Source of the DNA: Escherichia phage vB_EcoM-RPN242
Reading direction: 5' to 3' (one strand)
Sequence record: OL656110.1
Length of the DNA stretch: 64,000 nt
Below the pieces are notes generated by a model. The model was not told the DNA's origin. It ran no database searches and saw only the letters and a list, made by a program, of their open reading frames with translations. The translations under genes were made by a program, and so were the position numbers. Of this stretch, positions 1-64,000 are shown piece by piece (position 1 is the first letter of the stretch; each line of letters starts with the position of its first letter).

Positions 1-2757
1 ATGAAAATGCGCAAGTCCGAGCACTTTATCCGCTCGTCGTCTTCCATTCAGGGGCAGGCGTTCAACGTGAAGATGAACGATAAGATGTTTGAGACTCTGT
101 TCTCATCATTGTATCGTTACAAAGAGGCTGCAGCCCTGCGCGAAACCGTCTGTAACGCCATCGACTCCCATGGCATGCGTGATCGTATGCACCGTATGAT
201 AGCATCCCACTACGCGCCTCTCACTCCGCCTCCTGCCCGCCATAGCAAATACCTTGCACCGAAGGGTAAGCAGGTTGTTGTGCATCTACCTGATGACTTT
301 GAACCATGGCTGGAAATCCGTGATTACGGCATCGGTCTGCCACTCGAGAAGATCATTGGCGAGCCTATCCCAGCGCAGGAAGATGAGGTGCTGCTGGAAG
401 GCAACATGGTGGTCAAGGAAGACGAGATCCCTGACTCAGCTGAGGTCATCGGTGTGCCTGCGTTCTATAATGGTGGTCTAGTGTTCCGTCGCGAAGATGG
501 TGAAATCATTCGTACGCCTGGGTTGTATACCACTCTCTTCCACAGTACGAAGGAAGAAGATGATGATCAGATTGGGGCATTCGGTCTTGGCTCCAAATCA
601 CCATTTGCGGTATCGGATTCGTTCACAGTGGAAAGCCGCATGGACGGTAAACTCCATCGCTTCCTGATGTACCTGAATGCCAAGCGCATCCCGACTGTTG
701 ATCTGATCACCAAAGATCTTGAAACCCGTGATCCTAAGCCGGAAGACACCGATGAGTTCAACGGCATGACGGTGAAGATCCCGGTGAAGAACGCTCGCTT
801 CTCCGCATTCTCTGATGAGCTGGTTCGCCTTGGTCGCGTTATGCGCCCTGAACAACGTCCAATTGTTGAGAACGCTTCATACCGCTTCAGCTGGGAAGAT
901 ATCAGTTATGATTTCAAGGTCAACAACACGTACATCCAACCGAAAGGCCAGGGGAACACCCATTACGCTGTAATGGGTGGTGTGTCGTACCCGATTGACC
1001 TGGACCAGCTGGACCCGGACACTGCTTCCATCATGAGCAAGTTTCCATCGTCCTATACGTTCTTCGAACTTGGCTCGCTGAACGTACCACCGTCGCGTGA
1101 AGACCTGTCGTATGACGAATTCACGCGTGAGACGCTCTCTGAGGAGTTTAAGGGCACCGCCAATGCAATCTTGACAGAAAAGATGCGTGACCTGGAGCTG
1201 GCGTGTAAGCGCGGTCCTCTTGCCCTGTATATGGAGAAGGTAAAACTGAGTGAAATGTTCGGCAGTGGGTTCCGCAAGATGGTTGAAAAGGAATACCCGG
1301 CTGACAAGCGCTTTCATGATTCATATTACCGTTACCCGCTGCCTGTTGAGATTGATCGCGATTATGACCATACCGCGCCGTTCAATGAGCTGTCATCGCC
1401 GTTCTCTATGGAGATCTTCTATGACTGGGGTGAGTCCAGTACCCTGACCATTTCAGAAATCCAGAAGTGGATTGATCGCGGCCAGCATGTTACTGTGGTG
1501 ATCGAAGATAGTGTTCGTGCTCGTAACCTGAAGATCAAGCAGCTGAAAGATACAGGGACGATAGTCATCGTGGCCAAGCCGAACACATCCTATGTCACCA
1601 AGCGCAACCAATCTAAGGACAACCCTGCGTTCAAGAATTCTCAGGCTCTCTATGATTTCTTTGAAACTTGGATTGGTAAAGAAGAAACGACGGTTGATTA
1701 TCTGTGCTTCGCTGACAAGTTCGTCGATTGGCTGAGTGCGGTGCTGGAGCCTGCTGAAGTTAAGTTCATGAACGAACTGACGTATGTCACGCCCCCGGTC
1801 ACCAAAGACCCTGGCCTGTTTCCGTTCACGCGCAGCAACTTCGACATATACCAGTCTGAAGAACTGACGGGCGACCAGATCTCAGATATCATCAACAAGG
1901 GCGAGCGCATCGTCTATATTGAGGTGTCTGGTTATGAGTGTATCCATCAGGTGATGGACAGAACGTTGACGACTGCGGCGGCGCGGGGTATTCGTAAATC
2001 TCTGTATGAGCACGCAGTCAGTGTCGACGATGAAGGCAAGCCAGTGTACATCAGCGATATGTTGAACGTTCACAACCGAATCTTCTTGGCTCGTCGTAAA
2101 TCCGTGCCAATGATGAAGAAGTTCCCAGAGGTCTTCATACCGATCGATGAAATCCTGAAGATCATGTTGGAAAACGTGAAACCTATGATGGAGCGCGATA
2201 GCGCCAGGCGCATACTGGAATCATACCGCCGCATGCGCCTTGGGGCGGATCGATTAAAATACGGGAGCCATCTGGTTCATCAGGCGTTTGGTGATGTTGA
2301 AGACGATCGTTATGGCAAATTGGTCAGCCGTTACAACAAGTTAATGAAAGTCGTGGACGATATCTTGGATGAGCAGACTGTACGTCATTACCAAAGCCTG
2401 GCGAAAGCCCCGGTTTCAATCAATGACAAGCGTCGCTTTAGCCATTTCCAGGACACAATACATTCTCTTAACGTGAATTTGTACGCCAACGAGCGTGACG
2501 AAAAGATCTTCCGTTCAGAACATCAGATGCTACAGATCTTTGAATGCGCTTCGGATGTGTTGCGGTCTCATGGATTTACACCGTTTGATATATCGAGGAC
2601 TCCGTCATTGAAAGCAAGGCGGGAAAACCGATTGACCATCGAGCGTCATCGTGTTGTCCGGTTCTTGAAAGAGAATTACAAACCAAGCGCCCTGAACCCG
2701 ATTGAAAATTCTTCGGATTACTTGGACGTTATTTCAAATTCCATTATCAGGGCATAA
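1..2757 (+). CDS. rIIA: rIIA protein (GHKL/HATPase-like ATPase fold); 5' end may lie at or beyond window start
   Basis: 918-aa ORF from ATG at position 1; GHKL motifs RETVCNAIDS (N box), IRDYGIGLP (G1), GAFGLGSKS (G2); followed directly by an rIIB-like gene as in T4-like genomes. Confidence 0.75.
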   Translation: MKMRKSEHFIRSSSSIQGQAFNVKMNDKMFETLFSSLYRYKEAAALRETVCNAIDSHGMRDRMHRMIASHYAPLTPPPARHSKYLAPKGKQVVVHLPDDFEPWLEIRDYGIGLPLEKIIGEPIPAQEDEVLLEGNMVVKEDEIPDSAEVIGVPAFYNGGLVFRREDGEIIRTPGLYTTLFHSTKEEDDDQIGAFGLGSKSPFAVSDSFTVESRMDGKLHRFLMYLNAKRIPTVDLITKDLETRDPKPEDTDEFNGMTVKIPVKNARFSAFSDELVRLGRVMRPEQRPIVENASYRFSWEDISYDFKVNNTYIQPKGQGNTHYAVMGGVSYPIDLDQLDPDTASIMSKFPSSYTFFELGSLNVPPSREDLSYDEFTRETLSEEFKGTANAILTEKMRDLELACKRGPLALYMEKVKLSEMFGSGFRKMVEKEYPADKRFHDSYYRYPLPVEIDRDYDHTAPFNELSSPFSMEIFYDWGESSTLTISEIQKWIDRGQHVTVVIEDSVRARNLKIKQLKDTGTIVIVAKPNTSYVTKRNQSKDNPAFKNSQALYDFFETWIGKEETTVDYLCFADKFVDWLSAVLEPAEVKFMNELTYVTPPVTKDPGLFPFTRSNFDIYQSEELTGDQISDIINKGERIVYIEVSGYECIHQVMDRTLTTAAARGIRKSLYEHAVSVDDEGKPVYISDMLNVHNRIFLARRKSVPMMKKFPEVFIPIDEILKIMLENVKPMMERDSARRILESYRRMRLGADRLKYGSHLVHQAFGDVEDDRYGKLVSRYNKLMKVVDDILDEQTVRHYQSLAKAPVSINDKRRFSHFQDTIHSLNVNLYANERDEKIFRSEHQMLQIFECASDVLRSHGFTPFDISRTPSLKARRENRLTIERHRVVRFLKENYKPSALNPIENSSDYLDVISNSIIRA

Positions 2758-2788
2758 TAGTCCTGTTAACCAACGTGGGAACTACAAG

Positions 2789-4351
2789 ATGAACAAGATT
2801 GACGAAAAGATCCTGAAGTATTTGAAGGAAGGCAAAAGCCAGAGCGCAATTGCTACTCTGTTGGGCATACCCCGCTCGACTGTACAACGTGTTGCAGACA
2901 CGGAACTCGGTGTCAACCCGTTATCGCTGAAATCTCTTACCACTGAAGAGATTCAGCAGATTCAGATGAAGAGCAAGGCTGGTGAAAGCAACCGTGCCCT
3001 GGCTGAGTTCTTTGCTGTAAGCGCCAAGACCATTGCTCGCGCTCTGTTGGTCCGGATTACCGAGGAGAAAAACAAGGTAACTGTGATCTCTCCTATCAAG
3101 CCGGAAGAGCAGGAAGTATTCGAGGTCCAACCGGGCGGCACGGCCAAAGACAAAGATGGCACAGAATGGTATGTTGGGGCATATCTGCCGAACCACAACA
3201 AGTATCTGTGTCTCACTAACGACGGCAATTTCAAAGGGGCTTTCTTTGAAAAGTCTGAATTGACTCCTGTGGAAGGCGATAGTCGCGATTTCGATGTTGA
3301 AGATATCGGCAAGATGGCAGAAATTTCTGTGGCGCTGTCAGAAGGTGCGGACAAAGTCCCGAGCAACGTTGAAATCAGCGTTGTGGTTGACGGGGAAACC
3401 TATCCTATCCGTGGATCCTTGGATGCCCGTCGCCGTGTTGGTTACTTTGATGGCATCCTCGGTCGCACCCTGCGCCTGGCTCTGTCTTCTGTAGAATTCG
3501 CCGTCGCTGTCAAAGACGTTGAAGAAGTGGCTGATGATAAGAAGACCAAGCAGGACTTCGGCGCGAAAGACCTGGACGTGTTCCTGAACGAACACCAGAT
3601 CCTGATTCTTCCTGACAGCGTTGTTATCGCGATTGACGGCAAGCCGGAAACGATCACCACTTCACACCCGGCCTATGACCGCATCGTACAGGCGATCAAA
3701 GACAAAGACGTGAAACTGGCATACTCGCTGATGCGCCCTCGTGAAGCCATCGCGAAGTACGCTGCTGGTCTAGTAGACGTGTCTGACAACCGTGTCCGCT
3801 GGTCTGGCCATGACATCACAGGCACATCCATCGCCAAGCGTGTACTGGCGCTGATGCTGAAGGGTGACTTCCACAACCTGGACCGCATGGCGAAGTTTAT
3901 GGACAAAATGTTCCAGAACCCGTCAGCTTCTCTGGTTCAGTCTGGGCGCATCTATGAGTTCATGGCGTACTCTGACATCGAAATTGACGACGATGGTGAC
4001 ATCATCCTCTACAAATCAGTGCGCGGCAACTACATGGACAAGCACAGCAACACGATCAGCAACGCCCCAGGCACTATCGTGCGGATGGCTCGCTCATTCG
4101 TGAACGACAACAACTCTGAACTGTGTTCATACGGTTTGCACGTTTGCTCCCTGGCCTATCTGAAACAGTGCTTCGGTTCTGTTGGCCAGCGTGTCGTTCG
4201 CTGTAAGCTGAACCCGCGTGACATCGTGTCGGTCACCGATGATTTTGGTTCAAGCAAAATCCGCTGCTGTGAATACCTGGTGTTGGATGACTACACTGCT
4301 GAGTACAATCGCCAGCACAAGTCTATTGACGTGACAGGTCTGTACAAGTAA
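2789..4351 (+). CDS. rIIB: rIIB protein
   Basis: ATG at 2789 (track ORF begins at in-frame TTG 2702); C-terminal block ...GLHVCS...NPRDIVSV... matches my recollection of the T4 rIIB C-terminus; follows rIIA. Confidence 0.75.
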   Translation: MNKIDEKILKYLKEGKSQSAIATLLGIPRSTVQRVADTELGVNPLSLKSLTTEEIQQIQMKSKAGESNRALAEFFAVSAKTIARALLVRITEEKNKVTVISPIKPEEQEVFEVQPGGTAKDKDGTEWYVGAYLPNHNKYLCLTNDGNFKGAFFEKSELTPVEGDSRDFDVEDIGKMAEISVALSEGADKVPSNVEISVVVDGETYPIRGSLDARRRVGYFDGILGRTLRLALSSVEFAVAVKDVEEVADDKKTKQDFGAKDLDVFLNEHQILILPDSVVIAIDGKPETITTSHPAYDRIVQAIKDKDVKLAYSLMRPREAIAKYAAGLVDVSDNRVRWSGHDITGTSIAKRVLALMLKGDFHNLDRMAKFMDKMFQNPSASLVQSGRIYEFMAYSDIEIDDDGDIILYKSVRGNYMDKHSNTISNAPGTIVRMARSFVNDNNSELCSYGLHVCSLAYLKQCFGSVGQRVVRCKLNPRDIVSVTDDFGSSKIRCCEYLVLDDYTAEYNRQHKSIDVTGLYK

Positions 4352-4368
4352 CCAAACCCCATCCACCA

Positions 4369-4389
4369 AGGAGGCTCCGGCCTCCTTTT
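4369..4389 (+). terminator. rho-independent terminator after rIIB
   Basis: stem GGAGGC/GCCTCC with TCCG loop followed by TTTT, 18 nt after the rIIB stop. Confidence 0.6.
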
Positions 4390-4576
4390 CAGTTCGAAGG
4401 CGAGACCAGAGAATACTCCCACAAGAACTTTCCTCCCCGTGAAGTTCATGACCAACAGTTCGTGAAATTGTTCTGTCGCTGTGGTGGTTGCGACTTCACA
4501 GACGAAGGATACGCGATGCACGTATACTGCTGCAATTGCTGTGGTAAATACGTAACAGTCTATAGGAGAACCAAAC

Positions 4577-5002
4577 ATGGCGAAGAAACCTGAAGTCAAG
4601 AAAGTTGAAATTAAAACCGAAGCCCCAGTCGATGACATCCAGGCGAAGGAGGAAGGTGTGTTGCCTACCTACCTACAACGCGCCATCGATAACATCCCTC
4701 CAGGGGGAGACGGAGGCGTCGTCTACGCTGGCGGGTACGGTTGGGTGTGCGAATACCAAGACGGCACGAAGGAACTCCTCCAGGAGCTTCCAGGGCTGGC
4801 TGCGACCCTCAAGCGTTATGGTCGCGACAAGTTCGGCAAGTCGTTTGAAACCGGGGCTGTGATTGAAACCAACATCACAGTCGAGACTCTGAACCTGTTG
4901 GGTGAAGATGATCTCAAGTTGTTGGCTGCGCCGCTGGGTATCACAGAAGAAGATCGCATTCAGCTGATTGCGAAGCTGATCGAAAAATTGCAGATTAAAT
5001 AA
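4577..5002 (+). CDS. hypothetical protein
   Basis: 141-aa ORF with strong SD (TAGGAG, 8-nt spacer) before ATG 4577. Confidence 0.6.
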   Translation: MAKKPEVKKVEIKTEAPVDDIQAKEEGVLPTYLQRAIDNIPPGGDGGVVYAGGYGWVCEYQDGTKELLQELPGLAATLKRYGRDKFGKSFETGAVIETNITVETLNLLGEDDLKLLAAPLGITEEDRIQLIAKLIEKLQIK

Positions 5003-5032
5003 GCCGGTGTACAACAGCTGAACTTATTCAAT

Positions 5033-5425
5033 ATGCCTATCGTTGACGAAAGCAACTTGATGGATTATGCACTGAGGCATTATATTGTAGATTCTGTCTC
5101 GTGGGATGAACTGCTGGTAGACATTCAGCGGATTTCGCTAATTAATCAATCATTGAAGAGATTTGTCCCTGGTAAGAGTCCTCGGTTAATTCTCAATCAA
5201 TTGATTACTGTCTTCAATACGTTCGAAACAGAGGCTGCTTGCCGCATGCTCGTTTTGAAGGTGGATAAGCCCCAGTTGCCACGCCTCAAGGCTGCTTTGT
5301 TGACATTAGGCGTATGGCGCGATGATTTATGTTCCGGTTCATACGAACCAGATAATGAGCTGATGATGGCTCTGAACAACGATTTGGATGAGTGGAGGAA
5401 ACCATGCCAACGATCACTGTATTAG
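5033..5425 (+). CDS. hypothetical protein
   Basis: 130-aa ORF in gene-dense plus-strand block; no clear SD. Confidence 0.5.
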   Translation: MPIVDESNLMDYALRHYIVDSVSWDELLVDIQRISLINQSLKRFVPGKSPRLILNQLITVFNTFETEAACRMLVLKVDKPQLPRLKAALLTLGVWRDDLCSGSYEPDNELMMALNNDLDEWRKPCQRSLY

Positions 5426-6213
5426 TAGCACCGGAAGTTGTTCGCAACAAACCGGAAACTGAGCGTCTTCACACTGTAACAGGTACTGCTCGTGGTTGGG
5501 AAAAGACCAGTCTTAACCAAGACCCAGACGAGATCCTGACTGAGTGTAAAGGTCTGGATGCACTGCTGACCAAGAGCAATTTGCAGGCCGATGGCGTCAC
5601 CAAAGTGGATCCAACCAAGCCCGTTGGCTTCCAGCTGTCTTATGAAATCCACGACCCAAGCGCTGTGCTGACCACTGGCCTGACCATCACCCCTGAAACT
5701 GCTAATGGTGAAGTCGGTCAGGTTGTTGAACTGAAGGCGGTCGTCGCTCCGGAGAACGCGACCTACCAGGGTGTCAACTGGTACTCTGGCGATCTGACCA
5801 AAGCTGTGCACATCGGTGGTGGTAAATTCAAGCTGCTGTCGCCGGGTTCAGTGACTGTTTACGGTGTAACCATCGAAGGTGACCACACCGACTCTACCGT
5901 CATCACAGTGGCTGGCGCTCTGTCTCTGTCTACCGATCTGGCCGCTTCTCAGGATGTAACAACAGGTGAATCCGCAACCTTCACCATCGCTGCTACAGGC
6001 GGCACTACCCCATACACACATACTTGGTACTTCTCTGATGTCCCTGGTGGTGAAGGTGAGGTGATCGATGCTGGCACTAACCCCACTGCTGCAACTGCGA
6101 GCCTGGTTATCACTGCAGTTGCTGCCGAAAACGAGGGTGAGTACTGGTGTGTTGTTGAAGACGCTGACGGCCACTCTGTGACCTCTACTCGTTGCGAAAT
6201 GGCTGCGGTCTAA
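5404..6213 (+). CDS. Ig-like domain protein (Big_2-like plus second Ig-like domain), possible capsid decoration/adhesin
   Basis: ATG 5404 preceded by GGAGGA; Big_2-like segment ATYQGVNWYSGD...SVTVYGVTIEGDHTDSTVITV and Ig-like EGEYWCVVEDADG; track ORF starts at in-frame GTG 5392. Confidence 0.6.
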   Translation: MPTITVLVAPEVVRNKPETERLHTVTGTARGWEKTSLNQDPDEILTECKGLDALLTKSNLQADGVTKVDPTKPVGFQLSYEIHDPSAVLTTGLTITPETANGEVGQVVELKAVVAPENATYQGVNWYSGDLTKAVHIGGGKFKLLSPGSVTVYGVTIEGDHTDSTVITVAGALSLSTDLAASQDVTTGESATFTIAATGGTTPYTHTWYFSDVPGGEGEVIDAGTNPTAATASLVITAVAAENEGEYWCVVEDADGHSVTSTRCEMAAV

Positions 6214-6215
6214 TC

Positions 6216-6449
6216 ATGAAAGGCTTCCAGGACTTCCTTGAAGACTCAGCAGCCCCTGGAACCACGACCGCCGATGTGGGGAAACCCGAAGGCGGTATGG
6301 TGAAAGAGCCTGTCAAGAAGCCCAAGGATCTTGAGGAAGAACAAGAGCAGACCTCCTTCCAAAAGATCTTTGGAAACATCTTCAAAGACCTCGACCTGAA
6401 GAATGCGCGAAAGTGGAACTTCAGGACAGGCAAATATGAAGAGGAATGA
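6216..6449 (+). CDS. hypothetical small acidic/lysine-rich protein
   Basis: 77 codons from ATG 6216, directly followed by a terminator; no obvious SD. Confidence 0.35.
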   Translation: MKGFQDFLEDSAAPGTTTADVGKPEGGMVKEPVKKPKDLEEEQEQTSFQKIFGNIFKDLDLKNARKWNFRTGKYEEE

Positions 6450-6477
6450 GCCATGAACGCGATGATCATGGGTTAAC

Positions 6478-6500
6478 AAAAGAGGCTCCGGCCTCTTTTT
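6478..6500 (+). terminator. rho-independent terminator
   Basis: stem AGAGGC/GCCTCT with TCCG loop plus TTTTT; core GAGGCTCCGGCCTC identical to the terminator at 4369-4389. Confidence 0.6.
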
Positions 6501-6518
6501 CATTTCCGGTATTCGGTG

Positions 6519-6524
6519 TATAAT
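6519..6524 (+). promoter_or_regulatory. candidate -10 element (TGTATAAT) downstream of terminator
   Basis: TATAAT at 6519-6524 preceded by TG; no convincing -35; ~40 nt upstream of SD/ATG 6568. Confidence 0.25.
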
Positions 6525-6567
6525 GGAACCGTTCCCCATGAGCGGAACCTATCTGAGGATACACCAA

Positions 6568-7068
6568 ATGAAATCCATGGTCAAACGTAAAGTCGAAATC
6601 TCCCTGACTGCCCATATTGAAATGGTCCAACAACTTATCCTGGATGCGTATGAAATCCAGAAAGATCGCCAATCGAGGGGAGGTGTGACGGACCCCACCT
6701 GTCCTGGAAACATACTGTACTATCGCATGCTGCGCCAGACTGGGCACACCGCCGCGCTGAAGAAGATTCTGTCCTATGATTTCCAGACAGAGAACAACCT
6801 CAACATCATGGGAGTCTTCCATAGCGTTAATGAACGCGATTCTTTCTTCCGCTCCCGAGCAGGCGCGGATGTATCATTGCCCGATGTAGACAAGAAACAG
6901 CACACGACAACCATCTCCCATTACATGGGCACGGGCATCGATAAAGCAAACATCATCGTGTTCTCTGATACATTGCATGACCCCAAGCGCCTTGCATCTG
7001 CGCATGAAATGCTGCGGGAAGGCCGCAGCGCCCTCACTAATTTGACTTTAGTAGTGTTTCTGGGCTAG
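6568..7068 (+). CDS. hypothetical protein
   Basis: ATG 6568 with SD GAGGA (8-nt spacer); upstream in-frame ATG 6523 overlaps the -10 element and lacks SD. Confidence 0.5.
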   Translation: MKSMVKRKVEISLTAHIEMVQQLILDAYEIQKDRQSRGGVTDPTCPGNILYYRMLRQTGHTAALKKILSYDFQTENNLNIMGVFHSVNERDSFFRSRAGADVSLPDVDKKQHTTTISHYMGTGIDKANIIVFSDTLHDPKRLASAHEMLREGRSALTNLTLVVFLG

Positions 7069-7076
7069 ATAGTTAC

Positions 7077-7100
7077 AGGGGAGGAAACTCCCCTATTTCC
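7077..7100 (+). terminator. candidate terminator (GAAA tetraloop hairpin)
   Basis: stem AGGGGAG/CTCCCCT with GAAA loop followed by ATTTCC, 9 nt after stop of upstream gene. Confidence 0.45.
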
Positions 7101-7117
7101 CTAACAGGAGGTGCGCA

Positions 7118-7315
7118 ATGTACAAGTTCAGAATTAACAGAGAACGTAATTCGTCCAAATTCGGTGTAATCGCTGGGGTGTGTTTGTTCCTGGCGCTCGA
7201 AAGCGTTATCGGCCTGCTTACAACACCACAAATGCAGGTGACTCGTTACCTTCTTGCCATTATATTTTCTGTTGTCGGTTTACTCTGCTCCTATTTGGGG
7301 TGTGTGAAGAAATAA
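7118..7315 (+). CDS. hypothetical small membrane protein
   Basis: 65-aa ORF with strong SD AGGAGG; two hydrophobic segments. Confidence 0.5.
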   Translation: MYKFRINRERNSSKFGVIAGVCLFLALESVIGLLTTPQMQVTRYLLAIIFSVVGLLCSYLGCVKK

Positions 7316-7357
7316 ACTGGCTACACACAGCAATACTTTGATTTGAGAAACTACATC

Positions 7358-7846
7358 ATGATGCTGTTAATGAGCGTTCCACAGAACAAGATGACCCCTG
7401 CAACAGAGGGTAAGAATCACTTCAACATCTACAGCCGGAGCCAGACGGAACTCGGGCGCTTCCTCTCGCATTTTACCCATCATCCAATGACTACCCATGA
7501 ACATGGTGTGTTTAACTCCATGGAGGGGTACTGGTATTGGCTGAAGTATAGGGATGACAACCTGCGCCTGCTCGACGGTTATGAGGCCAAGCAATATGGA
7601 CAGGGATTGGCGGCTTCCCGCGTCATTGTCCTGGACCCGTCTACCGAAGAATTCAAGCGCGATATCCTATTTGCAACTAGTATGAAACTCCAGACAATGC
7701 CTGAACGTCTGAAGATCAGATTGGCGTACAGTCGCCTACCCCTGATCCATGCATATGTTCAGAACGGGAAATACAGTTTTCAAAACTCTATGGACTATAT
7801 CATTGCCCACATTAATCGTCTCCGCATACAAGGAACTTTGAAATGA
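7358..7846 (+). CDS. NADAR-like (YbiA/DUF1768-like) domain protein, candidate ADP-ribosyl-nucleobase hydrolase
   Basis: motif series IYSRS, LGRFLSHF, FNSMEGYWYWLKY, YEAKQYGQG, SMKLQTMPERLKIRL matches my recollection of NADAR signature blocks (FYS.S / DFSNF / SEHYFQA.K); ATG 7358. Confidence 0.5.
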   Translation: MMLLMSVPQNKMTPATEGKNHFNIYSRSQTELGRFLSHFTHHPMTTHEHGVFNSMEGYWYWLKYRDDNLRLLDGYEAKQYGQGLAASRVIVLDPSTEEFKRDILFATSMKLQTMPERLKIRLAYSRLPLIHAYVQNGKYSFQNSMDYIIAHINRLRIQGTLK

Positions 7847-8424
7847 AATTTCTACACACTATCGTCGACACTTCTTATGACTGCACTGCTCATACCCCAG
7901 ACCGTTCGCCTGTGTTTGTTCTGAACAAACTAGGTGAAGAGATCTGTGAACTGTCTGATGTGTTTCATGGCATAGTATCTTCCGAGCCGTTGAATGGCGA
8001 AGTTGCTGATGTCATTATCTCTGCTATTGACCTTCTGTACGTCATGGATTATGACGACGTCCAAATGCGCGGCTCTCTGAACAAGGCCGAAATGATCGAC
8101 TCTGTCATCAACCACATGGCGACAGTGAACGATATTTCTTCTAATCTGTTGGAAGAAGACTGGTTCCGTCTGATTGATCGTGATCCTCAAAAGCATCTGA
8201 ATCTTATCCATCATTATCATGGCCGGATTATCCGATTGTGCAACCAACCTTATCGCAGTCAAGACAGATTGGATCATCTTGTCAATGACCTAATCAAGCA
8301 TGTTGCGCGCATGGGGTGTGGGGAAGGGGCGATCCGTGGATCCTCTTTGATGGCCACTCGCATTAAAGTGGAGCACGCTATTGAACACAAGGTTGAAAAG
8401 TGGCGTAGCAAATTTGGCTTATGA
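7843..8424 (+). CDS. MazG-like all-alpha NTP pyrophosphohydrolase (putative)
   Basis: LNKLGEEICELSDV resembles the MazG E-E-x-x-E metal-binding helix; ATG overlaps upstream stop (ATGA). Confidence 0.4.
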   Translation: MKFLHTIVDTSYDCTAHTPDRSPVFVLNKLGEEICELSDVFHGIVSSEPLNGEVADVIISAIDLLYVMDYDDVQMRGSLNKAEMIDSVINHMATVNDISSNLLEEDWFRLIDRDPQKHLNLIHHYHGRIIRLCNQPYRSQDRLDHLVNDLIKHVARMGCGEGAIRGSSLMATRIKVEHAIEHKVEKWRSKFGL

Positions 8425-9251
8425 AATACGAAATCATCTTAGACGCTCTCATACAGAGAGCAATACAGAGAGGTAAAATGGATGGCGTTTATCAAGAACG
8501 CCACCATATAATCCCTGTGTGCTTGGGTGGCACTAACCACTTCTCTAATCTTGTATGGTTGACACCAGAAGAACATTATGTCGTACATCACCTACTTTGG
8601 AGAACAAAACCACTCAACCCCGGTATCAGGAAGGCATGGACTGGGATGAACAACATGTCTAGGAACAACAAAGAGTTTGGGGAATTGAGGAGAAATAATT
8701 CCGCCAGAATGAAAGAAGTGATGTCATCTGATGAACAAAAGGAACGTTGTCGTAAGCAATCCAAGAAAAACTCATTGAACCCAGAAGTACAGAAGAAACG
8801 TGCGGATAGCTTGAGAGGTTACACTTGGAATGACGAATCAAGGCGCAGGTTGTCAAAATCCAGGAAAGGGATACCACACTCCGAAGCACACAAAGCCAAT
8901 CTTACCAAATCAGTCACCGAACGGATGAGGCGACCAGAAGAAAGGGAGAGGTATTCTGCTATGTGGCGCCAGAACAATCCCATGAATAACATACAACCTT
9001 GGGAACACCCGACTGTCGTAAAGACGGGTAAATCCCGACAATGGCTCTTGGCTGGTGAATTCTTTGAATGGTGGTATAGTAACGGTGAAGACAAAGTGAA
9101 GAACCGTTATTGTTTAATGTTGAAAGAAACCGGGTTAAGCTCTGTTTGTTCTAAGGCCACAGCTCAAACTTGTATATCTAAATTTCAGAAAGGTTGGATA
9201 CCAAAAGAAGATCCCGCCTGGTTGAAATTTTACGGAGATAATAATGGTTGA
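8421..9251 (+). CDS. HNH homing endonuclease with NUMOD-like motifs
   Basis: HNH core HHIIPVCLGGTNHFSNLVWLTPEEHYVVH; repeated SRKG.PHSE-type motifs; paralogous to ORF 24783-25382; sits immediately upstream of topoisomerase gene. Confidence 0.75.
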   Translation: MKYEIILDALIQRAIQRGKMDGVYQERHHIIPVCLGGTNHFSNLVWLTPEEHYVVHHLLWRTKPLNPGIRKAWTGMNNMSRNNKEFGELRRNNSARMKEVMSSDEQKERCRKQSKKNSLNPEVQKKRADSLRGYTWNDESRRRLSKSRKGIPHSEAHKANLTKSVTERMRRPEERERYSAMWRQNNPMNNIQPWEHPTVVKTGKSRQWLLAGEFFEWWYSNGEDKVKNRYCLMLKETGLSSVCSKATAQTCISKFQKGWIPKEDPAWLKFYGDNNG

Positions 9252-11142
9252 TGTAAACAGAAAATACAAAAAGCTCTCACACATCGAGCATATACTCCTT
9301 CGCCCAGAGCGCCATCTAGGGAGTATCCGTTCTTCTGTCGGGATGGCTTGGGTATATGATCTCAGCAAAGACAAAGTTGTGTTTAAAGACAATTTTGAAT
9401 ATAACCCCGCTCTTATCAAACAGTTTGATGAAATCATCACCAACTGTGTTGACCACAGCAAGACCCCTGAGGGTAAATCCCTGACGGAAATCACCGTCAC
9501 AGTTTCCCCGATGAACGGTCAAATCATCGTTGCTGACAACGGGGGTATCCCTGTGGTCAAACATGAATCTGGTATGTGGTTGCCAGAAATGTTATTTTCA
9601 GAATTGTTTGCGGGATCGAACTTCAACGACGAAGACGAAGAGTACAACAACCAGAAGTCCGGTGGTCAGAATGGCGAAGGGGCGTCCCTCGTCAACGTGT
9701 TCTCCAAATGGTTCCGCATCACGACTAATGACGGCAAGAAGTCTTATACTCAGACGTTTGAAGACAACATGAGCAAGAAATCTAACCCAGTCATCAGCAA
9801 CGTGAACAGTCCCGGCACATCCATCGCCTGGATCCCTGACTATGCTCGCCTGGGCGTCAAAGGACTTGACCAGAACAACCTGCTGATGATCTATCGCCGC
9901 GCGTTTGAAGTGGCTGCGTGTAACCCGCGCCTGAAGATTGTTCTCAACGGGAAGCAAATCCGGATTGACCGCTTTGGCCACTTCGTTGATTACTTCCATG
10001 CTGGTTCGGCTGTTGACGAAACCGGGGATTGGTCTGTTGCTGTAGCCCCTTCATCCGGTACGTTCATGCACGCATCATACGTGAACTCTATTGCCACCCA
10101 CATCGGTGGTCCTCACGTTGATTATGTTGCCGACCAGATCGTGGCAGCGATTCGTCCCCAGCTGGTGAAGAAGTTCAAGACCGAGCTGAAACCTGCCATG
10201 ATCAAGAACCACATGTCCTTGTTCATCGCTGCCGACATCAACAACCCGCGCTTTGACAGCCAGACCAAGGAGCGCATGACCACTCCTGTCAGCCAGTTCG
10301 GTACGTCGTACAAGCCCAGTGATAAACTGATCCGCAAGGCGCTTGAGTTCGTTACGGCTGGTCTGAGCAAAGAACTGGCTTCCCTGCGCAATGAGCAGGA
10401 CGATGCTGAGTTTGAAAAGGCCAAGAAGGACATCAGCAAGCGGGATTATCGTGAGATTGAGAAGTATTACCCGGCGACCGCCCGTGGTGACCGCAGCGGA
10501 TGCTCCCTGTTGCTGACAGAGGGTGATAGTGCCTCCAATCCTATCCTGAATGCCCGCGACACCAAGAAGATCGGGTTGTTCCCGCTTCGTGGTAAGTTCA
10601 TCAACTGCCTGAACGCCCCGCGCTCAAAGGTGATGAACAATGAAGAGTTCAAGAACCTGTGTACGATCCACGGCGGCGCAGTGCCAGGCCAGCCCCTTGA
10701 TATCACCCGTTACCCACAGACTGTTGTGGCTACCGATGCGGACGATGATGGCATCCACATCCGTGGGTTGTTGATCACCCTGTATTGCACCTACTGGCCG
10801 GAGTACGTCCGTCAGGGCAGGCTGAAGCTCCTGCGCACCCCTTACATGCGTGTGTGGTGTGGTAAGGTGATGCATGAGTTCATGAACAACGCAGAGTATG
10901 AGGAGTTCCTGAAGACGCCTGATGCCAAGAAGATCACGAAGAAGAAATATCTGAAAGGTCTGGGTGGTAACAGCACTGAAGACTTCAAACGTATTCTAAA
11001 CAACCTGGATGCGTATACTACGACGGTCACGCTGGACGATGGCTATCAACAGTCACTGAAGAATGGCTTCGGTGATGAGGCCGCCGATTACCGCAAAACC
11101 TGGTTTAGCGATGTTTGCCTGTTTGAAACTGAGGATGAATAA
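9244..11142 (+). CDS. 39: DNA topoisomerase II large subunit (GyrB-like, fused gp39+gp60 equivalent)
   Basis: 632 aa; GHKL ATPase and TOPRIM-region motifs LLLTEGDSA, PRFDSQTKER; SD GGAGA. Confidence 0.9.
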   Translation: MVDVNRKYKKLSHIEHILLRPERHLGSIRSSVGMAWVYDLSKDKVVFKDNFEYNPALIKQFDEIITNCVDHSKTPEGKSLTEITVTVSPMNGQIIVADNGGIPVVKHESGMWLPEMLFSELFAGSNFNDEDEEYNNQKSGGQNGEGASLVNVFSKWFRITTNDGKKSYTQTFEDNMSKKSNPVISNVNSPGTSIAWIPDYARLGVKGLDQNNLLMIYRRAFEVAACNPRLKIVLNGKQIRIDRFGHFVDYFHAGSAVDETGDWSVAVAPSSGTFMHASYVNSIATHIGGPHVDYVADQIVAAIRPQLVKKFKTELKPAMIKNHMSLFIAADINNPRFDSQTKERMTTPVSQFGTSYKPSDKLIRKALEFVTAGLSKELASLRNEQDDAEFEKAKKDISKRDYREIEKYYPATARGDRSGCSLLLTEGDSASNPILNARDTKKIGLFPLRGKFINCLNAPRSKVMNNEEFKNLCTIHGGAVPGQPLDITRYPQTVVATDADDDGIHIRGLLITLYCTYWPEYVRQGRLKLLRTPYMRVWCGKVMHEFMNNAEYEEFLKTPDAKKITKKKYLKGLGGNSTEDFKRILNNLDAYTTTVTLDDGYQQSLKNGFGDEAADYRKTWFSDVCLFETEDE

Positions 11143-11143
11143 G

Positions 11144-12475
11144 ATGGTTGCTAAGAGCATTACTGTAACGGACTTTGTCAACACTGACCATAAGCAGTTT
11201 TCTGTGGTCAACAGCATCCGCCAAATCCCTCAGCTGATTGACAGCCTCAAGCCAAGCCAGCGCAAGATCCTTTTCGCTGCACTTGAGTACAATAAGGAGG
11301 AGATTGTTGACCGCCTTGGTATGTTCGCCGCCGCTCGCACCAACTACAAGTCTGGTGGTGAGAACATGAGCGGCACTATCGTGAACATGGCTCAGGGGTT
11401 CCCAGGCACGAACAACATCCCGTACTTTGACCGCGATGGCCAGTTTGGTTCTATCATGGGGCGTGACGCGTCGTCGGCACGTTACATTTCGGTGGCTGTA
11501 TCTGATGTTATCCGCAAGATCTTCCGCAAGGAGGATGAGGGTATCTTGGAATACAACTACCTTGGTGAAGAAAGGCTGGAGCCGAAGTTCTTTCTGCCCA
11601 TCCTACCCATGTTCCTGGTGAATGGGATCAATGGTATCGGCACCGGATATTCCACCGACACCCCGTGTCATTGCGTTAAGTCCGTGCTGAATGCCCTGAG
11701 AGCGCTTCTCCGTGGCGAAGACCCGAAAGACTTAAAACCGTACTGGAACGGCTTCAAAGGAGAGACAGGCTATACTGAGGAAGGAAGAGCATACAGTCGT
11801 GGTATCTTCCGTCGGGTCAATGCCACGACCCTGCATATCACCGAAGTCCCAGTGGGTTGGTTCGCCAAAACCTATGAGACCAAGGTGTTGCTGCCTCTGT
11901 ACAAGGCAGGTATCCTCACCGAGTACGCCAACGACACGACGGAAGATGGCTGGGATATCACGGTTGTGTTTAAGCGCGGCGAACTCTCTAAGCTGAGTGA
12001 CGAGCAGGTTGAGCAGATGTTCAAGCTGTATTCAGCCACCAAGCCTGTTTGGACGGCCTGGGATGAAGACGGTGTTATTCATCGTTATTCTGGTTGGCGG
12101 GACATGTTGCTGCCGTTCTTCAACTATCGCCTGTCCCGGTATGAAGACCGTCGCCAGTATCTGTTGAAGGACATGGCAGACAGGATCCGCAAGCTGGGTG
12201 ACCGGGCGGTGTTCATTGAATGGGCGACGCGTGTTGATCTCCGCCAAAAGATTGACGTGCTGAAGTCTCTGTTCATGCAGGACTACCCGGACTTTGGTGG
12301 TGATCTTGACGAGTTGTTCAAGATGCCTCTGTCGTCTATTACTCTGGACGCCCGTGAGCGCCTACTCAAGCAGATAGAGAACCTTGAAGCACAGCACAAG
12401 GAATTAAGTAAGAAAGAGGACATCGATCTTTACACTGATGACCTTGATGACCTTGAAAAGGCTCTTGGTCTTTAA
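11144..12475 (+). CDS. 52: DNA topoisomerase II medium subunit (GyrA-like, gp52)
   Basis: ATG 11144 after SD GAGGA, 1 nt after gp39 stop; GyrA-like motifs GQFGS, ARYI, GIGTGYSTD. Confidence 0.85.
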   Translation: MVAKSITVTDFVNTDHKQFSVVNSIRQIPQLIDSLKPSQRKILFAALEYNKEEIVDRLGMFAAARTNYKSGGENMSGTIVNMAQGFPGTNNIPYFDRDGQFGSIMGRDASSARYISVAVSDVIRKIFRKEDEGILEYNYLGEERLEPKFFLPILPMFLVNGINGIGTGYSTDTPCHCVKSVLNALRALLRGEDPKDLKPYWNGFKGETGYTEEGRAYSRGIFRRVNATTLHITEVPVGWFAKTYETKVLLPLYKAGILTEYANDTTEDGWDITVVFKRGELSKLSDEQVEQMFKLYSATKPVWTAWDEDGVIHRYSGWRDMLLPFFNYRLSRYEDRRQYLLKDMADRIRKLGDRAVFIEWATRVDLRQKIDVLKSLFMQDYPDFGGDLDELFKMPLSSITLDARERLLKQIENLEAQHKELSKKEDIDLYTDDLDDLEKALGL

Positions 12476-12479
12476 CATA

Positions 12480-12495
12480 GGAGGGTTCGCCCTCC
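12480..12495 (+). promoter_or_regulatory. UUCG-tetraloop hairpin whose 3' arm is complementary to the downstream SD
   Basis: GGAGGG-TTCG-CCCTCC right after gp52 stop; downstream SD GGAGGG (12502-12507) can alternatively pair with CCCTCC. Confidence 0.4.
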
Positions 12496-12514
12496 TCACC
12501 TGGAGGGTTGTGCT

Positions 12515-12802
12515 ATGTTCTATCTCCGTTCTGCAGCACCTGTGGTATTCATCATTTTCCTATTTGATTTCCTGGTTCCTCGCTTTATCAAAGAGGAGGT
12601 GGCGTTTGGTCTCTATGGTGAGACGGAAGACCCAGAGGTCGATGAATATTACCCAATGTGCGCCCTGAAAGATATCGAGGAAGGGGAAGATGTTGCAATG
12701 GTCGGCACTATGCGTTCTTTCAACCTGTTCGGGATTGCACTCTTTCCGAAACTGGTTGGTGAACTGCGCCCCTACGTTCCTGAAGCCACTGTAGATGGTT
12801 GA
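12515..12802 (+). CDS. hypothetical protein with N-terminal hydrophobic segment
   Basis: 95-aa ORF, SD GGAGGG. Confidence 0.5.
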   Translation: MFYLRSAAPVVFIIFLFDFLVPRFIKEEVAFGLYGETEDPEVDEYYPMCALKDIEEGEDVAMVGTMRSFNLFGIALFPKLVGELRPYVPEATVDG

Positions 12803-12841
12803 TCATAACATAGCTTCTGAGTCCTAAACTTCTGTCTATGG

Positions 12842-13117
12842 ATGTTTCCTTGTATTTTCATTGTCCTGGGTGTGATATACTTCATCTGTATCGCATTAAG
12901 GGCGAAATCCAAGGTCTTGATGTGGATGTGGAACAACAATATTATTGAGCCTACGTTCACACCGAGCCTGCTGGTGAATACAACTGATCCAGCATCATTT
13001 TGCCATCTATTCCTGACCGACGGCAAAATACAATTCCTCGGCGACTGTTTCCATGATCTGAAGAACCAGACAGTGGATATGGTCGACATCTCTGAACCTG
13101 AAATTTGGATTGAATAG
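12842..13117 (+). CDS. hypothetical membrane-anchored protein (start uncertain)
   Basis: 91-aa ORF; N-terminal TM-like FPCIFIVLGVIYFICIAL; no SD. Confidence 0.35.
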   Translation: MFPCIFIVLGVIYFICIALRAKSKVLMWMWNNNIIEPTFTPSLLVNTTDPASFCHLFLTDGKIQFLGDCFHDLKNQTVDMVDISEPEIWIE

Positions 13118-13120
13118 ATT

Positions 13121-13531
13121 ATGAAATTACTGGGATATTTTCGTGAACTCCCAACGGGTACTGAAGGCAAGTTGTTCTCACAGGTGAAGGAGGATGACAT
13201 CGGTGATACGATGATTCCATTGTACACTCGTGAACTTCCTGTCGAAGGTGCCTGGGAGCGCCGTGTGGTCGCTGCCGCCAACAAATATGGTGATGTAATC
13301 GTCGTTGCCGACCGTCACCACAGCCGATTCATGAACAGCCAGCTCAAGATCCTGAAAGAAGCAGGCGTCATTAAATCCACCCATACCCGCGAACAGGGCT
13401 TCATCGACAACCAGGGAAACTTCCTCACTCGTGAAGAGGCGTGCATCGTAGCCCGTGAAGCTGGACAGATTAATCAGGTGCGCCTGAAGACAACCCCTTT
13501 CCGAGAACTCTTTTCCGAAGACCTCTATTGA
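13121..13531 (+). CDS. hypothetical protein
   Basis: 136-aa ORF in plus-strand early block. Confidence 0.5.
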   Translation: MKLLGYFRELPTGTEGKLFSQVKEDDIGDTMIPLYTRELPVEGAWERRVVAAANKYGDVIVVADRHHSRFMNSQLKILKEAGVIKSTHTREQGFIDNQGNFLTREEACIVAREAGQINQVRLKTTPFRELFSEDLY

Positions 13532-13581
13532 AGAAAAAGGCGGTATTATTACCGCCTCGACCTCTTGTTTGGTAACATCAA

Positions 13582-13824
13582 ATGAACCCAGAATTTGAAA
13601 ATCTGTTCGAGCGATGCTTCGAACCAGGTTCTGTGTCCGGTTACATGGACCGCCTTTGCACTGCCATTGTAATACGCCTTGCTGCCAAGGGTATCGTTGT
13701 CAACACCATTATCCGCAATGGGAACAACTTTATCATGCAGATGACTGATTATCACCACCGCACAGGCATCATCCAGGTGTCATGTGTTGACAACAGCATT
13801 ATTGAATGGAGACAGTACGCATGA
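13582..13824 (+). CDS. hypothetical protein
   Basis: 80-aa ORF; 3' end overlaps macro-domain gene start. Confidence 0.4.
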   Translation: MNPEFENLFERCFEPGSVSGYMDRLCTAIVIRLAAKGIVVNTIIRNGNNFIMQMTDYHHRTGIIQVSCVDNSIIEWRQYA

Positions 13825-14420
13825 CAACTTATGTAATCAATGGTGGTGATCTACTGAAAGCCGCCTGTAGCTTCAATCTGATCGACATCTTTGCCCACGG
13901 TGCCAACTGTTGGTCTACCATGGGCGCGGGTATTGCCCTGCACATCGGTAACAACTTCCCAGCCCTGCGTGAAGTCGATGCTAACGACCCTCGTGGTCCA
14001 GAGCAACGCCTGGGTGGCATGTCCTATGCATTTGACCACAGCAAGGGCGTTTGGGGCGCGAACCTCTACACTCAGTTTTATCCAGGTCCGAACGCTCGAA
14101 TGCCGTCAGTCATCAGTTCTGTTCAGACCCTGTTTGAGCAGGTGCATGAAATTGTGGAAGCAACTAAAGACGAAACTGTCTATGTCGGCCTGCCTGCTAT
14201 CGGCTGTGGCATTGGTGGCCTGAACCTCTACAGTGTAGTGCGCCATATCAATCGAATCTCTGAAAGCGTGTATGAAGAGACCCGCCGTCGTGTCGTCCCA
14301 GTCTTCTATATCAGGGAAGGAGACGGATTCGATGATGATCTGATGGAACTTTCTCATCTGGACACAGAAGGTATCATGATTGTCGAAGATGAGCAAGAAA
14401 TCATCGACGAGGAGGCGTAA
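13821..14420 (+). CDS. macro domain protein (ADP-ribose binding/processing)
   Basis: ATG 13821 with SD GGAGA; macro-like motifs HGANCWSTMGAGIALHI and GLPAIGCGIGGL; acidic C-terminal tail. Confidence 0.6.
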   Translation: MTTYVINGGDLLKAACSFNLIDIFAHGANCWSTMGAGIALHIGNNFPALREVDANDPRGPEQRLGGMSYAFDHSKGVWGANLYTQFYPGPNARMPSVISSVQTLFEQVHEIVEATKDETVYVGLPAIGCGIGGLNLYSVVRHINRISESVYEETRRRVVPVFYIREGDGFDDDLMELSHLDTEGIMIVEDEQEIIDEEA

Positions 14421-15053
14421 ATGTACAAGTCTAATTTCCTTGCAGTTGCCGACAGCGAAACCCTGGGGCGCTGGGATGATGCAGTCATGTTGTCCTGGGC
14501 GCACACCATCGCTGACCTGACCAAGCGTTATACTCTTCAGCAGCTGGTTGAGGAGCGCACGACGTTCATTAAGCTGAATGTCAAAGAGCAGCTCGAACTT
14601 GGTCGCGTGAAGGACGCTGGGACAGTTGAATGGTGGCTGGGCACGGGCAAGCGCAACCCGTGTGATGCGGCTCGCGCCGTCAGTCTGTACCCGACTGAGC
14701 AGGACATCTCTATCTTCCAGCTGGCCGATGAAATCCGCAAGGGTTGTCATCGTCTTGGGGTAGACCCGCGCTCGGTTGACTGGTGTGACCGTAACTTGTT
14801 CGATCTGCGCAAGGCTCAGCACATCATTGAGGTGACGTGTAAGCAGGATTCCAACGAGCCTTGGGATTACCACCACACCTTCGACATCGTGAGTTGGCTG
14901 AAGGGTGTTGGACAGCAGGATCGGTATGCTGGCATCAAGGCGTGGGAACTGGAAGGTATGGTCTATCATGACCCTCGTTATGATGCGGCGCTTGACTGGC
15001 TGCGTATTCAGAAGACCATGGAAGATCTGATGGGTCTGGAAGTGAAAGAATGA
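14421..15053 (+). CDS. dexA: DEDDh 3'-5' exonuclease (DexA-like)
   Basis: Exo I motif FLAVADSETLG and Exo III H-x4-D motif YHDPRYDAALD; SD GAGGAGG. Confidence 0.6.
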   Translation: MYKSNFLAVADSETLGRWDDAVMLSWAHTIADLTKRYTLQQLVEERTTFIKLNVKEQLELGRVKDAGTVEWWLGTGKRNPCDAARAVSLYPTEQDISIFQLADEIRKGCHRLGVDPRSVDWCDRNLFDLRKAQHIIEVTCKQDSNEPWDYHHTFDIVSWLKGVGQQDRYAGIKAWELEGMVYHDPRYDAALDWLRIQKTMEDLMGLEVKE

Positions 15054-15352
15054 TATTCTTCACAGTTATTGGCGCTATCGTAACAGCTGGGGTGTTCACA
15101 GCCATATTGGGCTACCTGTACTTCATGTTCCTTCATCCGTTATTTCAGGCGTTCAGTCTCACGAATTGGTACTTGGCCTGCCTAAAGGCCGACGGCGGCG
15201 TGAACATGGCCTCTCTTCCTTACTGGCGGCTGGTGGCGCATTACTACTCGGTCGGTGGCTGGCCTGGGGAAAGGACATGGAACTCTATCGGTGAGTGGTA
15301 TGGAATAGGTCGATGGCGTATATTCCCTGATGAAGACGATCAAGCCCCGTGA
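15050..15352 (+). CDS. hypothetical membrane protein
   Basis: 100-aa ORF with N-terminal TM segment; ATGA overlap with upstream gene. Confidence 0.45.
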   Translation: MIFFTVIGAIVTAGVFTAILGYLYFMFLHPLFQAFSLTNWYLACLKADGGVNMASLPYWRLVAHYYSVGGWPGERTWNSIGEWYGIGRWRIFPDEDDQAP

Positions 15353-15416
15353 GGGGCTTTTCTATATCCGGGATAGAGTATCATTGGTTCACCAACTAAT
15401 CCTCGGGAGAGGCGAT

Positions 15417-15758
15417 ATGAAACGTTCGGTTGTTGTAAATGACATCACGAGATTGATAAACCTTGTCAAAGATGTGTTTCCACAACAGGTGGATGTCGAG
15501 TACGTGGGGAAGAACGGGAAGTGTTACCAGGTCGCCCTGTTGTTGAAGCACGTGTATCCCCAAGCAGAGATCCATTACAGTCAGACCGAAGGTCATGTGT
15601 ATACTCTGATTGATGGGCATTACTACGACATCGAAGGCATCCACTTCAGTGTCCCACCGGACACGTGTTTGCTCGAACACAACAGAGGTCACAAACCACA
15701 TCGCTGGCATAAAGGGTTTGTGAACGTACCGATTTTAGAATGGTTGAGGAGACCATAA
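15417..15758 (+). CDS. hypothetical protein
   Basis: ATG 15417 with SD GGGAGAGG; His-rich C-terminal half. Confidence 0.45.
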
Positions 15759-16318
15759 TGGCAGGAATTGTAAAGTATCTGGGCGACACCCACCTCGGAC
15801 ACAAGAAGGTCTTCAAGCCCCGTGGGTTCGATACCCAAGAGGCACATGATGCTGCAGTCATCGACACGATCTTCCAGGGAATGAAGTCTCGAGACGTCCT
15901 TGAACTTGCAGGCGACATCTGCTTCATCGGGGCTGAGGGGTTCATTCGCCTGATGCGCGAGGGTGCCAAGCGGAATATCGATGAGTTCAAACGCCGCCCG
16001 GTTCCCGATGACTGGCGACCGAACTTTATCATCAGGGTGGCGCAAGGCAACCATGACAGATTCAAGATGTTGATGCATCTGTATCAAGAGGGATGGATTA
16101 GCTCCTTTGGTGCGATGTATGAGCGTGATACTCCGGTTGGTCGTGTGTTGACCACTCACGTTCCTTATCAATTGGACCGCTGGGCGTATAATATCCATGG
16201 TCATCTTCACAGTAAAATGCGTGAAGAACGTGAATACCTGAACTGCAGCTGGGAACAATTCAAGCGCCCTGTAACCCTGTCTGAGTTGTTATACACCAAT
16301 CTGGGGATTGAAATATGA
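15758..16318 (+). CDS. calcineurin-like metallophosphoesterase
   Basis: MPP motifs GDTHLGH, AGDICF, GNHD, HGHLH; TAATG overlap with upstream gene. Confidence 0.65.
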
Positions 16319-16632
16319 AAATTTATTTTCCTGGCCAAAAAGTGCCTTATAAAGTGCAGAAGGTCACAATCACAGGCTACCGGAAAGGGGATCCATATCT
16401 GCGCTTCTCCTCTCCATGTATCGTGAAGCAAACTAAAACGGGTTATTATATCAGGCCGATTGTGTTGATGGGCTGTGTAATGACGTTCAGAGCTTCCTGT
16501 GAACACGTTCTTATACAAGGAAGTCCGAACATCGAAGGTGGAGTAACCCACACGAACTGCAAGCCGATTATCCCGACATGGTTGATTATTGGTGTGCTTT
16601 CCGTTTTAGCCCTGAAAGGAGTATTGTCATGA
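16315..16632 (+). CDS. hypothetical protein
   Basis: 105-aa ORF, C-terminal hydrophobic segment. Confidence 0.4.
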
Positions 16633-16967
16633 AAAAGCCGCGCATCACAGGACACCAACTCTCGGTTCTCTACGGGATAGGGAACTTTGAGAAAGGTCAT
16701 TACCGTTATGGTGAATGGTACTTGCATCCCAAATCCTGGACCAATGACAAGGGCAACACCGTCTGGACGTTCCAGGTATGCCCGAACACTGGTGGTTTCA
16801 CCTCCGTCAAAGGCGACCCATGGGACACCCGCACAGGGGCTTCCCTGCTCGCCAAGGGGTTGATCGAACCAGCTGGCTCAATGGTTCATGACGGTTCTTA
16901 CGTGAACTGGCCGAACACTGAGGTGACGTTCTATCGCCTGACCGAACTCGGTAAATCTTATCTCTGA
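16629..16967 (+). CDS. hypothetical protein
   Basis: ATG 16629 after SD AAGGAG; overlaps upstream stop. Confidence 0.45.
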   Translation: MKKPRITGHQLSVLYGIGNFEKGHYRYGEWYLHPKSWTNDKGNTVWTFQVCPNTGGFTSVKGDPWDTRTGASLLAKGLIEPAGSMVHDGSYVNWPNTEVTFYRLTELGKSYL

Positions 16968-16990
16968 ATAAAGATTCAGCGGTTATTGAA

Positions 16991-17022
16991 GAAGGGGGAG
17001 TATATACTTCCCTTCGTTTATT
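16991..17022 (+). terminator. candidate terminator (imperfect GC-rich hairpin plus T-rich tail)
   Basis: GAAGGGGGAGTA...TACTTCCCTTC followed by GTTTATT. Confidence 0.4.
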
Positions 17023-17036
17023 AAGAGGAACCGGAA

Positions 17037-17351
17037 ATGACCCCATTAAAAGAAATGTATGAGCGTCTGGCTGAACTACAGGCGAAGGAAAAGCGCTTCT
17101 CAGAAGAAGAGACAGAGCTGTCCGAGCTGAACACTTTGATCGCCACTCGCGAGAAGTACCTGCAGCGCTACATTAATCACCCGCCGCGCATGGTAGACCG
17201 CGTCAGCACTATCATGGACCTGGATGAAGTTACTCCTGGCAAAGAAATCATTGCCAGGGAAGTCCACCAGATGGTCGCCATGGGTCAGATCTTTGGTCGT
17301 GCAGACCAAGACGACATGATCTTCCTCCTTGAAAAGAAACTGGTGATGTGA
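17037..17351 (+). CDS. hypothetical protein
   Basis: 104-aa ORF with SD AGAGGAA. Confidence 0.5.
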   Translation: MTPLKEMYERLAELQAKEKRFSEEETELSELNTLIATREKYLQRYINHPPRMVDRVSTIMDLDEVTPGKEIIAREVHQMVAMGQIFGRADQDDMIFLLEKKLVM

Positions 17352-17857
17352 TGGCTATCAAACCCCGTATGTTATTTGCGCATATGCGCTCGGCTCATGC
17401 ATACGCTCTGTCCAGCTATGCCCAGCGCCTGAAGGTCGGCTGTGTTATCGTTGACCCGCGTGTTGACCAGCCCCTGTCTATCGGTTGGAACGGGACTGCT
17501 CCTGGCGCTCCTAATGTCTGTGAGAAGGAAGTAGACGGTCAACTGGTATCGGTGGGTGTTATCCACGCCGAGGAGAATGCTCTGAGCAAACTCCCCCAGC
17601 ACACTGAAGACTGTTGTGGCCTGGTGATGTTTGTCACTCATAGTCCATGCCCAGAGTGCACCCGTCGTATTATCGACAGTGGCAAGATCGCTAAAGTGTT
17701 CTATGACCGACCATATCGTATCATAGACGGCATTATTGAAATGCTGGATGCTGGGATTGAAGTATATCGCATGGTCGATCAGATTGTTGTAGTCCAGCAT
17801 TCTGTGAAGAGCGGCGAACTGGTATCCACCCCTGTTTTAGTGAACCCTGACAAATAA
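17351..17857 (+). CDS. cd: dCMP deaminase
   Basis: zinc-binding deaminase motifs HAEENAL and PCPECTRRI; ATG 17351 overlaps upstream stop (TGATG). Confidence 0.85.
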   Translation: MAIKPRMLFAHMRSAHAYALSSYAQRLKVGCVIVDPRVDQPLSIGWNGTAPGAPNVCEKEVDGQLVSVGVIHAEENALSKLPQHTEDCCGLVMFVTHSPCPECTRRIIDSGKIAKVFYDRPYRIIDGIIEMLDAGIEVYRMVDQIVVVQHSVKSGELVSTPVLVNPDK

Positions 17858-17867
17858 GGAATTTATC

Positions 17868-18275
17868 ATGCGTTATGTAGATCGTATGCTCGGCAAAGAC
17901 GAGCACGTTATTGCCTTCACCCGCCCGACTTGGTGGAGTGGTTTTTGGATTTACGTTCTGGTTATTTTAACGTTTATCCCAACATTTGGATTCAGCTTGT
18001 TATTTCTGATACCAACAATTTTAAATGTATTGACAACTGAATTCGCTGTGACTAACAAGCGCGTCATCGTCAAACGTGGTTTCATCCGTCGTGATGCTGA
18101 TGAGTTGCGCATCGGTAAGGTGGAGACAGTGAAGGTTGATCAGTCCATCACAGGCCGCATCTTGGGCTTCTCAACAATCAGCGTGATCGGTACGGGCGGC
18201 ACCCACCTGCTGGCCAAGGGTTGTGCTGGTGGTAATGCGTTCCGCCAGAAGATCTACGATCACCTAGAAGACTGA
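17868..18275 (+). CDS. bacterial PH-domain (YdbT/DUF304-like) membrane protein
   Basis: two N-terminal TM helices followed by NKRVIVKRGFIRRDADELRIGKVETV-type bPH motif. Confidence 0.45.
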   Translation: MRYVDRMLGKDEHVIAFTRPTWWSGFWIYVLVILTFIPTFGFSLLFLIPTILNVLTTEFAVTNKRVIVKRGFIRRDADELRIGKVETVKVDQSITGRILGFSTISVIGTGGTHLLAKGCAGGNAFRQKIYDHLED

Positions 18276-18277
18276 TC

Positions 18278-18490
18278 ATGATCATTTCAGGTTACACCAT
18301 CGATCTTTATTGTGAATGCTCAGATTGCAAGGCATGCAGTTGGGCTTGGGAAGAGCATCACCCCAAGTGCGGGTTCAAACAATACACTGGTGAGACTTGG
18401 GGTGAGTGTGTCAAACAGGCGCGATCAGACGGCTGGCAAATTGGGCGCGACAGGCATACCTGTTACGCCCCTGGCCACAAGAGAAGTTAA
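18278..18490 (+). CDS. hypothetical Cys-rich small protein
   Basis: 70 aa with CECSDCKAC and further Cys/His. Confidence 0.45.
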   Translation: MIISGYTIDLYCECSDCKACSWAWEEHHPKCGFKQYTGETWGECVKQARSDGWQIGRDRHTCYAPGHKRS

Positions 18491-19101
18491 GGTAAGAGCA
18501 GTCCATCATCCCGCTCCGTTGGGGCGGGTTTAATCTCCTTCCGCATCTGTTCCTTCAGCACCCTGACACGTTCGGCATGTCGGCGATCTTGCATCTCCAT
18601 ATCCCGTTTCTTTTTCGACTTCAGCTCAAACTGTTTACGAACATCCGGATCTTCACCCGGAACAAGATGCTCTTCGGTCCATATAATGAACTTCCAGTTC
18701 TTCTTGGCACACAGTTCGCGGGTGGCCTCCCACTTGGCAGAGTTGACCAACCAGGTTCGCATCGCATTGTTGAATGTCGACTCCTTCATGTTCGGAGTCT
18801 TCTTCGGCTGCTTGATCTGGTCTTTGGGCTTGATCTCAATGAGGGTGACCTGTAGTTCCTCTTGCCCTTCGCGGCGCGTCCAGACCTTGAGGTCCATGAA
18901 GTAACGATGGGTGCGCCCGTCGACTGGGGAAATGTAAGGGATTACGGTCTCCTCACTAGACCACTTCACTATCGCGGAGTTCATATCACAGAACTTGAAA
19001 GCCACCAACTCCAGCGAAGAGCGGAAGATGATGTTATTCACATTCCCCTGATACTTCTTGGGATTAACTGGGGTGTACTTCCCCTGAAGATAGTTGCTCA
19101 T
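18487..19101 (-). CDS. head completion protein (T4 gp4-like), putative
   Basis: N-terminal pattern YQGNVNNIIFRSSLEL...VKWSSEETVIPY...DGRTHRYFMD...IEIKP resembles my recollection of the gp4 family; SD AGGA; diverges from the baseplate block as in T4. Confidence 0.55.
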   Translation of the reverse strand: MSNYLQGKYTPVNPKKYQGNVNNIIFRSSLELVAFKFCDMNSAIVKWSSEETVIPYISPVDGRTHRYFMDLKVWTRREGQEELQVTLIEIKPKDQIKQPKKTPNMKESTFNNAMRTWLVNSAKWEATRELCAKKNWKFIIWTEEHLVPGEDPDVRKQFELKSKKKRDMEMQDRRHAERVRVLKEQMRKEIKPAPTERDDGLLLP

Positions 19102-19151
19102 AATCTAGTCCTAAATAGCCATAACACTCTATCTATTTAAGGGCTGAGACC

Positions 19152-20120
19152 ATGGCCGACTTCAAGAAGACAATCGATAAGATCAAGGTTCTGAACACGA
19201 AGGGATTGTCCCAGGCTCAGAAGCAATTGTCTTATCCCCTGGACGTCACTGGGGGTAAGACTTTAGGACACTATGTCCTATTCAACATCAACCGTATCTC
19301 CGGTTCATCTTATGGCAACACGGCTACTCAGACTATCGAGAACCCAATACAGAACCCTCTGGGGAATACTCCTGTGGTCTATGGGTCCAAGTCTGGTTCC
19401 ATCACCAAATATGCATGGGCGCGTCACGTTCGTTCAAACGAGTCTATCGTACTTTGTATGCCCGAGTACATTACAACCAACTATGGTGTTGGCTGGAACG
19501 GTAGCGAGCTGGGGTTGGCTGGTATGGGAGCACAGTTCCTTTCCCGCGCCGCCCAAGACATGACTCAGTTTAAACTGGGTGATGCGCTCAACGTCGGGAA
19601 GGAGATGGGGCGATTCGCTGCCACCAAGGCTATCCAATCTGCGTCGGAGGCTATTCCATTCCTGCCGAGCATTAACGCCCATGACACCCTTGAGTTGTTC
19701 ACAGGCACCATGACCAACCCATATGTGGAGATGATCTTCCAGGGTGTTCGCAACCGTGAGATTCCATTTACATTCAAATTCACGCCGCGATCTCAGAAGG
19801 AAGCCAAGATGGTCCGTGAGATCATCCGCATGTTCAAGATGCACATGTACCCAGAGTACAAGTACAACAAGAATTCCAGCGCGTTTTACTTGCATCCTTC
19901 AACATTCGACATTACGTTCATGGTCAATGGGGGGCGTAACCAGTGGCTGCACCGCATCTCCACTTGTGTACTTTCCAACATGTTCGTCAACGAGACGCCG
20001 GACAGTTCATACGCGGTTCACAAAGATGATGGTATCGTGTCCACGCAGGTTGACATGACCTTCATCGAACTGGAGCCTCTACACAAAGGGCGCTTTGAAA
20101 CCGAAGGCGATAGCTTCTAA
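19152..20120 (+). CDS. baseplate structural protein (position of gp53-like wedge component), putative
   Basis: 322-aa ORF opening a plus-strand block that ends with a tape-measure-like gene; no recognisable motif. Confidence 0.4.
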   Translation: MADFKKTIDKIKVLNTKGLSQAQKQLSYPLDVTGGKTLGHYVLFNINRISGSSYGNTATQTIENPIQNPLGNTPVVYGSKSGSITKYAWARHVRSNESIVLCMPEYITTNYGVGWNGSELGLAGMGAQFLSRAAQDMTQFKLGDALNVGKEMGRFAATKAIQSASEAIPFLPSINAHDTLELFTGTMTNPYVEMIFQGVRNREIPFTFKFTPRSQKEAKMVREIIRMFKMHMYPEYKYNKNSSAFYLHPSTFDITFMVNGGRNQWLHRISTCVLSNMFVNETPDSSYAVHKDDGIVSTQVDMTFIELEPLHKGRFETEGDSF

Positions 20121-20131
20121 GAGAGGATGCC

Positions 20132-20686
20132 ATGAAATATTTTGAGAAGTTTCCACTTGTTTGGCATCAATTGCAAGATGTCCAAGAGAATGATCAGGTG
20201 CTGTTACAGAACTTAACGCGCCGGGTGATGATCTTACAGAAAATTAAGGACATCGAAGGGCTTCTCCTGCCGTATACGATCCAAGATGGGGAAACCCCAA
20301 GGTCTTTCGCAGAACGCGTTTACGGATCCTTCGAGTTGTTTTGGATACCTTGTCTGATAAACGGCATCATGGACATCAATAAGGACTGGCCGAAACCGGA
20401 ACGCCGTATTGTTGAAGAACTGACTGCAGATTACGGCATCGATGGTATGTGGGATACAGCCTATTATGTCGACCAGTTCAACAATGTGACCGACGCCCGT
20501 GCTATCAAATTTGCATATAACCTAGACCTGGATGAGCCGTCCATAATTGCTAACTATGGCCTGACGGCAGTTTCATACCATGATGATGCAATCAGTAAGA
20601 ATGAAGCCAAACGGAACATCCAAGTACTCGACCCGGATTATGTGTCTTCGTTTGTCAATCAGCTGGAGCAGGAGTTGGCGAAATGA
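20132..20686 (+). CDS. hypothetical baseplate-associated protein
   Basis: 184-aa ORF with SD GAGAGGA; in baseplate block. Confidence 0.4.
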   Translation: MKYFEKFPLVWHQLQDVQENDQVLLQNLTRRVMILQKIKDIEGLLLPYTIQDGETPRSFAERVYGSFELFWIPCLINGIMDINKDWPKPERRIVEELTADYGIDGMWDTAYYVDQFNNVTDARAIKFAYNLDLDEPSIIANYGLTAVSYHDDAISKNEAKRNIQVLDPDYVSSFVNQLEQELAK

Positions 20687-22071
20687 TCGAAAACAGAGAG
20701 ACCCAAGACGGTATTGTAACACCGTCAACAACATTTGACCTGAAGTATATGGCGATCCTCCCTCATACACCCCAGGGTGGATCACCAACGCCATATGACC
20801 TGACGGCGTTGTTTGAGGAGTTCAACGTCTTCCAGGATCTGGGTCTTGAAGGGAAGTCATCTCCATCACTTACAGCCAATGTCTTGATAAAAGAAGGGTG
20901 GGACATTCTTGACACAATGCCTATCTTGGGTGGTGAAGAAGTTGTGGTGTCATTCAAGAGTCCGGCGGCCTCGGATTACACCACTCTCTCCCTGCGCGTA
21001 GCGCGTGTTGGGCGCGTAGCTGATGAGTCCAACAGCTCGTCCAAGAAAGCATTCTGGTTGCACATGGTGACCACCGATGCCTACAAGGACAGCATGATCC
21101 GATGCTCCCTCGGTCTTGACGGTTCGTATTCTGACATGGCGAAGACAATCTTCAATCAGCTGGAGTCGCACACCAAGTTCGAAGACATCGACCCGTCGTA
21201 TGGAATTCAAGAGCGGTTCGCCACCCCGCTCTGGCCTGTGCTGCGATCTATTGATTATATGGCGAGCCGTTCTTATGACGAATTGTTCATGCCATTCGTG
21301 TTCTATGAAGACTTCAATGGCTATCACTTCAAGAGCCTGACGACGTTGTTCAACCAGGGTAGCCAGTCATTGACAGCAGAAGAGAAGCAGGAACTAGCTC
21401 AGCAGAACAAGTTGTTCCGTGATCCTCAGGACGCGCCGCTCATGCAGGATAACAACTTCAACTCTGAACGCTTTATGCGCACGATCATCAAGGCAGAGAA
21501 GAAGCTGGCGCGTGACCAGTTCATGGCAAACTACCGCGATGTCCTGGCGGTGAACGAGCGCGTCTACGACTTTGAGACCAAGACAGTCACCCCAACACAG
21601 CGCATCTATACTGAGTGGTTTGCAGAGACGGCTCACCTTGATCCGTTCCCGATGTTCTCAGATGAATTCAATCGTCAGAACGTCCGTTACATTGAAGCCC
21701 AGCCGGATGGAGCGGAGCAGATTGATTATGCTCGTCGTGTTATCAACTTCAGTCTTGCCAGCACTGTGATGCGCGTGTTGCTCGTTGGTGATAACCGCCT
21801 GAACGTCGGTCAGGTGTTCTACGTCGAAGACCAGTCCAACCGTCCTAAGAAGAACGAAAACCTGGCAGAGTTAAGTAAGCTATCGACAGGCCACTATATC
21901 GTGACCAAAGTGCGTCACAAGATTTCCCGCCTGACCAAAGATTATCAGTGCATCGCTGAGATTGCCAAGGACAGTTTGCTGGAGCAGGTGCTTCCACCTC
22001 AGACCAATCAGACAACTGCTTCCACCACTACTCATCAGGCGATTGAGAAAGGCCAAGCACAGAAGGTTTAA
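20683..22071 (+). CDS. baseplate hub-like structural protein, putative
   Basis: 462-aa ORF immediately upstream of the tape-measure-like gene; SD GGAG. Confidence 0.4.
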   Translation: MIENRETQDGIVTPSTTFDLKYMAILPHTPQGGSPTPYDLTALFEEFNVFQDLGLEGKSSPSLTANVLIKEGWDILDTMPILGGEEVVVSFKSPAASDYTTLSLRVARVGRVADESNSSSKKAFWLHMVTTDAYKDSMIRCSLGLDGSYSDMAKTIFNQLESHTKFEDIDPSYGIQERFATPLWPVLRSIDYMASRSYDELFMPFVFYEDFNGYHFKSLTTLFNQGSQSLTAEEKQELAQQNKLFRDPQDAPLMQDNNFNSERFMRTIIKAEKKLARDQFMANYRDVLAVNERVYDFETKTVTPTQRIYTEWFAETAHLDPFPMFSDEFNRQNVRYIEAQPDGAEQIDYARRVINFSLASTVMRVLLVGDNRLNVGQVFYVEDQSNRPKKNENLAELSKLSTGHYIVTKVRHKISRLTKDYQCIAEIAKDSLLEQVLPPQTNQTTASTTTHQAIEKGQAQKV

Positions 22072-22082
22072 CGAGGTGACCC

Positions 22083-24029
22083 ATGGCACAGGAAGCAACG
22101 AACAATGATGTTGTCAAAGTTCTAGACAAGATCAAGGCGGAGATGATGCAGCGCAAACAACTCCGTGCTCAGAATGAAACCAACAAACAGCTTGACCGGA
22201 TGAACAAGAATCTGGCCAAGCTGGAATCTGCCACCAAACAGGGCACCAAGGCCGAGTCCAAGCCATTTGAAATCCGTATCCCGACAGTCAATGAGATCGT
22301 CATGGGATTCGCTCGCATGTCTCCGATCTTCACCCGCGACTTCAGCGTATGGATGAAGGATACTGTCGATGTGGGTAACGAAGGCAATCGGGAACTGGAG
22401 AATATCGCAGGCAAGATTGACCGCCTCGGTGAGATCACCCGCATGCCAACAGATGACACGTCCCTGGAGTATCTTAACCTGATCTCAGACCAGCTGAAGT
22501 CTGCCAATGATGACACCCTCAAGCGCATGGACGAGCAGAGTGTGTCTCTGATCCGCGTGGGATCATTCTTGAACATGATCGACGGAGTGATAATCGAGGT
22601 TCGTGACGATGTTGCTGAACTGAAAAAGAACTCCGATGACACCCTTACTCGCTTGTCTAGCATTGAAAACAAGATTGGGCGCACGGGCGGTCATATCGTT
22701 GGAGTGCTGACACGCATCTTTGATGAAGACCAGAAGTGGCGTGAGAAGGACGAGATGCGCCGTGGGGAAACCGACAAAGAAACGGGTGGTCATCCTCAGG
22801 CGGGTTCTGTTATACCCAAAGACGATGACCAGAAAGACGATTCCTCCGGTATCGGGGCTGCTGTGGCGGCCATGCTTGGCCTGAATGCACTGAAGGGCTT
22901 CTTGCTCAAGCCGTTCAAGATCATCGGTGGTGTTGTCGGGACTTTCCTCGGCATGTTTTCCAAGCTGGGAGAAGGTATCACCAAACTTCTGGGTCCATTT
23001 GGGAAGGTGTTCAAGTTCCTGAAAGTCGGCCCACTGGCTCTCCTGTCTATGATCTGGGACTTCGGTAAAGGCTTCATTGATGCGAAGGAGATCCTGGGTA
23101 AAGGTGCTGTCACGATAGTTGACCGAGTACGGGCGGGGATATCAGAACTGGTTGGTGGATTTGGTGATCTATTTGACTGGGTGTCCAAGATCTTTGGCTT
23201 TGATACCAAGGCGGGAGAAACCCTGCGCAAATACACCCTCATGATCACTGAGGCTCCCGCTCGTTGGCTGAATGGTATTATCGACTGGATTAGCAACGAC
23301 TTGTTTGCAGGGATCGGGAGAGACACGTCTCTTACTGATATCCCTGGCAAGTTAGCAGACAACCTACAGTCCGAGTTGACAAAGCTGGTAGACTGGATCA
23401 CAGGGGGTATCAGTAGTGTGATCGACGATGGCATGGGTGTGGCCAACAAGGTCATTGACGATATCAAGAAGGGATTTGCCGAAAATGTGAAGAAACCTTT
23501 CTTCAACATGCTGAACACAATCACCAATGCGATGTTCGATATCGTTGACAAGTTCGTCAGCATCATCCCTGACGCTCTGGGTGGACAGGCTGCGAAGCAG
23601 AAGATGGATGAGGCTCGCCAGTCTATGCTGATTGACACTGATGAGAATCCGTCTCCTAATGTGACAGAGACCCAGCAGCCACAGACGCCAGCACAACCGA
23701 ACATCGATCCACAAACGCTGACTCCAATACCTTCTGGTGCGTCTTCGGATGACAAGAATATGACTAATGACCGCACCTCTCAGCTGAAAGCTGCGTATGG
23801 TTCTATCGGGGGCGGTACTCTGGGCGGGGCCATGCCATCACAAGGTAGGGCGCTGTCTAATATTGAGCAAGTACAAGGCGGCTATTCACCGCCTCCAGCC
23901 AGCGTCGTGATGCCAGTACAGCAGAATGTGGATGCTTCTAAGAGGATCAACACGACCAATAACTTCAACAGCTCATATCTTGAGCCTGAGAACAAAACAG
24001 ATAATTCCCGCATCCTGTGGGAATGGTAA
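22083..24029 (+). CDS. tail length tape-measure/baseplate hub protein (gp29-like), putative
   Basis: 648 aa; N-terminal coiled-coil-like region, central Gly-rich hydrophobic stretch (GIGAAVAAMLGLNALKGFLL...), Pro/Gln-rich C-terminal region. Confidence 0.5.
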   Translation: MAQEATNNDVVKVLDKIKAEMMQRKQLRAQNETNKQLDRMNKNLAKLESATKQGTKAESKPFEIRIPTVNEIVMGFARMSPIFTRDFSVWMKDTVDVGNEGNRELENIAGKIDRLGEITRMPTDDTSLEYLNLISDQLKSANDDTLKRMDEQSVSLIRVGSFLNMIDGVIIEVRDDVAELKKNSDDTLTRLSSIENKIGRTGGHIVGVLTRIFDEDQKWREKDEMRRGETDKETGGHPQAGSVIPKDDDQKDDSSGIGAAVAAMLGLNALKGFLLKPFKIIGGVVGTFLGMFSKLGEGITKLLGPFGKVFKFLKVGPLALLSMIWDFGKGFIDAKEILGKGAVTIVDRVRAGISELVGGFGDLFDWVSKIFGFDTKAGETLRKYTLMITEAPARWLNGIIDWISNDLFAGIGRDTSLTDIPGKLADNLQSELTKLVDWITGGISSVIDDGMGVANKVIDDIKKGFAENVKKPFFNMLNTITNAMFDIVDKFVSIIPDALGGQAAKQKMDEARQSMLIDTDENPSPNVTETQQPQTPAQPNIDPQTLTPIPSGASSDDKNMTNDRTSQLKAAYGSIGGGTLGGAMPSQGRALSNIEQVQGGYSPPPASVVMPVQQNVDASKRINTTNNFNSSYLEPENKTDNSRILWEW

Positions 24030-24695
24030 TCAGATTCCGTGGGCTTGTATTAGCTCACGGAGTCTCTGTTTTGAATATGTGGTATCCTCATCCGGAACCA
24101 CAGCATTCGTCTTCCTGAGCAAGAACGCCTCTGAGTTCCAGTAGATGTCATCACGCAGAATCGTATCGTATAGATGAATGAAACCAACGATCTTGTTCAG
24201 ACCGACAAGGAACCAAATCGGGAACTTCTTGACGATGATGTCTGTCAGCAACGGTGGATGACCTGTACCCGTCCCCTTGATGTACTCAATGAAGGTGCAG
24301 TTGCGCTCCCTTATGGCAGGGATCATTTCCCGTTCGAACTCCTCAAGGAAGTTATATGTGAAGTTCTCGTACAACTTACGGTATTCATCATAATTGGCCT
24401 GAGCCTGGCGTGTAAGCAATGTCGTCACCCAGGTCTTGGGTGATTTGATGAAGTTGGCAATGATGTAGTTCTCTACCACTTCACCCTGTGATGACTCGAA
24501 TCGACGGGCAAGGCGAGCAAACTGTTTGCACACGGCCTCCTTCGCCAAGAACGTCTCGAACTTGTAATTCATCGGTCCATACAAGCTGTAATCGAAGTCC
24601 TTAGTGGTGAAGTGCAGCTTGATCGCCATGAAGACACAGTAAACGTTGAACGCCCGCTCGAACTGCATTTTTTCCCAATCGGTATACTCACGCAT
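24030..24695 (-). CDS. helicase loader (gp59-like), putative
   Basis: 221 aa (T4 gp59 is ~217 aa); N-terminal VYCVFMAIKLHF...FARLARRF pattern resembles recalled gp59; strong SD GAGGAA. Confidence 0.4.
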   Translation of the reverse strand: MREYTDWEKMQFERAFNVYCVFMAIKLHFTTKDFDYSLYGPMNYKFETFLAKEAVCKQFARLARRFESSQGEVVENYIIANFIKSPKTWVTTLLTRQAQANYDEYRKLYENFTYNFLEEFEREMIPAIRERNCTFIEYIKGTGTGHPPLLTDIIVKKFPIWFLVGLNKIVGFIHLYDTILRDDIYWNSEAFLLRKTNAVVPDEDTTYSKQRLRELIQAHGI

Positions 24696-24782
24696 TTTTC
24701 ATTTCCTCGAAAAACTTAACCCAATTCTCATCATTGTACGGCACCCATCCTTTTTGAAATCTTTGTATGCAACTTTTGGCGG

Positions 24783-25382
24783 TCATTTCGGCGCGATCCA
24801 CCCCAATTCCTTGACCATCGTTACATTTCGACATATGCCTAACCTGGCACCATCGGCTACCCACCAATCATAGAATATTCCTGCCAAAGCCCAATATTTG
24901 CGGGTATGCGTCGCATTTGGACTTTCCCAAGGCTTTGAATGGATTTGTTTTAATTTGGAACGTTGTGAATCTGATTTGGGTCTGCCCATCAGCGAATCGG
25001 AAATTTTCGATCTGTGTTCACGGGATAACGCCACCCCCTTGAATCTTTCACTGCATTTTTGTTTAAACTCTGGAGTGCTGTTAGCTGTCTTCACCCTTTC
25101 CCATTTTCTGAGAGCGAACTCTTCGTATTGGCGTGAAGTTTGTGATTTTGATATATTTCTCATCAAAGAAAAGATTTTCACGTATGCAGGAGACATACTG
25201 AATATCTTGGCCAAAAGTTTGTGAACTATGAAATGTTCCCGAGCAGTTAGAACAGCAATATTCTCCGCAGTATCAGCCCCTCCCAAGCTCCTGGGTTCTT
25301 TATGGTGTCTTTCTGAATACCCAATCAGATTGCGAGAATAAGACCTTTCAAGGATAGAAACCAACGCTCGGGTATAGTTCAT
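24783..25382 (-). CDS. HNH homing endonuclease with NUMOD-like motifs
   Basis: HNH core ERHHKEPRSLGGADTAENIAVLTAREHFIVH; C-terminal PWESP...YWALAGIFYDWW parallels ORF 8421-9251. Confidence 0.75.
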   Translation of the reverse strand: MNYTRALVSILERSYSRNLIGYSERHHKEPRSLGGADTAENIAVLTAREHFIVHKLLAKIFSMSPAYVKIFSLMRNISKSQTSRQYEEFALRKWERVKTANSTPEFKQKCSERFKGVALSREHRSKISDSLMGRPKSDSQRSKLKQIHSKPWESPNATHTRKYWALAGIFYDWWVADGARLGICRNVTMVKELGWIAPK

Positions 25383-25397
25383 TTGCGTTCCTCTTCT

Positions 25398-25631
25398 TTA
25401 ATAAATTGCAATAACTCTTCCATCAGCCCTTTCTTCTTGATGAACTGTAACACCAGGATGAAGCGACGGAAGGAGCGGGGGGACAACACGATAACCCTTC
25501 GCCCAGTAGTTCACAACATTAGAACAATCCAATAAACGAGCCAGCCCAGATTGTGACACCCCGAGGCTCAGCAGAACCTTGTACATGTACTTCTTGTCAT
25601 TTACCGGAAGCTCTTTCATTCTTAAACTCAT
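25398..25631 (-). CDS. small HTH (XRE-like) DNA-binding protein, possibly degenerate
   Basis: HTH-like LSLGVSQSGLARLLDCSNVVNYWAKG; low-complexity C-terminal tail; 15 nt upstream of HNH gene. Confidence 0.35.
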   Translation of the reverse strand: MSLRMKELPVNDKKYMYKVLLSLGVSQSGLARLLDCSNVVNYWAKGYRVVPPLLPSLHPGVTVHQEERADGRVIAIY

Positions 25632-25854
25632 GATACTTGTCCGCTAATGTCTTGTAATATTTGTTAGGATTATACTCCTGTTTGGAATAGTGAAGAGTAA
25701 GGGAAGCACTCAGACCTAAGATGATCACGACAACGAGCGCCTTGTGGTTATTGATCTCGGGAATAGCTATCCACACCAGCAACAACACAAGCGAGCTGAT
25801 AATCAAGGACAGTAAGAACGTTAATGCAATCACCAATGCGAATAGCTCGTCCAT
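25597..25854 (-). CDS. hypothetical two-TM membrane protein
   Basis: 85-aa ORF with two hydrophobic helices; SD AAGGGG; overlaps HTH ORF by 35 nt in another frame. Confidence 0.35.
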   Translation of the reverse strand: MDELFALVIALTFLLSLIISSLVLLLVWIAIPEINNHKALVVVIILGLSASLTLHYSKQEYNPNKYYKTLADKYHEFKNERASGK

Positions 25855-25858
25855 CAGA

Positions 25859-26074
25859 TCACCCCTTCAGTTCGATTTTCAGGTCATCAACATAACAACC
25901 CGTCTCTGTGTCCCAGATCTCAATACTGAAATGCTGGGTCGCCACTTTTGGGGTAAATCCCCAGGCCTCTGCTTTCTCAAGAAAGGAGTTTTGGGCGTCC
26001 TCTGGCGTCCCGGACACGGATTGAACCTGTAGACCGTCACACCCATCATGATACTGCAGCAAATACACTTTCAT
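25859..26074 (-). CDS. hypothetical protein
   Basis: 71-aa ORF; ATG overlaps ligase stop (TAATG). Confidence 0.45.
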   Translation of the reverse strand: MKVYLLQYHDGCDGLQVQSVSGTPEDAQNSFLEKAEAWGFTPKVATQHFSIEIWDTETGCYVDDLKIELKG

Positions 26075-27498
26075 TATGCAGACTCCAGCAGGAATACAAT
26101 GTTTTCGATGTATGCTTTCTGAATCGCATAGACTTCATCCAGTGTGTTGGCCACTTTCTTGTCAATGCGGACTTCTACAAGGCGAGGTAGGAACAAAGAC
26201 TTCATCGCATCATCTGTCTTATCCTGTACGCCATTGGAGAGCACTGCGGCGATCTTGCCAATGTAGTCGCCCTGGTTCTCCCACATATGGCGTCTCAGCT
26301 CATCTGAGATCCCTGATACACCAACAACAAGCAAGCCATCGGAAGTTTTACAAATCAGTGAGCCAAAAGTCTTGGCGTGTTTACCCTTCTTGTCGGCCTC
26401 GTTGAAGCCCACGATTTCAAGGTCACACTCAACCTCCATCTTCAGCTTCAGACCTTCAGAAGAAGTCCCATCTTCCCAAGGCATGTCGGCGGCCTTACAT
26501 ATCGTGCCTTCTTCTTTGCGAGCCAGCGCGTCTTTGAAGTGGTCGACGGCTTCGGCAAATGAGTGAACAACGCGGGTTTCTTGAACCTGAACCAGACCGT
26601 CGTCTTCATCAAACAGTTGCTGGATAATATCGAAGCGGCGCTCATACGGGGTGTCCACGCGCTGGGCGTTGAACCAGTTGTCGTACGGGATAACATCCCA
26701 CACCCGGTAGATCACCCGATAACGATCTTCCAGGGGTTCTCCTGTCTGAATCACGCTGTTGAGTTTACCGTTACCGACAGCACGAGGCAGGATGGTATTC
26801 GACTTGAGGTCAACAACGAGAAGTTCACCATGGAACACACTCTCACCAATCCCCGCATCGTAGATCAGGTCTTTGAACACCAGTGAAAGGTTATCAACCG
26901 AACCACCTGCGATAAGGGAACCGGAGCGAGAGCGAATCTCAGGCTCTTTATTGTACCGACATATGATGTTGGCGAACATACCGTCTGACTTCAGCTGGCT
27001 GTAGACGCCGCGCTTGAAGTCCATCTTCTTCAGCAGGTCAATCGTCATGTTGTCATAACGATGATACGGAAGAATGTTGATCAGGCGTCCAGTGCCTCCG
27101 GCGGCGTTGAATGCAGCGTTGATGCCCTTCTCTGCGATACCCGCCTTGATATCACGGTCTAGGATCATCTGAATGAGTTCGTGGTATTGGGGATCCATCT
27201 TCAGGGCGACAGAGGCCAACAGGGCATCAGCCTTTTGGCCACCGACAAGGCGCTGTGCCATCTGGTCGAGGACGTCATAGACTTCGCTGATGTCATCAGT
27301 CTTCTCACGGACGAGCATGCGAGGGTACGCGCTGAGCTTCAACTCAGTCCGATAGAACGACGTCATTGGGTCATAGACATATTGCAGGAAGTCTGCCAAG
27401 TCTGGGTTGTTCTTGAATGCTTCGGTCAGCACAGCTTTCTTCGCATTGCTGCCTTTGGTTTCGCGAAGTCGGTGGACTATTTCAAGGATAGGGATCAT
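26074..27498 (-). CDS. 30: ATP-dependent DNA ligase (gp30-like)
   Basis: 474 aa; adenylation motif I LKSDGMFANI (KxDG); N-terminus resembles T4 ligase; SD GGAGG. Confidence 0.85.
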   Translation of the reverse strand: MIPILEIVHRLRETKGSNAKKAVLTEAFKNNPDLADFLQYVYDPMTSFYRTELKLSAYPRMLVREKTDDISEVYDVLDQMAQRLVGGQKADALLASVALKMDPQYHELIQMILDRDIKAGIAEKGINAAFNAAGGTGRLINILPYHRYDNMTIDLLKKMDFKRGVYSQLKSDGMFANIICRYNKEPEIRSRSGSLIAGGSVDNLSLVFKDLIYDAGIGESVFHGELLVVDLKSNTILPRAVGNGKLNSVIQTGEPLEDRYRVIYRVWDVIPYDNWFNAQRVDTPYERRFDIIQQLFDEDDGLVQVQETRVVHSFAEAVDHFKDALARKEEGTICKAADMPWEDGTSSEGLKLKMEVECDLEIVGFNEADKKGKHAKTFGSLICKTSDGLLVVGVSGISDELRRHMWENQGDYIGKIAAVLSNGVQDKTDDAMKSLFLPRLVEVRIDKKVANTLDEVYAIQKAYIENIVFLLESA

Positions 27499-27505
27499 GT
27501 GGTGC

Positions 27506-27542
27506 CTCCAGGGTTATATGTGCTGCTATTATAACCCTGGAG
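27506..27542 (-). promoter_or_regulatory. 13-bp perfect hairpin sequestering the ligase SD
   Basis: CTCCAGGGTTATA / TATAACCCTGGAG arms with 11-nt loop; CTCC arm is the complement of the ligase SD GGAG on the mRNA. Confidence 0.45.
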
Positions 27543-27621
27543 ACTTCAATATATTATCAGGGAACGGATCCCAGCACTCAGCGACGGTATACAGAACAAC
27601 CAGTTGATAAACTTTATCATG

Positions 27622-27834
27622 TCACTTCCTCATCAGTGAGAGCAGATTGACCGTAGCCGGACGCGCATCAGGGGCGTAGAAGACGTCCTGAGAGTGCCTC
27701 TTACAGCACGGGCAATCCTTCGTGGCGATTACACAGGGAGCCTTGTCCACGGCAAATCCAGCGGCTTCGGCTTCCTTCACAGTGGTGAATGGCAGGTAAG
27801 CACTTGTGCCCTGCCCTCCGCATGAACATTCCAT
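27622..27834 (-). CDS. hypothetical Cys-rich small protein
   Basis: ATG 27834 (track start is in-frame TTG 27837); SD AGAGGA; CSCGG...CPCCKRH. Confidence 0.45.
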   Translation of the reverse strand: MECSCGGQGTSAYLPFTTVKEAEAAGFAVDKAPCVIATKDCPCCKRHSQDVFYAPDARPATVNLLSLMRK

Positions 27835-27950
27835 CAACGTTTCCTCTTAAAGGGGATGACCAGGGCTATGATGAGAAGCATAGCTGTAATCATCCCACAT
27901 GCTATCAGACCAAAGGCGAACGACTTCAGAACAAACTCAATCAAATTCAT
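27834..27950 (-). CDS. small hydrophobic peptide (38 aa), not in ORF track
   Basis: own translation MNLIEFVLKSFAFGLIACGMITAMLLIIALVIPFKRKR; SD GAGGA; ATGA overlap upstream and TGATG overlap downstream. Confidence 0.35.
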   Translation of the reverse strand: MNLIEFVLKSFAFGLIACGMITAMLLIIALVIPFKRKR

Positions 27951-29140
27951 AATTTCCTCAATTTGGCTCTGGTGACCTGAGTTTGTTTAACGCCGTTGTA
28001 CTCAGTCAGTTCTTTGACACGACCACGGATGATCATATCGCCCTGCAAGAACTCTGTATCCATATAAGAGGTCTTCCAGGTAATTGTATTGCCTTCTGCT
28101 GTTTTGAAAGTAAACAGGTAGCTATCACCATATTCATTGGAGAAGAGGAAGGTGCGCTTGTCGAACCTGACTTGCACTTCCAGCATTTCACCGACTTCTC
28201 CCACCCATTTGTTCTCCGCCTTGCGGTCAGTACGAGGACGATGGATGTAATCGTAATACTTCTTGGCACCCCAGCGGACTGTGTTGTTATCCTTGATGAG
28301 GTGATAGCCGGGTTCACACATGCGTTTCAGGCGAACATTGAACTCATTAGATTCAGACAGTGCACTGATGAAGAGCTTCATATGGTACATTTCCGACTCG
28401 GCGTCTTCACGGTATTCGTGTGCCTTGTTTACGAAATACTCTTCATCGGAACCTGCTTTTGGTTTCTGGTGAGACCGGACATAGCCCAGTACTTTGTCAA
28501 ACAGTTCAGACTTGATATCCACGCCTGCCAGCATCACCTGGAAGCATGCGCGCAGGAAACTGTGGGTGTCGACGAAGCGCTCATTTTGGACGCGATATAT
28601 ACCCTCTGGGTCGTCCTCGTCTGGCATGAAGAACTCTTGGATTTCCAGATAGTAAGACATAATCGCATCAAGCGATTTCTGATGAGGCACATAATGATGC
28701 ATACAGGTGCTACCAATCAGCATCTGGGTATGCGTTTCCTCATTTTCAATCACATACGTGTTCTTGCGACGGATGGCTAGATTGCAATGCTGACACCAAG
28801 AGACGTTCTCTGTCTCGAAGCGACGGATGAAGTCAGGATTGATGTTGTCGGACAGGCGGTTAAGAATAACCTTTGGATATTCGTGATTGAACTGACCGAT
28901 GATCTTCCAGCCACCATAAGAGATGGGGCGGTCAATGCCTTCGCCTTCGAGAGTAACAGGTTTCCACCAGTGAGTAAGGATCTCACCAGTGAAGTCGCGG
29001 GTGTGGGTTTTGAAGGGTTCACCATAAGTCACAGTCGGAAACGGAACACCCAACCTTTCGGCAGTGCGCTCGAGCTTCTTCAGTCGCTCAACTACCAACC
29101 CTTCATTGTCGATCGGAATATTGAATGTTTTGACGTTCAT
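27947..29140 (-). CDS. hypothetical protein (397 aa)
   Basis: ATG 29140 with SD GAGG (track start 29173 is TTG); lies downstream of gp41 where T4 has primase, but no primase motifs seen. Confidence 0.5.
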   Translation of the reverse strand: MNVKTFNIPIDNEGLVVERLKKLERTAERLGVPFPTVTYGEPFKTHTRDFTGEILTHWWKPVTLEGEGIDRPISYGGWKIIGQFNHEYPKVILNRLSDNINPDFIRRFETENVSWCQHCNLAIRRKNTYVIENEETHTQMLIGSTCMHHYVPHQKSLDAIMSYYLEIQEFFMPDEDDPEGIYRVQNERFVDTHSFLRACFQVMLAGVDIKSELFDKVLGYVRSHQKPKAGSDEEYFVNKAHEYREDAESEMYHMKLFISALSESNEFNVRLKRMCEPGYHLIKDNNTVRWGAKKYYDYIHRPRTDRKAENKWVGEVGEMLEVQVRFDKRTFLFSNEYGDSYLFTFKTAEGNTITWKTSYMDTEFLQGDMIIRGRVKELTEYNGVKQTQVTRAKLRKL

Positions 29141-29221
29141 TTCCAGCCTCATGATGTAGTTGTAACTCTTCAATACAGATTAAATATTAGGCGATTATTT
29201 CTTGAAAGTAAAGTTATTGAA

Positions 29222-29248
29222 GTAAAAGCCCAGTACTTGACTGGGCTT
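29222..29248 (-). terminator. rho-independent terminator
   Basis: 9-bp stem AAGCCCAGT/ACTGGGCTT, 5-nt loop, U-rich on minus strand; 18 nt after stop of ORF 29266-29580. Confidence 0.45.
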
Positions 29249-29265
29249 CTTGGTGTTCGATTGAC

Positions 29266-29580
29266 TTATTCGCCACTGGCATTCGGATCTCGATCGGGCT
29301 TGGCGTTCGGGAATAGAGACTCGTATAAGTCTTGATATTTCTCGCTCGTTTCGATCGTCTTATGGTAAGTTCCATTGGCGCGGTCGGATACAACCTTGCG
29401 CAAGTCGCTGGCCTTGATACCCGTGTCTTTCGCCAGCTCGGCCAGAGTCTCAGTAATGAAAGTCTGTTCCGACTTGATGCGGACCTGGGCGGCACGACAG
29501 TTTTCAATTGCACCTATCAGCTTGCGACGGGATTCAGGATCAGATGGTAGTACATAAAAGCCGATTTGTTCTACAGACAT
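29266..29580 (-). CDS. hypothetical protein
   Basis: 104-aa ORF, SD AGAGGAA. Confidence 0.5.
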   Translation of the reverse strand: MSVEQIGFYVLPSDPESRRKLIGAIENCRAAQVRIKSEQTFITETLAELAKDTGIKASDLRKVVSDRANGTYHKTIETSEKYQDLYESLFPNAKPDRDPNASGE

Positions 29581-29595
29581 TTGGTGTTCCTCTTG

Positions 29596-29931
29596 TTAAG
29601 ATCTCATACCTTGTGGGATCAGATTAGTCCCGCAACGGCGTAAAAAGAAGTTTACGATTGAGTGATACTGGAACTTCGGGATGATCTCTACACCATCTTC
29701 CGTCGTATACCATTCCACTGTGTTGGTGCGCACTGGAAGGGGGAATGACGGCAGATCTAGCTGTACGAGTTCACCCTCTTGGCATATCATACCAATTCCA
29801 TATTCCTCCCAGATTTTACGATTGTTGAAGAACTCCAGAGTCTGCTCCGGACTCAGCTCAATCGCTTGTTTGGTGTGGCACACCTGTTTGGCGGCCTGCA
29901 CCAGGCCAGCCATAAAATCATTGTGTGACAT
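29596..29931 (-). CDS. hypothetical protein
   Basis: 111-aa ORF, SD AGGAG. Confidence 0.5.
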   Translation of the reverse strand: MSHNDFMAGLVQAAKQVCHTKQAIELSPEQTLEFFNNRKIWEEYGIGMICQEGELVQLDLPSFPLPVRTNTVEWYTTEDGVEIIPKFQYHSIVNFFLRRCGTNLIPQGMRS

Positions 29932-29995
29932 GATGTGCTCCTGGTTTACATTCAGATCATAGAATTATACCCTATGACCCGCCTTATTGAATTGC

Positions 29996-31420
29996 CTAGA
30001 ATTTCCAATTATTGACCGTTTGGGCTTTCTGCTCATCGCTGGCAGCAGCCCCGGACTTGTTGAGGTCATGTTTGATGTGTACGTTTTCGACATATTTGGC
30101 CTCAGCCTCAGTCAGGTCCTTCTTAACTTCATTCCAGTCCAGGTCAAACAGGATCTGTTTGTCTTGGTCCATACCAAACAGGAATGATTTCAGCTTCTGC
30201 TTGTTGGCATAACGGTTCTTGAGTATTGAGGCTCGGGCTTTCTTGACCGCCGCCAGTTCGTCAGGAGCATAGAATGCCATGATGAAGTCGGCCACCTTCG
30301 GAATACCGATAGCATCTGCCAAATCACTGATTCCACCATCAGTGCTATTCTGATTCTCACGATTGAACTGCATACCAGTCCATACAGGGACATCAAACTC
30401 AAATCCCAGCGCACGAAACTCACGAGCCACAGACGTGTAATAGACGTTCGTGTTCTGCATCAGGTGGGCAGGCAGGCGCGAGGAAGCAGCTTCGCCAAGA
30501 TAGTCAATAACGATAACATCAGGAGCACGACCAGTTGCCTGGATGTACTCAAGGATATCGCGGCGGAATAAACCTGTGTGTCCAGTACCGGAAGGATATT
30601 CCTTGATGACGATATCACCCTTGGGCGCACCATCTTGGCGACTGCGGAGCTTCTCTATCGTTGCAATATACTCGTGCCTTGTGAGTTTCTCTAAAGACTC
30701 AAAGTCGCGACGCATGATACGGGCATCAAGACGGTGTCGCCAGACGTTCTCAGCCACTTCAAGGGTGAAGACAAAGACGTTCAGCCCCTGCTCAGAGTAC
30801 CCTGCGGTCAGGTCAATCAGCGTTGTGGTCTTACCTGCGTTGATCGCACCTGTTACGATGTTCAGTGTCTTCTTACCAACGCCACCACGTGTCGCCTTAT
30901 TGAATATCTCAACTGCGAACGGGATCTTGGCCTCGTTGGAGTTCATGTGGTCATACTGCTCTGCCGCCATCTCCCAATAGATGTGACCGAGGTATGAATC
31001 AAACCGGATCGCCAGGGCTTCCTGCAACATGGTCGGGATGTTGTTCATCTCGTCCTTGCGCTTCTCGTCACCGTAGATGTTAACGGCGGTCTTGATTGCG
31101 TTGTGTACGGCCTTTTGCCGCGCCCAAGCCTCGGTTTCCTTCGCCAGCCACTCTTCATTGAAGGTGTTGTCGTTGATGTTCTCTAGGGCAGATACCGCCT
31201 GGTCAAACACATATTCGTTCAGCTTTGTCCGTTCAAGAATTATAGATAGTGCTTCGACAGACGGGCGGGCATTGTACTCTGAGGTATAACTGTCAATCAG
31301 ACCAAAGATGACCTTTTCGCCTTCGTTGTCAAAATAATCGGCTTTCAGGTACGGCAGGATCTTTCTTTGGTAATCTTCATTGTAAATCAACTGTGAAAGC
31401 ACGACAGATTCGAGTAACAT
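29996..31420 (-). CDS. 41: replicative DNA helicase (gp41, DnaB-like)
   Basis: ATG 31420 gives 475 aa (T4 gp41 is 475 aa); N-terminus LLESVVLSQLIYNEDYQRKILPYLKADYF parallels T4 gp41; Walker A GAINAGKTT. Confidence 0.9.
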   Translation of the reverse strand: MLLESVVLSQLIYNEDYQRKILPYLKADYFDNEGEKVIFGLIDSYTSEYNARPSVEALSIILERTKLNEYVFDQAVSALENINDNTFNEEWLAKETEAWARQKAVHNAIKTAVNIYGDEKRKDEMNNIPTMLQEALAIRFDSYLGHIYWEMAAEQYDHMNSNEAKIPFAVEIFNKATRGGVGKKTLNIVTGAINAGKTTTLIDLTAGYSEQGLNVFVFTLEVAENVWRHRLDARIMRRDFESLEKLTRHEYIATIEKLRSRQDGAPKGDIVIKEYPSGTGHTGLFRRDILEYIQATGRAPDVIVIDYLGEAASSRLPAHLMQNTNVYYTSVAREFRALGFEFDVPVWTGMQFNRENQNSTDGGISDLADAIGIPKVADFIMAFYAPDELAAVKKARASILKNRYANKQKLKSFLFGMDQDKQILFDLDWNEVKKDLTEAEAKYVENVHIKHDLNKSGAAASDEQKAQTVNNWKF

Positions 31421-31427
31421 TGGCCAC

Positions 31428-31757
31428 TTACCCCACCAAAAATTTATTATATTCCTGAGCATTACGCTGCATGAGGTCTACAAGGATATCCCCTGACACC
31501 TCAGTGAACAAGTCATTTTCTTTCAAATTCACAAACATCAGACGCAATGGTTTATTCAATATATCAGTCACGAAAGACAGGCGGGGTTCGCCGTCCACTT
31601 CGTTGATGGCCACCTTGCCGAACCGGAATTGAACACCACGGAATTTGCCAGAAGTGATCTTGATGATCGCCAGCTGATCAGCACCAGGGTCGATGATTGT
31701 GTAGTTATTGGGGGAGTCTCCTCCCCCTCCACTGTTATTCGCTTGTGTTAATAACAT
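31428..31757 (-). CDS. hypothetical protein at the T4 gp40 position
   Basis: ATG 31757 (aa 18 of track ORF); Gly-rich N-terminus; between uvsX and gp41. Confidence 0.4.
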   Translation of the reverse strand: MLLTQANNSGGGGDSPNNYTIIDPGADQLAIIKITSGKFRGVQFRFGKVAINEVDGEPRLSFVTDILNKPLRLMFVNLKENDLFTEVSGDILVDLMQRNAQEYNKFLVG

Positions 31758-32820
31758 GGTCCATTTGCTCCAGCATGTTACCAGGCATAACAGTACCGTT
31801 AGAAACACCGAACATTTTCTTCACGTCATCGGCGAAGTTGACATTCTCCAGCAGCGGATACCAGAAATCATCATCCATCTGACGCTTCTGATATTTCTTT
31901 TCCTTCTCAGGATCGAAACCACCCTTGGCTGTACGCACATACCAACCGGAAGACGGCATATCAACATAACCCAGAGCACGAGCGATCTCAAGCAGGCCGC
32001 TCCAGCGATCAATACCACCGTTGTACAGTACCGTCACAGGGAGCTTGGCTTTCTCTTTGACATGGCGACCTTTCATGATGCTTATGTTGAAGTTCCAACC
32101 CAGCAGATCTTTGTCTTCCTTCACCTGAGAACGGGTGATAAACCAGATCAAGTTGGAGGATAAGAAGCCCTGTTTGCCGCCTTTGATGTTAGGCTCGGCA
32201 TATTGGTTGCCGATCTCATCGTAATAGGAGTTGATCCAAACACACACGAGATTTTTGCTGTTGATTTCGGGAGTCATGACACGCCAGAAGCTGTTAAGGG
32301 CACGGGCGCGGGTCATGTCCTGAGTGTCGTTCCCTTTGATCGCATCTTCAACTTCCTTGGTGGAGGGAAGTTGGCTGATAGAGTCGATGAAGATTATAAC
32401 ATGGTCGCCTTTCTTGACTTCCTGTAGGATCTGCAGCAAGCGGATCTTGGTCTGTTCAACGTTGTCGATCGGTACGTACAGGACGCGGTCCATGTCAATG
32501 CCCATAGAGGTCCAGTAATCGGCGTTGGCACCCTTTTCTGAGTCAGCAAATACACAGATAGCGTCAGGGAACTTGTCCATGTACGCCTTGACGTCCACCA
32601 GACCGAACATCGTTTTGAAGGTACGGGAATCACCCACCATCATCTTGATACCGGAGATCAGACCGCCGTCAATACGCCCAGACCATGCGATATCGATCAG
32701 GGGAATACCAGTAGAACAGATGATAGACGGTTCCAGAGCGTCGGATTTGGACAGCACTGAAGCCTGGTCATCGTGTTTCTTAGCAACCTTCAGCATGCGG
32801 TCCATTAATGAACTGGCCAT
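31735..32820 (-). CDS. uvsX: RecA-like recombinase UvsX
   Basis: 361 aa; clear similarity pattern to T4 UvsX (DSRTFKTMFGL, VIIFIDSISQL, KGRHVKEKAKL); SD GAGGAA. Confidence 0.9.
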   Translation of the reverse strand: MASSLMDRMLKVAKKHDDQASVLSKSDALEPSIICSTGIPLIDIAWSGRIDGGLISGIKMMVGDSRTFKTMFGLVDVKAYMDKFPDAICVFADSEKGANADYWTSMGIDMDRVLYVPIDNVEQTKIRLLQILQEVKKGDHVIIFIDSISQLPSTKEVEDAIKGNDTQDMTRARALNSFWRVMTPEINSKNLVCVWINSYYDEIGNQYAEPNIKGGKQGFLSSNLIWFITRSQVKEDKDLLGWNFNISIMKGRHVKEKAKLPVTVLYNGGIDRWSGLLEIARALGYVDMPSSGWYVRTAKGGFDPEKEKKYQKRQMDDDFWYPLLENVNFADDVKKMFGVSNGTVMPGNMLEQMDHVINTSE

Positions 32821-33347
32821 TTCACTTCCTCTTTATTGTTGATCGTCGTTAATAATTCTACACCCATAACCTTCTGGGACAAAATGTTAACCGCCTCTTG
32901 GATGCTCTTCAGGGACATTGTCTCAACAAGTGACGATGCGTCATTATGCCGGTCGGTTAGGTACATATTGCGCAGATTGTTGTAGTTCGTGCGGTTGATG
33001 CACGCAGTGTTCAGTGCTATATTCAGGATATACATCATCTGTTCAATGGTTACATCCTTTGGCATAGCGTGGATGTAATAGATCGAGCCTTCAAAATAGA
33101 CGTCTACCAGTTCATCTGGTATCTTGATGCCACCACCGGCATACTCTTCGATCATCCTGAACAGAGACTCTGGTTGCTCGCTGGCGATCTTATGCGTAAC
33201 AGTCGCCGAAAGACCGTCGCCTGGTTTAACAGGCCTGTTGTATTCAGTAAGGAATACATTATGTCCGCCGCCGATGATGTGCTCGGCGAATTTGGAGGAT
33301 GCCTGAGCAGCGTTCTCCGCATGGTATGAAACGACGACTGTAAACAT
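32805..33347 (-). CDS. hypothetical protein at the T4 beta-glucosyltransferase position
   Basis: 180-aa ORF; TAATG-coupled to the downstream nucleotide-modification operon. Confidence 0.5.
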   Translation of the reverse strand: MFTVVVSYHAENAAQASSKFAEHIIGGGHNVFLTEYNRPVKPGDGLSATVTHKIASEQPESLFRMIEEYAGGGIKIPDELVDVYFEGSIYYIHAMPKDVTIEQMMYILNIALNTACINRTNYNNLRNMYLTDRHNDASSLVETMSLKSIQEAVNILSQKVMGVELLTTINNKEEVKWPVH

Positions 33348-33901
33348 TAGAACTCCAGGGTCAGAGGGGTTTCTGCGGACTTATCGTAATCCGCGCCACC
33401 AGCAGCACGCAGGCGATTGCGATCGTTCTTGCGTTTGTGTGCCAATATGTAAGTCTCAATGTCGATCTCCATATAAGAACACGCAGACGACAGGAAGAAC
33501 ATGAGAGTCTCAACGCAAGGATCGTTCATGAATTGCCCAAGGCGGTACGTAACATTGCGATGCCCTACAACACCCAAAGCAGATGGGGTGAATTCGCGAT
33601 TACTAAGGACTTCAAATTCTTCTTCGATCTCACCTTTGGTGCGGTCCACAAGGATGAAGCACAACATGAAGTGTACCACGTCCACCAGTTCATAAACTGC
33701 GTTCGTATGGTCAAACCCGATGTCGTTGCCATAGACCTTCCAGTCACGGGTGGTTTCATCAAGGAACTCTGCCCACTCACGATAGATGGAGTTGATGACT
33801 GCGTTCTGACTCCATACATTCTTCCACTCTTCCCCAAAGTAGGCCACGTTGGTGGCCTTTTGGAGTTCGAGCAGGCTTTTGATATGTCCTGCTGTGATCA
33901 T
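33347..33901 (-). CDS. all-alpha dimeric dUTPase/dCTPase-family NTP pyrophosphatase (gp56-like), putative
   Basis: 184 aa; conserved acidic/aromatic helix segments typical of dimeric dUTPase family as recalled; ATGA-coupled upstream of dNMP kinase. Confidence 0.5.
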   Translation of the reverse strand: MITAGHIKSLLELQKATNVAYFGEEWKNVWSQNAVINSIYREWAEFLDETTRDWKVYGNDIGFDHTNAVYELVDVVHFMLCFILVDRTKGEIEEEFEVLSNREFTPSALGVVGHRNVTYRLGQFMNDPCVETLMFFLSSACSYMEIDIETYILAHKRKNDRNRLRAAGGADYDKSAETPLTLEF

Positions 33902-34467
33902 TTACGTTCTCCGTAGAATTTAACGAACGGTTCCCAACCATCAAATGGATTGAGGAATTCGTAGTCCACTTTCATTTGGTCAATGAAAGCCTCTATATCG
34001 TCCTCTATGATACCAGCACGGTCGGCCTTTGAAATACGGGTGATAGGACATTTCGTACTCAGCGCCCATTCATATTCCTGAGGGGTACGCAGATCGCTCA
34101 CGATATAATGGACGTGGGGGTTCTGCTCTACCAGAGGAAGCTGGAAGCGCTTGAAGAATGCCAGGAACAGATCGGGTTGTACGTAACGCAAGCCCGTATC
34201 GCTGCCTAGATGAAGCCAGATCTGCCGTGGAGTTAAGCCCTTGGGGTTATCAGGGTGGGTGTAAGGAACGTCCTTCACGGCATCCTCTACCTCCGCTGGG
34301 AGCCATGGGTAGATGTAGTTGGCTACACGGCGCAGTTCATCAGAGAAAGAAAGGCGCTGTATGTCCATATCACCCTGTAAGTGGTGATAACTGATCAGGG
34401 ACTCCAAACAGAAGTCCTTACCGGAGCGTTTGCGCCCCGTAAAGAATTCAAGATTTGGGTACATCAT
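33898..34467 (-). CDS. 1: deoxynucleoside monophosphate kinase (T4 gp1-like)
   Basis: P-loop FTGRKRSGKD matches T4 gp1 LSGVKRSGKD. Confidence 0.8.
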   Translation of the reverse strand: MMYPNLEFFTGRKRSGKDFCLESLISYHHLQGDMDIQRLSFSDELRRVANYIYPWLPAEVEDAVKDVPYTHPDNPKGLTPRQIWLHLGSDTGLRYVQPDLFLAFFKRFQLPLVEQNPHVHYIVSDLRTPQEYEWALSTKCPITRISKADRAGIIEDDIEAFIDQMKVDYEFLNPFDGWEPFVKFYGERK

Positions 34468-35510
34468 ACTACACCTTCCAGGAACTTAGGATCAACGATC
34501 TTGCGGTCAACCGGAGAATGGGTGAGCGCGGTGTTCAAGCCATGATCCTGAATCAGGTCCAGGTTAATGAGCTTTTCGTTCAGTTTGCAGTGCAGACAGT
34601 ACGCCATCTGTACAATCAGGCCGCGATCCGCATCGTATTCCTTCAGGTGGGCGACCACAGTTTCCCAAGGGCTGCCGATATCACAGTGATGAAGCACGCC
34701 AGTGAACAGATTGCGGATATGGTTCTGGTTGGTCACGTTCTTGAAGTGAATCATGGAGTTGATGAACCCAGCTTCTACTTTGGTGTCCTTCGTGATCTTT
34801 CCCAGCTGCTTCTGGCTGACTTCATTGTTGTAGTAATGAAGATTGTTAGAGAATAGCTTGTACTGACCGACATCAACATCCAGCACCCGAGCAATCACTT
34901 CCTGAAGAATAGAGAACTCAATGAAGTTGATTGAACTCATCCCCCACAGAACATCCTGTGAGCGATTGATGACCGTCAGGTTCAGACGACCTTCAACGAT
35001 GGCGAACAACAGAGCCAGGTTACACACCATGTCCTTAGTCTTCGCTTCGCCGCTCTCGCTGAACTTCGCCAGACCAGCATCCGAATCTAGAGCCGGGTCA
35101 TAGATGGTGAGGTACGCCTGGCGAGTGTTTGGGTTCTTGCGCAGGCGGTTAATAACGCTATCCAGCTGGCCATGGGCGTACAGACGCGGACCATAAGCAG
35201 CTCGCCATGTTACCCCATCATCCGAAAAGTTAGCAGCGCGAGGCAATACGCGTGACAGGAACTTTATGTCGTTGCGGCCTGACAACACCCAGAAGGTCTC
35301 GCCGATGGCAGCGATAGCCGATGAGTTGCGACCTTCAATAGAGAGCCAGCGGTCACGGATGTCGGCGACGGTTATGGTCACGCCATCAAGGAAGCGGGTG
35401 CTATCAGTATTGATTTCAGCATTACCAGGATCAGATTCGATCCCGAATTCACGGATAGCCAAGACAGCCTGCTTCAGCATGTCATTGTTGTTAATTGCTT
35501 TGATTTCCAT
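34464..35510 (-). CDS. thymidylate synthase-family enzyme, uracil-type (TS or dUMP hydroxymethylase)
   Basis: TS motifs GETFWVLSGRND, NPNTRQAYLTIYDP, catalytic Cys in KDMVCNLALLF, RSQDVLWGMSSINFIEFSIL, LHYYNNE (Asn as in dUMP-specific enzymes); ~80-aa C-terminal extension. Confidence 0.8.
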   Translation of the reverse strand: MEIKAINNNDMLKQAVLAIREFGIESDPGNAEINTDSTRFLDGVTITVADIRDRWLSIEGRNSSAIAAIGETFWVLSGRNDIKFLSRVLPRAANFSDDGVTWRAAYGPRLYAHGQLDSVINRLRKNPNTRQAYLTIYDPALDSDAGLAKFSESGEAKTKDMVCNLALLFAIVEGRLNLTVINRSQDVLWGMSSINFIEFSILQEVIARVLDVDVGQYKLFSNNLHYYNNEVSQKQLGKITKDTKVEAGFINSMIHFKNVTNQNHIRNLFTGVLHHCDIGSPWETVVAHLKEYDADRGLIVQMAYCLHCKLNEKLINLDLIQDHGLNTALTHSPVDRKIVDPKFLEGVV

Positions 35511-36169
35511 CAGATACTCCCAAAATCACGACAGAGGAATGCCATCACAGCCTGGTCTACTGTTAGGCCGTGAGACTTCATCATACCCGCAGCCACCGTA
35601 GGGAACAAGTCTTTATGTCGTTGACGATGGTCATGAACTCTCTCCCACTTCTCGACCACCAGACTTTCATTGAAGTCCACACCACCGTTACGTGATTTAA
35701 CGCGGGAGATACACGTTTCAAGGGGAGTGTCCATAAAGAGCACAACCAATTCACGTGGTGGGCGTGTCAGGCGGGGGATCCAAGAACTCAATAATGTTGA
35801 TGGAATGATACCTTCGAAAATCACATCATATTTCAAGTATTCTGGTTGGTCAGCAATAGACAACGCGAACAACATCTGCTCAGTGTCCTTCAGGGAATCA
35901 ACCCCCTTGGACTTCGACTTGTCATATTTACCGATACAGACCACGTTGAACGAAGGACAGACAGTCAGCATGACCTTGCCGTTATGGGTCACGACATACG
36001 CCTGAGGATCCCTCTCCGCCAGCTGAGAAGGCACAGTGGATTTACCGCTACCATTGGAGCCTTTGACGTAGTAGATTTGCCCTCGTGCTGGGTAGATCCC
36101 CTTTACGACGGGTGGTTTAAAGAATGTGTGGACGGGGCGCTTCATCAGCCCCTTCAGGGAGTAGGACAT
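35510..36169 (-). CDS. P-loop kinase, candidate 5-hydroxymethyl-dU DNA kinase
   Basis: ATG 36169 with SD GGAG (track start is TTG); Walker A GSNGSGKST; stop overlaps TS-family start (TGATG). Confidence 0.55.
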   Translation of the reverse strand: MSYSLKGLMKRPVHTFFKPPVVKGIYPARGQIYYVKGSNGSGKSTVPSQLAERDPQAYVVTHNGKVMLTVCPSFNVVCIGKYDKSKSKGVDSLKDTEQMLFALSIADQPEYLKYDVIFEGIIPSTLLSSWIPRLTRPPRELVVLFMDTPLETCISRVKSRNGGVDFNESLVVEKWERVHDHRQRHKDLFPTVAAGMMKSHGLTVDQAVMAFLCRDFGSI

Positions 36170-36244
36170 AAACTGCTCCAATAAACAAAAGGAGCTGCTA
36201 TTATAGCAGCCCCTTCATCTATTGAACAGTTTCTGAACTTAAAT

Positions 36245-37081
36245 CTACACAGCTTTCGCTTCAGCCAGAGCCTGTGGAAGCCATTCATTGATCGCCTTAA
36301 CCAGAGACTCAGCATCAGACTCTTTGATCTTCTGACGTTTGGTGAAGGACTTACCGTTCACGTACAGACTGAAGCCCCAGCCACCGGAAACGATAGGCGC
36401 AACGTCGACATACGTATTGGTGCGGGCGTGAAGGTTTTCAGGGTTAGCCAGTTCGGTGACCGGGAACTGGAACCAACGCATGTCTGGGTTCACGTAGCTC
36501 AGGAACACGCCGGGAACAACACCAGCTTCAATCGCCGCCAAGACCGGACCGTGATTAGAAGCGCGAGCCAAGTCAACCATTTCCTCACGTTTGGTGTGAC
36601 GGCGTTTACGCTCTACCAGCGCCGCCTGCGGGGTCAGGGTCTTACCCTTCGATGCTTCTTTCAACATAGAAGACGCCAAGGAACCGATTTTCGCGTCGGA
36701 CGGCTGATTGCCTTCTTCCAGCGCCGCGTTGACTGCATCTTCAACCGCGTCTACCGGGGCGTCGGACACTGGGGCTTCACATGCATCGGCAGAGATCGGT
36801 GCTTCAGCATCAATGGTTTCAGCGACTTTCAGCGATACTTCAGCTTGGGCTTGCTCTTGGGCTTGCGCCAGAGCCTGCTGAGTTTCTTCCTTCTCTTCGG
36901 CGCTCAGACCTTCAATCAGTTCGAAGCCGTTGGCAGCCTGAAGAACACCTTCAACCATACGGCGCAGGGTAACGTTTCCGATGATCAGACCTGCTTCTTT
37001 GATTTCAGCCTGAATAGCAGCAACGTCTTTGCCTTCAATTTCAATTTTGGTTCCAGAATCCACATGAAGAATATATGACAT
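36245..37081 (-). CDS. hypothetical protein with acidic Ala/Glu-rich linker
   Basis: 278-aa ORF; low-complexity central region; conserved-looking C-terminal domain. Confidence 0.5.
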   Translation of the reverse strand: MSYILHVDSGTKIEIEGKDVAAIQAEIKEAGLIIGNVTLRRMVEGVLQAANGFELIEGLSAEEKEETQQALAQAQEQAQAEVSLKVAETIDAEAPISADACEAPVSDAPVDAVEDAVNAALEEGNQPSDAKIGSLASSMLKEASKGKTLTPQAALVERKRRHTKREEMVDLARASNHGPVLAAIEAGVVPGVFLSYVNPDMRWFQFPVTELANPENLHARTNTYVDVAPIVSGGWGFSLYVNGKSFTKRQKIKESDAESLVKAINEWLPQALAEAKAV

Positions 37082-37151
37082 AATAAAAACCCTTTCGTTA
37101 TTAAGACCGTATCCGCGGCATATTGTTGTTCTGACTGTGTAGTGAGAACAT

Positions 37152-37179
37152 AATATACTGCATTTTCATAGATGTAAAC
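37152..37179 (-). promoter_or_regulatory. candidate sigma70-like promoter (GTTTAC, 16-nt spacer, TATATT)
   Basis: minus-strand -35 at 37174-37179 and -10 at 37152-37157 in a 176-bp intergenic region. Confidence 0.2.
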
Positions 37180-37257
37180 TACTTTTTATTGAAAAGAAAG
37201 TTAACACCTAAGTGTTATAAGGTGCGCGACCAAGCGGAGCGCGAACTTGCGTGAATA

Positions 37258-45260: not shown

Positions 45261-46871
45261 ATGTTAGACAATATGAGATGGTTTTACGGCACCGTTGAAG
45301 ATGTCAACGATCCAGACCAAAATGGGCGAGTTGCTGTTCGCATATATGGCGTACACACCGACGATCCCGTCCTCCTGCCTACGGACAAACTCCCATGGGC
45401 GAAGGTACTGATGCCTGCTTCAAATGCCTCCTCTGCTGGTTTAGGTTGGTCTCCAACGGGTATCATTCCTGGTACTGAGGTTATGGGGTTCGCCCTTGAC
45501 GAAGCATACCAGAATTTACGCATCACCTGGACTTGGACTGGTTCAAGCCCTACTGATGGTGCCGACACAAACCCACTGGCTCTCGGGCAGGTCGTTCAAT
45601 CTGTAGAACGTCAGGCGTACAACGCTGTCACTGACGTTCCTGTGAAACAAGAAGACGAACCACAACCAGATCCACAACCACCTGTTGGTGGGTATGATCC
45701 AGAGAAGTGGATGACAATCGCTCGTGGCGAATTGGGTATCAAGGAGTACGCCGGAAAGTTCAACAACAACCCGCGCATTATAGAATATCACAAGACAACC
45801 TCCCTTGGTGCTTCTGAAGATGAAGTGTCGTGGTGTGCGGCGTTCGTGGGTTGGGTTATGATACAGGCTGGATACACGTCTACACGCTCCGCTCTTGCCC
45901 GATCTTACCTTACATGGGGCACTCCACTGTCAGCACCACAATATGGCGCTATCGTAGTCTTCCGGCGTGGTAACAACCCTACATTTGGACACGTAGCGTT
46001 TGTGCAGAAGTTCGATGCAAACTATGTCTGGTGTATTGGTGGCAACCAATCCGATTCAGTGAAGGTCAGTCGTTTCAGACGTTCTTCGGTCTTGGGATAT
46101 CGTTGGCCTGGTCCTGCTAACACAGCCACAGCCGCGCCTGCGCAGCAGAATGGTAAATGGTCAGAACCTATCCCAGATCGTACTCCAAAGGAACAACCGA
46201 CTCCGGCTCCTACTGGGCGAGTACAGGATATTGACAACACTGGAGAGACCATGGTTCCGGCTGCGGGTGGCTCCAAATACCCGTACAATAACGTCATGGT
46301 GTCCCGAGCTGGGCATATTATGGAAGTGGATGACACCCCTGGTGGTGAACGTCTTCACTGGATGCATAAGTCTGGGTCTTACAAGCAAATGTTGCCGGAT
46401 GGTGATGTGGTCAACAAGTCCGTCAAAGACCACTATGACCTGACGATGTTCAACAAGCGTTATTATGTCGGCGGGGACCACAACCTGACGGTCAAAGGAA
46501 CTGAAGTTCAGCGCAAGACAGGTGAGGTCTATCATTTGCATTCCAACAACTACTCAAATGTGGTTGCGGGCACAGCGCTGATGAAATTCAGTGACCTAGC
46601 GGAAATGCAAGCGCAGAATATTCTGCGCATTATCTGCGAGACTCTGGAGGTCGGTGGGACATTGAAGGTTCCTAAGATTCTAACGACTGAGATAATCGCT
46701 GACAAACTGACTGTCGCTCAGACGATCAATGGTAACATCATATATGCCGAAGGTGCTGGTCGCGCTTCTTCTCTGTCAGGTGCAACCCCTGCATCCCCTA
46801 CGGGTCCGGGTGAGATTGACATCAAGGCAGAATTAAAAGACAATGGTGGTAATTTCGGCACCAAAGAGTAA
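45261..46871 (+). CDS. baseplate central spike protein (gp5-like) with CHAP-type cell-wall hydrolase domain
   Basis: N-terminal RWFYGTVEDVNDPDQNGRVAVRIYGVHTDD (gp5/VgrG-like OB domain); central SWCAAFVGWV ... GHVAFV (CHAP-like Cys/His); C-terminal repetitive region. Confidence 0.65.
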   Translation: MLDNMRWFYGTVEDVNDPDQNGRVAVRIYGVHTDDPVLLPTDKLPWAKVLMPASNASSAGLGWSPTGIIPGTEVMGFALDEAYQNLRITWTWTGSSPTDGADTNPLALGQVVQSVERQAYNAVTDVPVKQEDEPQPDPQPPVGGYDPEKWMTIARGELGIKEYAGKFNNNPRIIEYHKTTSLGASEDEVSWCAAFVGWVMIQAGYTSTRSALARSYLTWGTPLSAPQYGAIVVFRRGNNPTFGHVAFVQKFDANYVWCIGGNQSDSVKVSRFRRSSVLGYRWPGPANTATAAPAQQNGKWSEPIPDRTPKEQPTPAPTGRVQDIDNTGETMVPAAGGSKYPYNNVMVSRAGHIMEVDDTPGGERLHWMHKSGSYKQMLPDGDVVNKSVKDHYDLTMFNKRYYVGGDHNLTVKGTEVQRKTGEVYHLHSNNYSNVVAGTALMKFSDLAEMQAQNILRIICETLEVGGTLKVPKILTTEIIADKLTVAQTINGNIIYAEGAGRASSLSGATPASPTGPGEIDIKAELKDNGGNFGTKE

Positions 46872-46944
46872 GTTGGTATAAGTTTAGTGGCAGAGGGACA
46901 GCACGTCTCTCTGCTCCTTATAGGCATCCTGAGAGGATCGCGAA

Positions 46945-47325
46945 ATGAAAGAGTATAAAGATGTCGATCTGAAGTTCGGCATGCATCCAGTGACCAAAGA
47001 TGTCACCATGAAATCAGGCGTATACGCTGTCTTGCAATCTGTGCGGAATATCGTCATGTCTTCAGTCGGGGACTGGCCCACTTATCCTGGGATCGGCGCG
47101 GGGCTTTATGGGTTGCTGGGTGAAAACACGACACCGACTATCCAGGTAGATGTGAAGAACAAAGTAGAGGACGCCATCGCCCTGTATGAACCCAGAGCAG
47201 AGGTAGAAGAAGTCACGGTGAGTCTGTCAGAGGATTACCATTCTCTGGGCGTGACCATCACATTCTATGTGGTCAACAATCCAGATCCAATAACAGACAC
47301 CGTGTGGTTGAAAAGGACGAATTAG
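46945..47325 (+). CDS. 25: baseplate wedge protein (gp25/GPW-like)
   Basis: AVLQSVRNIVMSSVGDWPTYPGIGAGLYGLLGEN matches gp25/GPW family signature. Confidence 0.7.
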   Translation: MKEYKDVDLKFGMHPVTKDVTMKSGVYAVLQSVRNIVMSSVGDWPTYPGIGAGLYGLLGENTTPTIQVDVKNKVEDAIALYEPRAEVEEVTVSLSEDYHSLGVTITFYVVNNPDPITDTVWLKRTN

Positions 47326-47672
47326 AATTTCGTCCTGAATGCCGGAGCCACGACTAACATGAAGTGGCTCAATAACCTGAACATCTCTTTACCGTTGAAT
47401 TGGTAGAGGATAATCATCGGCCTGACGTCAACCACTGATCCCTCCAGCTTCTTGTTCAACACAAATCTGGAACCCACACTGACCTGTCCGCGCTCTTCGT
47501 CTCCTGGTTTGTCGTAGACCACGCAACTGGTGGCATAACCGATCTGAGATCCATCCTCAGACCGCAAGGGCAGCATATGCCCTTCAGACATCAGATGATG
47601 CAGGTTTTGGTATAAACCTTTGTCTGGTATGGGGACTGCCAGCTGCATTCTCAACTCTTTGTAATCTTGCAT
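47322..47672 (-). CDS. hypothetical protein
   Basis: 116-aa ORF; stop codon overlaps gp25 stop on opposite strand. Confidence 0.45.
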   Translation of the reverse strand: MQDYKELRMQLAVPIPDKGLYQNLHHLMSEGHMLPLRSEDGSQIGYATSCVVYDKPGDEERGQVSVGSRFVLNKKLEGSVVDVRPMIILYQFNGKEMFRLLSHFMLVVAPAFRTKF

Positions 47673-47677
47673 GAGGA

Positions 47678-48139
47678 CTACTCCGCCAGGGTGATCACAA
47701 CCATATTTAAGACTGTGTCGATAGCTCGGCCTGTTTCCTCTTCATGGAGGGTTTCGGCGCGGAGGTGCACGTCGGTGATGAAATTGTCGATGTGCATTGA
47801 AGTCAGATACGGGCGGTGTTGACTGACCGGGCGGTTGACCAGAACATAATTGCGCAATGTGTTGAAGTCCTGATGAGAGCACCCCGTTGTATCGATACGA
47901 AGGAAGCGTTCGTTGTGGCTTGTCTTCAGTTCAGTTACCTTGCCGAGGTAGACCAGAGGTCCATTGCGACCGATACGGAACATAACATCAACAACAGACT
48001 TGAAGATTTCGCGTTCAATTAGTGCGGTGGGTGACCAGCAGATCTCTTCTTTGTCATCGGCGTACAGGGTGTCGATCACCAGAGGGAGTTGAATGTAACC
48101 GAAGTTGTGCATTGGGTTGGTGAGTACTTTGTTTGTCAT
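47678..48139 (-). CDS. hypothetical protein
   Basis: 153-aa ORF; 16-nt leader GGAACTATATCATGAC shared with ORF 60916-61251. Confidence 0.45.
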   Translation of the reverse strand: MTNKVLTNPMHNFGYIQLPLVIDTLYADDKEEICWSPTALIEREIFKSVVDVMFRIGRNGPLVYLGKVTELKTSHNERFLRIDTTGCSHQDFNTLRNYVLVNRPVSQHRPYLTSMHIDNFITDVHLRAETLHEEETGRAIDTVLNMVVITLAE

Positions 48140-48150
48140 GATATAGTTCC
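48135..48150 (-). repeat. 16-nt start-region motif GGAACTATATCATGAC (copy 1)
   Basis: identical 16-mer at 61247-61262; related leaders at 55194 and 7358. Confidence 0.5.
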
Positions 48151-48210
48151 CGCTTTCAATTTGTGGCGAATGCCAATGAATTACTGGGAAGTATAAGCGC
48201 AGGGATTATA

Positions 48211-48237
48211 GAAGTAAAGCCCCTCAATGAGGGGCTT
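48211..48237 (-). terminator. rho-independent terminator after nrdH
   Basis: 9-bp stem AAGCCCCTC/GAGGGGCTT with AAT loop, 8 nt after nrdH stop. Confidence 0.55.
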
Positions 48238-48244
48238 TGGCTTG

Positions 48245-48469
48245 TCAGCGTTTAAGGCTGGCGGCGAGTCCATTAACGTCGGTCACGGTCTGGTCAGCGA
48301 GGACGATTACAGGCATCGACACGCGCGGCTTACCCGTCAACTGCTGAAGTTCTTCCAGCCGGTAATCTTTGTCCAGCTTGAGGATCTTGTGTTCCAGCCC
48401 TTTCATTTTGCACAGATTTTCGGCTGTTACACACTGAGCGCAACCTTGTTTGGAATAGATCGTAATCAT
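48245..48469 (-). CDS. nrdH: NrdH-like glutaredoxin
   Basis: 74 aa; N-terminal redox motif CAQC after beta strand ITIYSK. Confidence 0.7.
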   Translation of the reverse strand: MITIYSKQGCAQCVTAENLCKMKGLEHKILKLDKDYRLEELQQLTGKPRVSMPVIVLADQTVTDVNGLAASLKR

Positions 48470-48478
48470 TTCTCACCT

Positions 48479-49582
48479 TTAAGCGAATTTGAGGCCATCG
48501 GATACCGAACCAGTCAGTACACCCATCAGATAATCAGGAGCTTCCGCTTCCTGCAACGCGTACTGCATTGCCTTATTATCTAGCCAGTCATTAATCCATG
48601 GGACTGGGTTCTCCTTGCGAGGTTCACCGGGATATGGATGCCCGATAGCGCCCATTCGGTGGGTTGCCAGCCAGTCTACCATCTGATGAAGGATCTTGGC
48701 GTTCAGCCCCAGGATGGAACCGTCTTTGAATAGGTAGTTCGCCCACTCCTTCTCCTGATGGACCACGTCCAGGAACATCTGGGTCATCTCACCACGCAGT
48801 TCCTCACGGATGATTGCAAAGTCGGGGTCCATACCAGGCAGGCGGTTTAGCAGCGTCTGGGTCAGGATCAGGTGATCCTGCTCATCACGGGCGATCTGTC
48901 GAATGATTTTGGCATTGCCTTCCATCTTCTTCTGGAACTGTGTGAATGCCCAAGAGCATGCAAAGGACACGTAGAAGCGAATGCCTTCCAGTGTGTTGGC
49001 AGCAAACAGAGCACGCCAGAATGCGCGTTTGGCATTCATCAGATCTTCTCGGGTGAAGATGCGTCCGGCCATACGCATGCCACTGTACTGTACCATGTCA
49101 TCGTAGTACACACTGATCTGGTGAGCGCAGTCCACGATCTCTACAACATCCAGTACGTGGTCAAACACGATACCTGGATCGTTCACAGTATTGCGCAAAA
49201 TGTGGGTGTACGATAAAGAGTGAATGGCTTCCTGACGCGTCCATTCAAGGACAGCAAACTGCATTTCAGGGGTAGACGCCCACGGACCAAACGCCTCGAA
49301 CGGAGCCGCACCCTGGATAGAGTCCAGCATGGTCTGGCGCTTCAGGTTGCTGAAGTAGACATGTTTCTCTGCTTCGTTCAGAGTAGCGAAGTCTGCCTTG
49401 TCCTTGGTGATGTCCACCTCTTCAGGACGCCAGAACTGACTGAGACCTTTCTCATACCACTTCTGTACGAATGGCCAGGCCACGACATCGTAACGCTGGA
49501 TGCTCACTGGGTCGCCGAAGAACGGTAGACCAGTGTTGTCCGAGCTTGGGTCGAATACGGAGAATTGTTTCTGTTCGCTCAT
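48479..49582 (-). CDS. nrdB: ribonucleotide reductase small subunit
   Basis: di-iron/tyrosyl radical protein features; ATG 49582; downstream of nrdA. Confidence 0.9.
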   Translation of the reverse strand: MSEQKQFSVFDPSSDNTGLPFFGDPVSIQRYDVVAWPFVQKWYEKGLSQFWRPEEVDITKDKADFATLNEAEKHVYFSNLKRQTMLDSIQGAAPFEAFGPWASTPEMQFAVLEWTRQEAIHSLSYTHILRNTVNDPGIVFDHVLDVVEIVDCAHQISVYYDDMVQYSGMRMAGRIFTREDLMNAKRAFWRALFAANTLEGIRFYVSFACSWAFTQFQKKMEGNAKIIRQIARDEQDHLILTQTLLNRLPGMDPDFAIIREELRGEMTQMFLDVVHQEKEWANYLFKDGSILGLNAKILHQMVDWLATHRMGAIGHPYPGEPRKENPVPWINDWLDNKAMQYALQEAEAPDYLMGVLTGSVSDGLKFA

Positions 49583-49583
49583 G

Positions 49584-49877
49584 TTATGCCTTGCCTTCGT
49601 GGAGTTTGATCTGTTCAGTGGTGATGTAATTCTTGATGTTAACAACAAAATCCTGGCGTTTGTCTGCAGGTAATTTGCTGAGGTCTAGAAGGATGTGAGT
49701 ACGGTTCACAGTATCCATTGGATCCGTGTAATTCAACGGGATAGCCGTGACTTCGCCGCCGTTGTGCCAAGCAGTGGCCACCTTCACGTTGCGGAGAACA
49801 TTCTCCGCTTCCATTTTGCTGTTGTGTTCGAGCAAGATACCTGGTTGGCCAGGGACTAACAATAACGTTTGGAACAT
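49584..49877 (-). CDS. hypothetical protein between nrdA and nrdB
   Basis: 97-aa ORF; ATG 49877 with SD AGGAG. Confidence 0.4.
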   Translation of the reverse strand: MFQTLLLVPGQPGILLEHNSKMEAENVLRNVKVATAWHNGGEVTAIPLNYTDPMDTVNRTHILLDLSKLPADKRQDFVVNIKNYITTEQIKLHEGKA

Positions 49878-49946
49878 ATAGAACTCCTGATGAATAGGGG
49901 TGATCTCTCACCCCTGATGATATAACGGTAGTAGGTTTAGACCAAT

Positions 49947-52229
49947 TTATACAACACAGCTGTCGCACTGAGTTTCCTCAGCCTGTTTCAGCTCTTCGTC
50001 TTCCTTGGCGTCCTTGTTTGTGTTGTAATACAGAGTCTTGCCACCCCACATATAGAACGACAGGATATCCTGCATCATCTTGGCGCGAGGGATCTTGCTG
50101 TCAGGGTACTTCTCTGGGTCATACCACGTGTTGGTACTGATGGACTGGTCAACCCAGCGCTGGATGACAGCAGCGGTCTTCAGGTACTCAATACAGTCCA
50201 GGTCCCACTTGAGGTCATACATCGGTCCAAGGGTCTCAACGTCCGGGACGACCTGCTTATAAGTGCCGTCCTTGCTACCCTTGATGCTCACCAAGCCCTT
50301 CGGTGGCTCAATGCCGTTCGTTGCGTTGAGGACCTGTGAGGAGCTTTCGGTAGGGGCTACTGCCAGCAGGGTGGCGTTTCGGATACCATAGGTCTTCAGA
50401 TTATCCTTCAACCCATCCCAATCCAGCCCGTATGCCATCCCTTCTGGCTTCTTGCCATTTGGTAGGATATCAAGTGGAAGCGGCTGAAGGTCGGCGGTGA
50501 CCTGCCCATTATTGTGGATGGTTCCGCGTTTACACGCCCCGAACTTCATAGCCAGACGGTTGGACGCCTTGACCAGATAGAAGTGCAGGTGTGCCATCCA
50601 CGCATCCAGCATTTCAAGACCAGCTGGTGAGCCATAGCCCGTGAAGTTCTTGGCCAAGAAGTGAGCCACATTCACGATACCAACACCCAGAGGACGATAG
50701 TCTTCAACAGCTTTACGAGCCTGAATCGCTGGATAGTCCTGATATTCCAACAGCATGTCCAGCGCAGACACCAACACGAACGCCACGTCTTCCATTTCCG
50801 TAGGATCTTCGAACGCTGTCAGGTTGAAGGAAGCCAGGGTGCACAGAGCCACGCGCCCGTTTTCATCGTTGTACTGCTCAAACTCACGGGTCGGCAGGGC
50901 GATTTCTAAACAAAGATTTGAAGAATAAATCGTGTCTAGGTTGAATGGACTGTACTCATTCATGTGATCGACAAACGCGATGTAGATGCGGCCTGTGTCT
51001 GAACGCTGGTCTAACAGCATCTGGAACACCTCTTCTGCCTGCAACTTTTTAGCACGAACCAAACCAGCATCGGCGGCCTTGATCATGTTCTCATACAGAG
51101 TACGGAACTTGTCAACGTCAGCGAAGTATGCTTCATACATTTCGCGGTTGTCTTTCGGGTCGAACAGATACAGAGGCTGCTTGGCAACCAGGCGCTCAAA
51201 CATCACGCGGTTGATCTGAATGCCATAGTCGATACGGCGTTCGCGGTTTTCTTCAGTACCACGGTTGTTCTTCAGAACAACAACGTCATCGAACTGGTAA
51301 TGCCACAGAGGGATGTACGCTGTTGCTGCACCACCACGAATGCCGCCCTGAGAGCAAGATTTGAGTGCCCCAGTGAGATACTTGATGAATGGGATCAGGC
51401 CTGTGTGAACCATCTCTCCGCCGCGAATAGGACTACCAATCCCACGGATTGCCCCGACATCGAAGCCGATACCCGCACGTTTGGACACATAGTCAACGAT
51501 GGTCTTGGCTGTTGCGTTGATAGAGTTCAGGGTGTCATCAGTCTTGATTAACACACAGGAACTGAACTGACGGGTAGGAGTACGAACACCTGCCATAATC
51601 GGGGTGGGAAGACTGAACTTGCCTGTGCTGGCATATTCATAGAACTTTTTCACCATCTCCAGGCGGCTGGCTTTGTCCCAGTTAGAGAACAACGCCATGG
51701 CGATGCCCATGTACATGACCTGAGGGGTTTCGTAGAAGATCTTGCTGTCTTTCTTGGAACGGTCGCGCAACAGGTACTTCTCAGTCAGCTGACCCATGGC
51801 CGCCCACGTGAAGTTCTTATCGCGTTTGTGATTGATGACATCGTTCAGCTCGTTGAACTCTTCGGTCGTGTAGAGATCAAGGAACTCACGATCATACACG
51901 CGCTGTTTGATGTTCTTGACGAAGATGTCCAGCAGGTGAGGCGGCTTGTACTGACCGTAGACAGCCTTGCGCAGATCATACGACTTCAGACGAGCAGCCA
52001 CATACTGGTAATTGGGTTTGTCTACAGAGATCAGTGAAGCCGCAGCCTGGATGAGGATATCCTGAATGCGATCTGTTCTCATGTTGTCGGTGAACTGAAT
52101 CTTCGATGCAGCGATCACCTCTGACATTGACACACCAGACAGGCCATCACAGGCGCGGTCTACGACTGCGTGTAGTTTCTCAATATCAAATGGGACAGAA
52201 GATCCGTCACGTTTTATAACGTTAATCAT
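49947..52229 (-). CDS. nrdA: ribonucleotide reductase large subunit (class Ia)
   Basis: 760 aa; N-terminal ATP-cone (VIKRDGSSVPFDIEKL), catalytic-domain Cys motifs; SD GAGGA. Confidence 0.9.
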   Translation of the reverse strand: MINVIKRDGSSVPFDIEKLHAVVDRACDGLSGVSMSEVIAASKIQFTDNMRTDRIQDILIQAAASLISVDKPNYQYVAARLKSYDLRKAVYGQYKPPHLLDIFVKNIKQRVYDREFLDLYTTEEFNELNDVINHKRDKNFTWAAMGQLTEKYLLRDRSKKDSKIFYETPQVMYMGIAMALFSNWDKASRLEMVKKFYEYASTGKFSLPTPIMAGVRTPTRQFSSCVLIKTDDTLNSINATAKTIVDYVSKRAGIGFDVGAIRGIGSPIRGGEMVHTGLIPFIKYLTGALKSCSQGGIRGGAATAYIPLWHYQFDDVVVLKNNRGTEENRERRIDYGIQINRVMFERLVAKQPLYLFDPKDNREMYEAYFADVDKFRTLYENMIKAADAGLVRAKKLQAEEVFQMLLDQRSDTGRIYIAFVDHMNEYSPFNLDTIYSSNLCLEIALPTREFEQYNDENGRVALCTLASFNLTAFEDPTEMEDVAFVLVSALDMLLEYQDYPAIQARKAVEDYRPLGVGIVNVAHFLAKNFTGYGSPAGLEMLDAWMAHLHFYLVKASNRLAMKFGACKRGTIHNNGQVTADLQPLPLDILPNGKKPEGMAYGLDWDGLKDNLKTYGIRNATLLAVAPTESSSQVLNATNGIEPPKGLVSIKGSKDGTYKQVVPDVETLGPMYDLKWDLDCIEYLKTAAVIQRWVDQSISTNTWYDPEKYPDSKIPRAKMMQDILSFYMWGGKTLYYNTNKDAKEDEELKQAEETQCDSCVV

Positions 52230-52312
52230 GGTGTTCCTCGGGTTTGTTTACGCAGGTTTTATTATACGCCGCCATCGTAGATTGAAGGCGGCAGGGAGGG
52301 TTGGCGAGTTAC

Positions 52313-53155
52313 TTAAATGTCATACAGATCGTTGACTTCCAGCATCAGGCGGGTGAAGTCGCCGCGCCCGTTGCGGTCAGACTTGTCGAACTCGATGATA
52401 CTGAACGGCTGAACCCATTCAGGGTACTCATCACCGACGCCAACACCATCGATCTTCAGGGTTCCGGCCTCCAACTTGGCGTTGAAGTCGCGGAAGGAAC
52501 TGACGTACTTTTCAAGGGCGCTGTCGCGCAGGCGCTTGTTGGACTGTTTGATGTCACCGTTGACGAAGATGTAAGTCGAGTCGGATGCGCGGGTCAGTAG
52601 GTTCTTCAGCTGCTCCATATCACATTCCTGCGCTTCTTCAATGATCAGGAAGGTGTCGTCGAAGGTCATCCCCTTGATGGTCTCCAGATCCTGGATCTCA
52701 ATAATCCGCTTCTCCCACAGATAGTTGAAGAAACCGTCGCTACCTGTGTCGGTCTTCAGCACCTTCTTCAGCGTCTGAATCAGGGGCATCAGATATGGCA
52801 TCAGCTTTTCGTATGTGTCGCCAGGACGGAAGCCTGCAGTCTGGCCTGTTGGCAGCGGAGAGCGCGTGATGACGATCTTACTGACCACTTTATCGATCAG
52901 GAGCTTGGCGGCGGCTGAGGCACCACAATACGATTTACCTGTGCCTGCCGGGCCGATTGCGATGGTGAGGTTTTCTTCAAGAGCAGATTGATACGCGAGG
53001 TTCTGATTTTCTGAGAGGCCATTGAACGGAGCGATTCTGAAGTCACCTTTAGAGAACTTCATCCAGTCATCTTCTTTCTGGATTGTCTCTTTCTTACGTG
53101 CTGACTTGGTCTTGCCCGCTGGCTTCTTACTTACAACTTTGGTGGCAGATTGCAT
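52313..53155 (-). CDS. phoH: PhoH-like ATPase
   Basis: Walker A GPAGTGKS and PhoH-family C-terminal region; SD AGGAAGG. Confidence 0.85.
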   Translation of the reverse strand: MQSATKVVSKKPAGKTKSARKKETIQKEDDWMKFSKGDFRIAPFNGLSENQNLAYQSALEENLTIAIGPAGTGKSYCGASAAAKLLIDKVVSKIVITRSPLPTGQTAGFRPGDTYEKLMPYLMPLIQTLKKVLKTDTGSDGFFNYLWEKRIIEIQDLETIKGMTFDDTFLIIEEAQECDMEQLKNLLTRASDSTYIFVNGDIKQSNKRLRDSALEKYVSSFRDFNAKLEAGTLKIDGVGVGDEYPEWVQPFSIIEFDKSDRNGRGDFTRLMLEVNDLYDI

Positions 53156-53228
53156 GGGAACCTTCCTATATCTCAGGGTGTCATCACCTCTAATTAAGGT
53201 GACAACCCCAGCATACCTGAGGATTGGA

Positions 53229-53254
53229 TAAAGAAAAGGCCGTTTCCGGCCTTT
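53229..53254 (-). terminator. rho-independent terminator after endolysin gene
   Basis: 7-bp stem AAGGCCG/CGGCCTT with TTTC loop; U-rich TTTCTTTA on minus strand; 4 nt after endolysin stop. Confidence 0.6.
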
Positions 53255-53257
53255 GAG

Positions 53258-54052
53258 TTAACTGAAACTCTTGTATGCTGCTGCGAGCTTCGTGTCGTAC
53301 TGGTTCTTGGCATACGCCGGACCATTATAGCGCCGCGCAAACTCAGCCCAGTTCTTGTCCTTCAGAGCCTGCCAGAGCTTGGCGTCAGCCTTGATGAACT
53401 TCACGAATGCCATCAAATGAGCACGTTCTCCTGTCAGGAAGTCGTTGAACATCTCCTTGGCGTTGGCATATCCACAGACCTGGCAGTTGAATCCCATGAT
53501 CTGGAAGAGACCGTAAGAGGCGCTCTCGTACGCACAATCCTCATCAATGTTGATGGCCGCATGAAGTCGATCCAACTCCGCGTCGCCGCCCGTGTACCCG
53601 CCTGCAGAAGGGTTGACCAACGTCGGGTACATATGTCCCATGGCATTCGCCCGAGCCTGTCCGAACTTCGCCATCAGCTTTTTATACATGATGTGGCGCT
53701 CAAATAATGTCTTGATCTTACCTGACTTGGTGAAGCCCGTGCCGCGCGACTCAACCTGATTCACCGCCTTGACAGAGGCAAGGTCAACACCCAGATCGTT
53801 AGCAGCATCAATCAGGTCTGACTCAGTTAGATGATCCTGATGGGCGTCTCCGGCGTTGCGAATAGCATAGGAGGTCTTTGGACCCACGATACCATCAATG
53901 ACAAGCCCCGCACCCGCCTGAACAGTCTTGACGGCGTTCTCTGTTGCCTTGCCAAAGATACCATCAGCGACGAGGGTGAAGCCGATTTTGTTGAGGCTAT
54001 CCTGAAGTGCCTTCACTTCAGTACCACGGTTGCCAAATTTTAGAATGGCCAT
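53258..54052 (-). CDS. endolysin (N-terminal peptidoglycan-binding domain plus C-terminal muramidase-like domain)
   Basis: ATG 54052 with SD GGAGG; PG-binding-like LKFGNRGTEVKALQDSLNKIGF...DGIFGKATENAVKTVQ; C-terminal VESRGTGF...YGLFQIMG glycosidase-like motifs. Confidence 0.7.
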   Translation of the reverse strand: MAILKFGNRGTEVKALQDSLNKIGFTLVADGIFGKATENAVKTVQAGAGLVIDGIVGPKTSYAIRNAGDAHQDHLTESDLIDAANDLGVDLASVKAVNQVESRGTGFTKSGKIKTLFERHIMYKKLMAKFGQARANAMGHMYPTLVNPSAGGYTGGDAELDRLHAAINIDEDCAYESASYGLFQIMGFNCQVCGYANAKEMFNDFLTGERAHLMAFVKFIKADAKLWQALKDKNWAEFARRYNGPAYAKNQYDTKLAAAYKSFS

Positions 54053-54121
54053 AAGAAAATACCTCCACAATGAATGCAGAGGTATTTAAAGTGAAAGTGA
54101 ACTACTTGAGGGAGTGGTGTA

Positions 54122-54457
54122 CTACATTTCTTTGAGCAGCGTTGCCATAAATTCCACCTTCTGGCGCAAACTGATATACGCTTCCGGAGCCGATTTGCCA
54201 CGCCCTTCTAATGAATCCCACCCGATGATTTTCGCCGACCAAAGTTTCTCATACTGATGGTAGGTCATCAAAAACGACTTACGACACATTTTGATGTCTG
54301 CGCCTTCTATGTTTCTGAGTATTTCCCAGTCCACCTGGCCCAAAGAAATTTTGAGTTCATACAGAGCCAATCTTGACAATTCCAAGTTATTCTTTGGAGT
54401 GCCTTCTGGTTTACCTGGCTCTGTTATGGCCAAAGCCTCTTGTTTTGTTAGTTTCAT
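54122..54457 (-). CDS. hypothetical protein
   Basis: ATG 54457 (aa 68 of track ORF) overlapping upstream small ORF stop. Confidence 0.4.
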   Translation of the reverse strand: MKLTKQEALAITEPGKPEGTPKNNLELSRLALYELKISLGQVDWEILRNIEGADIKMCRKSFLMTYHQYEKLWSAKIIGWDSLEGRGKSAPEAYISLRQKVEFMATLLKEM

Positions 54458-54642
54458 CTTGCTATCACCACTGGCATAACTTCGCTGAAGGACGTACGAA
54501 CTTCGGCGTCGTACCCGTATTTTTCCAGGACTGCCAACATCGCCTGCTCGAGTTCCTCTTGGAACTGAGGGAAGACTTTGTTCGGAATGCGGTCGGCAAC
54601 CCAGAGAGCGCCTGCTGAGGCTTGGATGACTGCGCGGGGCAT
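54454..54642 (-). CDS. hypothetical small protein
   Basis: 62-aa ORF with SD GGAGA. Confidence 0.4.
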   Translation of the reverse strand: MPRAVIQASAGALWVADRIPNKVFPQFQEELEQAMLAVLEKYGYDAEVRTSFSEVMPVVIAR

Positions 54643-54705
54643 GGTAATCTCCTACCAAAAATCTGAATGGGAGGGGAGGTAACTCCCCTTTGTTACACGT
54701 CGGGA

Positions 54706-55194
54706 TTAGGCCAGTTTGCTCACCAGAGCTTCAACTGCGTCGGCGCTCAGTTTACCCATTTTGACGTACTGAGCTTTTGCTTCACCACCAGCCGCTTTCA
54801 CGATGTCGGTGTTGTCGTACCCCTTCTTAGGGAATACCATCACAGAGAAGGAACCGTTGTTCAGCGGGTTCAGCTGGATGCGACCTTTACCGACTACGAT
54901 GGTGCCGTAAGTTTCGGTGTTTGCTTCGACAATGTGGATGTCGTGACCCAGGTTTTTCAGCATACCAACTTTGTCGGCAGTCTTAGCAACCACAGCTTTG
55001 TCAACCACAACCTGCTCTACCAGGGTGAAGCCGTTAGTCGATTTCACTTTACCGTTCAGCAGGTTCATGAAGGAAGTTTTGCCACCAGTGAAGCCAGCCG
55101 CCTGAGCGATGCGGAACATTTCAACTTTAGCAACTTCGGTGTTCAGTTCGAAAGAGATGGTGCCGTTGGTGATCAGAGTTTTGGTAGTAGCCAT
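54706..55194 (-). CDS. hypothetical protein (K/A/V/T-rich)
   Basis: ATG 55194 with SD GAGGA; leader contains GGCGG/CCGCC hairpin; antisense 220-aa ORF judged spurious. Confidence 0.5.
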   Translation of the reverse strand: MATTKTLITNGTISFELNTEVAKVEMFRIAQAAGFTGGKTSFMNLLNGKVKSTNGFTLVEQVVVDKAVVAKTADKVGMLKNLGHDIHIVEANTETYGTIVVGKGRIQLNPLNNGSFSVMVFPKKGYDNTDIVKAAGGEAKAQYVKMGKLSADAVEALVSKLA

Positions 55195-55333
55195 GATGTA
55201 ATTCCTCATAATGTAGTTGGTTCATTTCACTTTTCATTCGGCGGTGTGTTGCCGCCCTATGTGAACTATAATAGTGCATCATTATTGAAGAGTAAAGTCT
55301 TTTTCAATAATTTTTTAAAATATTTTTGAAGTA

Positions 55334-55361
55334 TTTTAAAAGGCCTCATTCGACGAGGCCT
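55334..55361 (-). terminator. candidate terminator downstream of primase operon
   Basis: 7-bp stem AGGCCTC/GAGGCCT with 7-nt loop, followed on minus strand by TTTAAAA. Confidence 0.4.
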
Positions 55362-55435
55362 GGAGGGAGGTGATGTGAAGTAAAAAGTTTTAGCTCGGGC
55401 GAAATCTTACAAACTCGCGAGCCAATTCGGCCTGT

Positions 55436-55597
55436 TCAGCACTGATTGGTTCCCCATGGAAGTCCACCTGACCATTCTTCCAGCCGTGGATGAAACTCGG
55501 AGACTCTTCCCCAGATAGGACATACCCCTTCACGAGATTTCAAGTACCCCCGCACGACCTCTCCGTCGTCCAGTTTGTTCAGTTCTTCTAACGTCAT
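55436..55597 (-). CDS. small ORF (53 aa) coupled to primase, not in ORF track
   Basis: ATG 55597 overlaps primase stop (ATGA); own translation MTLEELNKLDDGEVVRGYLK... Confidence 0.25.
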   Translation of the reverse strand: MTLEELNKLDDGEVVRGYLKSREGVCPIWGRVSEFHPRLEEWSGGLPWGTNQC

Positions 55598-56652
55598 CGC
55601 ACTTTCCTCAGTTCAGCGAATTGTAATGATGCGGCCATACCTTGGTAAACGTTCTTGGCGATTAGCTTCAGGAGGTCTTGTATGGACATGTTGCCCTTTG
55701 ATGGCATGACCATGTCGTTGATATCCTTCCAAGGAACGTCTGGTGGGAACAGTACAACCTTGACACCTTTATCTATCATCTTCTGAATACCGTCACACAC
55801 CTGTGGGTTCCGGTACTGATTATCAGGGATATAAATGTCTCCCTTCACGCTCAGTAGATCAGCGTCGGCCGATGCAAGACAGTTGGGTAGGAACAGGCTG
55901 TCAATCGGACCTTCCACAACCAGCTTGGTCTTGTGAATGTTTACCCGGTCTTCACCATACACCTTAGTGTCTTCATCCTTGGGCTTGACTGTTGCGTAGC
56001 GCAGTGTCGCATTCTTGTCGAATGCACGCCCCTGAACGATCTTCATCCGCCCATCTTGCGTCCAGAATGGGATTACCAGGCGCTCGTCATCGGGAATTTT
56101 CAGTTGCTTCTCAGGGTTCGTTTCGAACTGGAGTAGATCCTGGCGGAAGTGTTGTGTGTAATACAGGAGGGACAAAGTGCTCTCCGGCAGTCCACGCCAC
56201 TGTACGTACTGTCGAGCCTTATGGTCAGGCGGTAGCAGATCAAGCCGTAGCATATTGCCGAGGAGGCTCTCGTCGCGTTTCGCCGCCACTGAGCCAATAC
56301 GGGCGGTCTGTGTCAGCTTTGGCAGCGGCTTCAGGGAAGGAAGTGGTCTGTCCGACGTATCACCCAGCAGACGGAACTTCTCCATGTTGTACTCTGTTGA
56401 GAGGCGTTCGTCGAACTTCTTCAGCCAGAACTCAAATGACCAGCCATTCATCTGGTTGCAGTTGTGGCATTTGAACCGGAAGCAGTCATGATCCCGATCA
56501 TAGAAGAAGTATCCACGGCGCTTGTTAGCAGACTTCGTGGAGTCACCACACAGGGGACAACGGAAGTTCGCAACAGAACCCACGCGCTCCCACTTGAACT
56601 TGTCAAGGCGGGGCGATACGTTGTTGATAAATTGCTCGTCAAGAAATTTCAT
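55594..56652 (-). CDS. 61: DNA primase (gp61-like)
   Basis: ATG 56652 gives 352 aa; zinc ribbon FRCPLCGDSTKSANKRRGYFFYDRDHDCFRFKCHNC parallels T4 gp61; TOPRIM-like VVEGPIDSLFL and ADADLL. Confidence 0.8.
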   Translation of the reverse strand: MKFLDEQFINNVSPRLDKFKWERVGSVANFRCPLCGDSTKSANKRRGYFFYDRDHDCFRFKCHNCNQMNGWSFEFWLKKFDERLSTEYNMEKFRLLGDTSDRPLPSLKPLPKLTQTARIGSVAAKRDESLLGNMLRLDLLPPDHKARQYVQWRGLPESTLSLLYYTQHFRQDLLQFETNPEKQLKIPDDERLVIPFWTQDGRMKIVQGRAFDKNATLRYATVKPKDEDTKVYGEDRVNIHKTKLVVEGPIDSLFLPNCLASADADLLSVKGDIYIPDNQYRNPQVCDGIQKMIDKGVKVVLFPPDVPWKDINDMVMPSKGNMSIQDLLKLIAKNVYQGMAASLQFAELRKVR

Positions 56653-57263
56653 TAGATCTTCGGCCTCTGGAACACTTCGGTCACAGTATAGTCTACACCA
56701 CGACTTTGAGCTATACACAGTTGACGCCAAGCCCCATACAGGATATTCTGCTCCCCGGCAGTGTTGCGCTCAAAGTGGGCGAAGCCGTCGAGGAGTTCCA
56801 TGTAGCTACGCATATGCCGGGTAACGGTTCTTCCTCTCTTGATCTGTTCATCAAGGTACTTCTGATAATGCTCTGGTGATGACAATGAAGAGTACTGCAT
56901 GTCTGGCACATGAACTGGCATCAGGGACTTGCGGGGTGTGAAGTAGAACAACCCCCACTTTGGTGGCAGGTCTTCAACCCTGATCACGTCCTGAGGGCAG
57001 ACATAAAAGCGGTATGCGCCCATCCCTGTTGTGGGGTCCATCCGATGGGGCTTCTTCTTGTCGGTAAGGAAATCAGAGCGAGACACCTTCACTTCCATCA
57101 GGATAGAGCAACCGCCGGAACGGAACCCGATGGCATCAGGTGATTCTTTGTTGTCAAACGAATTTGGCTCGATGAAGACAGCGCCGCAGTTCATGCGACC
57201 GCGCAGGTAGTTGGCCGCGATTTCACATCCTTCGCGGTGTGACGGGATAAAGATTTTGCTCAT
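56652..57263 (-). CDS. PD-(D/E)xK-family nuclease, putative
   Basis: ATG 57263; motif PDAIGFRSGGCSILMEVKVS (D ... E-x-K) typical of Hjc/RecB-like nucleases; TAATG overlap with primase start. Confidence 0.45.
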   Translation of the reverse strand: MSKIFIPSHREGCEIAANYLRGRMNCGAVFIEPNSFDNKESPDAIGFRSGGCSILMEVKVSRSDFLTDKKKPHRMDPTTGMGAYRFYVCPQDVIRVEDLPPKWGLFYFTPRKSLMPVHVPDMQYSSLSSPEHYQKYLDEQIKRGRTVTRHMRSYMELLDGFAHFERNTAGEQNILYGAWRQLCIAQSRGVDYTVTEVFQRPKI

Positions 57264-57319
57264 TGTCCTTTCCTTTCGGTGAATAATGAGCAAATTATAT
57301 GCCTTTATTTCGTATTGAC

Positions 57320-57673
57320 TTACGACAGCTGCTTCAGTTTGTAGATCGTCTGATAACACAGTGTCTTGATATCGTCAAGAGTGCTCTGAAGGTGGGAGTC
57401 ACACTGCTTGTAGATGCCATCGACGTCTATCACCACACTATTAATATAGGAGATAGGGTCTGGGTTGTACAATTTGATATTCTCGAATGATGGAACATAC
57501 TGACCACCCGCACCGATGTATGCTTCGGTAAACGTGTCCAGCAAGTCCTCTAGACCCCCGTAGAACTCCCCGAGTGCCTTGTGCTTGGCATAGGACGTTG
57601 TAACGAAGTGTAAGGCATGAGAGTGGGCTATAGCAAGCAGTCCACGGTTGATGAAAATACTCGCATTGACCAT
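57320..57673 (-). CDS. hypothetical protein
   Basis: ATG 57673 with SD GAGGAA (track start 57727 is GTG). Confidence 0.45.
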   Translation of the reverse strand: MVNASIFINRGLLAIAHSHALHFVTTSYAKHKALGEFYGGLEDLLDTFTEAYIGAGGQYVPSFENIKLYNPDPISYINSVVIDVDGIYKQCDSHLQSTLDDIKTLCYQTIYKLKQLS

Positions 57674-57685
57674 GATTTGTTTCCT

Positions 57686-57719
57686 CAGAAAAAGAAATCC
57701 CCCTGTATTTAGGGGGATT
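57686..57719 (-). terminator. rho-independent terminator
   Basis: 9-bp stem AATCCCCCT/AGGGGGATT, 6-nt loop, followed on minus strand by TTCTTTTTCTG. Confidence 0.55.
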
Positions 57720-57758
57720 GTAATCACTGTTTGACCAGAGTCATCTTGATAGTTTCAC

Positions 57759-58064
57759 TTAGTCTTTGTCGGCAGACTTGCCAAAGAAGAATTCGAAACC
57801 GTCATGGACAACAACGACTTCCTGACCTTGGGAGATACCGTGAGTCTGGTCTGGGGTCAGTTTCACCTTGATAGTGTTGCCGTTGGTTAACTCCAGGTTG
57901 TAGACATCCGCCTGATTGTCAGGGGTGATCTGGGTCACGGTAGCACCGGAGCACCACTGAGTGCCGTCAGCTTGCTTGGTGATGGATACGGTCTTACCCT
58001 GGACACCAGCATGGGTCTGAGGTTTAGCGGCTTGTTCTTTAAAATATTCGATAAACGGTTTCAT
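57759..58064 (-). CDS. hypothetical protein expressed from a late promoter
   Basis: 101-aa ORF with SD GAGGAG; TATAAATA 24 nt upstream on minus strand. Confidence 0.5.
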   Translation of the reverse strand: MKPFIEYFKEQAAKPQTHAGVQGKTVSITKQADGTQWCSGATVTQITPDNQADVYNLELTNGNTIKVKLTPDQTHGISQGQEVVVVHDGFEFFFGKSADKD

Positions 58065-58087
58065 CTTAATCTCCTCGGGATTTCAGT

Positions 58088-58095
58088 TATTTATA
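58088..58095 (-). promoter_or_regulatory. T4-type late promoter (TATAAATA)
   Basis: plus-strand TATTTATA = minus-strand TATAAATA, 24 nt upstream of ATG 58064. Confidence 0.45.
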
Positions 58096-58119
58096 AGCCC
58101 CCGAAGGGGCTTTCGATGA

Positions 58120-60840
58120 TCAGATCTTAATCTGCATGTTGCCACCCAGGGACTGCTCGTACTCGCTGTATGCGCCTTCCCCGTAGTCTCGTGCCCACTG
58201 GTCAGACTGCTGGGCGCTATCCAGAGTCATCAGGTTTGGTTCAGTCGGGTTGTAACCCTTGGACTTCGCATCCCGGTACAGAGTCTGCAGGTACTGGTTG
58301 GCGCGGTCAATCTGAGATTTGAACTCGCGATATGCCCCTTCAGTTGTGTTGCGGCGGAAGGTGATATCCCAGTCCACGTTCAGAGTCTGACCATCACGGC
58401 TTGCATAGATCTGCCAATCCAGGTCGCGGCCTTTTGGTGCGTTGTCGCGGATGGAGTCGGCGTATGCCGCAAGGTCGGCACCAGTCTTCTTCGCAGTACT
58501 CGACTCTTTCTCCAGTCTCTCGGTTTCTTTGGACAGGATACCCAACATAAATTCATTAGTGCGGCGATCCGCCATGTCGTACCCGCGCCAAAGGACTGAA
58601 CCGTTGTTGTCAACAGAAATGTCGTCCAAAAATACTTGTTTCGGATTATACGACGTGCTTTTCAGAGTTTGTATATTCCGAGATATCATTTCCATTTTAG
58701 AAGAAATTTCATCGATCACGGCCTGAACAATATCTTTCTTCAAAGTAAGTTCATATGTCTTCGGATTGTTCAGGGTACGACCTTTATTGGATACAATAGG
58801 CGTGATCGCCACTTTGCCTTTGTCGTAGTAATAGGTCACATTCGTGGTCAATACAGCACCATCATACTTCCCAGTTTTCGGGAAATTGACGCCAGACCAA
58901 GTGATGGACATACCGTTGACAGTCTCACCAAACACCATGGCGTTGCTTGGTATATTCAGGGTTCCAGAGTTGACCAGATCAGCGCCTTGGGCATTCAGGT
59001 CGATAGAACCATAGATGGCCCCGGTAATACGATCTTTCAGCATCAGGGTCTTGTCGCCCTTCTCTGGGATGATTTCCAGCGGGTGCTTGCCACGCGGAGG
59101 TTCTTTGATGAGTTCCAGTAGAGCAGTTTTCCCTGGCTTCACACGATTCAGGACAGCGTCGGACACTGTCAGAGTCCAGTTTGCGGTTTCCACATAACCC
59201 CAGCCCCGAGAACGGCGAATGGCTTTGATAGGATATGGAGCGCTTGTTGGCACTGCGCTAATTTCCCATTTGCCAGTGTACTGGGTCTTGGCAACCTCAA
59301 AGATGGACGCAATTACCGCATTGGCGACGTCACGGGCGCTACCTTTGGCCACGTTCTCCTCTTCAGCAATTTCGCTGAAAACTGAGTATTGAACGAAACC
59401 AGCGAGGACGTTTGTGAAGTTGACAACGATAACCAACCCGCCTGCTGTCGTGTAACGACCAGCGCCCACACGACGGATGTTTTCACCAGGAAGAATAGAA
59501 GTGTCCAGCCCAACGTTGGTATCAATGATACCCAGAACACGAGCGATGAAACCACTGTTACGTAATTGATCAACACTGGTTGCACCCTCGGTCGAATCCG
59601 ATGCGGATTTAGACACTTTGTTCAACTTGATAGAGACAAGGGTTTCCCCGTTGACACCGATGATATCCCATTCAGTACCCTGCTCGTTCGAGATGCGAGC
59701 AGTCTTGCGCTTTGAATTGATGGCACCTTCGTAACGCCCGTTCTTGACTACAACAGAGGCTGTGGCAGCATCAGTAGCACTTGCTGCATTTGAAAAGTCT
59801 GGGTCAGAAATACTGATGTCGACGTCACCGTTTTGAGAACGCATGCGAACGCCGTTTTTGAATCGTTCCACGTTTACTTCTCGAGCACCAAGTCGTTTGG
59901 CATCAATAACAGCAGTTCCAGAACCGATAATGTTGGCTGGGTTATTTCTGTCTGAACTGTTTTGAGAACCTTTCCAAAATTTTGTGGACGCTGTGGTGAA
60001 ATCATTCAGGATACTGATAGGGACTTGTGGTAATTTCAACTGACGAGCAATGAAATCAGCACTTTGCCCACGCACAGGTTTCTCATTCATGTATGCGCCA
60101 ACATACACACCCGGCTCATTGTAGTGGGGAGCGATATTTGCCGTGTTCATGCGGCCTCTCTCCTTACCAGCCCATAACAACATGGGCTGATCTCCGTTTG
60201 AAGTTAATTTCCATCCGTTGGAATTATCAACAGAAGATGACACACCCACATCCGGAGTATTGTTCTGAACCGGAACGTCACCGACCTTGTCTGGATCATC
60301 CCAGGTGATACCCTGCATCTTCGGACCGTCGAATACCTGAGCCGGATCTTTACCCTTGCGGACCAGCCACACATAACCACGGTCAGGGACAGGCGCGTAG
60401 GTCAGGTCCATGACATTCAGTTTCTGTTTCAGGCCGGACTGGCGGATGATCTTAGGAATCAGGGTCATACCGCGATCCAGCGCTTTCTTCGAGAAGTTGA
60501 CAGCAAAGCCATCGATGGTTTTGCCCAGAGGAGTCGCCATGAATTGTTTGGTCGCTTCGATCATGGAAGCGATAACGCGCATTGGGTTCTTGAAGCGAGC
60601 GATGGCGTCAGGATAGACGGAGCCGCGCTTCTGGCCGATGAAAACCTGACGAACACTCTTACCCAGCCCCTGAGGGGTATAGAACTGAATACGGTATTCC
60701 TTTTCATCTTCGTCGACGAAGGTGAAGAACACATCGCCTGCGTTCTTCTTACCCATGGTCAGCTCATACGGAGCGGAGTTGAACGCTTCGTCCAACTGAT
60801 CTCTTTCCTGCATGAACTGGAGGAAACTTAGCTTTGACAT
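58120..60840 (-). CDS. large hypothetical protein (906 aa)
   Basis: long ORF with SD AGGAGA; no recognisable catalytic motif. Confidence 0.6.
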   Translation of the reverse strand: MSKLSFLQFMQERDQLDEAFNSAPYELTMGKKNAGDVFFTFVDEDEKEYRIQFYTPQGLGKSVRQVFIGQKRGSVYPDAIARFKNPMRVIASMIEATKQFMATPLGKTIDGFAVNFSKKALDRGMTLIPKIIRQSGLKQKLNVMDLTYAPVPDRGYVWLVRKGKDPAQVFDGPKMQGITWDDPDKVGDVPVQNNTPDVGVSSSVDNSNGWKLTSNGDQPMLLWAGKERGRMNTANIAPHYNEPGVYVGAYMNEKPVRGQSADFIARQLKLPQVPISILNDFTTASTKFWKGSQNSSDRNNPANIIGSGTAVIDAKRLGAREVNVERFKNGVRMRSQNGDVDISISDPDFSNAASATDAATASVVVKNGRYEGAINSKRKTARISNEQGTEWDIIGVNGETLVSIKLNKVSKSASDSTEGATSVDQLRNSGFIARVLGIIDTNVGLDTSILPGENIRRVGAGRYTTAGGLVIVVNFTNVLAGFVQYSVFSEIAEEENVAKGSARDVANAVIASIFEVAKTQYTGKWEISAVPTSAPYPIKAIRRSRGWGYVETANWTLTVSDAVLNRVKPGKTALLELIKEPPRGKHPLEIIPEKGDKTLMLKDRITGAIYGSIDLNAQGADLVNSGTLNIPSNAMVFGETVNGMSITWSGVNFPKTGKYDGAVLTTNVTYYYDKGKVAITPIVSNKGRTLNNPKTYELTLKKDIVQAVIDEISSKMEMISRNIQTLKSTSYNPKQVFLDDISVDNNGSVLWRGYDMADRRTNEFMLGILSKETERLEKESSTAKKTGADLAAYADSIRDNAPKGRDLDWQIYASRDGQTLNVDWDITFRRNTTEGAYREFKSQIDRANQYLQTLYRDAKSKGYNPTEPNLMTLDSAQQSDQWARDYGEGAYSEYEQSLGGNMQIKI

Positions 60841-60915
60841 TTTATATCTCCTGACTGAATTAACGGCGGTTTCTTCTAATTAGCGAAACCAAAAGGGAGC
60901 GTCAGCCCCCTTATC

Positions 60916-61251
60916 TTATTTTTGAACTTGGGCTACAGACATCGCCCAGAGCGGGAGGGTGTGGGGGTCCAGGGCTTCCAGTAGATATTCGACGCGCTCT
61001 GACATGATACCTTCAGGGAAGTTTACTTCTTCTGGTTCGTTGTTGGCCGTCCAACCCAAGGTCAGTCCTTCAGCGTGATGGATGATATAAACGAAGTCGC
61101 CCGATTCGTAGTCCTTTTCCATCAGGGAGAAGAAATCTTCCATTTCTTCGTCGGAGAAGTAGTAGATGCGAGGTACGGAGCCGTCAGCAAAGTGCTCAGC
61201 ACCCTGGAAGGCAAACATGTCATCGGCGGTGAAGTTCTTGAGTTGTGTCAT
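60916..61251 (-). CDS. hypothetical acidic protein
   Basis: ATG 61251 preceded by the 16-nt motif GGAACTATATCATGAC. Confidence 0.45.
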   Translation of the reverse strand: MTQLKNFTADDMFAFQGAEHFADGSVPRIYYFSDEEMEDFFSLMEKDYESGDFVYIIHHAEGLTLGWTANNEPEEVNFPEGIMSERVEYLLEALDPHTLPLWAMSVAQVQK

Positions 61252-61262
61252 GATATAGTTCC
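61247..61262 (-). repeat. 16-nt start-region motif GGAACTATATCATGAC (copy 2)
   Basis: identical to 48135-48150. Confidence 0.5.
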
Positions 61263-61326
61263 TGCTATTCAAGTTGGTGTCGTACTGCTTATGGAATGAA
61301 GTATAGGGAAGGATATTGAAGAAGTA

Positions 61327-61349
61327 AAGGGGCGAAAGCCCCTTTTATT
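61327..61349. terminator. GNRA-loop hairpin terminator
   Basis: 7-bp stem AAGGGGC/GCCCCTT with GAAA loop; TTTTATT on plus strand, TTTACTTC on minus. Confidence 0.5.
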
Positions 61350-61357
61350 GAATTATT

Positions 61358-61996
61358 TTACGGCGTCGGATTCACAACCGGAATGTGGGATCGAATACCT
61401 GCGATGATGTCCTTCAGCTGAGGCTTCCATCCATCCACCAAACGGGGTAGAGCGATAGCACCAGGCTGAACTAAAATGATGTCGCTGCCTGTGATATTGT
61501 GCTGAGGGAACTGGGCAAGGTACTGCTCCATGGTGACACCCTCATCAATCAGAACCGCACCGACGTCAGACGATGCGTAGGTTGCACCCAGACCGTCAAC
61601 ACCCCACGCCAAAATACCCCAGTCAGGGATGTTGGCTTCAGATGTGATAGTGAATCCAAACACGGTGTTCAGTGATGTAAAGGAGTAGACATCGTGGGTG
61701 ATGTCATACACCAGATACCCCTTGGTCAGCATATCGGCAAAGATCGCGTCCGTATCGCCAGCAGTCGGAGTCGGTACAGTAAACAACAGCTCGCCATCAG
61801 GAGGAGCAGGGTATGTGCTGAGGGCATAGAGGCACCATGCGTCAATACACTTCTTGATAAATGCCTCCGGTGCGACATAATCAGCAAGGCGAACCGTACC
61901 TGAGTACTCGGATACGATGATGCCTTCCTTCGCACCCTGTAGAGCAATGAAGACCAAGATATGTTCATATCCGGCCTGAGATGGAGTGATGTTCAT
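61358..61996 (-). CDS. hypothetical protein
   Basis: ATG 61996 (aa 33 of track ORF) overlapping upstream stop by 1 nt. Confidence 0.45.
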   Translation of the reverse strand: MNITPSQAGYEHILVFIALQGAKEGIIVSEYSGTVRLADYVAPEAFIKKCIDAWCLYALSTYPAPPDGELLFTVPTPTAGDTDAIFADMLTKGYLVYDITHDVYSFTSLNTVFGFTITSEANIPDWGILAWGVDGLGATYASSDVGAVLIDEGVTMEQYLAQFPQHNITGSDIILVQPGAIALPRLVDGWKPQLKDIIAGIRSHIPVVNPTP

Positions 61997-62610
61997 TATC
62001 TTGTCCTCTTCAGTTTCTCTATTGTGTGCTTGTTCATGGTGATCACCTGAGGATCTACCTCGGAGATGGTCCGGCCTTCGAAGGACACACATTTCTGAAG
62101 ATATTTAGCTTTCTTCACGACGTCGGCAGCATAAGCGTTCGATGCAGGATTACGGGCGAAGCCAGCATTGTAAGAGGAGAGGGATTTGCGGATATTCTGA
62201 TTGTGATAGGTCAGCCAGAACTGCATCTCATCGAGGGCGGCTTGCGCGGCATATTCTTGGTCGGTCAGCAACTTTATAGCGACATTGGCATAGCACTTGC
62301 GATTCTTACAACCTTCGCGATCACCAACTGTCTTCACCTTGTTCTGAAAGGCTCCCATGTTGGCCGCCTTGAGGTCGTATCGCATTGACACTACATCTTC
62401 ACCAGCGCGGCTCTCTCGCCAAGATATGGCGGCCAGAGTGTAGCCAAGATCTTGTGTCTTGCCTACGTGATAGGCGGTTGCCAGCGTATTAAGTTGTTGC
62501 TCGGAGAAATTATAATCGCATTGGGTGGTACTTTGGGAAGCGTGCACATTCCCGCTGGCAATGGTAAAGGTCACGGACAAGGCCATGGCCTTCAACGTTG
62601 TCATCGTCAT
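61996..62610 (-). CDS. secreted lytic transglycosylase-like (SLT) protein with signal peptide
   Basis: signal-peptide-like N-terminus MTMTTLKAMALSVTFTIASGNVHA; SLT-like motifs ISWRESRAG, MGAFQ, SYNAGFA; SD AAGGAA. Confidence 0.55.
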   Translation of the reverse strand: MTMTTLKAMALSVTFTIASGNVHASQSTTQCDYNFSEQQLNTLATAYHVGKTQDLGYTLAAISWRESRAGEDVVSMRYDLKAANMGAFQNKVKTVGDREGCKNRKCYANVAIKLLTDQEYAAQAALDEMQFWLTYHNQNIRKSLSSYNAGFARNPASNAYAADVVKKAKYLQKCVSFEGRTISEVDPQVITMNKHTIEKLKRTR

Positions 62611-62667
62611 GATGGCGTTCCTTATGTTTTGTCGACTTGCAGCTCGCTTGAGCCTCCTGACAGGGGT

Positions 62668-62702
62668 TAAAAGATAAAGGGCACGTGGTATTTAGTGCCC
62701 TT
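62668..62702 (-). terminator. rho-independent terminator
   Basis: 8-bp stem AAGGGCAC/GTGCCCTT with 10-nt loop, followed on minus strand by TTATCTTTT. Confidence 0.55.
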
Positions 62703-62707
62703 CAGCC

Positions 62708-62992
62708 TCATTCGTAGATGAGGTGGTAGGATTCCTCGATACACTCCAGCCAGCCGTAGACGAACTGTAGAGGGTCATCCCATGCCGTCTTGGTCGCGAC
62801 GGTAAAGTTGCCGTCCAGGATCTGCATATCTTGGTACTTGTTGAAAGCGAGTACAGCATCAACCACAATCAGGCCGCCCTGCTCAAGATAACGATTCGGA
62901 GTGACGGTCACTTGGTAATGAGGATTCCTGCGATTCCATATCTCCACAGCAATGTCACAGGATTCCTGAATTTCATCTTTGTTTTCTGACAT
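62708..62992 (-). CDS. hypothetical protein
   Basis: 94-aa ORF. Confidence 0.4.
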   Translation of the reverse strand: MSENKDEIQESCDIAVEIWNRRNPHYQVTVTPNRYLEQGGLIVVDAVLAFNKYQDMQILDGNFTVATKTAWDDPLQFVYGWLECIEESYHLIYE

Positions 62993-63302
62993 ACGTTTGT
63001 CTCAGATGTTCGGTAAAGGATTTACCCAGCTTGCGGAATAGTTTAATACGACCAATGACTTTGACGTAAACATCTCCGTGGCAGGGGCGCGGCTTACACC
63101 AGCACCCCAATACCTTCCCGTCAAGATCAAGGAGTTCATCCTCAGTGATATCCCCTTTAATCAGGCGCACATACAGGTCGTCCTCAAACAGTTCGATACA
63201 GACGCCTCGTCCATGGTCTTTGACCTCAAACGGGTTCCCCCATTTACCAGGCCGACCAATGTAGACGTCATATGGCTCCTTCTTGAAGTGGACGACTTTC
63301 AT
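62973..63302 (-). CDS. hypothetical Cys/His-motif protein (DUF4326-like by recollection)
   Basis: YDVYIGRPGKWGNPF ... LGCWCKPRPCHGDVYV pattern. Confidence 0.4.
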   Translation of the reverse strand: MKVVHFKKEPYDVYIGRPGKWGNPFEVKDHGRGVCIELFEDDLYVRLIKGDITEDELLDLDGKVLGCWCKPRPCHGDVYVKVIGRIKLFRKLGKSFTEHLRQTYVRKQR

Positions 63303-63463
63303 TTCAGGATTTGACCTGCAAGTAGATAACAGAACCAGACAGAGAACCCGAGATACCCCAGTGCTTTCAGGTAGTTTTTCCTTTCGACTTCACGAGAAAA
63401 CGCAACGATGTCAATGATGCATGCAAAGACCAGGATTGCGAGTTTAATTTGTTCGTAGTCCAT
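63299..63463 (-). CDS. small two-TM membrane peptide (54 aa), not in ORF track
   Basis: own translation MDYEQIKLAILVFACIIDIVAF...; SD AAGGA; ATGA overlap with downstream gene. Confidence 0.3.
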   Translation of the reverse strand: MDYEQIKLAILVFACIIDIVAFSREVERKNYLKALGYLGFSVWFCYLLAGQILK

Positions 63464-63465
63464 GA

Positions 63466-64000
63466 TCAATCCTTCTTGATAACTTCAGTCAGGCCGTTTC
63501 GCAGGCCGTAGCGAATGTTGTGTTGGAAGTATTCCTGGAACTCCTGTTCGCGCTGGCTAATAACAAACAGGTTGTTCCCGCCGAACTTATGCTTCAACAT
63601 CTCAACAGATTCCTGCACCCCGCGCTCGCTCATGTTCTCAAGGATCTCGTCCAGCACGAACAGGTTACATTGTACAGACGCCTTGAGGTTAGCCACATCG
63701 CGCAGAGCTAATGTTACAGCCAGGTTCAGACGACTGCGCTGGCCAGTAGACAGGGAGAAGATACTCTGTCCTTTGCGACCTGCTGCGCTCATGGTGATCT
63801 CAAAGGTATCGTCAACAACGATGTCCAAGAACATGTTGAGGGCTTCAAGATACTCGTTGATCTTGCTATTGAGGAATGGCAAGTACAGGGCGATGATACG
63901 CGCCTTGGTCTGGTCATCCTTCAAGAAGAACAGCAGGTGCTGTAAGTCCTGGAGTTCCTCATCTGCATCTTCACGGAGTTCATACAGAGCCTCCAGTTCA
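63466..64000 (-). CDS. SbcC/Rad50-like ABC ATPase (gp46-like), C-terminal part; 5' end beyond window
   Basis: ABC signature LSTGQRSRLNLAVTLAL and Walker B LFVLDE; reading frame appears to stay open to the window edge. Confidence 0.55.
   Translation of the reverse strand, partial: ELEALYELREDADEELQDLQHLLFFLKDDQTKARIIALYLPFLNSKINEYLEALNMFLDIVVDDTFEITMSAAGRKGQSIFSLSTGQRSRLNLAVTLALRDVANLKASVQCNLFVLDEILENMSERGVQESVEMLKHKFGGNNLFVISQREQEFQEYFQHNIRYGLRNGLTEVIKKD

What the first reader, a model, noticed from the sequence alone, without database searches (positions are those of the whole stretch)
7358..7846. NADAR-like ORF: candidate ADP-ribosyl-guanine hydrolase
The ORF shows a run of blocks (IYSRS, LGRFLSHF, FNSMEGYWYWLKY, YEAKQYGQG, SMKLQTMPERLKIRL) in the same order as the NADAR/YbiA-like signature blocks as I recall them. 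NADAR domains have been reported to reverse DarT1-type guanine ADP-ribosylation of DNA. A phage copy in the early accessory island would be a plausible anti-DarTG1 counter-defence gene.
Basis: partly seen in the sequence, partly recalled or inferred. Interest (0 to 1): 0.8.

Follow-up and report, generated by a model that had tools for sequence, protein, structure and literature searches.

The report
Divergent phage NADAR-type ADP-ribose hydrolase
This phage gene encodes a highly diverged, so far unannotated relative of the NADAR enzymes that strip ADP-ribose off DNA bases, so it is a credible but untested candidate for disarming a bacterial anti-phage toxin.

Summary
The ORF at 7358-7846 (+, 162 aa) is real, and every quoted block is present. 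The window is an Agtrevirus (Ackermannviridae) genome.

Deeper tests support a NADAR protein:
- Profile-profile comparison gives 96-98% probability to the T4 gp30.3/AdfN family and 81-96% to YbiA, across the full length.
- E56, K63 and H131 align with the AdfN residues E36, K43 and H123.

The protein belongs to a large clade (about 1,800 clusters, 575 phage records, all annotated "hypothetical") that is almost entirely viral. Clade members are often fused to, or sit next to, Macro, SLOG and DUF4326 domains.

The most likely function is an ADP-ribosyl N-glycohydrolase used as counter-defence. Anti-DarTG1 activity is the leading specific guess but is not shown. The lysine is clade-specific, the pyrophosphate-binding arginine is Gln in this protein, and no toxin partner was found.

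Verdict: a new member of a known kind, of moderate interest.

The parts
7358..7846 (+). NADAR-like ORF, 162 aa plus stop. An in-frame TTG lies at 7343, and a possible internal start at M12 (7391).
   Evidence: ORF list and sequence. Annotated as a CDS at the same position in PQ306799.1. AF2 model pLDDT 92.8. The only meaningful fold matches are the three solved NADAR structures.
7418..7474 (+). N-terminal motif HFNIYSRSQTELGRFLSHF (residues 21-39). It corresponds to the NADAR 'FYS...G.FSNF' block.
   Evidence: H21, N23, Y25, S26, T30, G33, L36 and F39 are at least 95% conserved in 191 family domains. The block aligns with YbiA INFYSTSDDYGDFSNF and gp30.3 ALSNF.
7520..7546 (+). Catalytic helix MEGYWYWLK (residues 55-63). 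E56 is the putative catalytic Glu, and K63 is the Lys seven residues later.
   Evidence: E56 is invariant, 191 of 191. It aligns with AdfN E36 and YbiA E48, and via YbiA with Pn E43. K63 aligns with AdfN K43, YbiA K55 and Pn K50. K63 is present in only 33 of 191 family domains.
7583..7603 (+). EAKQYGQ (residues 76-82). Via YbiA, K78 maps to Pn K75 (E. coli C7 K115), G81 to Pn G78, and Q82 to the pyrophosphate-binding Pn R79.
   Evidence: A77, K78 and G81 are at least 96% conserved. Register comes from hhalign and the 8bau alignment. Residue roles come from PMC11543638. Position 82 is R or K in 140 of 191 domains but Q here.
7673..7687 (+). ATSMK (residues 106-110). K110 is invariant.
   Evidence: K110 is present in 192 of 192 domains. 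It aligns with the conserved YbiA 'AKF' lysine K104.
7736..7756 (+). LPLIHAY (residues 127-133). H131 is the putative third active-site residue, of the phage type.
   Evidence: P128, H131 and Y133 are at least 97% conserved. H131 aligns with the invariant H123 of the gp30.3 family. Phage NADARs carry His at the E125 position (PMC11543638). The register against YbiA E125/H126 is uncertain by one residue.
7843..8424 (+). Downstream MazG-like ORF, given as context. Its start overlaps the NADAR-like stop (ATGA at 7843-7846).
   Evidence: Sequence. PHROG 1247 at E = 1.6e-35, with no Pfam or NCBIfam hit. The pairing recurs in Ackermannviridae records but not in distant family members.
7016..7476 (.). 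Segment missing from Ds9CZ-type Dickeya phages, a natural deletion. It removes the 3' end of the histone-like gene, the 65-aa membrane ORF and about the first 40 codons of the NADAR-like ORF.
   Evidence: Two-piece matches at 84% coverage in 11 of the 25 best records. Ds9CZ annotation and alignment. Breakpoints mapped at window 7015 and 7470.

Best explanation
The ORF encodes a small stand-alone enzyme of the NADAR superfamily. It belongs to a previously unannotated, almost exclusively viral clade whose nearest characterised relative is T4 gp30.3 (AdfN).

Shown here:
- The protein has the NADAR fold.
- It is homologous over its full length to the gp30.3 and YbiA families.
- It conserves the residues that in solved or mutated NADARs hold the distal ribose (E56), the adenine and phosphate (K63), the DNA or toxin-related lysine (K78) and the phage-type third residue (H131).

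Inferred:
- It binds an ADP-ribosyl conjugate in the cleft formed by helix 55-64, the AK..G loop and the C-terminal hairpin, and hydrolyses the N-glycosidic bond between the distal ribose and its acceptor.
- The most likely physiological substrate is ADP-ribosylated guanine in phage DNA made by host DarT1-type toxins. That would make the protein an orphan-antitoxin counter-defence like AdfN.
- It is probably expressed with the neighbouring replication-region genes.

My confidence is about 0.9 for the NADAR superfamily assignment, about 0.65 for an active ADP-ribosyl N-glycohydrolase, and about 0.35-0.4 for anti-DarTG1 specifically.

For: Homology. hhalign gives 96.2% (E 2.8e-9) against gp30.3 relatives and 81.2% against YbiA relatives. 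A 189-sequence profile raises these to 98.2% (E 3.8e-13) and 96.3% (E 1.2e-9) over about 140 columns. An HMM of gp30.3 relatives picks this ORF as its best hit in the window, E 4.4e-4.

Residues. E56 is invariant. K78, K110 and H131 are at least 96% conserved over 191 domains that are mostly under 50% identical to one another. E56, K63 and H131 align with AdfN E36, K43 and H123, and mutating E36 or K43 abolishes AdfN function.

Context. Fusion partners in 70 long relatives are DUF4326 (12), Macro (9) and SLOG families (13), plus one canonical NADAR domain. In Erwinia phage Ea35-70 a Macro gene sits directly upstream.

Literature. All four NADAR subtypes tested hydrolyse guanine-ADPr in vitro (PMC11125620). 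All phage NADARs tested counter DarTG1 (PMC11257639).

Dispensability. The gene is partly deleted in a Dickeya phage subgroup, as expected for a counter-defence gene.
Against: - No hit to Pfam NADAR or Phage_30_3, to NCBIfam, or to PDB sequences by profile HMM.
- The canonical lysine (K63) is present in only 33 of 191 family domains.
- The position of the pyrophosphate-binding Arg (Pn R79) is Gln in this protein.
- The C-terminal NADAR phosphate-binding motif (D130..W133-G) is replaced by H-A/Y-Y.
- No ADP-ribosyltransferase or DarT gene lies next to any of about 60 family loci examined.
- Some phages, and one polypeptide, carry both a canonical NADAR and this domain, which suggests non-redundant substrates.
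- The Macro, SLOG and DUF4326 association was interpreted by Iyer et al. 2022 as processing of soluble ADPr derivatives.
- No activity, expression timing or DarTG1 sensitivity data exist for Ackermannviridae.
Confidence: 0.5

Rival explanations
1. It is a NADAR-fold hydrolase whose substrate is a soluble NAD+/ADP-ribose-derived molecule rather than DNA. Candidates are an immune signal or toxin product such as a cyclic or linear ADPr derivative. It would act together with Macro, SLOG and DUF4326-type enzymes to blunt NAD+/ADPr-based defences.
For: Family members are fused or adjacent to DUF4326, Macro, SLOG (YAcAr, YpsA, DprA-like), ARH and cREC domains. Iyer et al. 2022 describe exactly this network and predict soluble ADPr substrates for phage NADARs. 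The domain co-occurs with canonical NADARs in Yersinia phage fHe-Yen9-04 and in protein P0123. The nucleotide-binding residues are altered: Q82 here, and the D130/W133 motif is lost.
Against: Every NADAR tested experimentally so far acts on base-linked ADPr (guanine, cytidine) in nucleic acids. The Ackermannviridae protein itself is stand-alone, with no Macro, SLOG or DUF4326 gene annotated nearby. K78, which aligns with the lysine needed for DarT1 rescue but not for catalysis, is invariant.
Confidence: 0.25
2. It is a YbiA-like N-glycosidase acting on ordinary nucleotide or riboflavin-pathway intermediates. In this reading it is part of the phage's nucleotide-pool or thymidine-hypermodification metabolism, working with the translationally coupled MazG-like pyrophosphatase.
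For: YbiA is annotated as an N-glycosidase. There is an ATGA overlap with a MazG-like ORF. Neighbours of distant relatives often include thymidylate synthase, DHFR, RNR and dNMP kinase genes.
Against: Nucleotide-metabolism neighbours are common in any large-phage replication module. The MazG pairing is confined to Ackermannviridae. The closest family is gp30.3/AdfN, not YbiA. The fusion partners are ADPr-specific domains. The gene is deleted in Dickeya phages that presumably keep their DNA chemistry.
Confidence: 0.1
3. It is a non-catalytic protein that retains the NADAR fold. It could be a virion-packaged or binding (sponge-like) protein, as suggested by the 'virion structural protein' label in one related genome.
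For: The label 'virion structural protein' appears in PQ306799.1. Iyer et al. state that NADAR proteins are often packaged into myovirus virions. The canonical Lys and Arg are not both kept.
Against: The putative active-site residues E56, K78, K110 and H131 are near-invariant across about 190 diverged domains, which argues for catalysis. Packaging would not exclude enzyme activity. No proteomic evidence was found here, and phrog_652 is listed as function unknown.
Confidence: 0.05

Closest known systems
T4 gp30.3 / AdfN (Pfam PF08010 Phage_30_3), the orphan NADAR that neutralises DarTG1
   Same: Both are stand-alone phage proteins of about 150-160 aa. Profile-profile probability is 96-98% over the full length. 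The Glu / Lys+7 / His triad is the same (E56/K63/H131 against E36/K43/H123), and both carry the 'LSNF', 'EG(F/Y)' and 'AK..G' motifs. Both are orphans with no adjacent toxin gene.
   Different: About 19-20% identity in the profile alignments. It does not reach PF08010 even at E<=10. It has the 'EGYWYW' and 'H(A/Y)Y' motifs in place of 'EGFLQ' and 'KHSIG'. The lysine is not conserved across its clade. It occurs in different phage groups (Ackermannviridae, jumbo phages, Vibrio phages). Activity is untested.
E. coli YbiA / canonical NADAR (Pfam PF08719; PDB 2B3W, 8BAU)
   Different: No HMM hit. The C-terminal 'E-H-T-x-N-D-x-Y-W-G-D-G' nucleotide-binding segment is replaced by a short 'H-A/Y-Y' hairpin. 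His takes the place of the YbiA-type Glu. The clade is viral rather than cellular, with only 13 loci in about 100,000 species genomes.
DarG1 (DarT1-associated NADAR antitoxin of E. coli C7 and G. lovleyi; PDB 8BAT)
   Different: It is not encoded next to a DarT toxin. It has His rather than Asp at the D171 position. It is shorter (162 aa against 219 aa) and has Gln at the R79-equivalent position.
AdfN-Bas32 and AdfN-Bas60 (NADARs of T5-like phages and Vequintavirinae)
   Same: They are divergent phage NADARs outside the T4 group that were shown to counter DarTG1. They set a precedent for independent phage acquisitions.
   Different: Those proteins were found through conserved-domain NADAR models and cluster with archaeal or bacterial NADARs. 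This clade is missed by PF08719 and is nearly absent from cellular genomes. No member of any NADAR type was detectable in the Vequintavirus rV5, so a direct comparison could not be made.

Membership tests
NADAR superfamily | [quoted passage not shown] | tested here: met
NADAR superfamily | Significant match to the Pfam NADAR model PF08719 | tested here: not met
   No family at E<=1 for the protein. None of 26 close relatives hits PF08719 at E<=10. No precomputed Pfam domain on any of 42 homologues.
NADAR superfamily | Detectable sequence homology to canonical (YbiA-type) NADARs | tested here: met
   hhalign 81.2% (E 1.2e-5) with 26 sequences. 96.3% (E 1.2e-9) over 140 columns with a 189-sequence profile. 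Control comparison of gp30.3 against YbiA gives 98.1%.
NADAR superfamily | Catalytic glutamate contacting the distal ribose (Pn E43, EcC7 E88, AdfN E36) | tested here: met
   E56 aligns with AdfN E36 and YbiA E48, and via YbiA with Pn E43. It is invariant in 191 of 191 family domains.
NADAR superfamily | Lysine seven residues after the Glu, binding adenine and phosphate (Pn K50, EcC7 K95, AdfN K43) | tested here: met
   K63 is present in this protein and in the Ackermannviridae members. Across the clade it is present in only 33 of 191 domains (G, S or L otherwise).
NADAR superfamily | Pyrophosphate-binding arginine after the AK..G loop (Pn R79) | tested here: not met
   The position is Q82 in this protein, and R or K in 140 of 191 clade members. 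It is almost mutually exclusive with K63. Register.
NADAR superfamily | Third active-site residue (Glu in the YbiA type, Asp in the DarT1-linked type, His in the phage type) | tested here: inconclusive
   H131 (190 of 191 domains) aligns with the invariant gp30.3 H123. Against YbiA it falls on H126, next to E125, so the register is uncertain by one residue. No structural superposition was available.
NADAR superfamily | Hydrolysis of base-linked ADP-ribose (guanine-ADPr) | not testable with these tools
   This needs a biochemical assay.
Phage_30_3 / AdfN (PF08010) | Match to PF08010 above the gathering score | tested here: not met
   No hit for the window protein. 2 of 26 relatives give weak hits (best E 0.013), and 2 of 70 long relatives reach E 4.4e-6, below the cut-off.
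Phage_30_3 / AdfN (PF08010) | Full-length homology and the shared E/K/H triad | tested here: met
   hhalign 96.2-98.2% over 137-139 columns. A home-built gp30.3-family HMM hits the ORF at E 4.4e-4.
Phage_30_3 / AdfN (PF08010) | Neutralises DarT1 and restores phage growth on DarTG1 hosts | not testable with these tools
   This needs genetics. No literature on Ackermannviridae and DarTG was found.
DarG1 antitoxin (DarT1-linked NADAR) | Encoded next to a DarT1 ADP-ribosyltransferase | tested here: not met
   No ART is annotated within roughly 6-7 kb either side of the corresponding gene in the related record PQ306799.1 or among its annotated products from 15 to 64 kb. None is seen among 128 neighbours or fusions of 50 viral loci, or among 81 proteins around 11 bacterial-genome loci.
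DarG1 antitoxin (DarT1-linked NADAR) | Lysine equivalent to EcC7 K115, required for rescue from DarT1 | tested here: met
   Via YbiA, K78 maps to Pn K75, the residue corresponding to EcC7 K115. It is conserved in 186 of 191 domains.

The most novel reading that the evidence does not exclude
The 'EGYWYW/HYY' proteins form a distinct, virus-specific branch of the NADAR superfamily with its own substrate, not guanine-ADPr made by DarT1. The substrate could be another base- or RNA-linked ADP-ribose, or a soluble ADPr-derived immune signal. That would explain four observations. Phages and single polypeptides carry this domain alongside a canonical NADAR. It is wired to Macro, SLOG and DUF4326 domains. 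The nucleotide-binding half of the pocket is rebuilt. The phosphate-binding charge is supplied by either K63 or R82 but rarely both. If so, it would point to an as yet unknown host ADP-ribosylation or NAD-derived defence that Ackermannviridae and many jumbo phages counter.
Probability: 0.3. Interest if true: 0.75.

Novelty: new member of a known kind. Interest (0 to 1): 0.5.

Why it matters
Phage NADARs were only recently shown to act as orphan antitoxins against DarTG1 (T4 AdfN). The known examples are those that standard domain models can recognise.

This ORF belongs to a large clade that those models miss entirely. The clade comprises about 1,800 clusters at 50% identity and is present in 575 phage genome records, including therapeutic-candidate Salmonella, E. 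coli and Klebsiella Ackermannviridae.

Recognising it as NADAR-type gives these "hypothetical proteins" a testable function. It enlarges the set of phages predicted to resist ADP-ribosylation-based immunity. Natural variants are also available for dissecting NADAR substrate recognition: the K63/R82 swap, the Dickeya-phage deletion, and genomes that carry two NADAR types. For phage therapy and biocontrol, the gene may help predict host range on strains carrying DarTG-like systems.

Tried and rejected
- **Pfam, NCBIfam and PDB-sequence profile searches** gave nothing meaningful. The weak PDB sequence hits (Rrp17, phage G1 ORF067, thioredoxin; E 0.19-0.73) were treated as chance.
- **Promoter and terminator consensus scan** of 4000-13000 found no more sites than shuffled sequence, so nothing can be said about the transcription unit or its timing.
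- **Toxin-antitoxin pairing.** A scan of about 100,000 bacterial and archaeal genomes found only 13 loci. None had a DarT or ART neighbour, and several look like binned phage DNA.
- **Neighbourhood analysis of 50 diverse viral loci** showed ADPr-processing partners but no ART.
- **Comparison with AdfN-Bas60.** I scanned the whole Vequintavirus rV5 genome with three NADAR-type HMMs to test whether AdfN-Bas60 belongs to this clade. No member was found, so the question stays open.
- **Literature.** Searches for Ackermannviridae with NADAR or DarTG, and for Ackermannviridae transcriptomes, returned nothing relevant. Supplements of the key papers are not held.
- **Pseudogene or mis-called ORF** was considered and rejected: the protein is conserved, with 29 invariant columns across relatives of 39-91% identity.
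- **Active-site geometry** could not be checked, because model and PDB coordinates cannot be superposed with these tools.

Full report
**Where the window comes from.** Bases 6500-9300 are 97% identical to Escherichia phages A221, PC3 and PH4 and to Salmonella phage vB_CECAV_050. They are 86-90% identical to Dickeya LIMEstone-type phages. The related record belongs to Ackermannviridae, Aglimvirinae, Agtrevirus. Gene order around the finding is rIIA, rIIB, several small genes and a histone-like DNA-binding protein (6523-7068). Then come a 65-aa membrane ORF (7118-7315), the ORF in question (7358-7846) and a MazG-like ORF (7843-8424). An HNH homing endonuclease (8421-9251) and the topoisomerase II subunits (from 9244) follow. 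All are on the + strand.

**Observation.** The ORF is real. It starts at ATG 7358, with an in-frame TTG at 7343, stops at 7844-7846 and encodes 162 aa. The protein is conserved in 42 clusters found by the word-indexed search, and none of them carries a precomputed Pfam domain. An alignment of 26 relatives (39-91% identity) has 29 invariant columns. These include H21, N23, Y25, S26, E56-W61, A77, K78, G81, K110, P128, H131 and Y133.

**The proposed check fails.** hmmscan against Pfam finds no family at E<=1 for this protein. Among 26 relatives at E<=10, none hits PF08719, and only two give weak hits to PF08010 (Phage_30_3), best E 0.013. NCBIfam finds nothing. A profile HMM of the family finds no NADAR chain among PDB sequences. 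PHROGs places the protein in phrog_652, function unknown.

**Fold.** An AlphaFold2 model built on the 26-sequence alignment is confident (mean pLDDT 92.8, pTM 0.86). It shows an N-terminal strand and hairpin, five helices (55-64, 67-71, 74-87, 97-112, 116-124), a second hairpin (132-141) and a C-terminal helix. [quoted passage not shown]
- Foldseek returns the same three (E 3e-4 to 4e-2, probabilities 0.94-1.00) and then noise.
- Among predicted viral structures, direct relatives come first, followed by many proteins named "NADAR domain-containing".

**Sequence homology.** I fetched T4 gp30.3 and E. coli YbiA, collected their relatives and aligned them.
- hhalign of the 26-sequence family alignment gives 96.2% (E 2.8e-9, 139 columns) against gp30.3 relatives. 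Against YbiA relatives it gives 81.2% (E 1.2e-5, 95 columns).
- The control, gp30.3 against YbiA, gives 98.1%.
- With a 189-sequence family profile the values rise to 98.2% (E 3.8e-13) and 96.3% (E 1.2e-9), both over essentially the full length.
- An HMM built from gp30.3 relatives ranks this ORF first among all six-frame segments of the window, E 4.4e-4.

The protein is therefore a bona fide but very divergent NADAR, closest to the phage gp30.3/AdfN branch.

**Active-site comparison.** I used the hhalign registers and the alignment of the 8bau chain to the YbiA profile, which fixes the numbering.

| Residue here | Equivalent in characterised NADARs | Conservation in 191 family domains |
|---|---|---|
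| E56 | AdfN E36, YbiA E48, Pn E43 | 191 of 191 |
| K63 | AdfN K43, YbiA K55, Pn K50 | 33 of 191 |
| K78 | Pn K75, EcC7 K115 | 186 |
| G81 | Pn G78 | 186 |
| Q82 | Pn R79 | R or K in 140 |
| K100 | Pn R93, YbiA K93 | K or R in 127 |
| K110 | YbiA K104 | 192 of 192 |
| H131 | gp30.3 H123 | 190 |
| Y133 | Pn W133 | 189 |

The equivalences to AdfN/gp30.3 and YbiA come directly from the hhalign alignments; those to Pn and EcC7 residues are transferred through YbiA.

According to Schuller et al. (PMC11543638), E43 and E125 hold the distal ribose, and K50, R79, W89, R93 and W133 hold the adenine and pyrophosphate. K115 of the E. coli C7 enzyme is needed for rescue from DarT1 but not for catalysis. 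Phage NADARs carry His in place of E125. In AdfN, E36A and K43A abolish function.

This protein therefore has the AdfN-type Glu/Lys/His set and the K115-equivalent lysine. It lacks the R79 arginine and the D130-x-x-W133-G segment.

Across 191 family domains, K63 is confined to the Ackermannviridae-type sequences. It is almost mutually exclusive with a basic residue at position 82. Because K50 and R79 both contact the pyrophosphate in 8BAU, this looks like a compensatory relocation of one positive charge. It may reflect a single evolutionary event, and I could not verify it on coordinates.

**Size and distribution of the clade.** A full HMMER scan of 1.84 billion cluster representatives found 1,838 proteins at E<=1e-3 and 391 at E<=1e-30. 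Many of them are multi-domain.
- tblastn finds the protein in 575 phage records, 380 of them covering at least 80% of it. These are Ackermannviridae of Salmonella, Escherichia, Klebsiella, Dickeya, Serratia and Erwinia, jumbo phages such as 121Q and Ea35-70, and Vibrio phages of about 157 kb. In the 40 sampled rows the matching feature is labelled hypothetical, has no name or falls in an unannotated record; in PQ306799.1 the corresponding CDS is labelled virion structural protein.
- In one genome per each of about 100,000 bacterial and archaeal species, only 13 loci were found. Several of them carry phage genes.
- Canonical YbiA-like NADARs occur in a largely different set of 641 phage records.

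**Functional context.**
- Among 70 long family representatives, the fused domains are DUF4326 (12), Macro (9), YAcAr (6), DprA-like SLOG (5), DUF488-N3a (4) and YpsA (2). One protein also carries a canonical PF08719 NADAR domain.
- Among 128 fusion or neighbour proteins from 50 distinct viral loci, DUF4326 (5), YAcAr (3), ADP-ribosylglycohydrolase (1), Macro (1) and cREC (1) appear. Ordinary nucleotide-metabolism genes are also present.
- In Erwinia phage Ea35-70 the domain is fused to a SLOG domain and follows a Macro gene directly.
- This is the Macro, NADAR, SLOG and DUF4326 network described by Iyer et al. 2022, who predicted soluble ADPr-derivative substrates.
- No ADP-ribosyltransferase or DarT neighbour was seen anywhere.
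- Yersinia phage fHe-Yen9-04 carries both a canonical NADAR and a member of this clade. So does the single protein P0123. This argues for non-identical roles.

**Dispensability.** Eleven of the 25 best-matching records, all Dickeya phages (Ds9CZ, JA15, PP35, phiD3 and others), match the region in two pieces. In Ds9CZ a 461-bp deletion (window about 7016-7476) joins the 3' part of the histone-like gene to codon 40 or so of this ORF. What remains is a 119-aa fragment lacking the whole N-terminal motif. LIMEstone1, Kamild and RC-2014 keep the intact gene. Loss in one lineage fits an accessory, host-dependent function. It recalls the truncated, inactive AdfN of RB69.

**Interpretation.**
- That this is a NADAR-superfamily protein is close to certain.
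- That it is an active hydrolase is likely, because the putative pocket residues are near-invariant over a very deep family.
- Which ADP-ribosyl conjugate it cleaves is not determined. Every NADAR subtype assayed so far removes ADP-ribose from guanine in vitro (PMC11125620). Every phage NADAR tested counters DarTG1 (PMC11257639). DarTG1 occurs in E. coli, one of the host genera of these phages. This makes anti-DarTG1 the single most probable role.
- The rebuilt nucleotide-binding half of the pocket, the co-occurrence with canonical NADARs and the Macro, SLOG and DUF4326 association keep a different substrate a serious alternative. Candidates are another base (NADARs also reverse cytidine-ADPr, PMC12945103), RNA, or a soluble signal.

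**Novelty.** Phage NADARs as orphan antitoxins are known. This clade is not recognised by Pfam or NCBIfam and has no assigned function in PHROGs or in the sampled phage records. I found no paper linking Ackermannviridae with NADAR or DarTG. The sensitive survey of Iyer et al. probably included it within "NADAR", but I could not verify this because the supplements are not held. I therefore rate it a new member of a known kind, of moderate interest.

Noticed in passing
window 7016-7476: Ds9CZ-type Dickeya phages (11 of the 25 best-matching records) carry a 461-bp deletion. It removes the end of the histone-like gene, the 65-aa membrane ORF and about the first 40 codons of the NADAR-like ORF, leaving a 119-aa fragment that starts at a GTG equivalent to M44.
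   Followed up: yes
window 7544-7546 (K63) and 7601-7603 (Q82); family alignment of 191 domains: A basic residue occurs at position 63 or at position 82 but almost never at both: K63 pairs with Q, S or E at 82, and G, S or L at 63 pairs with R or K at 82. Via YbiA, these positions map to PnNADAR K50 and R79, which both contact the ADP-ribose pyrophosphate. This looks like a compensatory swap, but it may be a single phylogenetic event.
   Followed up: partly
window 7843-8424: The MazG-like ORF (PHROG 1247, no Pfam or NCBIfam hit) starts inside the stop codon of the NADAR-like ORF (ATGA). The pairing is seen in several Ackermannviridae records but absent from distant relatives of the NADAR-like gene. 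Its substrate is unknown.
   Followed up: partly
protein P0123 (1415 aa, metagenomic); L079 / NC_042116.1 Yersinia phage fHe-Yen9-04: One giant protein carries a canonical PF08719 NADAR domain, a domain of this clade and DUF4326. A jumbo Yersinia phage encodes a canonical NADAR and a member of this clade at separate loci. The two types are probably not redundant.
   Followed up: partly
L001 6855-7343 (PQ306799.1 cecavS50_009): The orthologue in Salmonella phage vB_CECAV_050 is annotated 'virion structural protein', whereas phrog_652 is listed as function unknown and the sampled records call it hypothetical. The source of that label was not found.
   Followed up: no
window 8421-9251: An HNH/NUMOD-type homing endonuclease (PHROG 655, E 9.5e-66) is wedged between the MazG-like gene and the topoisomerase II large-subunit gene, overlapping the start of the latter (9244). 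Phage vB_EcoM-ZQ1, whose NADAR-like protein is 100% identical, matches the region in two pieces at only 80% coverage. Which segment it lacks was not checked.
   Followed up: no
window 5392-6213: An Ig-like/Big_2 domain protein (PHROG 215 'structural protein with Ig domain', Hoc-like) lies among the replication-region genes just downstream of rIIB. The ORF that begins at 4577 shares a DUF7440 segment with its N-terminus.
   Followed up: no
window 6523-7068: PHROG 4164 'histone family DNA-binding' (E 2.4e-76) has no Pfam or NCBIfam match. The best sigma-70-like site in the region (10 of 12 matches, 6497-6524) lies just upstream, but site counts do not exceed those in shuffled sequence.
   Followed up: no
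window 7358-7393: The first 12 residues (MMLLMSVPQNKM) occur only in the closest relatives (about 51% identity or more in the 26-sequence alignment). More distant relatives start near residue 9-12, so M12 (ATG 7391) could be the true start. Only a weak GAGA lies upstream of 7358.
   Followed up: no
L090-L102 (bacterial and archaeal genome scan): The 13 'cellular' loci include a Pseudomonas megaplasmid and MAG contigs carrying phage-type genes (5-hmdU DNA kinase, PhoH, thymidine kinase, pyrimidine-dimer glycosylase). Two loci have DUF488-N3a proteins. These are likely phage or plasmid DNA rather than chromosomal genes.
   Followed up: partly

What the first reader, a model, noticed from the sequence alone, without database searches (positions are those of the whole stretch)
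8421..9251. HNH homing endonuclease inserted upstream of topoisomerase II
A free-standing HNH/NUMOD gene sits between early small genes and gp39, overlapping neighbours by a few nt. Such genes are mobile in T4-like phages and mark recent insertion sites. It is paralogous to the second HNH gene at 24783-25382 (shared C-terminal PWE.P ... W.LAG.F.WW block).
Basis: partly seen in the sequence, partly recalled or inferred. Interest (0 to 1): 0.5.

Follow-up and report, generated by a model that had tools for sequence, protein, structure and literature searches.

The report
Mobile HNH endonuclease gene beside topoisomerase
This is an intact selfish "homing endonuclease" gene, already annotated in related phages (F-LimI of Dickeya phage LIMEstone1), which has recently jumped between Vi1-like (Ackermannviridae) phages and dragged the first ~410 bases of the neighbouring topoisomerase gene with it. 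It is an ordinary but unusually clean example of a known kind of element.

Summary
ORF 8421-9251 (+, 276 aa) is intact. It overlaps the upstream MazG-like gene by 4 nt (ATGA) and the topoisomerase II large-subunit gene (gp39-like) by 8 nt. It carries a complete HNH motif.

The phage belongs to the Ackermannviridae (Aglimvirinae), not to the T4-like phages in the strict sense. The gene is the ortholog (97.5% aa) of F-LimI of Dickeya phage LIMEstone1, a T4 Mob-type free-standing endonuclease.

- The site is empty in 236 of 273 related records.
- It is filled with a full-length gene in 33 records spread over several genera.
- It is decayed in at least four phages.

Close HEG-less relatives are 99-100% identical up to the MazG stop. 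They drop to 70-82% in the most divergent parts of the first ~410 nt of gp39, then return to ~99%. Over that same stretch the window is 95-100% identical to distant Dickeya phages. The gene therefore moved as a cassette with co-conversion of gp39's 5' end.

Its cleavage target is inferred, not shown. It most likely lies in gp39 at about 9565-9650.

The second HNH gene is a true paralog, but here it is frameshifted; the full gene spans 24688-25382.

Verdict: already known kind and family; low-to-moderate interest.

The parts
8421..9251 (+). Free-standing Mob-type HNH homing endonuclease gene (276 aa), ortholog of F-LimI of Dickeya phage LIMEstone1
   Evidence: The ORF is intact. PHROG 655 matches at E 9.5e-66. 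It is 97.5% aa identical to F-LimI and 99.6% to the PH4/PC3 gene annotated 'HNH homing endonuclease'. dN/dS is 0.09-0.12 against diverged orthologs.
8421..8606 (+). N-terminal HNH (beta-beta-alpha-metal) nuclease domain, aa 1-62
   Evidence: Invariant E26, H28, H29, N43, H52 and H56. The AF2 model shows helix 3-17, strands 26-29 and 44-47, and helix 49-62, with pLDDT 93-98. Pfam HNH/HNH_5 matches are sub-threshold. The top Foldseek PDB hits are all HNH nucleases, but none is significant. It is 43% identical to the N-terminal fragment of T4 MobA.
8619..8990 (+). Central basic helical repeats (degenerate NUMOD3-like linker), aa ~67-190
   Evidence: The AF2 model shows seven helices (H67-79 to H172-185) plus the short H187-190, with block-mean pLDDT mostly 90-98, falling to 82 at residues 181-190. 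NUMOD3 gives only E 0.71. Most homologs carry PF07460.
8991..9248 (+). C-terminal helical domain (PWE..WW..KFQKGWIP), presumed DNA-binding and specificity module
9234..9246 (+). gp39 Shine-Dalgarno sequence (GGAG, 9234-9237) and start codon (9244-9246), both embedded in the 3' end of the endonuclease gene
   Evidence: Read directly from the sequence. HEG-less relatives instead have a 49-nt intergenic region and a different gp39 start, MSNKIDIE....
9244..9650 (+). Co-converted 5' part of gp39 that travels with the endonuclease gene (HEG-linked allele)
   Evidence: Window against HEG-less YX22: 70-75% identity at 9201-9400, 82% at 9501-9600, and 99% from 9701. Window against the distant LIMEstone1: 95-100% over the same stretch. 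In a first panel of 18 genomes there are 40 fixed-difference columns, all within 9244-9608. Beyond about 9633-9651, KE31 and maane equal CBA120, and ChubbyThor equals MK-13 (97-100%).
9565..9650 (+). Candidate recognition/cleavage region ('block B'). The HEG-linked allele encodes KHE-SGMWLPEMLFSELFAG, against KHGVTNEWLPEMLFGSLYAG in HEG-less alleles (one codon shorter).
   Evidence: There is a dense cluster of 18 fixed columns at 9566-9608, and a common right-hand tract boundary lies 25-45 nt downstream. The HEG-type patch occurs in exactly the 33 full-HEG records, 2 remnant records, and 3 records of two secondary-loss phages. That this is the cleavage site is an inference.
7843..8424 (+). Upstream MazG-like pyrophosphatase gene. 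Its conserved last ~70 nt form the left homology arm, and its stop codon overlaps the endonuclease start (translational coupling).
   Evidence: PHROG 1247 matches at E 1.6e-35. The gene is 37-78% identical between relatives except at its 3' end. In ChubbyThor the whole gene was co-converted.
9244..11142 (+). DNA topoisomerase II large subunit (gp39+60-like, unsplit, 632 aa): the flanking and putative target gene
   Evidence: Pfam finds HATPase_c, DNA_gyraseB, Toprim and TOPRIM_C. PHROG 543 matches at E 7e-224.
24688..25382 (-). Paralogous Mob-type HNH endonuclease gene upstream of the gp59-like helicase loader, frameshifted in this window
   Evidence: BLASTP E 2e-25 to the first gene. The tail lies in a second ORF. 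The gene is an intact 231 aa in PH4 and SW16-7. The window has G4 instead of G5 at 24801-24804. It is itself presence/absence polymorphic.

Best explanation
The ORF encodes a free-standing homing endonuclease of the T4 Mob type. It has an N-terminal HNH nuclease, a basic helical linker and a C-terminal DNA-binding domain. It is the F-LimI ortholog of an Ackermannviridae phage.

Expression: it has no recognisable promoter of its own. It is probably translated at a low level by coupling to the MazG-like gene, through the ATGA overlap.

Homing (inferred): in a cell co-infected with a relative that lacks the gene, the enzyme is inferred to nick or cut the relative's topoisomerase II large-subunit gene within its first ~410 nt. 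The most likely site is in the ATPase-domain segment that corresponds to window 9565-9650. Recombinational repair off the HEG-carrying genome then copies three things: the stretch from the break back through the endonuclease gene, a variable amount of MazG, and the HEG-linked gp39 5' allele.

Self-immunity (inferred): that linked allele differs at ~40 positions and lacks one codon. This presumably makes the carrier immune to its own enzyme.

Life cycle: the element then follows the usual course of spread, decay and loss.

Shown: gene integrity and purifying selection, conservation of the catalytic motif, presence/absence polymorphism, tract boundaries, and decay series.

Inferred: nuclease activity, target position, immunity, and mode of expression.
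For: (1) Family.
- PHROG 655 matches at E 9.5e-66.
- The HNH residues are invariant.
- The N-terminus is 43% identical to T4 MobA.
- tblastn hits in T4-like phages are annotated mobE or mobD.
- F-LimI is listed as a MobB/C/D/E homolog, free-standing, with topoisomerase II as the downstream gene (PMC3296691). It is placed with MobA-E in His-Me finger group 1 (PMC5714182).

(2) Functional constraint.
- There are no internal stops.
- dN/dS is 0.087 against KE31, 0.109 against Coodle and 0.119 against ChubbyThor.
- The AF2 model is confident, with mean pLDDT 93.

(3) Mobility.
- The empty site is found in 236 of 273 records.
- A full-length gene is found in 33 records, spread over Limestonevirus, Agtrevirus, Kuttervirus, a Yersinia phage and this E. 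coli clade.
- The window's HEG is 96-100% nt identical to that of LIMEstone1, whose MazG flank is only 64-78% identical.

(4) Co-conversion.
- Against YX22, LHE287 and fGh-Ecl02, identity is 99-100% up to position 8400, 70-94% at 9201-9700, and 99% afterwards.
- In three genus backgrounds the tract ends at the same place, about 9633-9651. The left end varies from a few nt (window clade) to the whole MazG gene (ChubbyThor).

(5) Linkage.
- The HEG-type patch at 9556-9615 occurs in 38 records: 33 with a full HEG, 2 with remnants, and 3 records of two phages that look like secondary loss.

(6) Decay series.
- maane has an internal stop, A221 a frameshift, 4HA11 an out-of-frame internal deletion, and ZQ1 an in-frame deletion.

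(7) Precedent.
- T4 MobA targets the same enzyme's gene.
- Free-standing endonucleases often cut hundreds of bp from their insertion site (PMC2988022; bioRxiv 10.1101/2022.08.31.505936).
Against: - No biochemical or genetic test of this protein or of any ortholog was found in the searchable literature.
- The Pfam HNH matches are below gathering scores, and structure searches gave no significant HNH match.
- The position of the target is not determined. The insertion itself replaces the 49-nt intergenic region and the first gp39 codons, so the target could lie at the insertion point.
- Pertopsoe and Mansal show that the patch at 9565-9608 can exist without the gene.
- The common right-hand boundary could partly reflect where homology becomes near-perfect rather than where the break is made.
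- Records include RefSeq/GenBank duplicates, so the counts are not independent phages.
Confidence: 0.85

Rival explanations
1. Same element, different target. The endonuclease cuts at or next to its own insertion point, that is the MazG-gp39 intergenic region and the first ~130 nt of gp39 in HEG-less genomes, as intron-encoded enzymes and T4 MobA do. On this view the 9565-9608 patch is only a hitch-hiking marker.
For: - The insertion replaces the 49-nt intergenic region and the first gp39 codons, which would destroy such a site.
- The empty site is very conserved across genera, at 84-100% over 185 nt, as homing targets usually are.
- In pertopsoe and Mansal, the segment that reverted to the HEG-less type is exactly the HEG plus gp39 nt 1-130, while the distal patch stayed HEG-type.
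- After adding these two phages, only the proximal differences remain perfectly linked to the gene.
Against: - All 35 HEG or remnant records keep the distal patch, although a 120-nt stretch that is nearly identical between alleles (gp39 nt 181-300) lies between it and the gene. That stretch would allow crossovers.
- In the window clade and in ChubbyThor that stretch is in fact recipient-like, yet the distal patch is still HEG-type.
- The right-hand tract boundary is the same in three backgrounds, while the left one varies.
- Distant cleavage has precedent among T4 free-standing endonucleases, e.g. SegG (PMC2988022).
Confidence: 0.3
2. Passive cargo. The gene is, or has become, an inactive passenger, and its patchy distribution arises from ordinary homologous recombination between co-infecting Ackermannviridae, without endonuclease-driven homing.
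For: - These phages are highly mosaic in this region even away from the gene. Examples are the allele classes of the MazG-like gene and of the small membrane-protein gene at 7118-7315.
- No activity data exist.
- Several copies are visibly decaying.
Against: - Strong purifying selection over long divergence: dN/dS is about 0.09 at 32% aa divergence.
- All catalytic residues are retained.
- The HEG is far more similar between genera than its flanks are.
- It is tightly linked to a specific allele of the neighbouring gene.
- These are the signatures expected of an active homing element, not of a neutral insert.
Confidence: 0.07
3. Domesticated function. The protein, or its C-terminal domain, mainly serves the phage, for example by regulating gp39 expression, excluding competing phages or degrading host DNA. 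Mobility would then be secondary.
For: - The cassette supplies gp39's ribosome-binding site and start codon.
- ZQ1 retains an in-frame ORF with only the C-terminal domain, and a stand-alone 94-aa PHROG family of that domain exists.
- Marker exclusion by homing endonucleases benefits flanking genes (PMC2988022).
Against: - 236 of 273 related records do without the gene, so it is dispensable.
- Closest relatives differ only in its presence.
- Nothing in the sequence points to a function other than site-specific DNA cleavage.
Confidence: 0.05

Closest known systems
F-LimI (ORF12) of Dickeya phage vB_DsoM_LIMEstone1, and its annotated orthologs in phages PH4, PC3, vB_CECAV_050, RC-2014 and others
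   Same: Same gene at the same position (MazG-like | HEG | topoisomerase II large subunit). It is 97.5-99.6% aa identical and has the same overlaps with its neighbours. It was named as a free-standing homing endonuclease with MobB/C/D/E homology (PMC3296691).
   Different: Only the host phage background differs: an E. coli/Salmonella Aglimvirinae clade whose flanks are 64-90% identical to LIMEstone1. F-LimI itself has never been characterised biochemically. The 2012 table lists it under GIY-YIG, which the sequence contradicts.
T4-type MobA element (HNH endonuclease that targets the topoisomerase II large-subunit gene)
   Same: An HNH endonuclease of the same size (269-279 aa against 276 aa). 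The N-terminus is homologous (43% identity to the T4 fragment). T4 gp60.1 may carry a related C-terminal domain (weak match, E 0.006 for a single pairwise comparison). It is associated with the same enzyme's gene, carries element-encoded replacement sequence for part of the target gene, is inserted independently in several clades, and decays progressively.
   Different: MobA inserts inside the Toprim domain, splits the gene into 39 and 60, and brings a 50-nt translational bypass that protects against self-nicking. Here the gene sits upstream of an unsplit 632-aa gp39. There is no coding gap. The linked polymorphisms lie in the ATPase domain.
T4 MobE (nrdA | mobE | nrdB)
   Same: A free-standing, promoter-less HNH gene between two genes. 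Its start codon overlaps the upstream stop codon, and its target lies in the downstream gene. It nicks the target and is inherited at high frequency, as does MobA (PMC2988022). tblastn hits of the query in T4-like phages are annotated mobE.
   Different: The flanking genes are different. Identity is only ~27-35% over the N-terminal 150-165 aa. The C-terminal domain is not shared.
SegG and other free-standing GIY-YIG endonucleases of T4
   Same: The logic is the same: cleavage at a distance in a neighbouring essential gene, co-conversion of flanking markers, and marker exclusion (PMC2988022).
   Different: The nuclease fold is unrelated (GIY-YIG). No GIY-YIG match was found here.

Membership tests
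T4 Mob-type free-standing HNH homing endonucleases (His-Me finger group 1: MobA-E, F-LimI, F-LimIV) | HNH / beta-beta-alpha-metal catalytic motif with conserved His, Asn and His | tested here: met
   E26, H28, H29, N43, H52 and H56 are invariant in a 60-sequence alignment and are present in the window protein. The AF2 model shows a hairpin at 26-29/44-47 followed by helix 49-62. Caveat: the Pfam HNH/HNH_5 scores are below gathering, and the Foldseek hits to HNH nucleases are not significant.
T4 Mob-type free-standing HNH homing endonucleases (His-Me finger group 1: MobA-E, F-LimI, F-LimIV) | Sequence homology to named Mob proteins | tested here: met
   43% identity to the T4 MobA N-terminal fragment, E 5e-7. 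tblastn hits are annotated mobE or 'mobile endonuclease D' in T4-like phages. PHROG 655 matches at E 9.5e-66. The literature places F-LimI with MobA-E.
T4 Mob-type free-standing HNH homing endonucleases (His-Me finger group 1: MobA-E, F-LimI, F-LimIV) | Free-standing: its own ORF between genes, not inside an intron or intein | tested here: met
   The ORF lies between the MazG-like gene and gp39. gp39 is a continuous 632-aa ORF with all its domains. HEG-less relatives have only a 49-nt intergenic region there.
T4 Mob-type free-standing HNH homing endonucleases (His-Me finger group 1: MobA-E, F-LimI, F-LimIV) | NUMOD3-type DNA-binding repeats after the nuclease domain | tested here: inconclusive
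   NUMOD3 gives E 0.71 (10.3 bits against a cut-off of 20.4) on aa 95-190. Most homologs carry PF07460. The model shows basic helical repeats.
Homing endonuclease genes in general | Presence/absence polymorphism at a fixed site among close relatives | tested here: met
   The site is empty in 236 of 273 records. A full-length gene is present in 33 records. YX22, LHE287 and fGh-Ecl02 are 99-100% identical to the window up to the insertion point.
Homing endonuclease genes in general | Co-conversion of flanking sequence with the gene | tested here: met
   gp39 nt 1-410 and variable amounts of MazG travel with the gene. The tract boundaries were mapped in the window clade, ChubbyThor, maane and KE31. 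This is comparative evidence, not a cross.
Homing endonuclease genes in general | Site-specific nicking or cleavage of the allele that lacks the gene, and resistance of the carrier allele | not testable with these tools
   There is only an inference, from ~40 allele-specific differences at 9244-9608 and their linkage to the gene.
Homing endonuclease genes in general | Super-Mendelian inheritance in mixed infection | not testable with these tools
   No experiment on F-LimI orthologs was found.
MobA-bypass element (Topo2L-splitting cassette) | Insertion within the Toprim domain that splits the gene into two ORFs, with a 50-nt translational bypass | tested here: not met
   gp39 is unsplit, with HATPase_c, DNA_gyraseB, Toprim and TOPRIM_C in one 632-aa ORF. 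The endonuclease lies upstream of the start codon.
I-HmuI-like HNH endonucleases (His-Me finger group 2: HNH_3 / zf-His_Me_endon) | Match to PF13392 or PF05551, or to the I-HmuI structure | tested here: not met
   No such Pfam match at E<=0.1. There is no PDB sequence hit to 1u3e, and 1u3e is not among the listed fold-search hits.
GIY-YIG homing endonucleases (the group listed for ORF12 in Table 1 of PMC3296691) | GIY-YIG catalytic domain | tested here: not met
   No GIY-YIG Pfam match was found. The sequence has an HNH motif instead, and PMC5714182 lists F-LimI among HNH enzymes.

The most novel reading that the evidence does not exclude
The cassette may be more than 'nuclease plus hitch-hiking markers'. 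The altered ATPase-domain patch of gp39 (KHE-SGMWLPEMLFSELFAG) contains a hairpin with a U-rich tail at 9568-9587 that only the HEG-linked allele forms. This patch could be an element-encoded protective or regulatory device, analogous in role to the T4 gene 60 bypass that shields against MobA. Nuclease-less ORFs with only the C-terminal domain, such as the one in ZQ1 (compare PHROG 25551 and T4 gp60.1), could act as target-site protectors or regulators rather than as mere debris.
Probability: 0.08. Interest if true: 0.55.

Novelty: already known. Interest (0 to 1): 0.27.

Why it matters
For annotation, the gene can be named with confidence: a Mob-type HNH homing endonuclease and F-LimI ortholog. 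The second copy should be flagged as frameshifted.

For biology, the locus is a clean natural experiment. Closely related phages with and without the gene, four stages of decay and one precise secondary loss are all available. Together they give a sharply bounded co-conversion tract and a concrete, testable prediction of where an uncharacterised Mob-type enzyme cuts: the ATPase domain of the topoisomerase II large subunit.

It also shows that the phage topoisomerase II large-subunit gene carries a Mob-type endonuclease at a second position, in addition to the MobA site in T4-like phages. This bears on why conserved replication genes attract such elements. It also bears on mosaicism in Ackermannviridae used for biocontrol.

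None of this changes the current understanding of homing endonucleases.

Tried and rejected
- PDB sequence search: no meaningful hit; the best was E 0.11, to unrelated proteins.
- NCBIfam: no family for the protein.
- Foldseek against PDB: nothing significant (best E 0.9), although the top hits are HNH nucleases.
- First word-indexed protein search: only 6 hits. A profile search was needed to reach 2507.
- Promoter/terminator scan of 7300-9600: the number of promoter-like sites is no greater than in shuffles, and none lies just upstream of the gene. It is used only as weak support for 'promoter-less cassette'.
- GIY-YIG assignment from the 2012 table: rejected.
- Membership of the MobA-bypass element: rejected because gp39 is unsplit.
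- 'Perfect' linkage of the 9566-9608 patch with the gene, seen in the first 18 genomes: had to be softened after a database-wide search found two HEG-less phages that carry the patch.
- The hairpin in that patch has modest z-scores (-1.9 and -2.4) and only two sequence variants, so covariation support is weak. It is not claimed as a feature.
Full report
**1. The observation.**

The ORF at 8421-9251 (+) is real. It starts with ATG, encodes 276 aa and has no internal stop.

- Its start codon overlaps the stop of the upstream 193-aa gene (7843-8424) as ATGA.
- Its stop (9249-9251) lies 8 nt inside the next gene, which starts at 9244.
- The upstream gene is MazG-like (PHROG 1247, E 1.6e-35).
- The downstream gene is the topoisomerase II large subunit. 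It is unsplit and 632 aa long, with HATPase_c, DNA_gyraseB, Toprim and TOPRIM_C domains (PHROG 543, E 7e-224).
- The gp39 Shine-Dalgarno sequence (GGAG, 9234-9237) and start codon lie inside the 3' end of the endonuclease ORF.

**2. What the protein is.**

Sequence evidence:
- Pfam HNH_5 and HNH match aa 24-47, but below their gathering scores.
- PHROG 655 'homing endonuclease' matches aa 1-274 (E 9.5e-66). A separate 94-aa PHROG (25551) matches the C-terminal domain alone (E 5.3e-35).
- A profile search found 2507 homologs, most of them carrying NUMOD3.
- In a 60-sequence alignment, E26, H28, H29, P32, G37, N43, L47, E51, H52 and H56 are invariant, and the window protein has all of them.
- NUMOD3 itself is not significant in this copy (E 0.71).

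Structure evidence:
- An AlphaFold2 model is confident (mean pLDDT 93). It shows an N-terminal helix, a beta hairpin (26-29 and 44-47) and a helix (49-62). A string of helices follows (67-190), and then a C-terminal helical domain.
- Foldseek gave no significant hit, but its top hits are HNH nucleases: McrA, Cas8-HNH and colicin E9.
- No solved relative is found by sequence.

Relation to the T4 Mob proteins:
- The N-terminus is 43% identical to the T4 MobA fragment.
- T4-like phages give hits annotated mobE or mobD.
- T4 gp60.1 shows the ..W..EF.RGWIP tail of the C-terminal domain. The pairwise match is weak (E 0.006 for that single comparison).

**3. Which phage, and is the gene known?**

- The 6-kb surroundings are 97.4-97.7% identical to Escherichia phages A221, PH4 and PC3 and to Salmonella phage vB_CECAV_050. 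PH4, YX22 and ZQ1 are classified as Ackermannviridae, Aglimvirinae.
- They are about 90% identical to the Dickeya limestoneviruses.
- The protein is 99.6% identical to the PH4/PC3 protein annotated 'HNH homing endonuclease domain protein'. It is 97.5% identical to F-LimI of LIMEstone1.
- F-LimI (ORF12) was named in 2012 as a free-standing endonuclease homologous to MobB/C/D/E, with topoisomerase II as the downstream gene (PMC3296691).
- A 2017 classification lists F-LimI with MobA-E in His-Me finger group 1 (PMC5714182).
- I found no functional study of it.

The thing is therefore already known as an annotation, though not as an enzyme.

**4. Mobility.**

It fails.

- A 185-nt probe spanning the empty site of phage YX22 (MazG 3' end, 49-nt intergenic region, gp39 start) is covered at 80% or more in 236 of 273 records. 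These include Kuttervirus, Agtrevirus and Taipeivirus, at 84-100% identity.
- A full-length endonuclease gene (>=68% aa) is present in 33 records. They are scattered over Limestonevirus, Agtrevirus (ChubbyThor but not Ag3 or MK-13), Kuttervirus (maane, LPST94, UTK0004, KE31, ST2), a Yersinia phage and this clade.
- These counts include RefSeq/GenBank duplicates.

**5. Co-conversion.**

Sliding identity in 100-nt windows:

| Comparison | Left flank | HEG | gp39 5' end | Further into gp39 |
|---|---|---|---|---|
| Window vs HEG-less YX22, LHE287, fGh-Ecl02 | 96-100% up to 8400 | absent | 70-75% at 9201-9400, 94% at 9401-9500, 82% at 9501-9600, 93% at 9601-9700 | 99% from 9701 |
| Window vs LIMEstone1 | 64-78% at 8001-8400 | 96-100% over 8401-9500 (HEG and gp39 start together) | 95% at 9501-9600 | about 90% beyond |

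A codon alignment of the first 780 nt of gp39 was made from 8 HEG-bearing, 2 remnant-bearing and 8 HEG-less genomes.
- All HEG or remnant genomes start MVDVNRKYKKLSHIE. All HEG-less ones start MS[ND]KIDIERKYKKLTH or MTSNVNIERKYKKLSH.
- There are 40 fixed-difference columns, all within window 9244-9608.
- They form two blocks (9244-9414 and 9566-9608), separated by a stretch that is nearly identical in everything.
- The second block changes KHGVTNEWLPEMLFGSLYAG to KHE-SGMWLPEMLFSELFAG, which is one codon shorter. It lies just after the DNGGIP motif of the ATPase domain.

Boundaries:
- Beyond about 9633-9651, each HEG-bearing phage becomes 97-100% identical to HEG-less phages of its own genus: KE31 and maane to CBA120, ChubbyThor to MK-13 and Ag3.
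- The left boundary varies. In the window clade it lies within ~12 nt of the endonuclease start. In ChubbyThor the whole MazG gene (52-76% identity to Ag3) was replaced.
- In the window clade and in ChubbyThor, the conserved stretch between the two blocks is recipient-like (100% to YX22; 99% to Ag3). The tract is therefore mosaic.

**6. Selection and decay.**

- Between diverged orthologs, dN/dS is 0.087 (KE31, 68% aa identity), 0.109 (Coodle) and 0.119 (ChubbyThor). The protein has therefore been maintained.
- Decay is also visible:
  - maane has one internal stop.
  - A221 needs two tblastn pieces.
  - 4HA11 has an out-of-frame internal deletion.
  - ZQ1 has a precise in-frame deletion of aa 2-187. 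It leaves an 89-aa ORF with only the C-terminal domain, still overlapping the MazG stop.
- A database-wide search with the HEG-type 60-mer 9556-9615 finds 38 records: the 33 full copies, ZQ1, 4HA11, and pertopsoe (two records) plus Mansal.
- Pertopsoe and Mansal are HEG-less. They have the empty-site intergenic region and a HEG-less-type gp39 nt 1-130. Their MazG gene, however, is 94% identical to maane (61% to CBA120), and their gp39 nt ~135-410 is 92-100% identical to maane.
- They are best read as secondary, precise loss of the gene by recombination with a HEG-less phage.
- Together these observations cover the expected cycle of invasion, decay and loss. This agrees with remarks on limestoneviruses in PMC6267328.

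**7. Mechanism.**

Established knowledge from T4 (PMC2988022; bioRxiv 10.1101/2022.08.31.505936):
- MobA and MobE nick their targets.
- They are promoter-less and often translationally coupled to the upstream gene.
- Free-standing endonucleases commonly cut at a distance in a neighbouring conserved gene, and flanking markers are co-converted.

By analogy, and from the anatomy above, I infer that this enzyme nicks or cuts HEG-less gp39 within its first ~410 nt. The carrier's divergent allele would be the immunity determinant.

I favour the 9565-9650 region as the target, for three reasons:
- The right-hand boundary is common to three backgrounds.
- The fixed differences there are dense, partly non-synonymous, and include an indel.
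- The patch is retained despite an intervening stretch that would allow crossovers.

A target at the insertion point is not excluded. It is listed as a rival at about 0.3.

**8. Comparison with known systems.**

- The gene is a member of the Mob/F-Lim HNH family (see the membership table).
- It is not the MobA-bypass element. gp39 is unsplit and the gene lies upstream of it, not in the Toprim domain.
- It is not an I-HmuI-type or GIY-YIG enzyme.
- The Mob-type enzymes MobA and F-LimI are thus associated with the same phage enzyme gene at two different places.

**9. The paralog.**

- The second gene is homologous (E 2e-25). It sits upstream of the gp59-like helicase loader.
- It is intact (231 aa) in PH4 and SW16-7.
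- In this window, a G5-to-G4 change at 24801-24804 shifts the frame and cuts off the last ~37 aa.
- It is absent from YX22, ZQ1, LHE287, AV101, fGh-Ecl02 and the limestoneviruses.

**10. Verdict.**

This is a correct and well-read finding of an ordinary element. The kind and the family are already known, and the orthologs are already annotated. The comparative picture is unusually clean and yields a testable target prediction, but it is not surprising to a specialist.

Interest is about 0.27.

Noticed in passing
window 24688-25382 (-), G run at 24801-24804: The second Mob-type endonuclease gene is frameshifted here. The window has G4, against G5 in phages PH4 and SW16-7, where the gene is an intact 231 aa. 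This is either a real pseudogene or a homopolymer sequencing error. The gene is also presence/absence polymorphic among relatives.
   Followed up: yes
L002 (phage ZQ1) 2418-2687; compare window 8985-9251: ZQ1 carries a precise in-frame deletion that removes the nuclease and linker. It leaves an 89-aa ORF with only the C-terminal domain, still coupled to the MazG stop. PHROG 25551 (94 aa) looks like the same stand-alone domain, and T4 gp60.1 weakly resembles it (E 0.006). It may be more than debris.
   Followed up: partly
L021 (pertopsoe) and L022 (Mansal), gp39 nt 1-410: Two Kuttervirus phages lack the endonuclease gene. They have the empty-site intergenic region and a HEG-less-type gp39 start, yet keep a maane-like MazG gene and the HEG-type gp39 patch. 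This looks like precise secondary loss that leaves a presumably resistant allele.
   Followed up: yes
window 9568-9587 (+), inside gp39: A 7-bp hairpin followed by a U-rich tail forms only in the HEG-linked gp39 allele (dG -12.3 kcal/mol, z -1.9). The diverged KE31 version keeps the pairing through two third-position changes (z -2.4). The HEG-less allele shows nothing comparable (z +0.6). Its meaning is unknown, and the statistics are modest.
   Followed up: partly
window 7843-8424: The MazG-like gene is hypervariable between otherwise close phages (37-78% nt identity, at least three allele classes), except for its last ~70 nt. Those last nucleotides are conserved in all relatives and serve as the left crossover region.
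   Followed up: partly
window ~11135-11145 (gp39/gp52 junction); L003 5151-5723, L007 4402-4848, L008 4564-4941: The junction between the two topoisomerase subunit genes is a second insertion hotspot. It holds an HNH endonuclease ORF in LIMEstone1 and other small ORFs in Ag3 and 4HA11. It is empty in this window.
   Followed up: no
window 7101-7300 (small membrane-protein gene 7118-7315): There are two allele classes. The window matches YX22, LHE287 and fGh-Ecl02 at 99-100%, but PH4, ZQ1 and 4HA11 at only 68-79%. This is another local mosaic patch, unrelated to the endonuclease.
   Followed up: no
GenBank OR844942.1 ('Enterococcus phage Efm 3-10'): A record labelled as an Enterococcus faecium phage carries this Ackermannviridae locus, including the endonuclease gene (95% aa identity). 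The record is probably mislabelled or contaminated.
   Followed up: no
PMC3296691, Table 1: The LIMEstone1 paper lists ORF12/F-LimI in the GIY-YIG group and uses the name F-LimI for two ORFs. The sequence is clearly HNH, and a later classification agrees.
   Followed up: yes

What the first reader, a model, noticed from the sequence alone, without database searches (positions are those of the whole stretch)
12480..12517. Alternative pairing hairpin/anti-SD switch after gp52
The 3' arm CCCTCC of a UUCG-loop hairpin can pair either with the upstream GGAGGG (12480-12485) or with the identical downstream SD GGAGGG (12502-12507) of the next gene. Mutually exclusive structures would couple translation of ORF 12515 to the state of the upstream hairpin.
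Basis: seen in the sequence. Interest (0 to 1): 0.4.

Follow-up and report, generated by a model that had tools for sequence, protein, structure and literature searches.

The report
Conserved hairpin that can mask next gene's ribosome site
[quoted passage not shown] The evidence points to an ordinary intergenic stem-loop that mildly and passively dampens translation, not a dedicated regulatory switch.

Summary
The layout is: gp52 stop TAA 12473-75; GGAGGG 12480-85; TTCG loop; CCCTCC 12490-95; TCACCT; GGAGGG 12502-07; 7 nt; ATG 12515.

The window is an Agtrevirus-like Ackermannviridae phage. ViennaRNA puts the upstream hairpin (hp1) at about -10 to -11 kcal/mol. The SD-masking hairpin (hp2) is about -13 to -14 kcal/mol.

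Comparison of about 25 lineages shows that only hp1 is maintained:
- hp1 shows compensatory substitutions and a paired G/C deletion, and its loop varies freely.
- hp1 is absent from eight sampled lineages.
- hp2 strength is erratic. It beats a shuffle null only in Taipeivirus and falls at or below it in Agtrevirus and L066.
- The uncompensated substitutions all fall on the SD side.
- Predicted opening cost of the start region barely differs with hp1 forced (8.4 kcal/mol) or free (9.3 kcal/mol). The free value ranks 7-12 of 60 genes.

There is no U-tract, no promoter, no Rfam hit and no identifiable trigger.

Best reading: hp1 is a dispensable intercistronic stem-loop made of an SD-like and an anti-SD-like strand. 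It passively attenuates ORF 12515 in this subclade. A regulated switch is possible but unsupported. Interest is low.

The parts
11144..12475 (+). gp52-like DNA topoisomerase II medium subunit gene; stop codon TAA at 12473-12475
   Evidence: ORF list. Pfam DNA_topoisoIV, E = 8.6e-66. Annotated as topoisomerase II medium subunit in 97-98% identical phages.
12480..12485 (+). hp1 5' arm GGAGGG. It is SD-like and would act as the 'anti-sequestor'. A12479 can add an A:U pair with U12496.
   Evidence: The arm is conserved with compensatory changes in relatives.
12486..12489 (+). hp1 loop UUCG, with a G-C closing pair
   Evidence: Loop sequence and length vary freely in relatives.
12490..12495 (+). 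Shared C-rich strand CCCUCC. It contains the 16S anti-SD core CCUCC. It is the 3' arm of hp1 and the 5' arm of hp2.
12496..12501 (+). Spacer UCACCU, which forms the loop of hp2
12502..12508 (+). Shine-Dalgarno GGAGGG (12502-07) of ORF 12515, plus U12508, which pairs with G12489 in hp2
   Evidence: A G-rich SD is present in all relatives, with or without the hairpin.
12474..12480 (+). 5' strand (AACAUAG) of an optional outer helix. It overlaps the stop codon and pairs with 12513-12519.
   Evidence: MFE of the 81-nt and 57-nt contexts. It is not conserved in relatives.
12513..12519 (+). 3' strand (CUAUGUU) of the outer helix; includes the start codon
12515..12802 (+). ORF for a 95-aa predicted membrane protein (phrog_2241). 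It lies next to gp52 throughout the Ackermannviridae sampled.
12523..12527 (+). UCUCC in codons 3-5, an alternative downstream pairing partner of the SD when hp1 is formed
   Evidence: hp1-forced folds.

Best explanation
hp1 (12480-12495) is a conserved but dispensable intercistronic stem-loop. It sits 4 nt after the gp52 stop codon and acts as structural punctuation on the polycistronic topoisomerase mRNA.

Its most likely primary role is inferred, not shown. It would be a barrier to 3'->5' exonucleolytic decay, or an insulator between cistrons, and not a terminator.

Like many hairpins in this genome, its stem is built from a G-rich, SD-like strand and a C-rich, anti-SD-like strand. The C-rich strand can therefore also pair with the real SD 6-9 nt downstream.

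In this phage's subclade, three 1-nt deletions and one substitution made the two G-strands identical (GGAGGGUU). The C-strand now partitions between them, and the SD-masking hairpin is slightly favoured.

The expected consequence is passive, constitutive dampening of independent initiation at ORF 12515. A terminating ribosome at the gp52 stop codon would reach the hp1 5' arm and push the fold further towards the masked state. That is a side-effect, not a selected sensing mechanism.

Shown: the sequence layout, the energies, conservation of hp1, the variability of hp2, and hairpin loss in relatives. Inferred: the decay-barrier or insulator role, the ribosome effect, and the attenuation in vivo.
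For: hp1 is maintained across four genera or lineages, with changes that preserve pairing:
- A:U -> G:C and G:C -> C:G in Taipeivirus.
- A paired G and C deletion (7 -> 6 bp) in the window's subclade.
- An extended 8-bp AGAGGGGU/GCCCCUCU stem in L066.
- Loops vary among UUCG, UGAAUU, UGAAAUU, CAAAA, UUUUG, UAAA and GAAA.

RNAalifold picks the hp1 core as the consensus structure. No shuffle of 500 reaches the observed covariation for hp1.

The position is fixed at 3-4 nt after the stop codon. No lineage has a U-tract, and the terminator scan does not list it.

The uncompensated substitutions seen all fall on the SD side: GAGGG -> GAGGA (L003, L031, L029), GAGGGG -> AAGGGG (L005) and GGGGGG (L010). 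None falls in the hp1 arms. The only arm change is a 2-nt bulge insertion in L061 that leaves 6 bp.

hp2 stability equals the shuffle null in the window (0.21) and main Agtrevirus (0.45), and is below it in L066 (0.96). P(hp1) ranges from 0.00 to 0.99 among lineages.

L067 carries a different hairpin straddling the gp52 stop codon, with no SD complementarity.

G-rich/C-rich tetraloop stems are the house style of this genome, for example at 4368, 7077, 16993, 31710, 54670 and 60893.

The opening cost of this start region is 9.3 kcal/mol, ranking 7-12 of 60 genes. That is elevated but not an outlier.
Against: The decay-barrier or insulator role is inferred from general knowledge of intercistronic stem-loops (REP, puf), not from data. 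No 3'-end or half-life data exist for these phages.

The hairpin has been lost at least three times inside the clade that carries it, so any role is non-essential.

In Taipeivirus/Serratia, hp2 is far stronger than chance (p 0.002-0.03). The hp1 loop (AAA) pairs with UUU after the SD. In Kuttervirus, the loop (UGAAU) pairs with GUUCA after the SD (p 0.07-0.18).

One hp2 pair shows G:C / U:G / G:U covariation.

These points hint that masking may be selected in some lineages.
Confidence: 0.5

Rival explanations
1. A genuine bistable translational switch with three parts: anti-sequestor GGAGGG, sequestor CCCUCC and the SD GGAGGG. The sensor would be the ribosome terminating at the gp52 stop. With UAA in the A site, the mRNA channel reaches the hp1 5' arm (P-site +11 = 12480). 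Each termination event would free CCCUCC to mask the SD. ORF 12515 would then be translated inversely to gp52 traffic, or only on untranslated or newly made mRNA.
For: The two states are near-isoenergetic, with a moderate barrier of 8.3 / 11.1 kcal/mol, so exchange is plausible on the seconds time-scale.

With 12458-12485 blocked, hp2 dominates and the start-region opening cost rises to 16 kcal/mol.

In every hairpin-bearing lineage, blocking the 5' arm yields an SD-masking helix of -6 to -16 kcal/mol. This is significantly above null in Taipeivirus.

The stop-to-stem spacing is constant at 3-4 nt. There is covariation at hp2 pair 20:41. The window's subclade evolved stepwise towards a stronger hp2 (L035/4HA11 are intermediates).
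Against: The balance is not conserved: P(hp1) runs from 0.00 to 0.99.

hp2 is at or below null in Agtrevirus and L066. SD-side changes are uncompensated.

Accessibility with hp1 forced is nearly the same as in the free ensemble. The module is lost repeatedly while the SD is retained.

Inverse coupling has no obvious biological rationale, given that Miltonvirus couples the same two genes positively through an ATGA overlap.
Confidence: 0.2
2. hp1 has no present function. It would be a nearly neutral relic, for example of an inverted duplication or template switch that copied the SD region. Its complementarity to the SD would then come from descent, not from selection.
For: The 5' arm is a near-copy of the SD in each lineage: GGAGGG(G) vs GAGGG, and GGGGGC vs GAGGGC.

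The hairpin behaves as a discrete indel module. L063 looks like Agtrevirus minus the hairpin.

Losses are repeated. The downstream ORF is itself broken in 4HA11 and truncated in EspM4VN.
Against: Pairing is preserved by double substitutions and by a paired deletion over genus-level divergence, while the loop and spacers drift. That pattern is not expected for a neutral sequence.
Confidence: 0.15
3. hp1 is a non-canonical transcription terminator, attenuator or pause site that reduces read-through from the topoisomerase genes into the small downstream genes.
For: Most other intergenic hairpins of this genome are A-tract/stem/U-tract terminators of similar stem composition.

The analogous hairpin in L067 is followed by UUUACUU.
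Against: hp1 is followed by UCACCU (window), AAACAAG (Kuttervirus), GCCACCU (Taipeivirus) or CACUCUC (L066). None is a U-tract. The terminator scan does not report it.
Confidence: 0.1
4. hp1 and/or the duplicated GGAG motifs are a binding or cleavage site for a protein. Candidates are a RegA/gp43-type translational repressor, a RegB-like GGAG endonuclease or CsrA.
For: T4 RegB cuts intergenic GGAG in SDs, and secondary structure protects against it. T4 gp43 binds an upstream hairpin plus the RBS (Uzan & Miller 2010, PMC3014915). The window carries two GGA(G) motifs 22 nt apart.
Against: The loop sequence is not conserved. The second GGA is absent from most relatives (GCGAGGG). No such protein was identified here, and RegB homology was not tested.
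Confidence: 0.05

Closest known systems
T4 gene e / soc / 49 / I-TevI start-region hairpins (reviewed in Uzan & Miller 2010, PMC3014915)
   Same: A local helix buries the SD and/or AUG of a gene in a phage of the same order (Pantevenvirales) and lowers 30S binding.
   Different: In T4, relief comes from a late promoter inside the 5' strand, so late transcripts lack the inhibitory arm. Here there is no promoter in 12440-12515. The inhibitory strand also has a competing upstream partner. Three other genes in this window (starts at 27498, 42847 and 19152) fit the T4 layout much better.
Anti-sequestor / sequestor / SD expression platforms (ermC- and cat-type translational attenuation; translational riboswitches)
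   Same: A three-segment architecture in which one strand chooses between an upstream partner and the SD.
   Different: There is no leader peptide with a stalling site, no aptamer and no Rfam match. The upstream ORF is a 443-aa enzyme. The hp1/hp2 balance is not conserved.
Translational coupling through SD-masking structures opened by the upstream ribosome (for example MS2 coat-replicase; my own knowledge)
   Same: The ribosome finishing the upstream cistron is close enough to remodel the structure around the next SD.
   Different: The geometry here predicts the opposite sign. The ribosome reaches the anti-sequestor, not the sequestor. Miltonvirus achieves classical coupling of the same gene pair with an ATGA overlap.
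Intercistronic stem-loop mRNA stabilisers (REP in malE-malF, puf operon hairpins; my own knowledge)
   Same: A GC-rich, short-loop hairpin without a U-tract, immediately after a stop codon inside a polycistronic unit. The pairing is conserved and the loop is not.
   Different: The stem is only 6-8 bp (-10 to -14 kcal/mol). No 3'-end or half-life data exist. It is dispensable in several lineages.
C(UUCG)G tetraloop hairpins of T4 intergenic regions (Tuerk et al. 1988; from memory)
   Same: A UUCG tetraloop on a GC stem between genes of a T4-related phage.
   Different: The closing pair is G-C, not C-G. The loop is replaced by unrelated 4-7-nt loops in sister genera.

Membership tests
Intrinsic (Rho-independent) terminator | GC-rich stem with a short loop | tested here: met
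   A 6-7 bp stem with 5-6 G:C pairs and a 4-nt loop.
Intrinsic (Rho-independent) terminator | U-tract immediately 3' of the stem | tested here: not met
   The stem is followed by TCACCTGG. The scan does not list it. No U-tract occurs in Kuttervirus, Taipeivirus or L066 either.
Extra-stable C(UUCG)G tetraloop hairpin | UUCG loop closed by a C-G pair | tested here: not met
   The loop is UUCG but the closing pair is G12485-C12490. The loop is not conserved in relatives.
Bistable SD-sequestering RNA switch | Two mutually exclusive helices sharing one strand, one of which contains the SD | tested here: met
   hp1 is 12480-95 and hp2 is 12489-12508.
Bistable SD-sequestering RNA switch | Comparable stabilities and a passable barrier | tested here: met
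   -10.9 vs -13.7 kcal/mol. The forced-state ensembles differ by about 0.8 kcal/mol. The saddle lies 8.3 / 11.1 kcal/mol above the two states. This holds in the window's subclade only.
Bistable SD-sequestering RNA switch | Both alternative helices supported by conservation or covariation across relatives | tested here: inconclusive
   hp1 is supported. For hp2, 87% of cells pair, one covarying pair is seen, and 24 of 500 shuffles reach the observed score. hp2 exceeds a shuffle null only in Taipeivirus, and it is weak in Agtrevirus and L066.
Bistable SD-sequestering RNA switch | The two states differ substantially in start-region accessibility | tested here: not met
   The opening cost is 8.4 kcal/mol with hp1 forced and 9.3 kcal/mol for the free ensemble.
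Bistable SD-sequestering RNA switch | An identifiable trigger (ligand, stalled ribosome, protein, temperature, alternative 5' end) | not testable with these tools
   No aptamer or Rfam hit, and no internal promoter. The ribosome-at-stop effect is inference only.
T4 gene e-type start-region hairpin | A promoter inside the 5' strand, so that a shorter transcript escapes masking | tested here: not met
   No sigma-70-like site and no TATAAATA in 12440-12515.
Known RNA family (Rfam 15) | A match at or near the gathering score | tested here: not met
   No hit in the whole window at gathering threshold. Only noise (E > 2) appears in 12300-12700.
Stop/start-overlap translational coupling | Overlapping or abutting stop and start codons | tested here: not met
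   The window has a 39-nt spacer. An ATGA overlap is present only in Miltonvirus.

The most novel reading that the evidence does not exclude
The hairpin would be a ribosome-termination sensor. When a ribosome stops at the end of gp52 it would melt the SD-like decoy arm and hand the anti-SD strand over to the real SD. This would give 'inverse translational coupling' between the topoisomerase subunit and the adjacent small membrane protein. It would be selected in Taipeivirus and in this Agtrevirus subclade.
Probability: 0.15. Interest if true: 0.5.

Novelty: new member of a known kind. Interest (0 to 1): 0.2.

Why it matters
If the passive-attenuator reading is right, this is routine mRNA architecture. 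It shows how any G-rich/C-rich intergenic stem placed next to an SD will interfere with it. It also shows how a few 1-nt indels can shift the balance.

Its practical value is limited. Annotators and phage engineers should expect ORF 12515 homologues to be expressed differently in hairpin-bearing and hairpin-less Ackermannviridae.

Only if the termination-sensing reading were confirmed would it add a new wiring, negative coupling, to the repertoire of intercistronic control. It might also hint at a functional link between gp52 and the conserved neighbouring membrane protein.

Tried and rejected
1. Intrinsic terminator. Rejected: no lineage has a U-tract.

2. Internal promoter giving a shorter, unmasked or masked transcript (the T4 gene e model). 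Rejected: no sigma-70-like site and no TATAAATA here. Kuttervirus has TATAAAT over the stop codon, but the window has TTTAACAT.

3. Stop-codon read-through fusing gp52 to the ORF. The spacer is in-frame and stop-free in the 39- and 42-nt versions. However, 41- and 43-nt variants exist (L025, L010, L028, L033), and CRW-SP2 has an in-frame TGA. Rejected.

4. Known RNA family. None found.

5. Special role for the UUCG loop. Rejected: the loop is not conserved and the closing pair is the wrong one.

6. Conserved outer helix AACAUAG/CUAUGUU. Rejected: it is not conserved in relatives.

7. The start region as an extreme outlier for structure. Rejected: it ranks 7-12 of 60, and 5 of 60 genes have a 6-nt or longer SD complement within 30 nt upstream.

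8. Metagenome scan for more lineages. It yielded only 2 loci. The protein-database route was productive.

9. Literature on Ackermannviridae transcript maps. Nothing usable was found.

10. CsrA and RegB ideas. Considered from memory but not tested. The relatives lack the second GGA.

Full report
**Context**

The window is an Ackermannviridae genome segment. It is 97-98% identical over 3 kb to Escherichia phages PC3, PH4, AV101, A221 and LHE287, which are Agtrevirus-like. The order of features is:
- gp39-like topoisomerase II large subunit, 9244-11142;
- gp52-like medium subunit, 11144-12475 (Pfam DNA_topoisoIV);
- a 39-nt spacer;
- a 95-aa ORF, 12515-12802, annotated 'putative membrane protein' (phrog_2241, no Pfam).

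**Observation**

One search confirms every element at the stated coordinates:

TAA(12473-75) CATA GGAGGG(12480-85) TTCG CCCTCC(12490-95) TCACCT GGAGGG(12502-07) TTGTGCT ATG(12515).

- The two G-strands are an 8-nt direct repeat, GGAGGGTT.
- The hairpin pattern occurs once in 64 kb, against 0.00 expected.

**Energetics (ViennaRNA)**

| Quantity | Value |
|---|---|
| hp1 free energy | -9.9 to -10.9 kcal/mol |
| hp2 (GCCCUCC/GGAGGGU) free energy | -13.1 to -13.7 kcal/mol |
| Ensemble, hp1 forced / hp2 forced | -35.8 / -36.6 kcal/mol |
| P(hp1), 121-nt context | about 0.2 |
| P(hp1), 57-nt context | about 0.01 |
| Saddle above hp1 / above hp2 | 8.3 / 11.1 kcal/mol |

- In an 81-nt context the MFE is hp2 plus an outer helix, AACAUAG(12474-80)/CUAUGUU(12513-19), which also buries the AUG.
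- In a -40..+90 context the MFE flips to hp1, with the SD paired to downstream coding sequence.
- A direct refolding path by strand exchange gives the saddle values above. My own estimate is that interconversion would take seconds.
- The segment as a whole is not unusually structured (z = -1.06).

**Comparative anatomy**

I collected the gp52-to-ORF junction from about 40 loci representing about 25 distinct variants. The sources were IMG/VR, GenBank phages, a metagenome scan, and contigs encoding divergent homologues of the ORF.

Hairpin-bearing lineages:

| Lineage | Junction sequence |
|---|---|
| Agtrevirus/Limestonevirus | TAA CATC GGAGGGG TTCG CCCCTCC TCACCTGC GAGGG TTGTGCT ATG |
| Kuttervirus | TAA ATCY GGAGGG TGAA(A)TT CCCTCC AAACAAGC RAGGGG TTCACC ATG |
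| Taipeivirus/Serratia IME250 | TAA TACA GGGGGC CAAAA/TTTTG/TAAA GCCCCC GCCACCTGC GAGGGC TTTAAT ATG |
| Uncultured lineage L066 | TAA AAT AGAGGGGT GAAA GCCCCTCT CACTCTCT GGAGGA TTCGCC ATG |

- hp1 always starts 3-4 nt after the stop codon.
- Its pairing is kept through A:U -> G:C and G:C -> C:G double changes.
- Its loop is free in both sequence and length.
- No lineage has a U-tract after the stem.

The window's subclade differs from the Agtrevirus consensus in four ways:
- a paired deletion of one G and one C in the two arms (7 -> 6 bp);
- a C -> A change that adds an A:U pair;
- a C deletion turning GCGAGGG into GGAGGG.

L035 and phage 4HA11 are intermediates. They keep the 7-bp hp1 but already carry the GGAGGG SD.

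RNAalifold returns the hp1 core as the consensus structure. Pair counting gives 0 of 500 shuffles reaching the hp1 covariation score. In that MAFFT alignment the Taipeivirus 3' arm is shifted by one column, so the count understates hp1 pairing.

The hairpin is absent from eight sampled lineages:
- CRW-SP2, L060, L062 and L064 (19-22-nt spacers);
- L068 (14 nt);
- L069 (25 nt, retaining the CCACCTGC spacer motif);
- L063, which reads like an Agtrevirus spacer with the hairpin cleanly excised;
- Miltonvirus, where the two genes overlap by ATGA.

L067 has a different hairpin (GCCGGG GAUAA CCCGGC) straddling the stop codon, with no SD complementarity.

A rough NJ tree of gp52 C-termini places three hairpin-less lineages inside the hairpin-bearing clade. 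This implies repeated loss, but the tree rests on a short alignment.

**Is the SD-masking helix selected?**

Evidence in favour:
- When the 5' arm is blocked, every hairpin-bearing lineage forms a helix between the loop plus 3' arm and the SD region, at -6 to -16 kcal/mol.
- In Taipeivirus the helix is AAAGCCC-C-CGC / GCG-A-GGGCUUU.
- In Kuttervirus it is UGAAU-UCCCUC / GAGGG-GUUCA. Lineage-specific loop bases match the bases after the SD.
- One hp2 pair covaries as G:C / U:G / G:U.

Evidence against:
- I ran a shuffle null that fixes the arm and the SD core and shuffles the loop and spacers. The fraction of shuffles at least as stable as the real sequence:

| Lineage | Fraction |
|---|---|
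| Taipeivirus/Serratia | 0.002-0.03 |
| Kuttervirus | 0.07-0.18 |
| Window | 0.21 |
| Main Agtrevirus | 0.45 |
| L066 | 0.96 |

- P(hp1) ranges from 0.00 to 0.99 among lineages, and even within Kuttervirus.
- The uncompensated substitutions fall on the SD side (GAGGA, AAGGGG, GGGGGG), never in the hp1 arms. The one arm change is a bulge insertion in L061 that keeps 6 bp.

**Leverage on translation**

- The predicted cost of opening 12501-12517 is 9.3 kcal/mol in the free ensemble.
- With hp1 forced it is 8.4 kcal/mol, because the SD then pairs with UCUCC (12523-27) and other downstream segments.
- With 12458-12485 occluded, as by a terminating ribosome, it rises to 16.2 kcal/mol.
- Among 60 gene starts mapped from the LHE287 annotation, this start region ranks 7th to 12th (median 5-6 kcal/mol).
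- 5 of 60 genes have a 6-nt or longer SD complement within 30 nt upstream.
- Three other genes have far stronger SD-burying hairpins (z about -3.9, -3.8 and -2.2).

**Genome style**

This genome is rich in intergenic tetraloop hairpins whose stems are G-rich on one side and C-rich on the other. Examples are at 4368, 7077, 16993, 31710, 54670, 60893 and 61326. Most have A- and U-tracts and look like terminators. Complementarity of such a stem to any nearby SD is expected from composition alone.

**Interpretation**

The conserved object is hp1. The alternative pairing is real and strong in this particular phage. Across the family, however, it behaves like a by-product of stem composition, possibly co-opted in Taipeivirus.

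I therefore favour, at about 0.5, a dispensable intercistronic stem-loop. I infer that it acts as a decay barrier or insulator at the end of the topoisomerase message. In this subclade it also passively dampens initiation at ORF 12515.

The rival readings are:
- a true termination-sensing switch, about 0.2;
- a neutral relic, about 0.15;
- a non-canonical terminator or pause site, about 0.1;
- a protein operator, about 0.05.

**Comparison with what is known**

- The T4 gene e/soc/49/I-TevI hairpins (PMC3014915) differ because they are relieved by an internal late promoter. None exists here.
- erm/cat-type attenuators and riboswitch platforms differ because this element has no leader peptide and no aptamer. 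Rfam gives nothing.
- Membership as an intrinsic terminator fails on the U-tract.
- Membership as a C(UUCG)G hairpin fails on the closing pair.

**Verdict**

The element is a new but ordinary member of a known kind, and interest is low (0.2).

Noticed in passing
window 27485-27560 (- strand), start of the DNA ligase gene at 27498: A 15-bp perfect hairpin, GUCUCCAGGGUUAUA / UAUAACCCUGGAGGC (-24.6 kcal/mol, z = -3.94), buries the SD GGAGG. Its 5' arm and loop carry TTATAATAG. This is a much stronger candidate for a T4 gene e-type SD-masking structure than the finding examined here.
   Followed up: partly
window 42835-42905 (- strand), gene start 42847; and 19095-19165 (+), gene start 19152: Two further SD/AUG-burying hairpins (-19.0 kcal/mol, z = -3.79; and -15.9 kcal/mol, z = -2.2). 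Their 5' arms contain CATAAATAGCC and CTAAATAGCC, which resemble the T4 late-promoter box TATAAATA. The motif itself is not enriched in the window.
   Followed up: partly
window 11142-11144 vs loci L029, L031, L032: In the window, gp39 and gp52 abut. Relatives carry a homing-endonuclease gene inserted between them: HNH in SKML-39 and Yersinia CAU_YEP3, and GIY-YIG in pSal-SNUABM-02.
   Followed up: no
L058 (Serratia phage 2050H1, Miltonvirus) 370-380: The gp52 stop and the start of the membrane-protein homologue overlap as ATGA. The gene pair is conserved next to gp52 across all Ackermannviridae lineages sampled, and here it is translationally coupled. This hints at a functional link between topoisomerase II and this small protein.
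   Followed up: partly
window 12515-12802 and homologues P0042, P0058, P0073, P0079: The 95-aa protein (phrog_2241; invariant PRF..E.VAF and M.G.MRSFNLFG..L.PKL.G.L.PY motifs) has distant homologues. They occur in Vibrio, Salinivibrio and Pseudomonas phages and in Pseudomonas, Halomonas and Morganella genomes. Its function is unknown. The ORF is frameshifted in phage 4HA11 and truncated in EspM4VN.
   Followed up: partly
window 12578-12583 (CCTCGC, the Pro-Arg codons of the conserved PRF motif): In relatives with the SD GCGAGGG, the conserved CCCTCGC about 60 nt into the ORF is an exact complement of the SD. This is a possible long-range pairing, or a coincidence of a conserved Pro-Arg codon pair.
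   Followed up: no
window 24032-24065 (+): The strongest simple hairpin in the window: a 14-bp stem at -23 kcal/mol. It lies at the convergent junction between the + strand gene ending at 24029 and the - strand helicase-loader gene (24030-24695). It is probably a bidirectional terminator.
   Followed up: no
window 58088-58112 (- strand): The terminator hairpin AAGCCCC UUCG GGGGCUU overlaps by one base a perfect T4-type late promoter box, TATAAATA, which follows it. This lies upstream of the gene starting at about 58064. It is the canonical terminator-promoter punctuation, in contrast to the hairpin at 12480.
   Followed up: no

Follow-up and report, generated by a model that had tools for sequence, protein, structure and literature searches.

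The 64,000-nucleotide stretch of DNA analysed here (the window), from Escherichia phage vB_EcoM-RPN242 (OL656110.1), contains a macro-domain gene followed by genes for a DexA-like exonuclease and a calcineurin-like phosphoesterase. An earlier note had proposed that this arrangement, next to ADP-ribose processing, reflects a counter-defence cassette rather than housekeeping functions. We asked whether the three genes act together against host immunity or are independent members of an early gene block.

Gene order at the locus

The phage is an Agtrevirus-like member of the Ackermannviridae. The window is its rIIA-proximal end and shares 97.8% identity with phages PC3/PH4. The macro gene, DexA, and the phosphoesterase all lie inside a dense, 18-kb early block of genes on the same strand, which runs from rIIA and topoisomerase II to dCMP deaminase. 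The features are as follows.

13821..14420, + strand: macro-domain protein, T4 Tk.4/AdfM homologue, directly upstream of DexA; 199 aa (mechanical ORF start 13806)
14421..15053, + strand: DexA-like DEDDh 3'-5' exonuclease; 210 aa; T4 DexA homology and invariant DEDDh residues
15050..15352, + strand: predicted membrane protein; 100 aa, hydrophobic N-terminal segment; phrog_2531
15342..15363, + strand: GC-rich hairpin AAGCCCC-GTGA-GGGGCTT, then TTTCT (terminator scan)
15417..15758, + strand: YunG-like protein; 113 aa from ATG 15417, with a ribosome-binding site; Pfam PF24591 (8.5e-43), phrog_4814 (residues 30-142)
15758..16318, + strand: small binuclear metallophosphoesterase of the COG4186 / aq_1665 type; 186 aa, five motifs (mechanical ORF start 15740)
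16315..16632, + strand: DUF7618 protein; Pfam PF24594 (1.3e-47)
17348..17857, + strand: dCMP deaminase, a nucleotide-metabolism gene of the same same-strand block; Pfam PF00383 (4.4e-16)

The exonuclease and phosphoesterase ORFs were indeed found where the earlier note had located them, on the + strand. The exonuclease follows the macro gene without gaps, as had been noticed, the macro stop codon (TAA) directly abutting the DexA ATG with zero spacing, and the phosphoesterase lies two genes further on, the membrane and YunG-like ORFs intervening. The start of the membrane ORF overlaps the DexA stop codon (ATGA), and its position next to DexA is conserved in Ackermannviridae loci. The mechanical ORF of the YunG-like gene begins at 15330; we took ATG 15417 as its start. 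Its stop codon shares one base with the start of the phosphoesterase, the stop codon of which is in turn overlapped by the start of the DUF7618 gene (ATGA). Synteny of the dCMP deaminase gene holds across all Ackermannviridae loci. In GenBank, related records list the macro, exonuclease, and phosphoesterase genes as "Tk.4", "DexA exonuclease", and "phosphoesterase / Ser-Thr phosphatase", and near-identical copies so named are deposited for many Ackermannviridae genomes.

The GC-rich hairpin overlaps the stop codon of the membrane ORF. Its folding energy (-13.8 kcal/mol; z only -1.37) is unremarkable by itself, and its weight rests on position and conservation only. The exact core was conserved in 9 Agtrevirus-type loci, each time at the end of the membrane ORF, and the gene insertions of relatives are located just downstream of it. 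We regard it as a candidate terminator or RNA-stability element that would mark a module boundary. With the inserted genes, the distance from DexA to the phosphoesterase ranges from about 0.6 to 2.3 kb among Ackermannviridae loci. A promoter and terminator scan from 12.4 to 19.2 kb gave counts that were not above shuffled expectation (7 vs 8.0 and 8 vs 6.4, respectively).

The exonuclease is related to T4 DexA over its full length

The protein encoded at 14421-15053 contains Exo I (ADSETLG, residues 10-16, nt 14448-14468, with D11 and E13), Exo II (NLFDL, residues 125-129, nt 14793-14807, with D128), and Exo III (YHDPRYD, residues 182-188, nt 14964-14984, which holds the H-x4-D pair H183/D188). 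These five residues were invariant in 23 DexA homologues with identities down to 37%. The D-x-E of Exo I aligns with 'iiDfEtmG' of T4 DexA, and D128, H183, and D188 align with T4 D119, H186, and D191 (T4 numbering from PMC12153337).

Because Pfam gave only a below-threshold match for the exonuclease (PF16473, Rv2179c-like 3'-5' exoribonuclease, E 0.01) and none for the phosphoesterase, family profiles were needed. The DexA family profile matched T4 DexA (PDB 8kel) with an E-value of 3.9e-14 (query 12-207, chain 5-210), and hhalign of the family against T4 DexA gave 98.6% over 193 columns. A single-sequence phmmer search against 8kel was also positive over the full length (E 1.9e-4), and the protein matched the exonuclease family phrog_255 (1.8e-53). 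Finally, T4-like dexA genes were recovered by tblastn, with 24-28% identity over 95% of the length. With all DEDDh motifs and a match to T4 DexA at the level of the fold and over the full length, the assignment made in the earlier note holds, and on sequence grounds the ORF is the Ackermannviridae DexA orthologue, with the five catalytic residues.

Like T4 DexA (PDB 8KEL/8KEN), the protein is encoded by an early gene, in a large virulent myovirus whose DNA is modified; the two are of the same length class (210 vs 227 aa), can be aligned end to end, and share the DEDDh catalytic set. Their identity is, however, only about 25-27%, and their genes have different neighbours (dda, modA, and modB in T4; the macro gene and the membrane protein here). 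T4 DexA carries a W152/D169 pair proposed to recognise 5hmC, a criterion of that proposed specificity and not of the fold family. The pair was not found in the alignment of the DexA-like protein: D169 is kept as the nearly invariant D167, but in Ackermannviridae DexA an invariant histidine (H151) takes the place of W152, the proposed 5hmC reader. Its substrate preference may therefore differ from that of the T4 enzyme. Since Ackermannviridae modify thymidine and not cytosine in their DNA, any self/non-self discrimination by DexA would also differ from T4.

The phosphoesterase belongs to the COG4186 / aq_1665 subfamily

The mechanical ORF of the phosphoesterase (15740-16318) encodes 192 aa. Because homologues have 186 aa and a ribosome-binding site (GAGGAG) lies upstream, ATG 15758 is the likely start. 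In the numbering of the long ORF, the motifs are I, GDTHLGH (residues 15-21, nt 15782-15802); II, GDICF (58-62, nt 15911-15925); III, GNHD (103-106, nt 16046-16057); IV, THVP (139-142, nt 16154-16165); and V, HGHLH (153-157, nt 16196-16210). All five being present, the calcineurin-like assignment previously made on GDTHLGH, GNHD, and HGHLH was borne out. The residues D10/H12, D53, N98/H99, H134, and H149/H151 (186-aa numbering) were invariant in 40 phosphoesterase sequences, down to ~26% identity, and a four-motif pattern fitted just 1 of the 166 ORF segments of at least 100 aa in the window.

The predicted structure is confident and consists of a single 186-aa domain with the fold of the calcineurin-like metallophosphoesterase superfamily. 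Among PDB entries, the family profile matched 1xm7 (E 2.1e-23), followed by phosphodiesterases and nucleases (GpdQ, SbcD, Mre11, Lmo2642, ApaH, and PdeM-type MPE). Structural neighbours included MJ0936, YfcE, LpxH, Lmo2642, ApaH, and Rv0805, and BFVD matches were COG4186-type phage phosphoesterases of T5-like phages, PhiW-14, GAP32, Listeria phage AG20, and Bacillus phage AR9. The match to the COG4186 / aq_1665 (1XM7) subfamily was specific, full-length, and clearly above other branches of the superfamily. By fold and motifs, the ORF at 15758-16318 is a binuclear metallophosphoesterase of this subfamily. It shares only about 20% identity with Aquifex aeolicus aq_1665, from which the Ackermannviridae proteins also differ by an extra segment of ~35 residues (positions 55-92) that includes a helix; distant relatives that do not have this segment match in two stretches. 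A literature search found no functional papers on aq_1665 / 1XM7.

Motif I (D-x-H-L-G-H) is similar to the nuclease type of Mre11, SbcD, and PdeM. Identity with Mre11/SbcD was rejected on the basis that the protein is without a capping domain and has no Rad50/SbcC or SMC-type neighbour. The protein also differs from PdeM and the Pseudomonas putida nuclease MPE (PDB 6NVO), as its score (20.1 bits) is far under the TIGR04123 cut-off (150) and its gene has no adjacent ligase, helicase, or Lhr partner; the phage ligase gene is about 10 kb away on the opposite strand. A homologue in PhiW-14 had prompted consideration of a role in thymidine hypermodification. We dropped this link because T5-like phages, the DNA of which is unmodified, carry the gene too.

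A plausible functional analogy is offered by Gp48 of mycobacteriophage A10ZJ24 and the related Bxb1 gp47-type enzyme. Gp48 is an early-expressed metallophosphoesterase with five motifs and with phosphodiesterase and DNase activity, and it disables host defences through degradation of host DNA (PMC12287305). Homology beyond the superfamily level was rejected: hhalign against Bxb1 gp47, which is larger (255 vs 186 aa), gave 0.9%, with GNHD alone aligned. The example of Gp48 indicates that host-DNA degradation can act as counter-defence, and 'housekeeping' and 'counter-defence' are thus not cleanly separable.

Homology of the macro gene to T4 tk.4

Homologues of the macro protein have 199 aa, which matches the length from the likely start at 13821. 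The protein is 33% identical to T4 Tk.4 (BLASTP, E 1e-15). Its family profile matched, in the PDB, the macrodomains of DarG (5m3i, 3e-16; 5m31, 2.8e-15) and TARG1 (4j5r, 2e-13), and the AF2 model (pLDDT 95.5) gave TARG1 (5.7e-9), Poa1p, and DarG (3.8e-8) as top Foldseek matches. It also matched DarG in PADLOC (2.6e-7). Profile, structure, and homology to T4 Tk.4 thus agree on the macro domain that had been recognised upstream of DexA.

In DarG and TARG1, the lysine that follows a conserved threonine (K80 and K84, respectively) is catalytic. Unlike these proteins, the 34 Tk.4-like sequences compared, T4 Tk.4 included, have an invariant glutamine (NLYTQ) in place of the lysine of the DarG 'pTK' motif. 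The Ackermannviridae macro protein differs from T4 Tk.4 by a structured C-terminal extension of ~45 aa.

According to a 2025 preprint, T4 requires Tk.4, there given the new name AdfM, to resist DarTG2. Only tk.4 scored significantly in the T4 screen on DarTG2, and the paper does not mention dexA; a T4 essentiality preprint contains nothing on DexA or phosphoesterases. The macro gene is therefore, as a Tk.4/AdfM homologue, the only one of the three with a counter-defence (anti-DarTG2) precedent. The suggested link to DarTG has real support for this gene and not for DexA or the phosphoesterase.

Linkage of the three genes across phages

Adjacency of the macro gene and DexA was confined to core Ackermannviridae. 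In T4, dexA (at 8.2 kb) and tk.4 (at 60.9 kb) are 52 kb apart. No macro gene was found near DexA in Menderavirus, Acinetobacter phage SH-Ab 15599, or contig L028, and loci L028, L115, and L116 all have DexA without a macro gene nearby. The adjacency, or nearly so, is kept in the distant Vibrio phages Kuja and YC, the DexA of which is 40% identical. Such conservation in distant family members could reflect selection, not inertia.

The phosphoesterase was absent within 8 kb of DexA in six Ackermannviridae loci (L021, L022, L027-L030). Conversely, neither DexA nor a Tk.4-like macro gene was found near the phosphoesterase in any of 62 diverse non-Ackermannviridae viral loci, and T5-like phages have the phosphoesterase without either gene nearby. 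Recurrent neighbours in other phages were ThyX, a ThyA-like enzyme, helicases, and a second phosphoesterase. Co-localisation of all three genes in independent phage lineages was not observed. PADLOC models gave zero matches with DexA and the phosphoesterase (E up to 0.1). In a dense 18-kb block of same-strand early genes, adjacency of the three is expected anyway.

Discussion

The explanation that we consider probable is that the region consists of independent genes of a conserved early block, namely a DexA DNA exonuclease, a COG4186 phosphoesterase, and a Tk.4/AdfM-like macro gene, and is not a cassette. DexA would be a divalent-metal-dependent 3'-5' DNA exonuclease, to judge from its motifs. 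Acting on nicked or fragmented host DNA, it would release dNMPs for the phage nucleotide pool, a role with which the dCMP deaminase gene 2.3 kb downstream would fit, and, by analogy with T4 DexA, it would resect 3' ends in recombination and homing. The phosphoesterase would be an active Mn/Fe-type phosphodiesterase, and not a protein phosphatase, with a substrate of the nucleic-acid end or nucleotide type in DNA or nucleotide metabolism. The adjacency of macro gene and DexA would be synteny inherited within one phage family. The most likely roles are thus scavenging of host DNA and trimming of DNA ends for DexA, and nucleic-acid or nucleotide metabolism for the phosphoesterase.

That the three genes jointly counter DNA ADP-ribosylation by DarTG or nucleotide-signalling immunity appears unlikely to us. 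For example, the macro protein could remove ADP-ribose, DexA excise blocked 3' ends, and the phosphoesterase clean up products or messengers. The precedent of T4 Tk.4 speaks for such cooperation, as do the adjacency, or near adjacency, of macro gene and DexA across core Ackermannviridae, distant Vibrio members included, and the abutting or translationally coupled macro, DexA, and membrane ORFs. Yet the macro gene and DexA are unlinked in T4, DexA has no macro gene nearby in Menderavirus, SH-Ab 15599, and L028, the phosphoesterase lies past the hairpin and an insertion hot spot and is dispensable in some family members, and it was near DexA or the macro gene in 0/62 other loci. The lack of PADLOC matches for DexA and the phosphoesterase and the DarTG2 screen, in which tk.4 alone was significant, point in the same direction. 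Of the proposed cassette, only the macro gene's part has support. The DexA-like protein could also act chiefly on RNA or oligoribonucleotides, as an exonuclease of the Rv2179c type engaged in RNA turnover and not in DNA scavenging, as suggested by its weak PF16473 match and by precomputed PF16473 matches on many DexA homologues. This is very improbable given its specific full-length homology to T4 DexA, a DNA exonuclease (PMC12153337), and the direct recovery of T4 dexA genes by tblastn.

For the phosphoesterase, two other activities were considered. The known anti-defence enzymes that degrade messengers have folds (2H, metallo-beta-lactamase) that neither DexA nor the phosphoesterase shares, and this argues against the idea that the phosphoesterase alone erases an immunity-triggering nucleotide signal, for example a cyclic (oligo)nucleotide or m6dAMP from host-DNA breakdown. 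The nuclease-type motif I and the DNA-replication and thymidylate-synthesis genes that surround it in other phages argue likewise. In favour of this idea, its structural neighbours include phosphodiesterases and nucleotide pyrophosphatases, members of its family occur widely among virulent phages that break down host DNA, T5-like phages included, and the Metis defence system is triggered by m6dAMP set free when host DNA is degraded (bioRxiv 10.1101/2025.11.05.686725). On balance, we find it decidedly unlikely. We would give very little credence to its extension, in which the erasure is coupled to host-DNA breakdown and the enzyme hydrolyses alarm nucleotides (mononucleotides from DexA and other nucleases, m6dAMP included, that trigger host systems such as Metis) or cyclic (oligo)nucleotide messengers; if true, this would account for the frequent presence of the family in virulent phages by which host DNA is destroyed (T5-like, Ackermannviridae). 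In a weaker variant, ADP-ribosylated phage DNA would be repaired in two steps by a module of the macro protein and DexA. Lastly, action as a Ser/Thr protein phosphatase on host or phage proteins is suggested by the label in many GenBank records and by a nearby 287-aa gene of T5-like phages, also annotated 'serine/threonine phosphatase'. It is highly improbable, as the protein has GDTHL, GDICFIG (no DRG), and GNHD instead of the PPP signature GDxHG / GDxVDRG / GNHE, which also ruled out identity with lambda phosphatase, and as Pfam, NCBIfam, and PDB profile searches gave zero PPP matches (E up to 0.1).

If, as we favour, these are independent genes, DexA and the phosphoesterase are two ordinary early genes that were annotated already, which limits the discovery value of the locus. 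We find no support for the "Ser/Thr protein phosphatase" label that the small phosphoesterase commonly bears; the COG4186 / aq_1665 branch to which this protein belongs has a wide distribution among virulent phages (about 1650 clusters at 50% identity). The replacement of W152 in the DexA of thymidine-modifying phages provides a testable handle on how these phages may spare their own DNA, and in therapeutic Salmonella and E. coli phages the macro gene can credibly be regarded as an anti-DarTG2 (AdfM) orthologue.

Organization of the early block

The region containing the macro gene, the DexA-like gene and the phosphoesterase gene shares 97.8% DNA identity with Escherichia phages PC3 and PH4. 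About 200 further records match it, nearly all of them from Ackermannviridae (Agtrevirus, Kuttervirus, Taipeivirus). The window starts with rIIA, which is position 1 in such genomes, and from there to ~18.5 kb every real gene lies on the + strand, closely spaced with its neighbours, in the order rIIA/B, histone-like protein, MazG-like protein, homing endonuclease, topoisomerase II, several small ORFs, macro, DexA, phosphoesterase and dCMP deaminase. All three already carry names in public genomes: related GenBank records give them as 'Tk.4 protein / ADP-ribose binding protein', 'DexA exonuclease' and 'phosphoesterase / putative serine/threonine protein phosphatase', and the first two appear under such names in a published Vi01-like gene table.

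Features of the early block (window positions)
8421-9251, + strand: homing endonuclease ORF (annotation in a near-identical phage), flanked by the MazG-like gene and topoisomerase II
13121-13531: 136-aa protein (phrog_839), directly upstream of the macro-DexA pair, kept family-wide
13821-14420: macro gene
14290-14420: C-terminal extension of the macro protein (residues ~157-199), strand-helix-strand-helix, confidently modelled
14421-15053: DexA-like ORF
15050-15352: 100-aa protein with hydrophobic N-terminus (membrane ORF), between DexA and the phosphoesterase
15342-15363: GC-rich hairpin (loop GTGA) followed by a short run of T, overlapping the membrane-ORF stop codon
15417-15758: YunG-like protein (Pfam PF24591), between DexA and the phosphoesterase
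15740-16318: phosphoesterase ORF
15920-16033: family-specific insertion in the phosphoesterase (residues ~55-92), a long helix and a conserved 10-residue loop
16315-16632: DUF7618 protein, downstream of the phosphoesterase

The earlier note had described the junctions correctly: the DexA ATG directly follows the macro stop codon, and two ORFs separate DexA from the phosphoesterase. An ATGA overlap joins DexA to the ORF after it. The phosphoesterase gene shows translational coupling on both sides, with the YunG-like gene upstream and the DUF7618 gene downstream; its start is probably at 15758, because the homologues are 186 aa long and the ATG there is preceded by a GAGGAG site. The YunG-like gene travels with it in Agtrevirus and Kuttervirus loci and was not detected in Taipeivirus loci. 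The 13121-13531 product, without a Pfam match, is called 'Arn.3' in one record and 'putative tRNA processing enzyme' in another.

The core of the hairpin is identical in 9 Agtrevirus-type loci and the gene insertions of relatives fall just downstream of it. The site therefore has the look of a boundary between modules, or of a plasticity hot spot, with a DUF7234-macro-DexA-membrane ORF block on one side and a YunG-phosphoesterase-DUF7618 block on the other. This division is suggestive only, since the hairpin energy is unexceptional and scan counts are in line with the shuffled expectation.

The DexA-like exonuclease

The DEDDh motifs are all present in the 210-aa product (ADSETLG, aa 10-16; NLFD, aa 125-128; YHDPRYD, H-x4-D, aa 182-188). 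A single-sequence PDB search matched only T4 DexA (8kel/8ken), weakly (E 1.9e-4) and over the full length, while a profile built from 23 homologues reached it at E 3.9e-14 and hhalign gave 98.6% over 193 columns. Further evidence was obtained by tblastn, which recovered annotated dexA genes of T4-like phages (24-28% identity, 95% coverage). D11, E13, D128, H183 and D188, invariant in the 23 homologues, align with the catalytic residues of T4 DexA (PMC12153337). The protein is a member of the DexA family, an assignment in which we have high confidence. T4 DexA has two established roles, the breakdown of host DNA to recyclable mononucleotides and DNA resection in intron homing, and its W152 and D169 have been proposed to read 5-hydroxymethylcytosine (PMC12153337). 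We infer that the window protein has DNA 3'-5' exonuclease activity, which would most likely serve host-DNA scavenging and end resection. Given the part of T4 DexA in homing-associated resection, the homing endonuclease ORF at 8421-9251, which has no Pfam match, is of relevance.

In the window protein and its homologues W152 is replaced by an invariant His (H151), while D169 corresponds to a nearly invariant Asp (D167). In Ackermannviridae thymidine is modified, not cytosine. Because of this and of the replacement of W152, a specificity pocket differing from that of T4 DexA is plausible.

The phosphoesterase

All five calcineurin-type motifs are present (GDTHLGH, GDICF, GNHD, THVP, HGHLH), and the metal-ligand residues are invariant across 40 sequences. 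Pfam gave no match, PHROGs placed the protein in phrog_547 ('phosphoesterase'), and the sole NCBIfam match, PdeM, was far below threshold (20 bits vs a cut-off of 150). An exhaustive profile search returned 1650 representative clusters, mostly single-domain proteins of 155-200 aa. The wider family profile matched 1xm7 (Aquifex aeolicus aq_1665, of the COG4186 subfamily; E 2.1e-23), then GpdQ, SbcD/Mre11, Lmo2642, ApaH and a PdeM-type nuclease, with no PPP phosphatase among its structure matches. AlphaFold modelled the protein with confidence (pLDDT 87.8), and matches in BFVD are COG4186-type phosphoesterases of T5-like phages, PhiW-14, GAP32, a Listeria phage and Bacillus phage AR9. Distant relatives align in two stretches because they lack the segment at residues ~55-92 present in the Ackermannviridae proteins. 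We hold this family assignment, too, with high confidence.

The absence of the PPP signature (GDxHG / GDxVDRG / GNHE) leaves the customary 'Ser/Thr protein phosphatase' label unsupported. In T5-like phages (Escherichia phage DaisyDussoix, L004, 4656-6585), the COG4186 homologue lies one gene from a second gene, of 287 aa, and both are annotated 'serine/threonine phosphatase'. No functional study of this subfamily turned up in the literature. Mycobacteriophage Gp48 (Bxb1 gp47 type), an early metallophosphoesterase, has been proven to act as a DNase and in counter-defence (PMC12287305); it shares no kinship with the window protein beyond the superfamily and offers an analogy only. The protein is most likely an active phosphodiesterase acting on nucleic acids or nucleotides, our confidence in the substrate being low.

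The macro gene

The macro protein is 33% identical to T4 Tk.4 (E 1e-15). Its family profile is nearest to DarG macrodomains and TARG1, and its model (pLDDT 95.5) matches TARG1, Poa1p and DarG. According to a 2025 preprint, tk.4, renamed adfM, is the single T4 gene needed on a DarTG2 host. The Ackermannviridae protein carries an acidic C-terminal extension of ~45 aa that the 155-aa T4 Tk.4 lacks. In all 34 Tk.4-like sequences, T4 Tk.4 included, an invariant Gln (NLYTQ) aligns with the Lys of the 'pTK' motif in DarG. This Lys is catalytic in DarG and TARG1. Because of its replacement, Tk.4-like macro proteins may counter DarTG2 by a mechanism other than the DarG-like glycohydrolase reaction.

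Linkage of the three genes

The earlier note had suggested that DexA and the phosphoesterase, beside the macro gene, form a counter-defence cassette, and had mentioned DarTG. We examined the linkage within the family, in other DexA lineages and in other phosphoesterase lineages. A cooperative role of the three proteins agrees with the macro-DexA arrangement, adjacent or within ~1.3 kb in ~30 Ackermannviridae loci, distant Vibrio phages Kuja and YC included. The DexA-to-phosphoesterase distance there ranges from ~0.6 to 2.3 kb because of inserted genes, such as a PP-loop ATPase in ChubbyThor, and no phosphoesterase was present within 8 kb of DexA in related loci L021, L022 and L027-L030. In T4, dexA (8.2 kb) and tk.4 (60.9 kb) are unlinked, and the 8 kb around DexA held no Tk.4-like macro gene in Menderavirus IME-SM1, Acinetobacter phage SH-Ab 15599 or contig L028. 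In T5-like phages the phosphoesterase sits in an early region with neither DexA nor a macro gene nearby, and profile searches of the flanks of 62 diverse phosphoesterase-bearing viral contigs detected neither DexA nor a Tk.4-like macro gene in any of them. PADLOC models matched neither DexA nor the phosphoesterase. These results do not support the cassette claim, a conclusion that we hold with moderate confidence; DarTG is pertinent to the macro gene, as a homologue of the tk.4 that T4 requires on a DarTG2 host, and we consider joint counter-defence by all three proteins unlikely. That the phosphoesterase erases a defence signal seems to us improbable; its recurrent neighbours in those viral contigs (ThyX, a ThyA-like enzyme, helicases, a second phosphoesterase) point to a setting of DNA replication or nucleotide metabolism.

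In the unrelated Stenotrophomonas phage IME-SM1 (L115, 8000-13900), DexA lies ~3 kb upstream of NadM / ADP-ribose pyrophosphatase and nicotinamide phosphoribosyltransferase genes. We take this pair to be of the NAD+-reconstitution type, NARP2 being our own reading of it and not the record's annotation.

On balance, we favor the view that the apparent grouping of DexA and the phosphoesterase with the macro gene reflects synteny inherited inside a packed early block.
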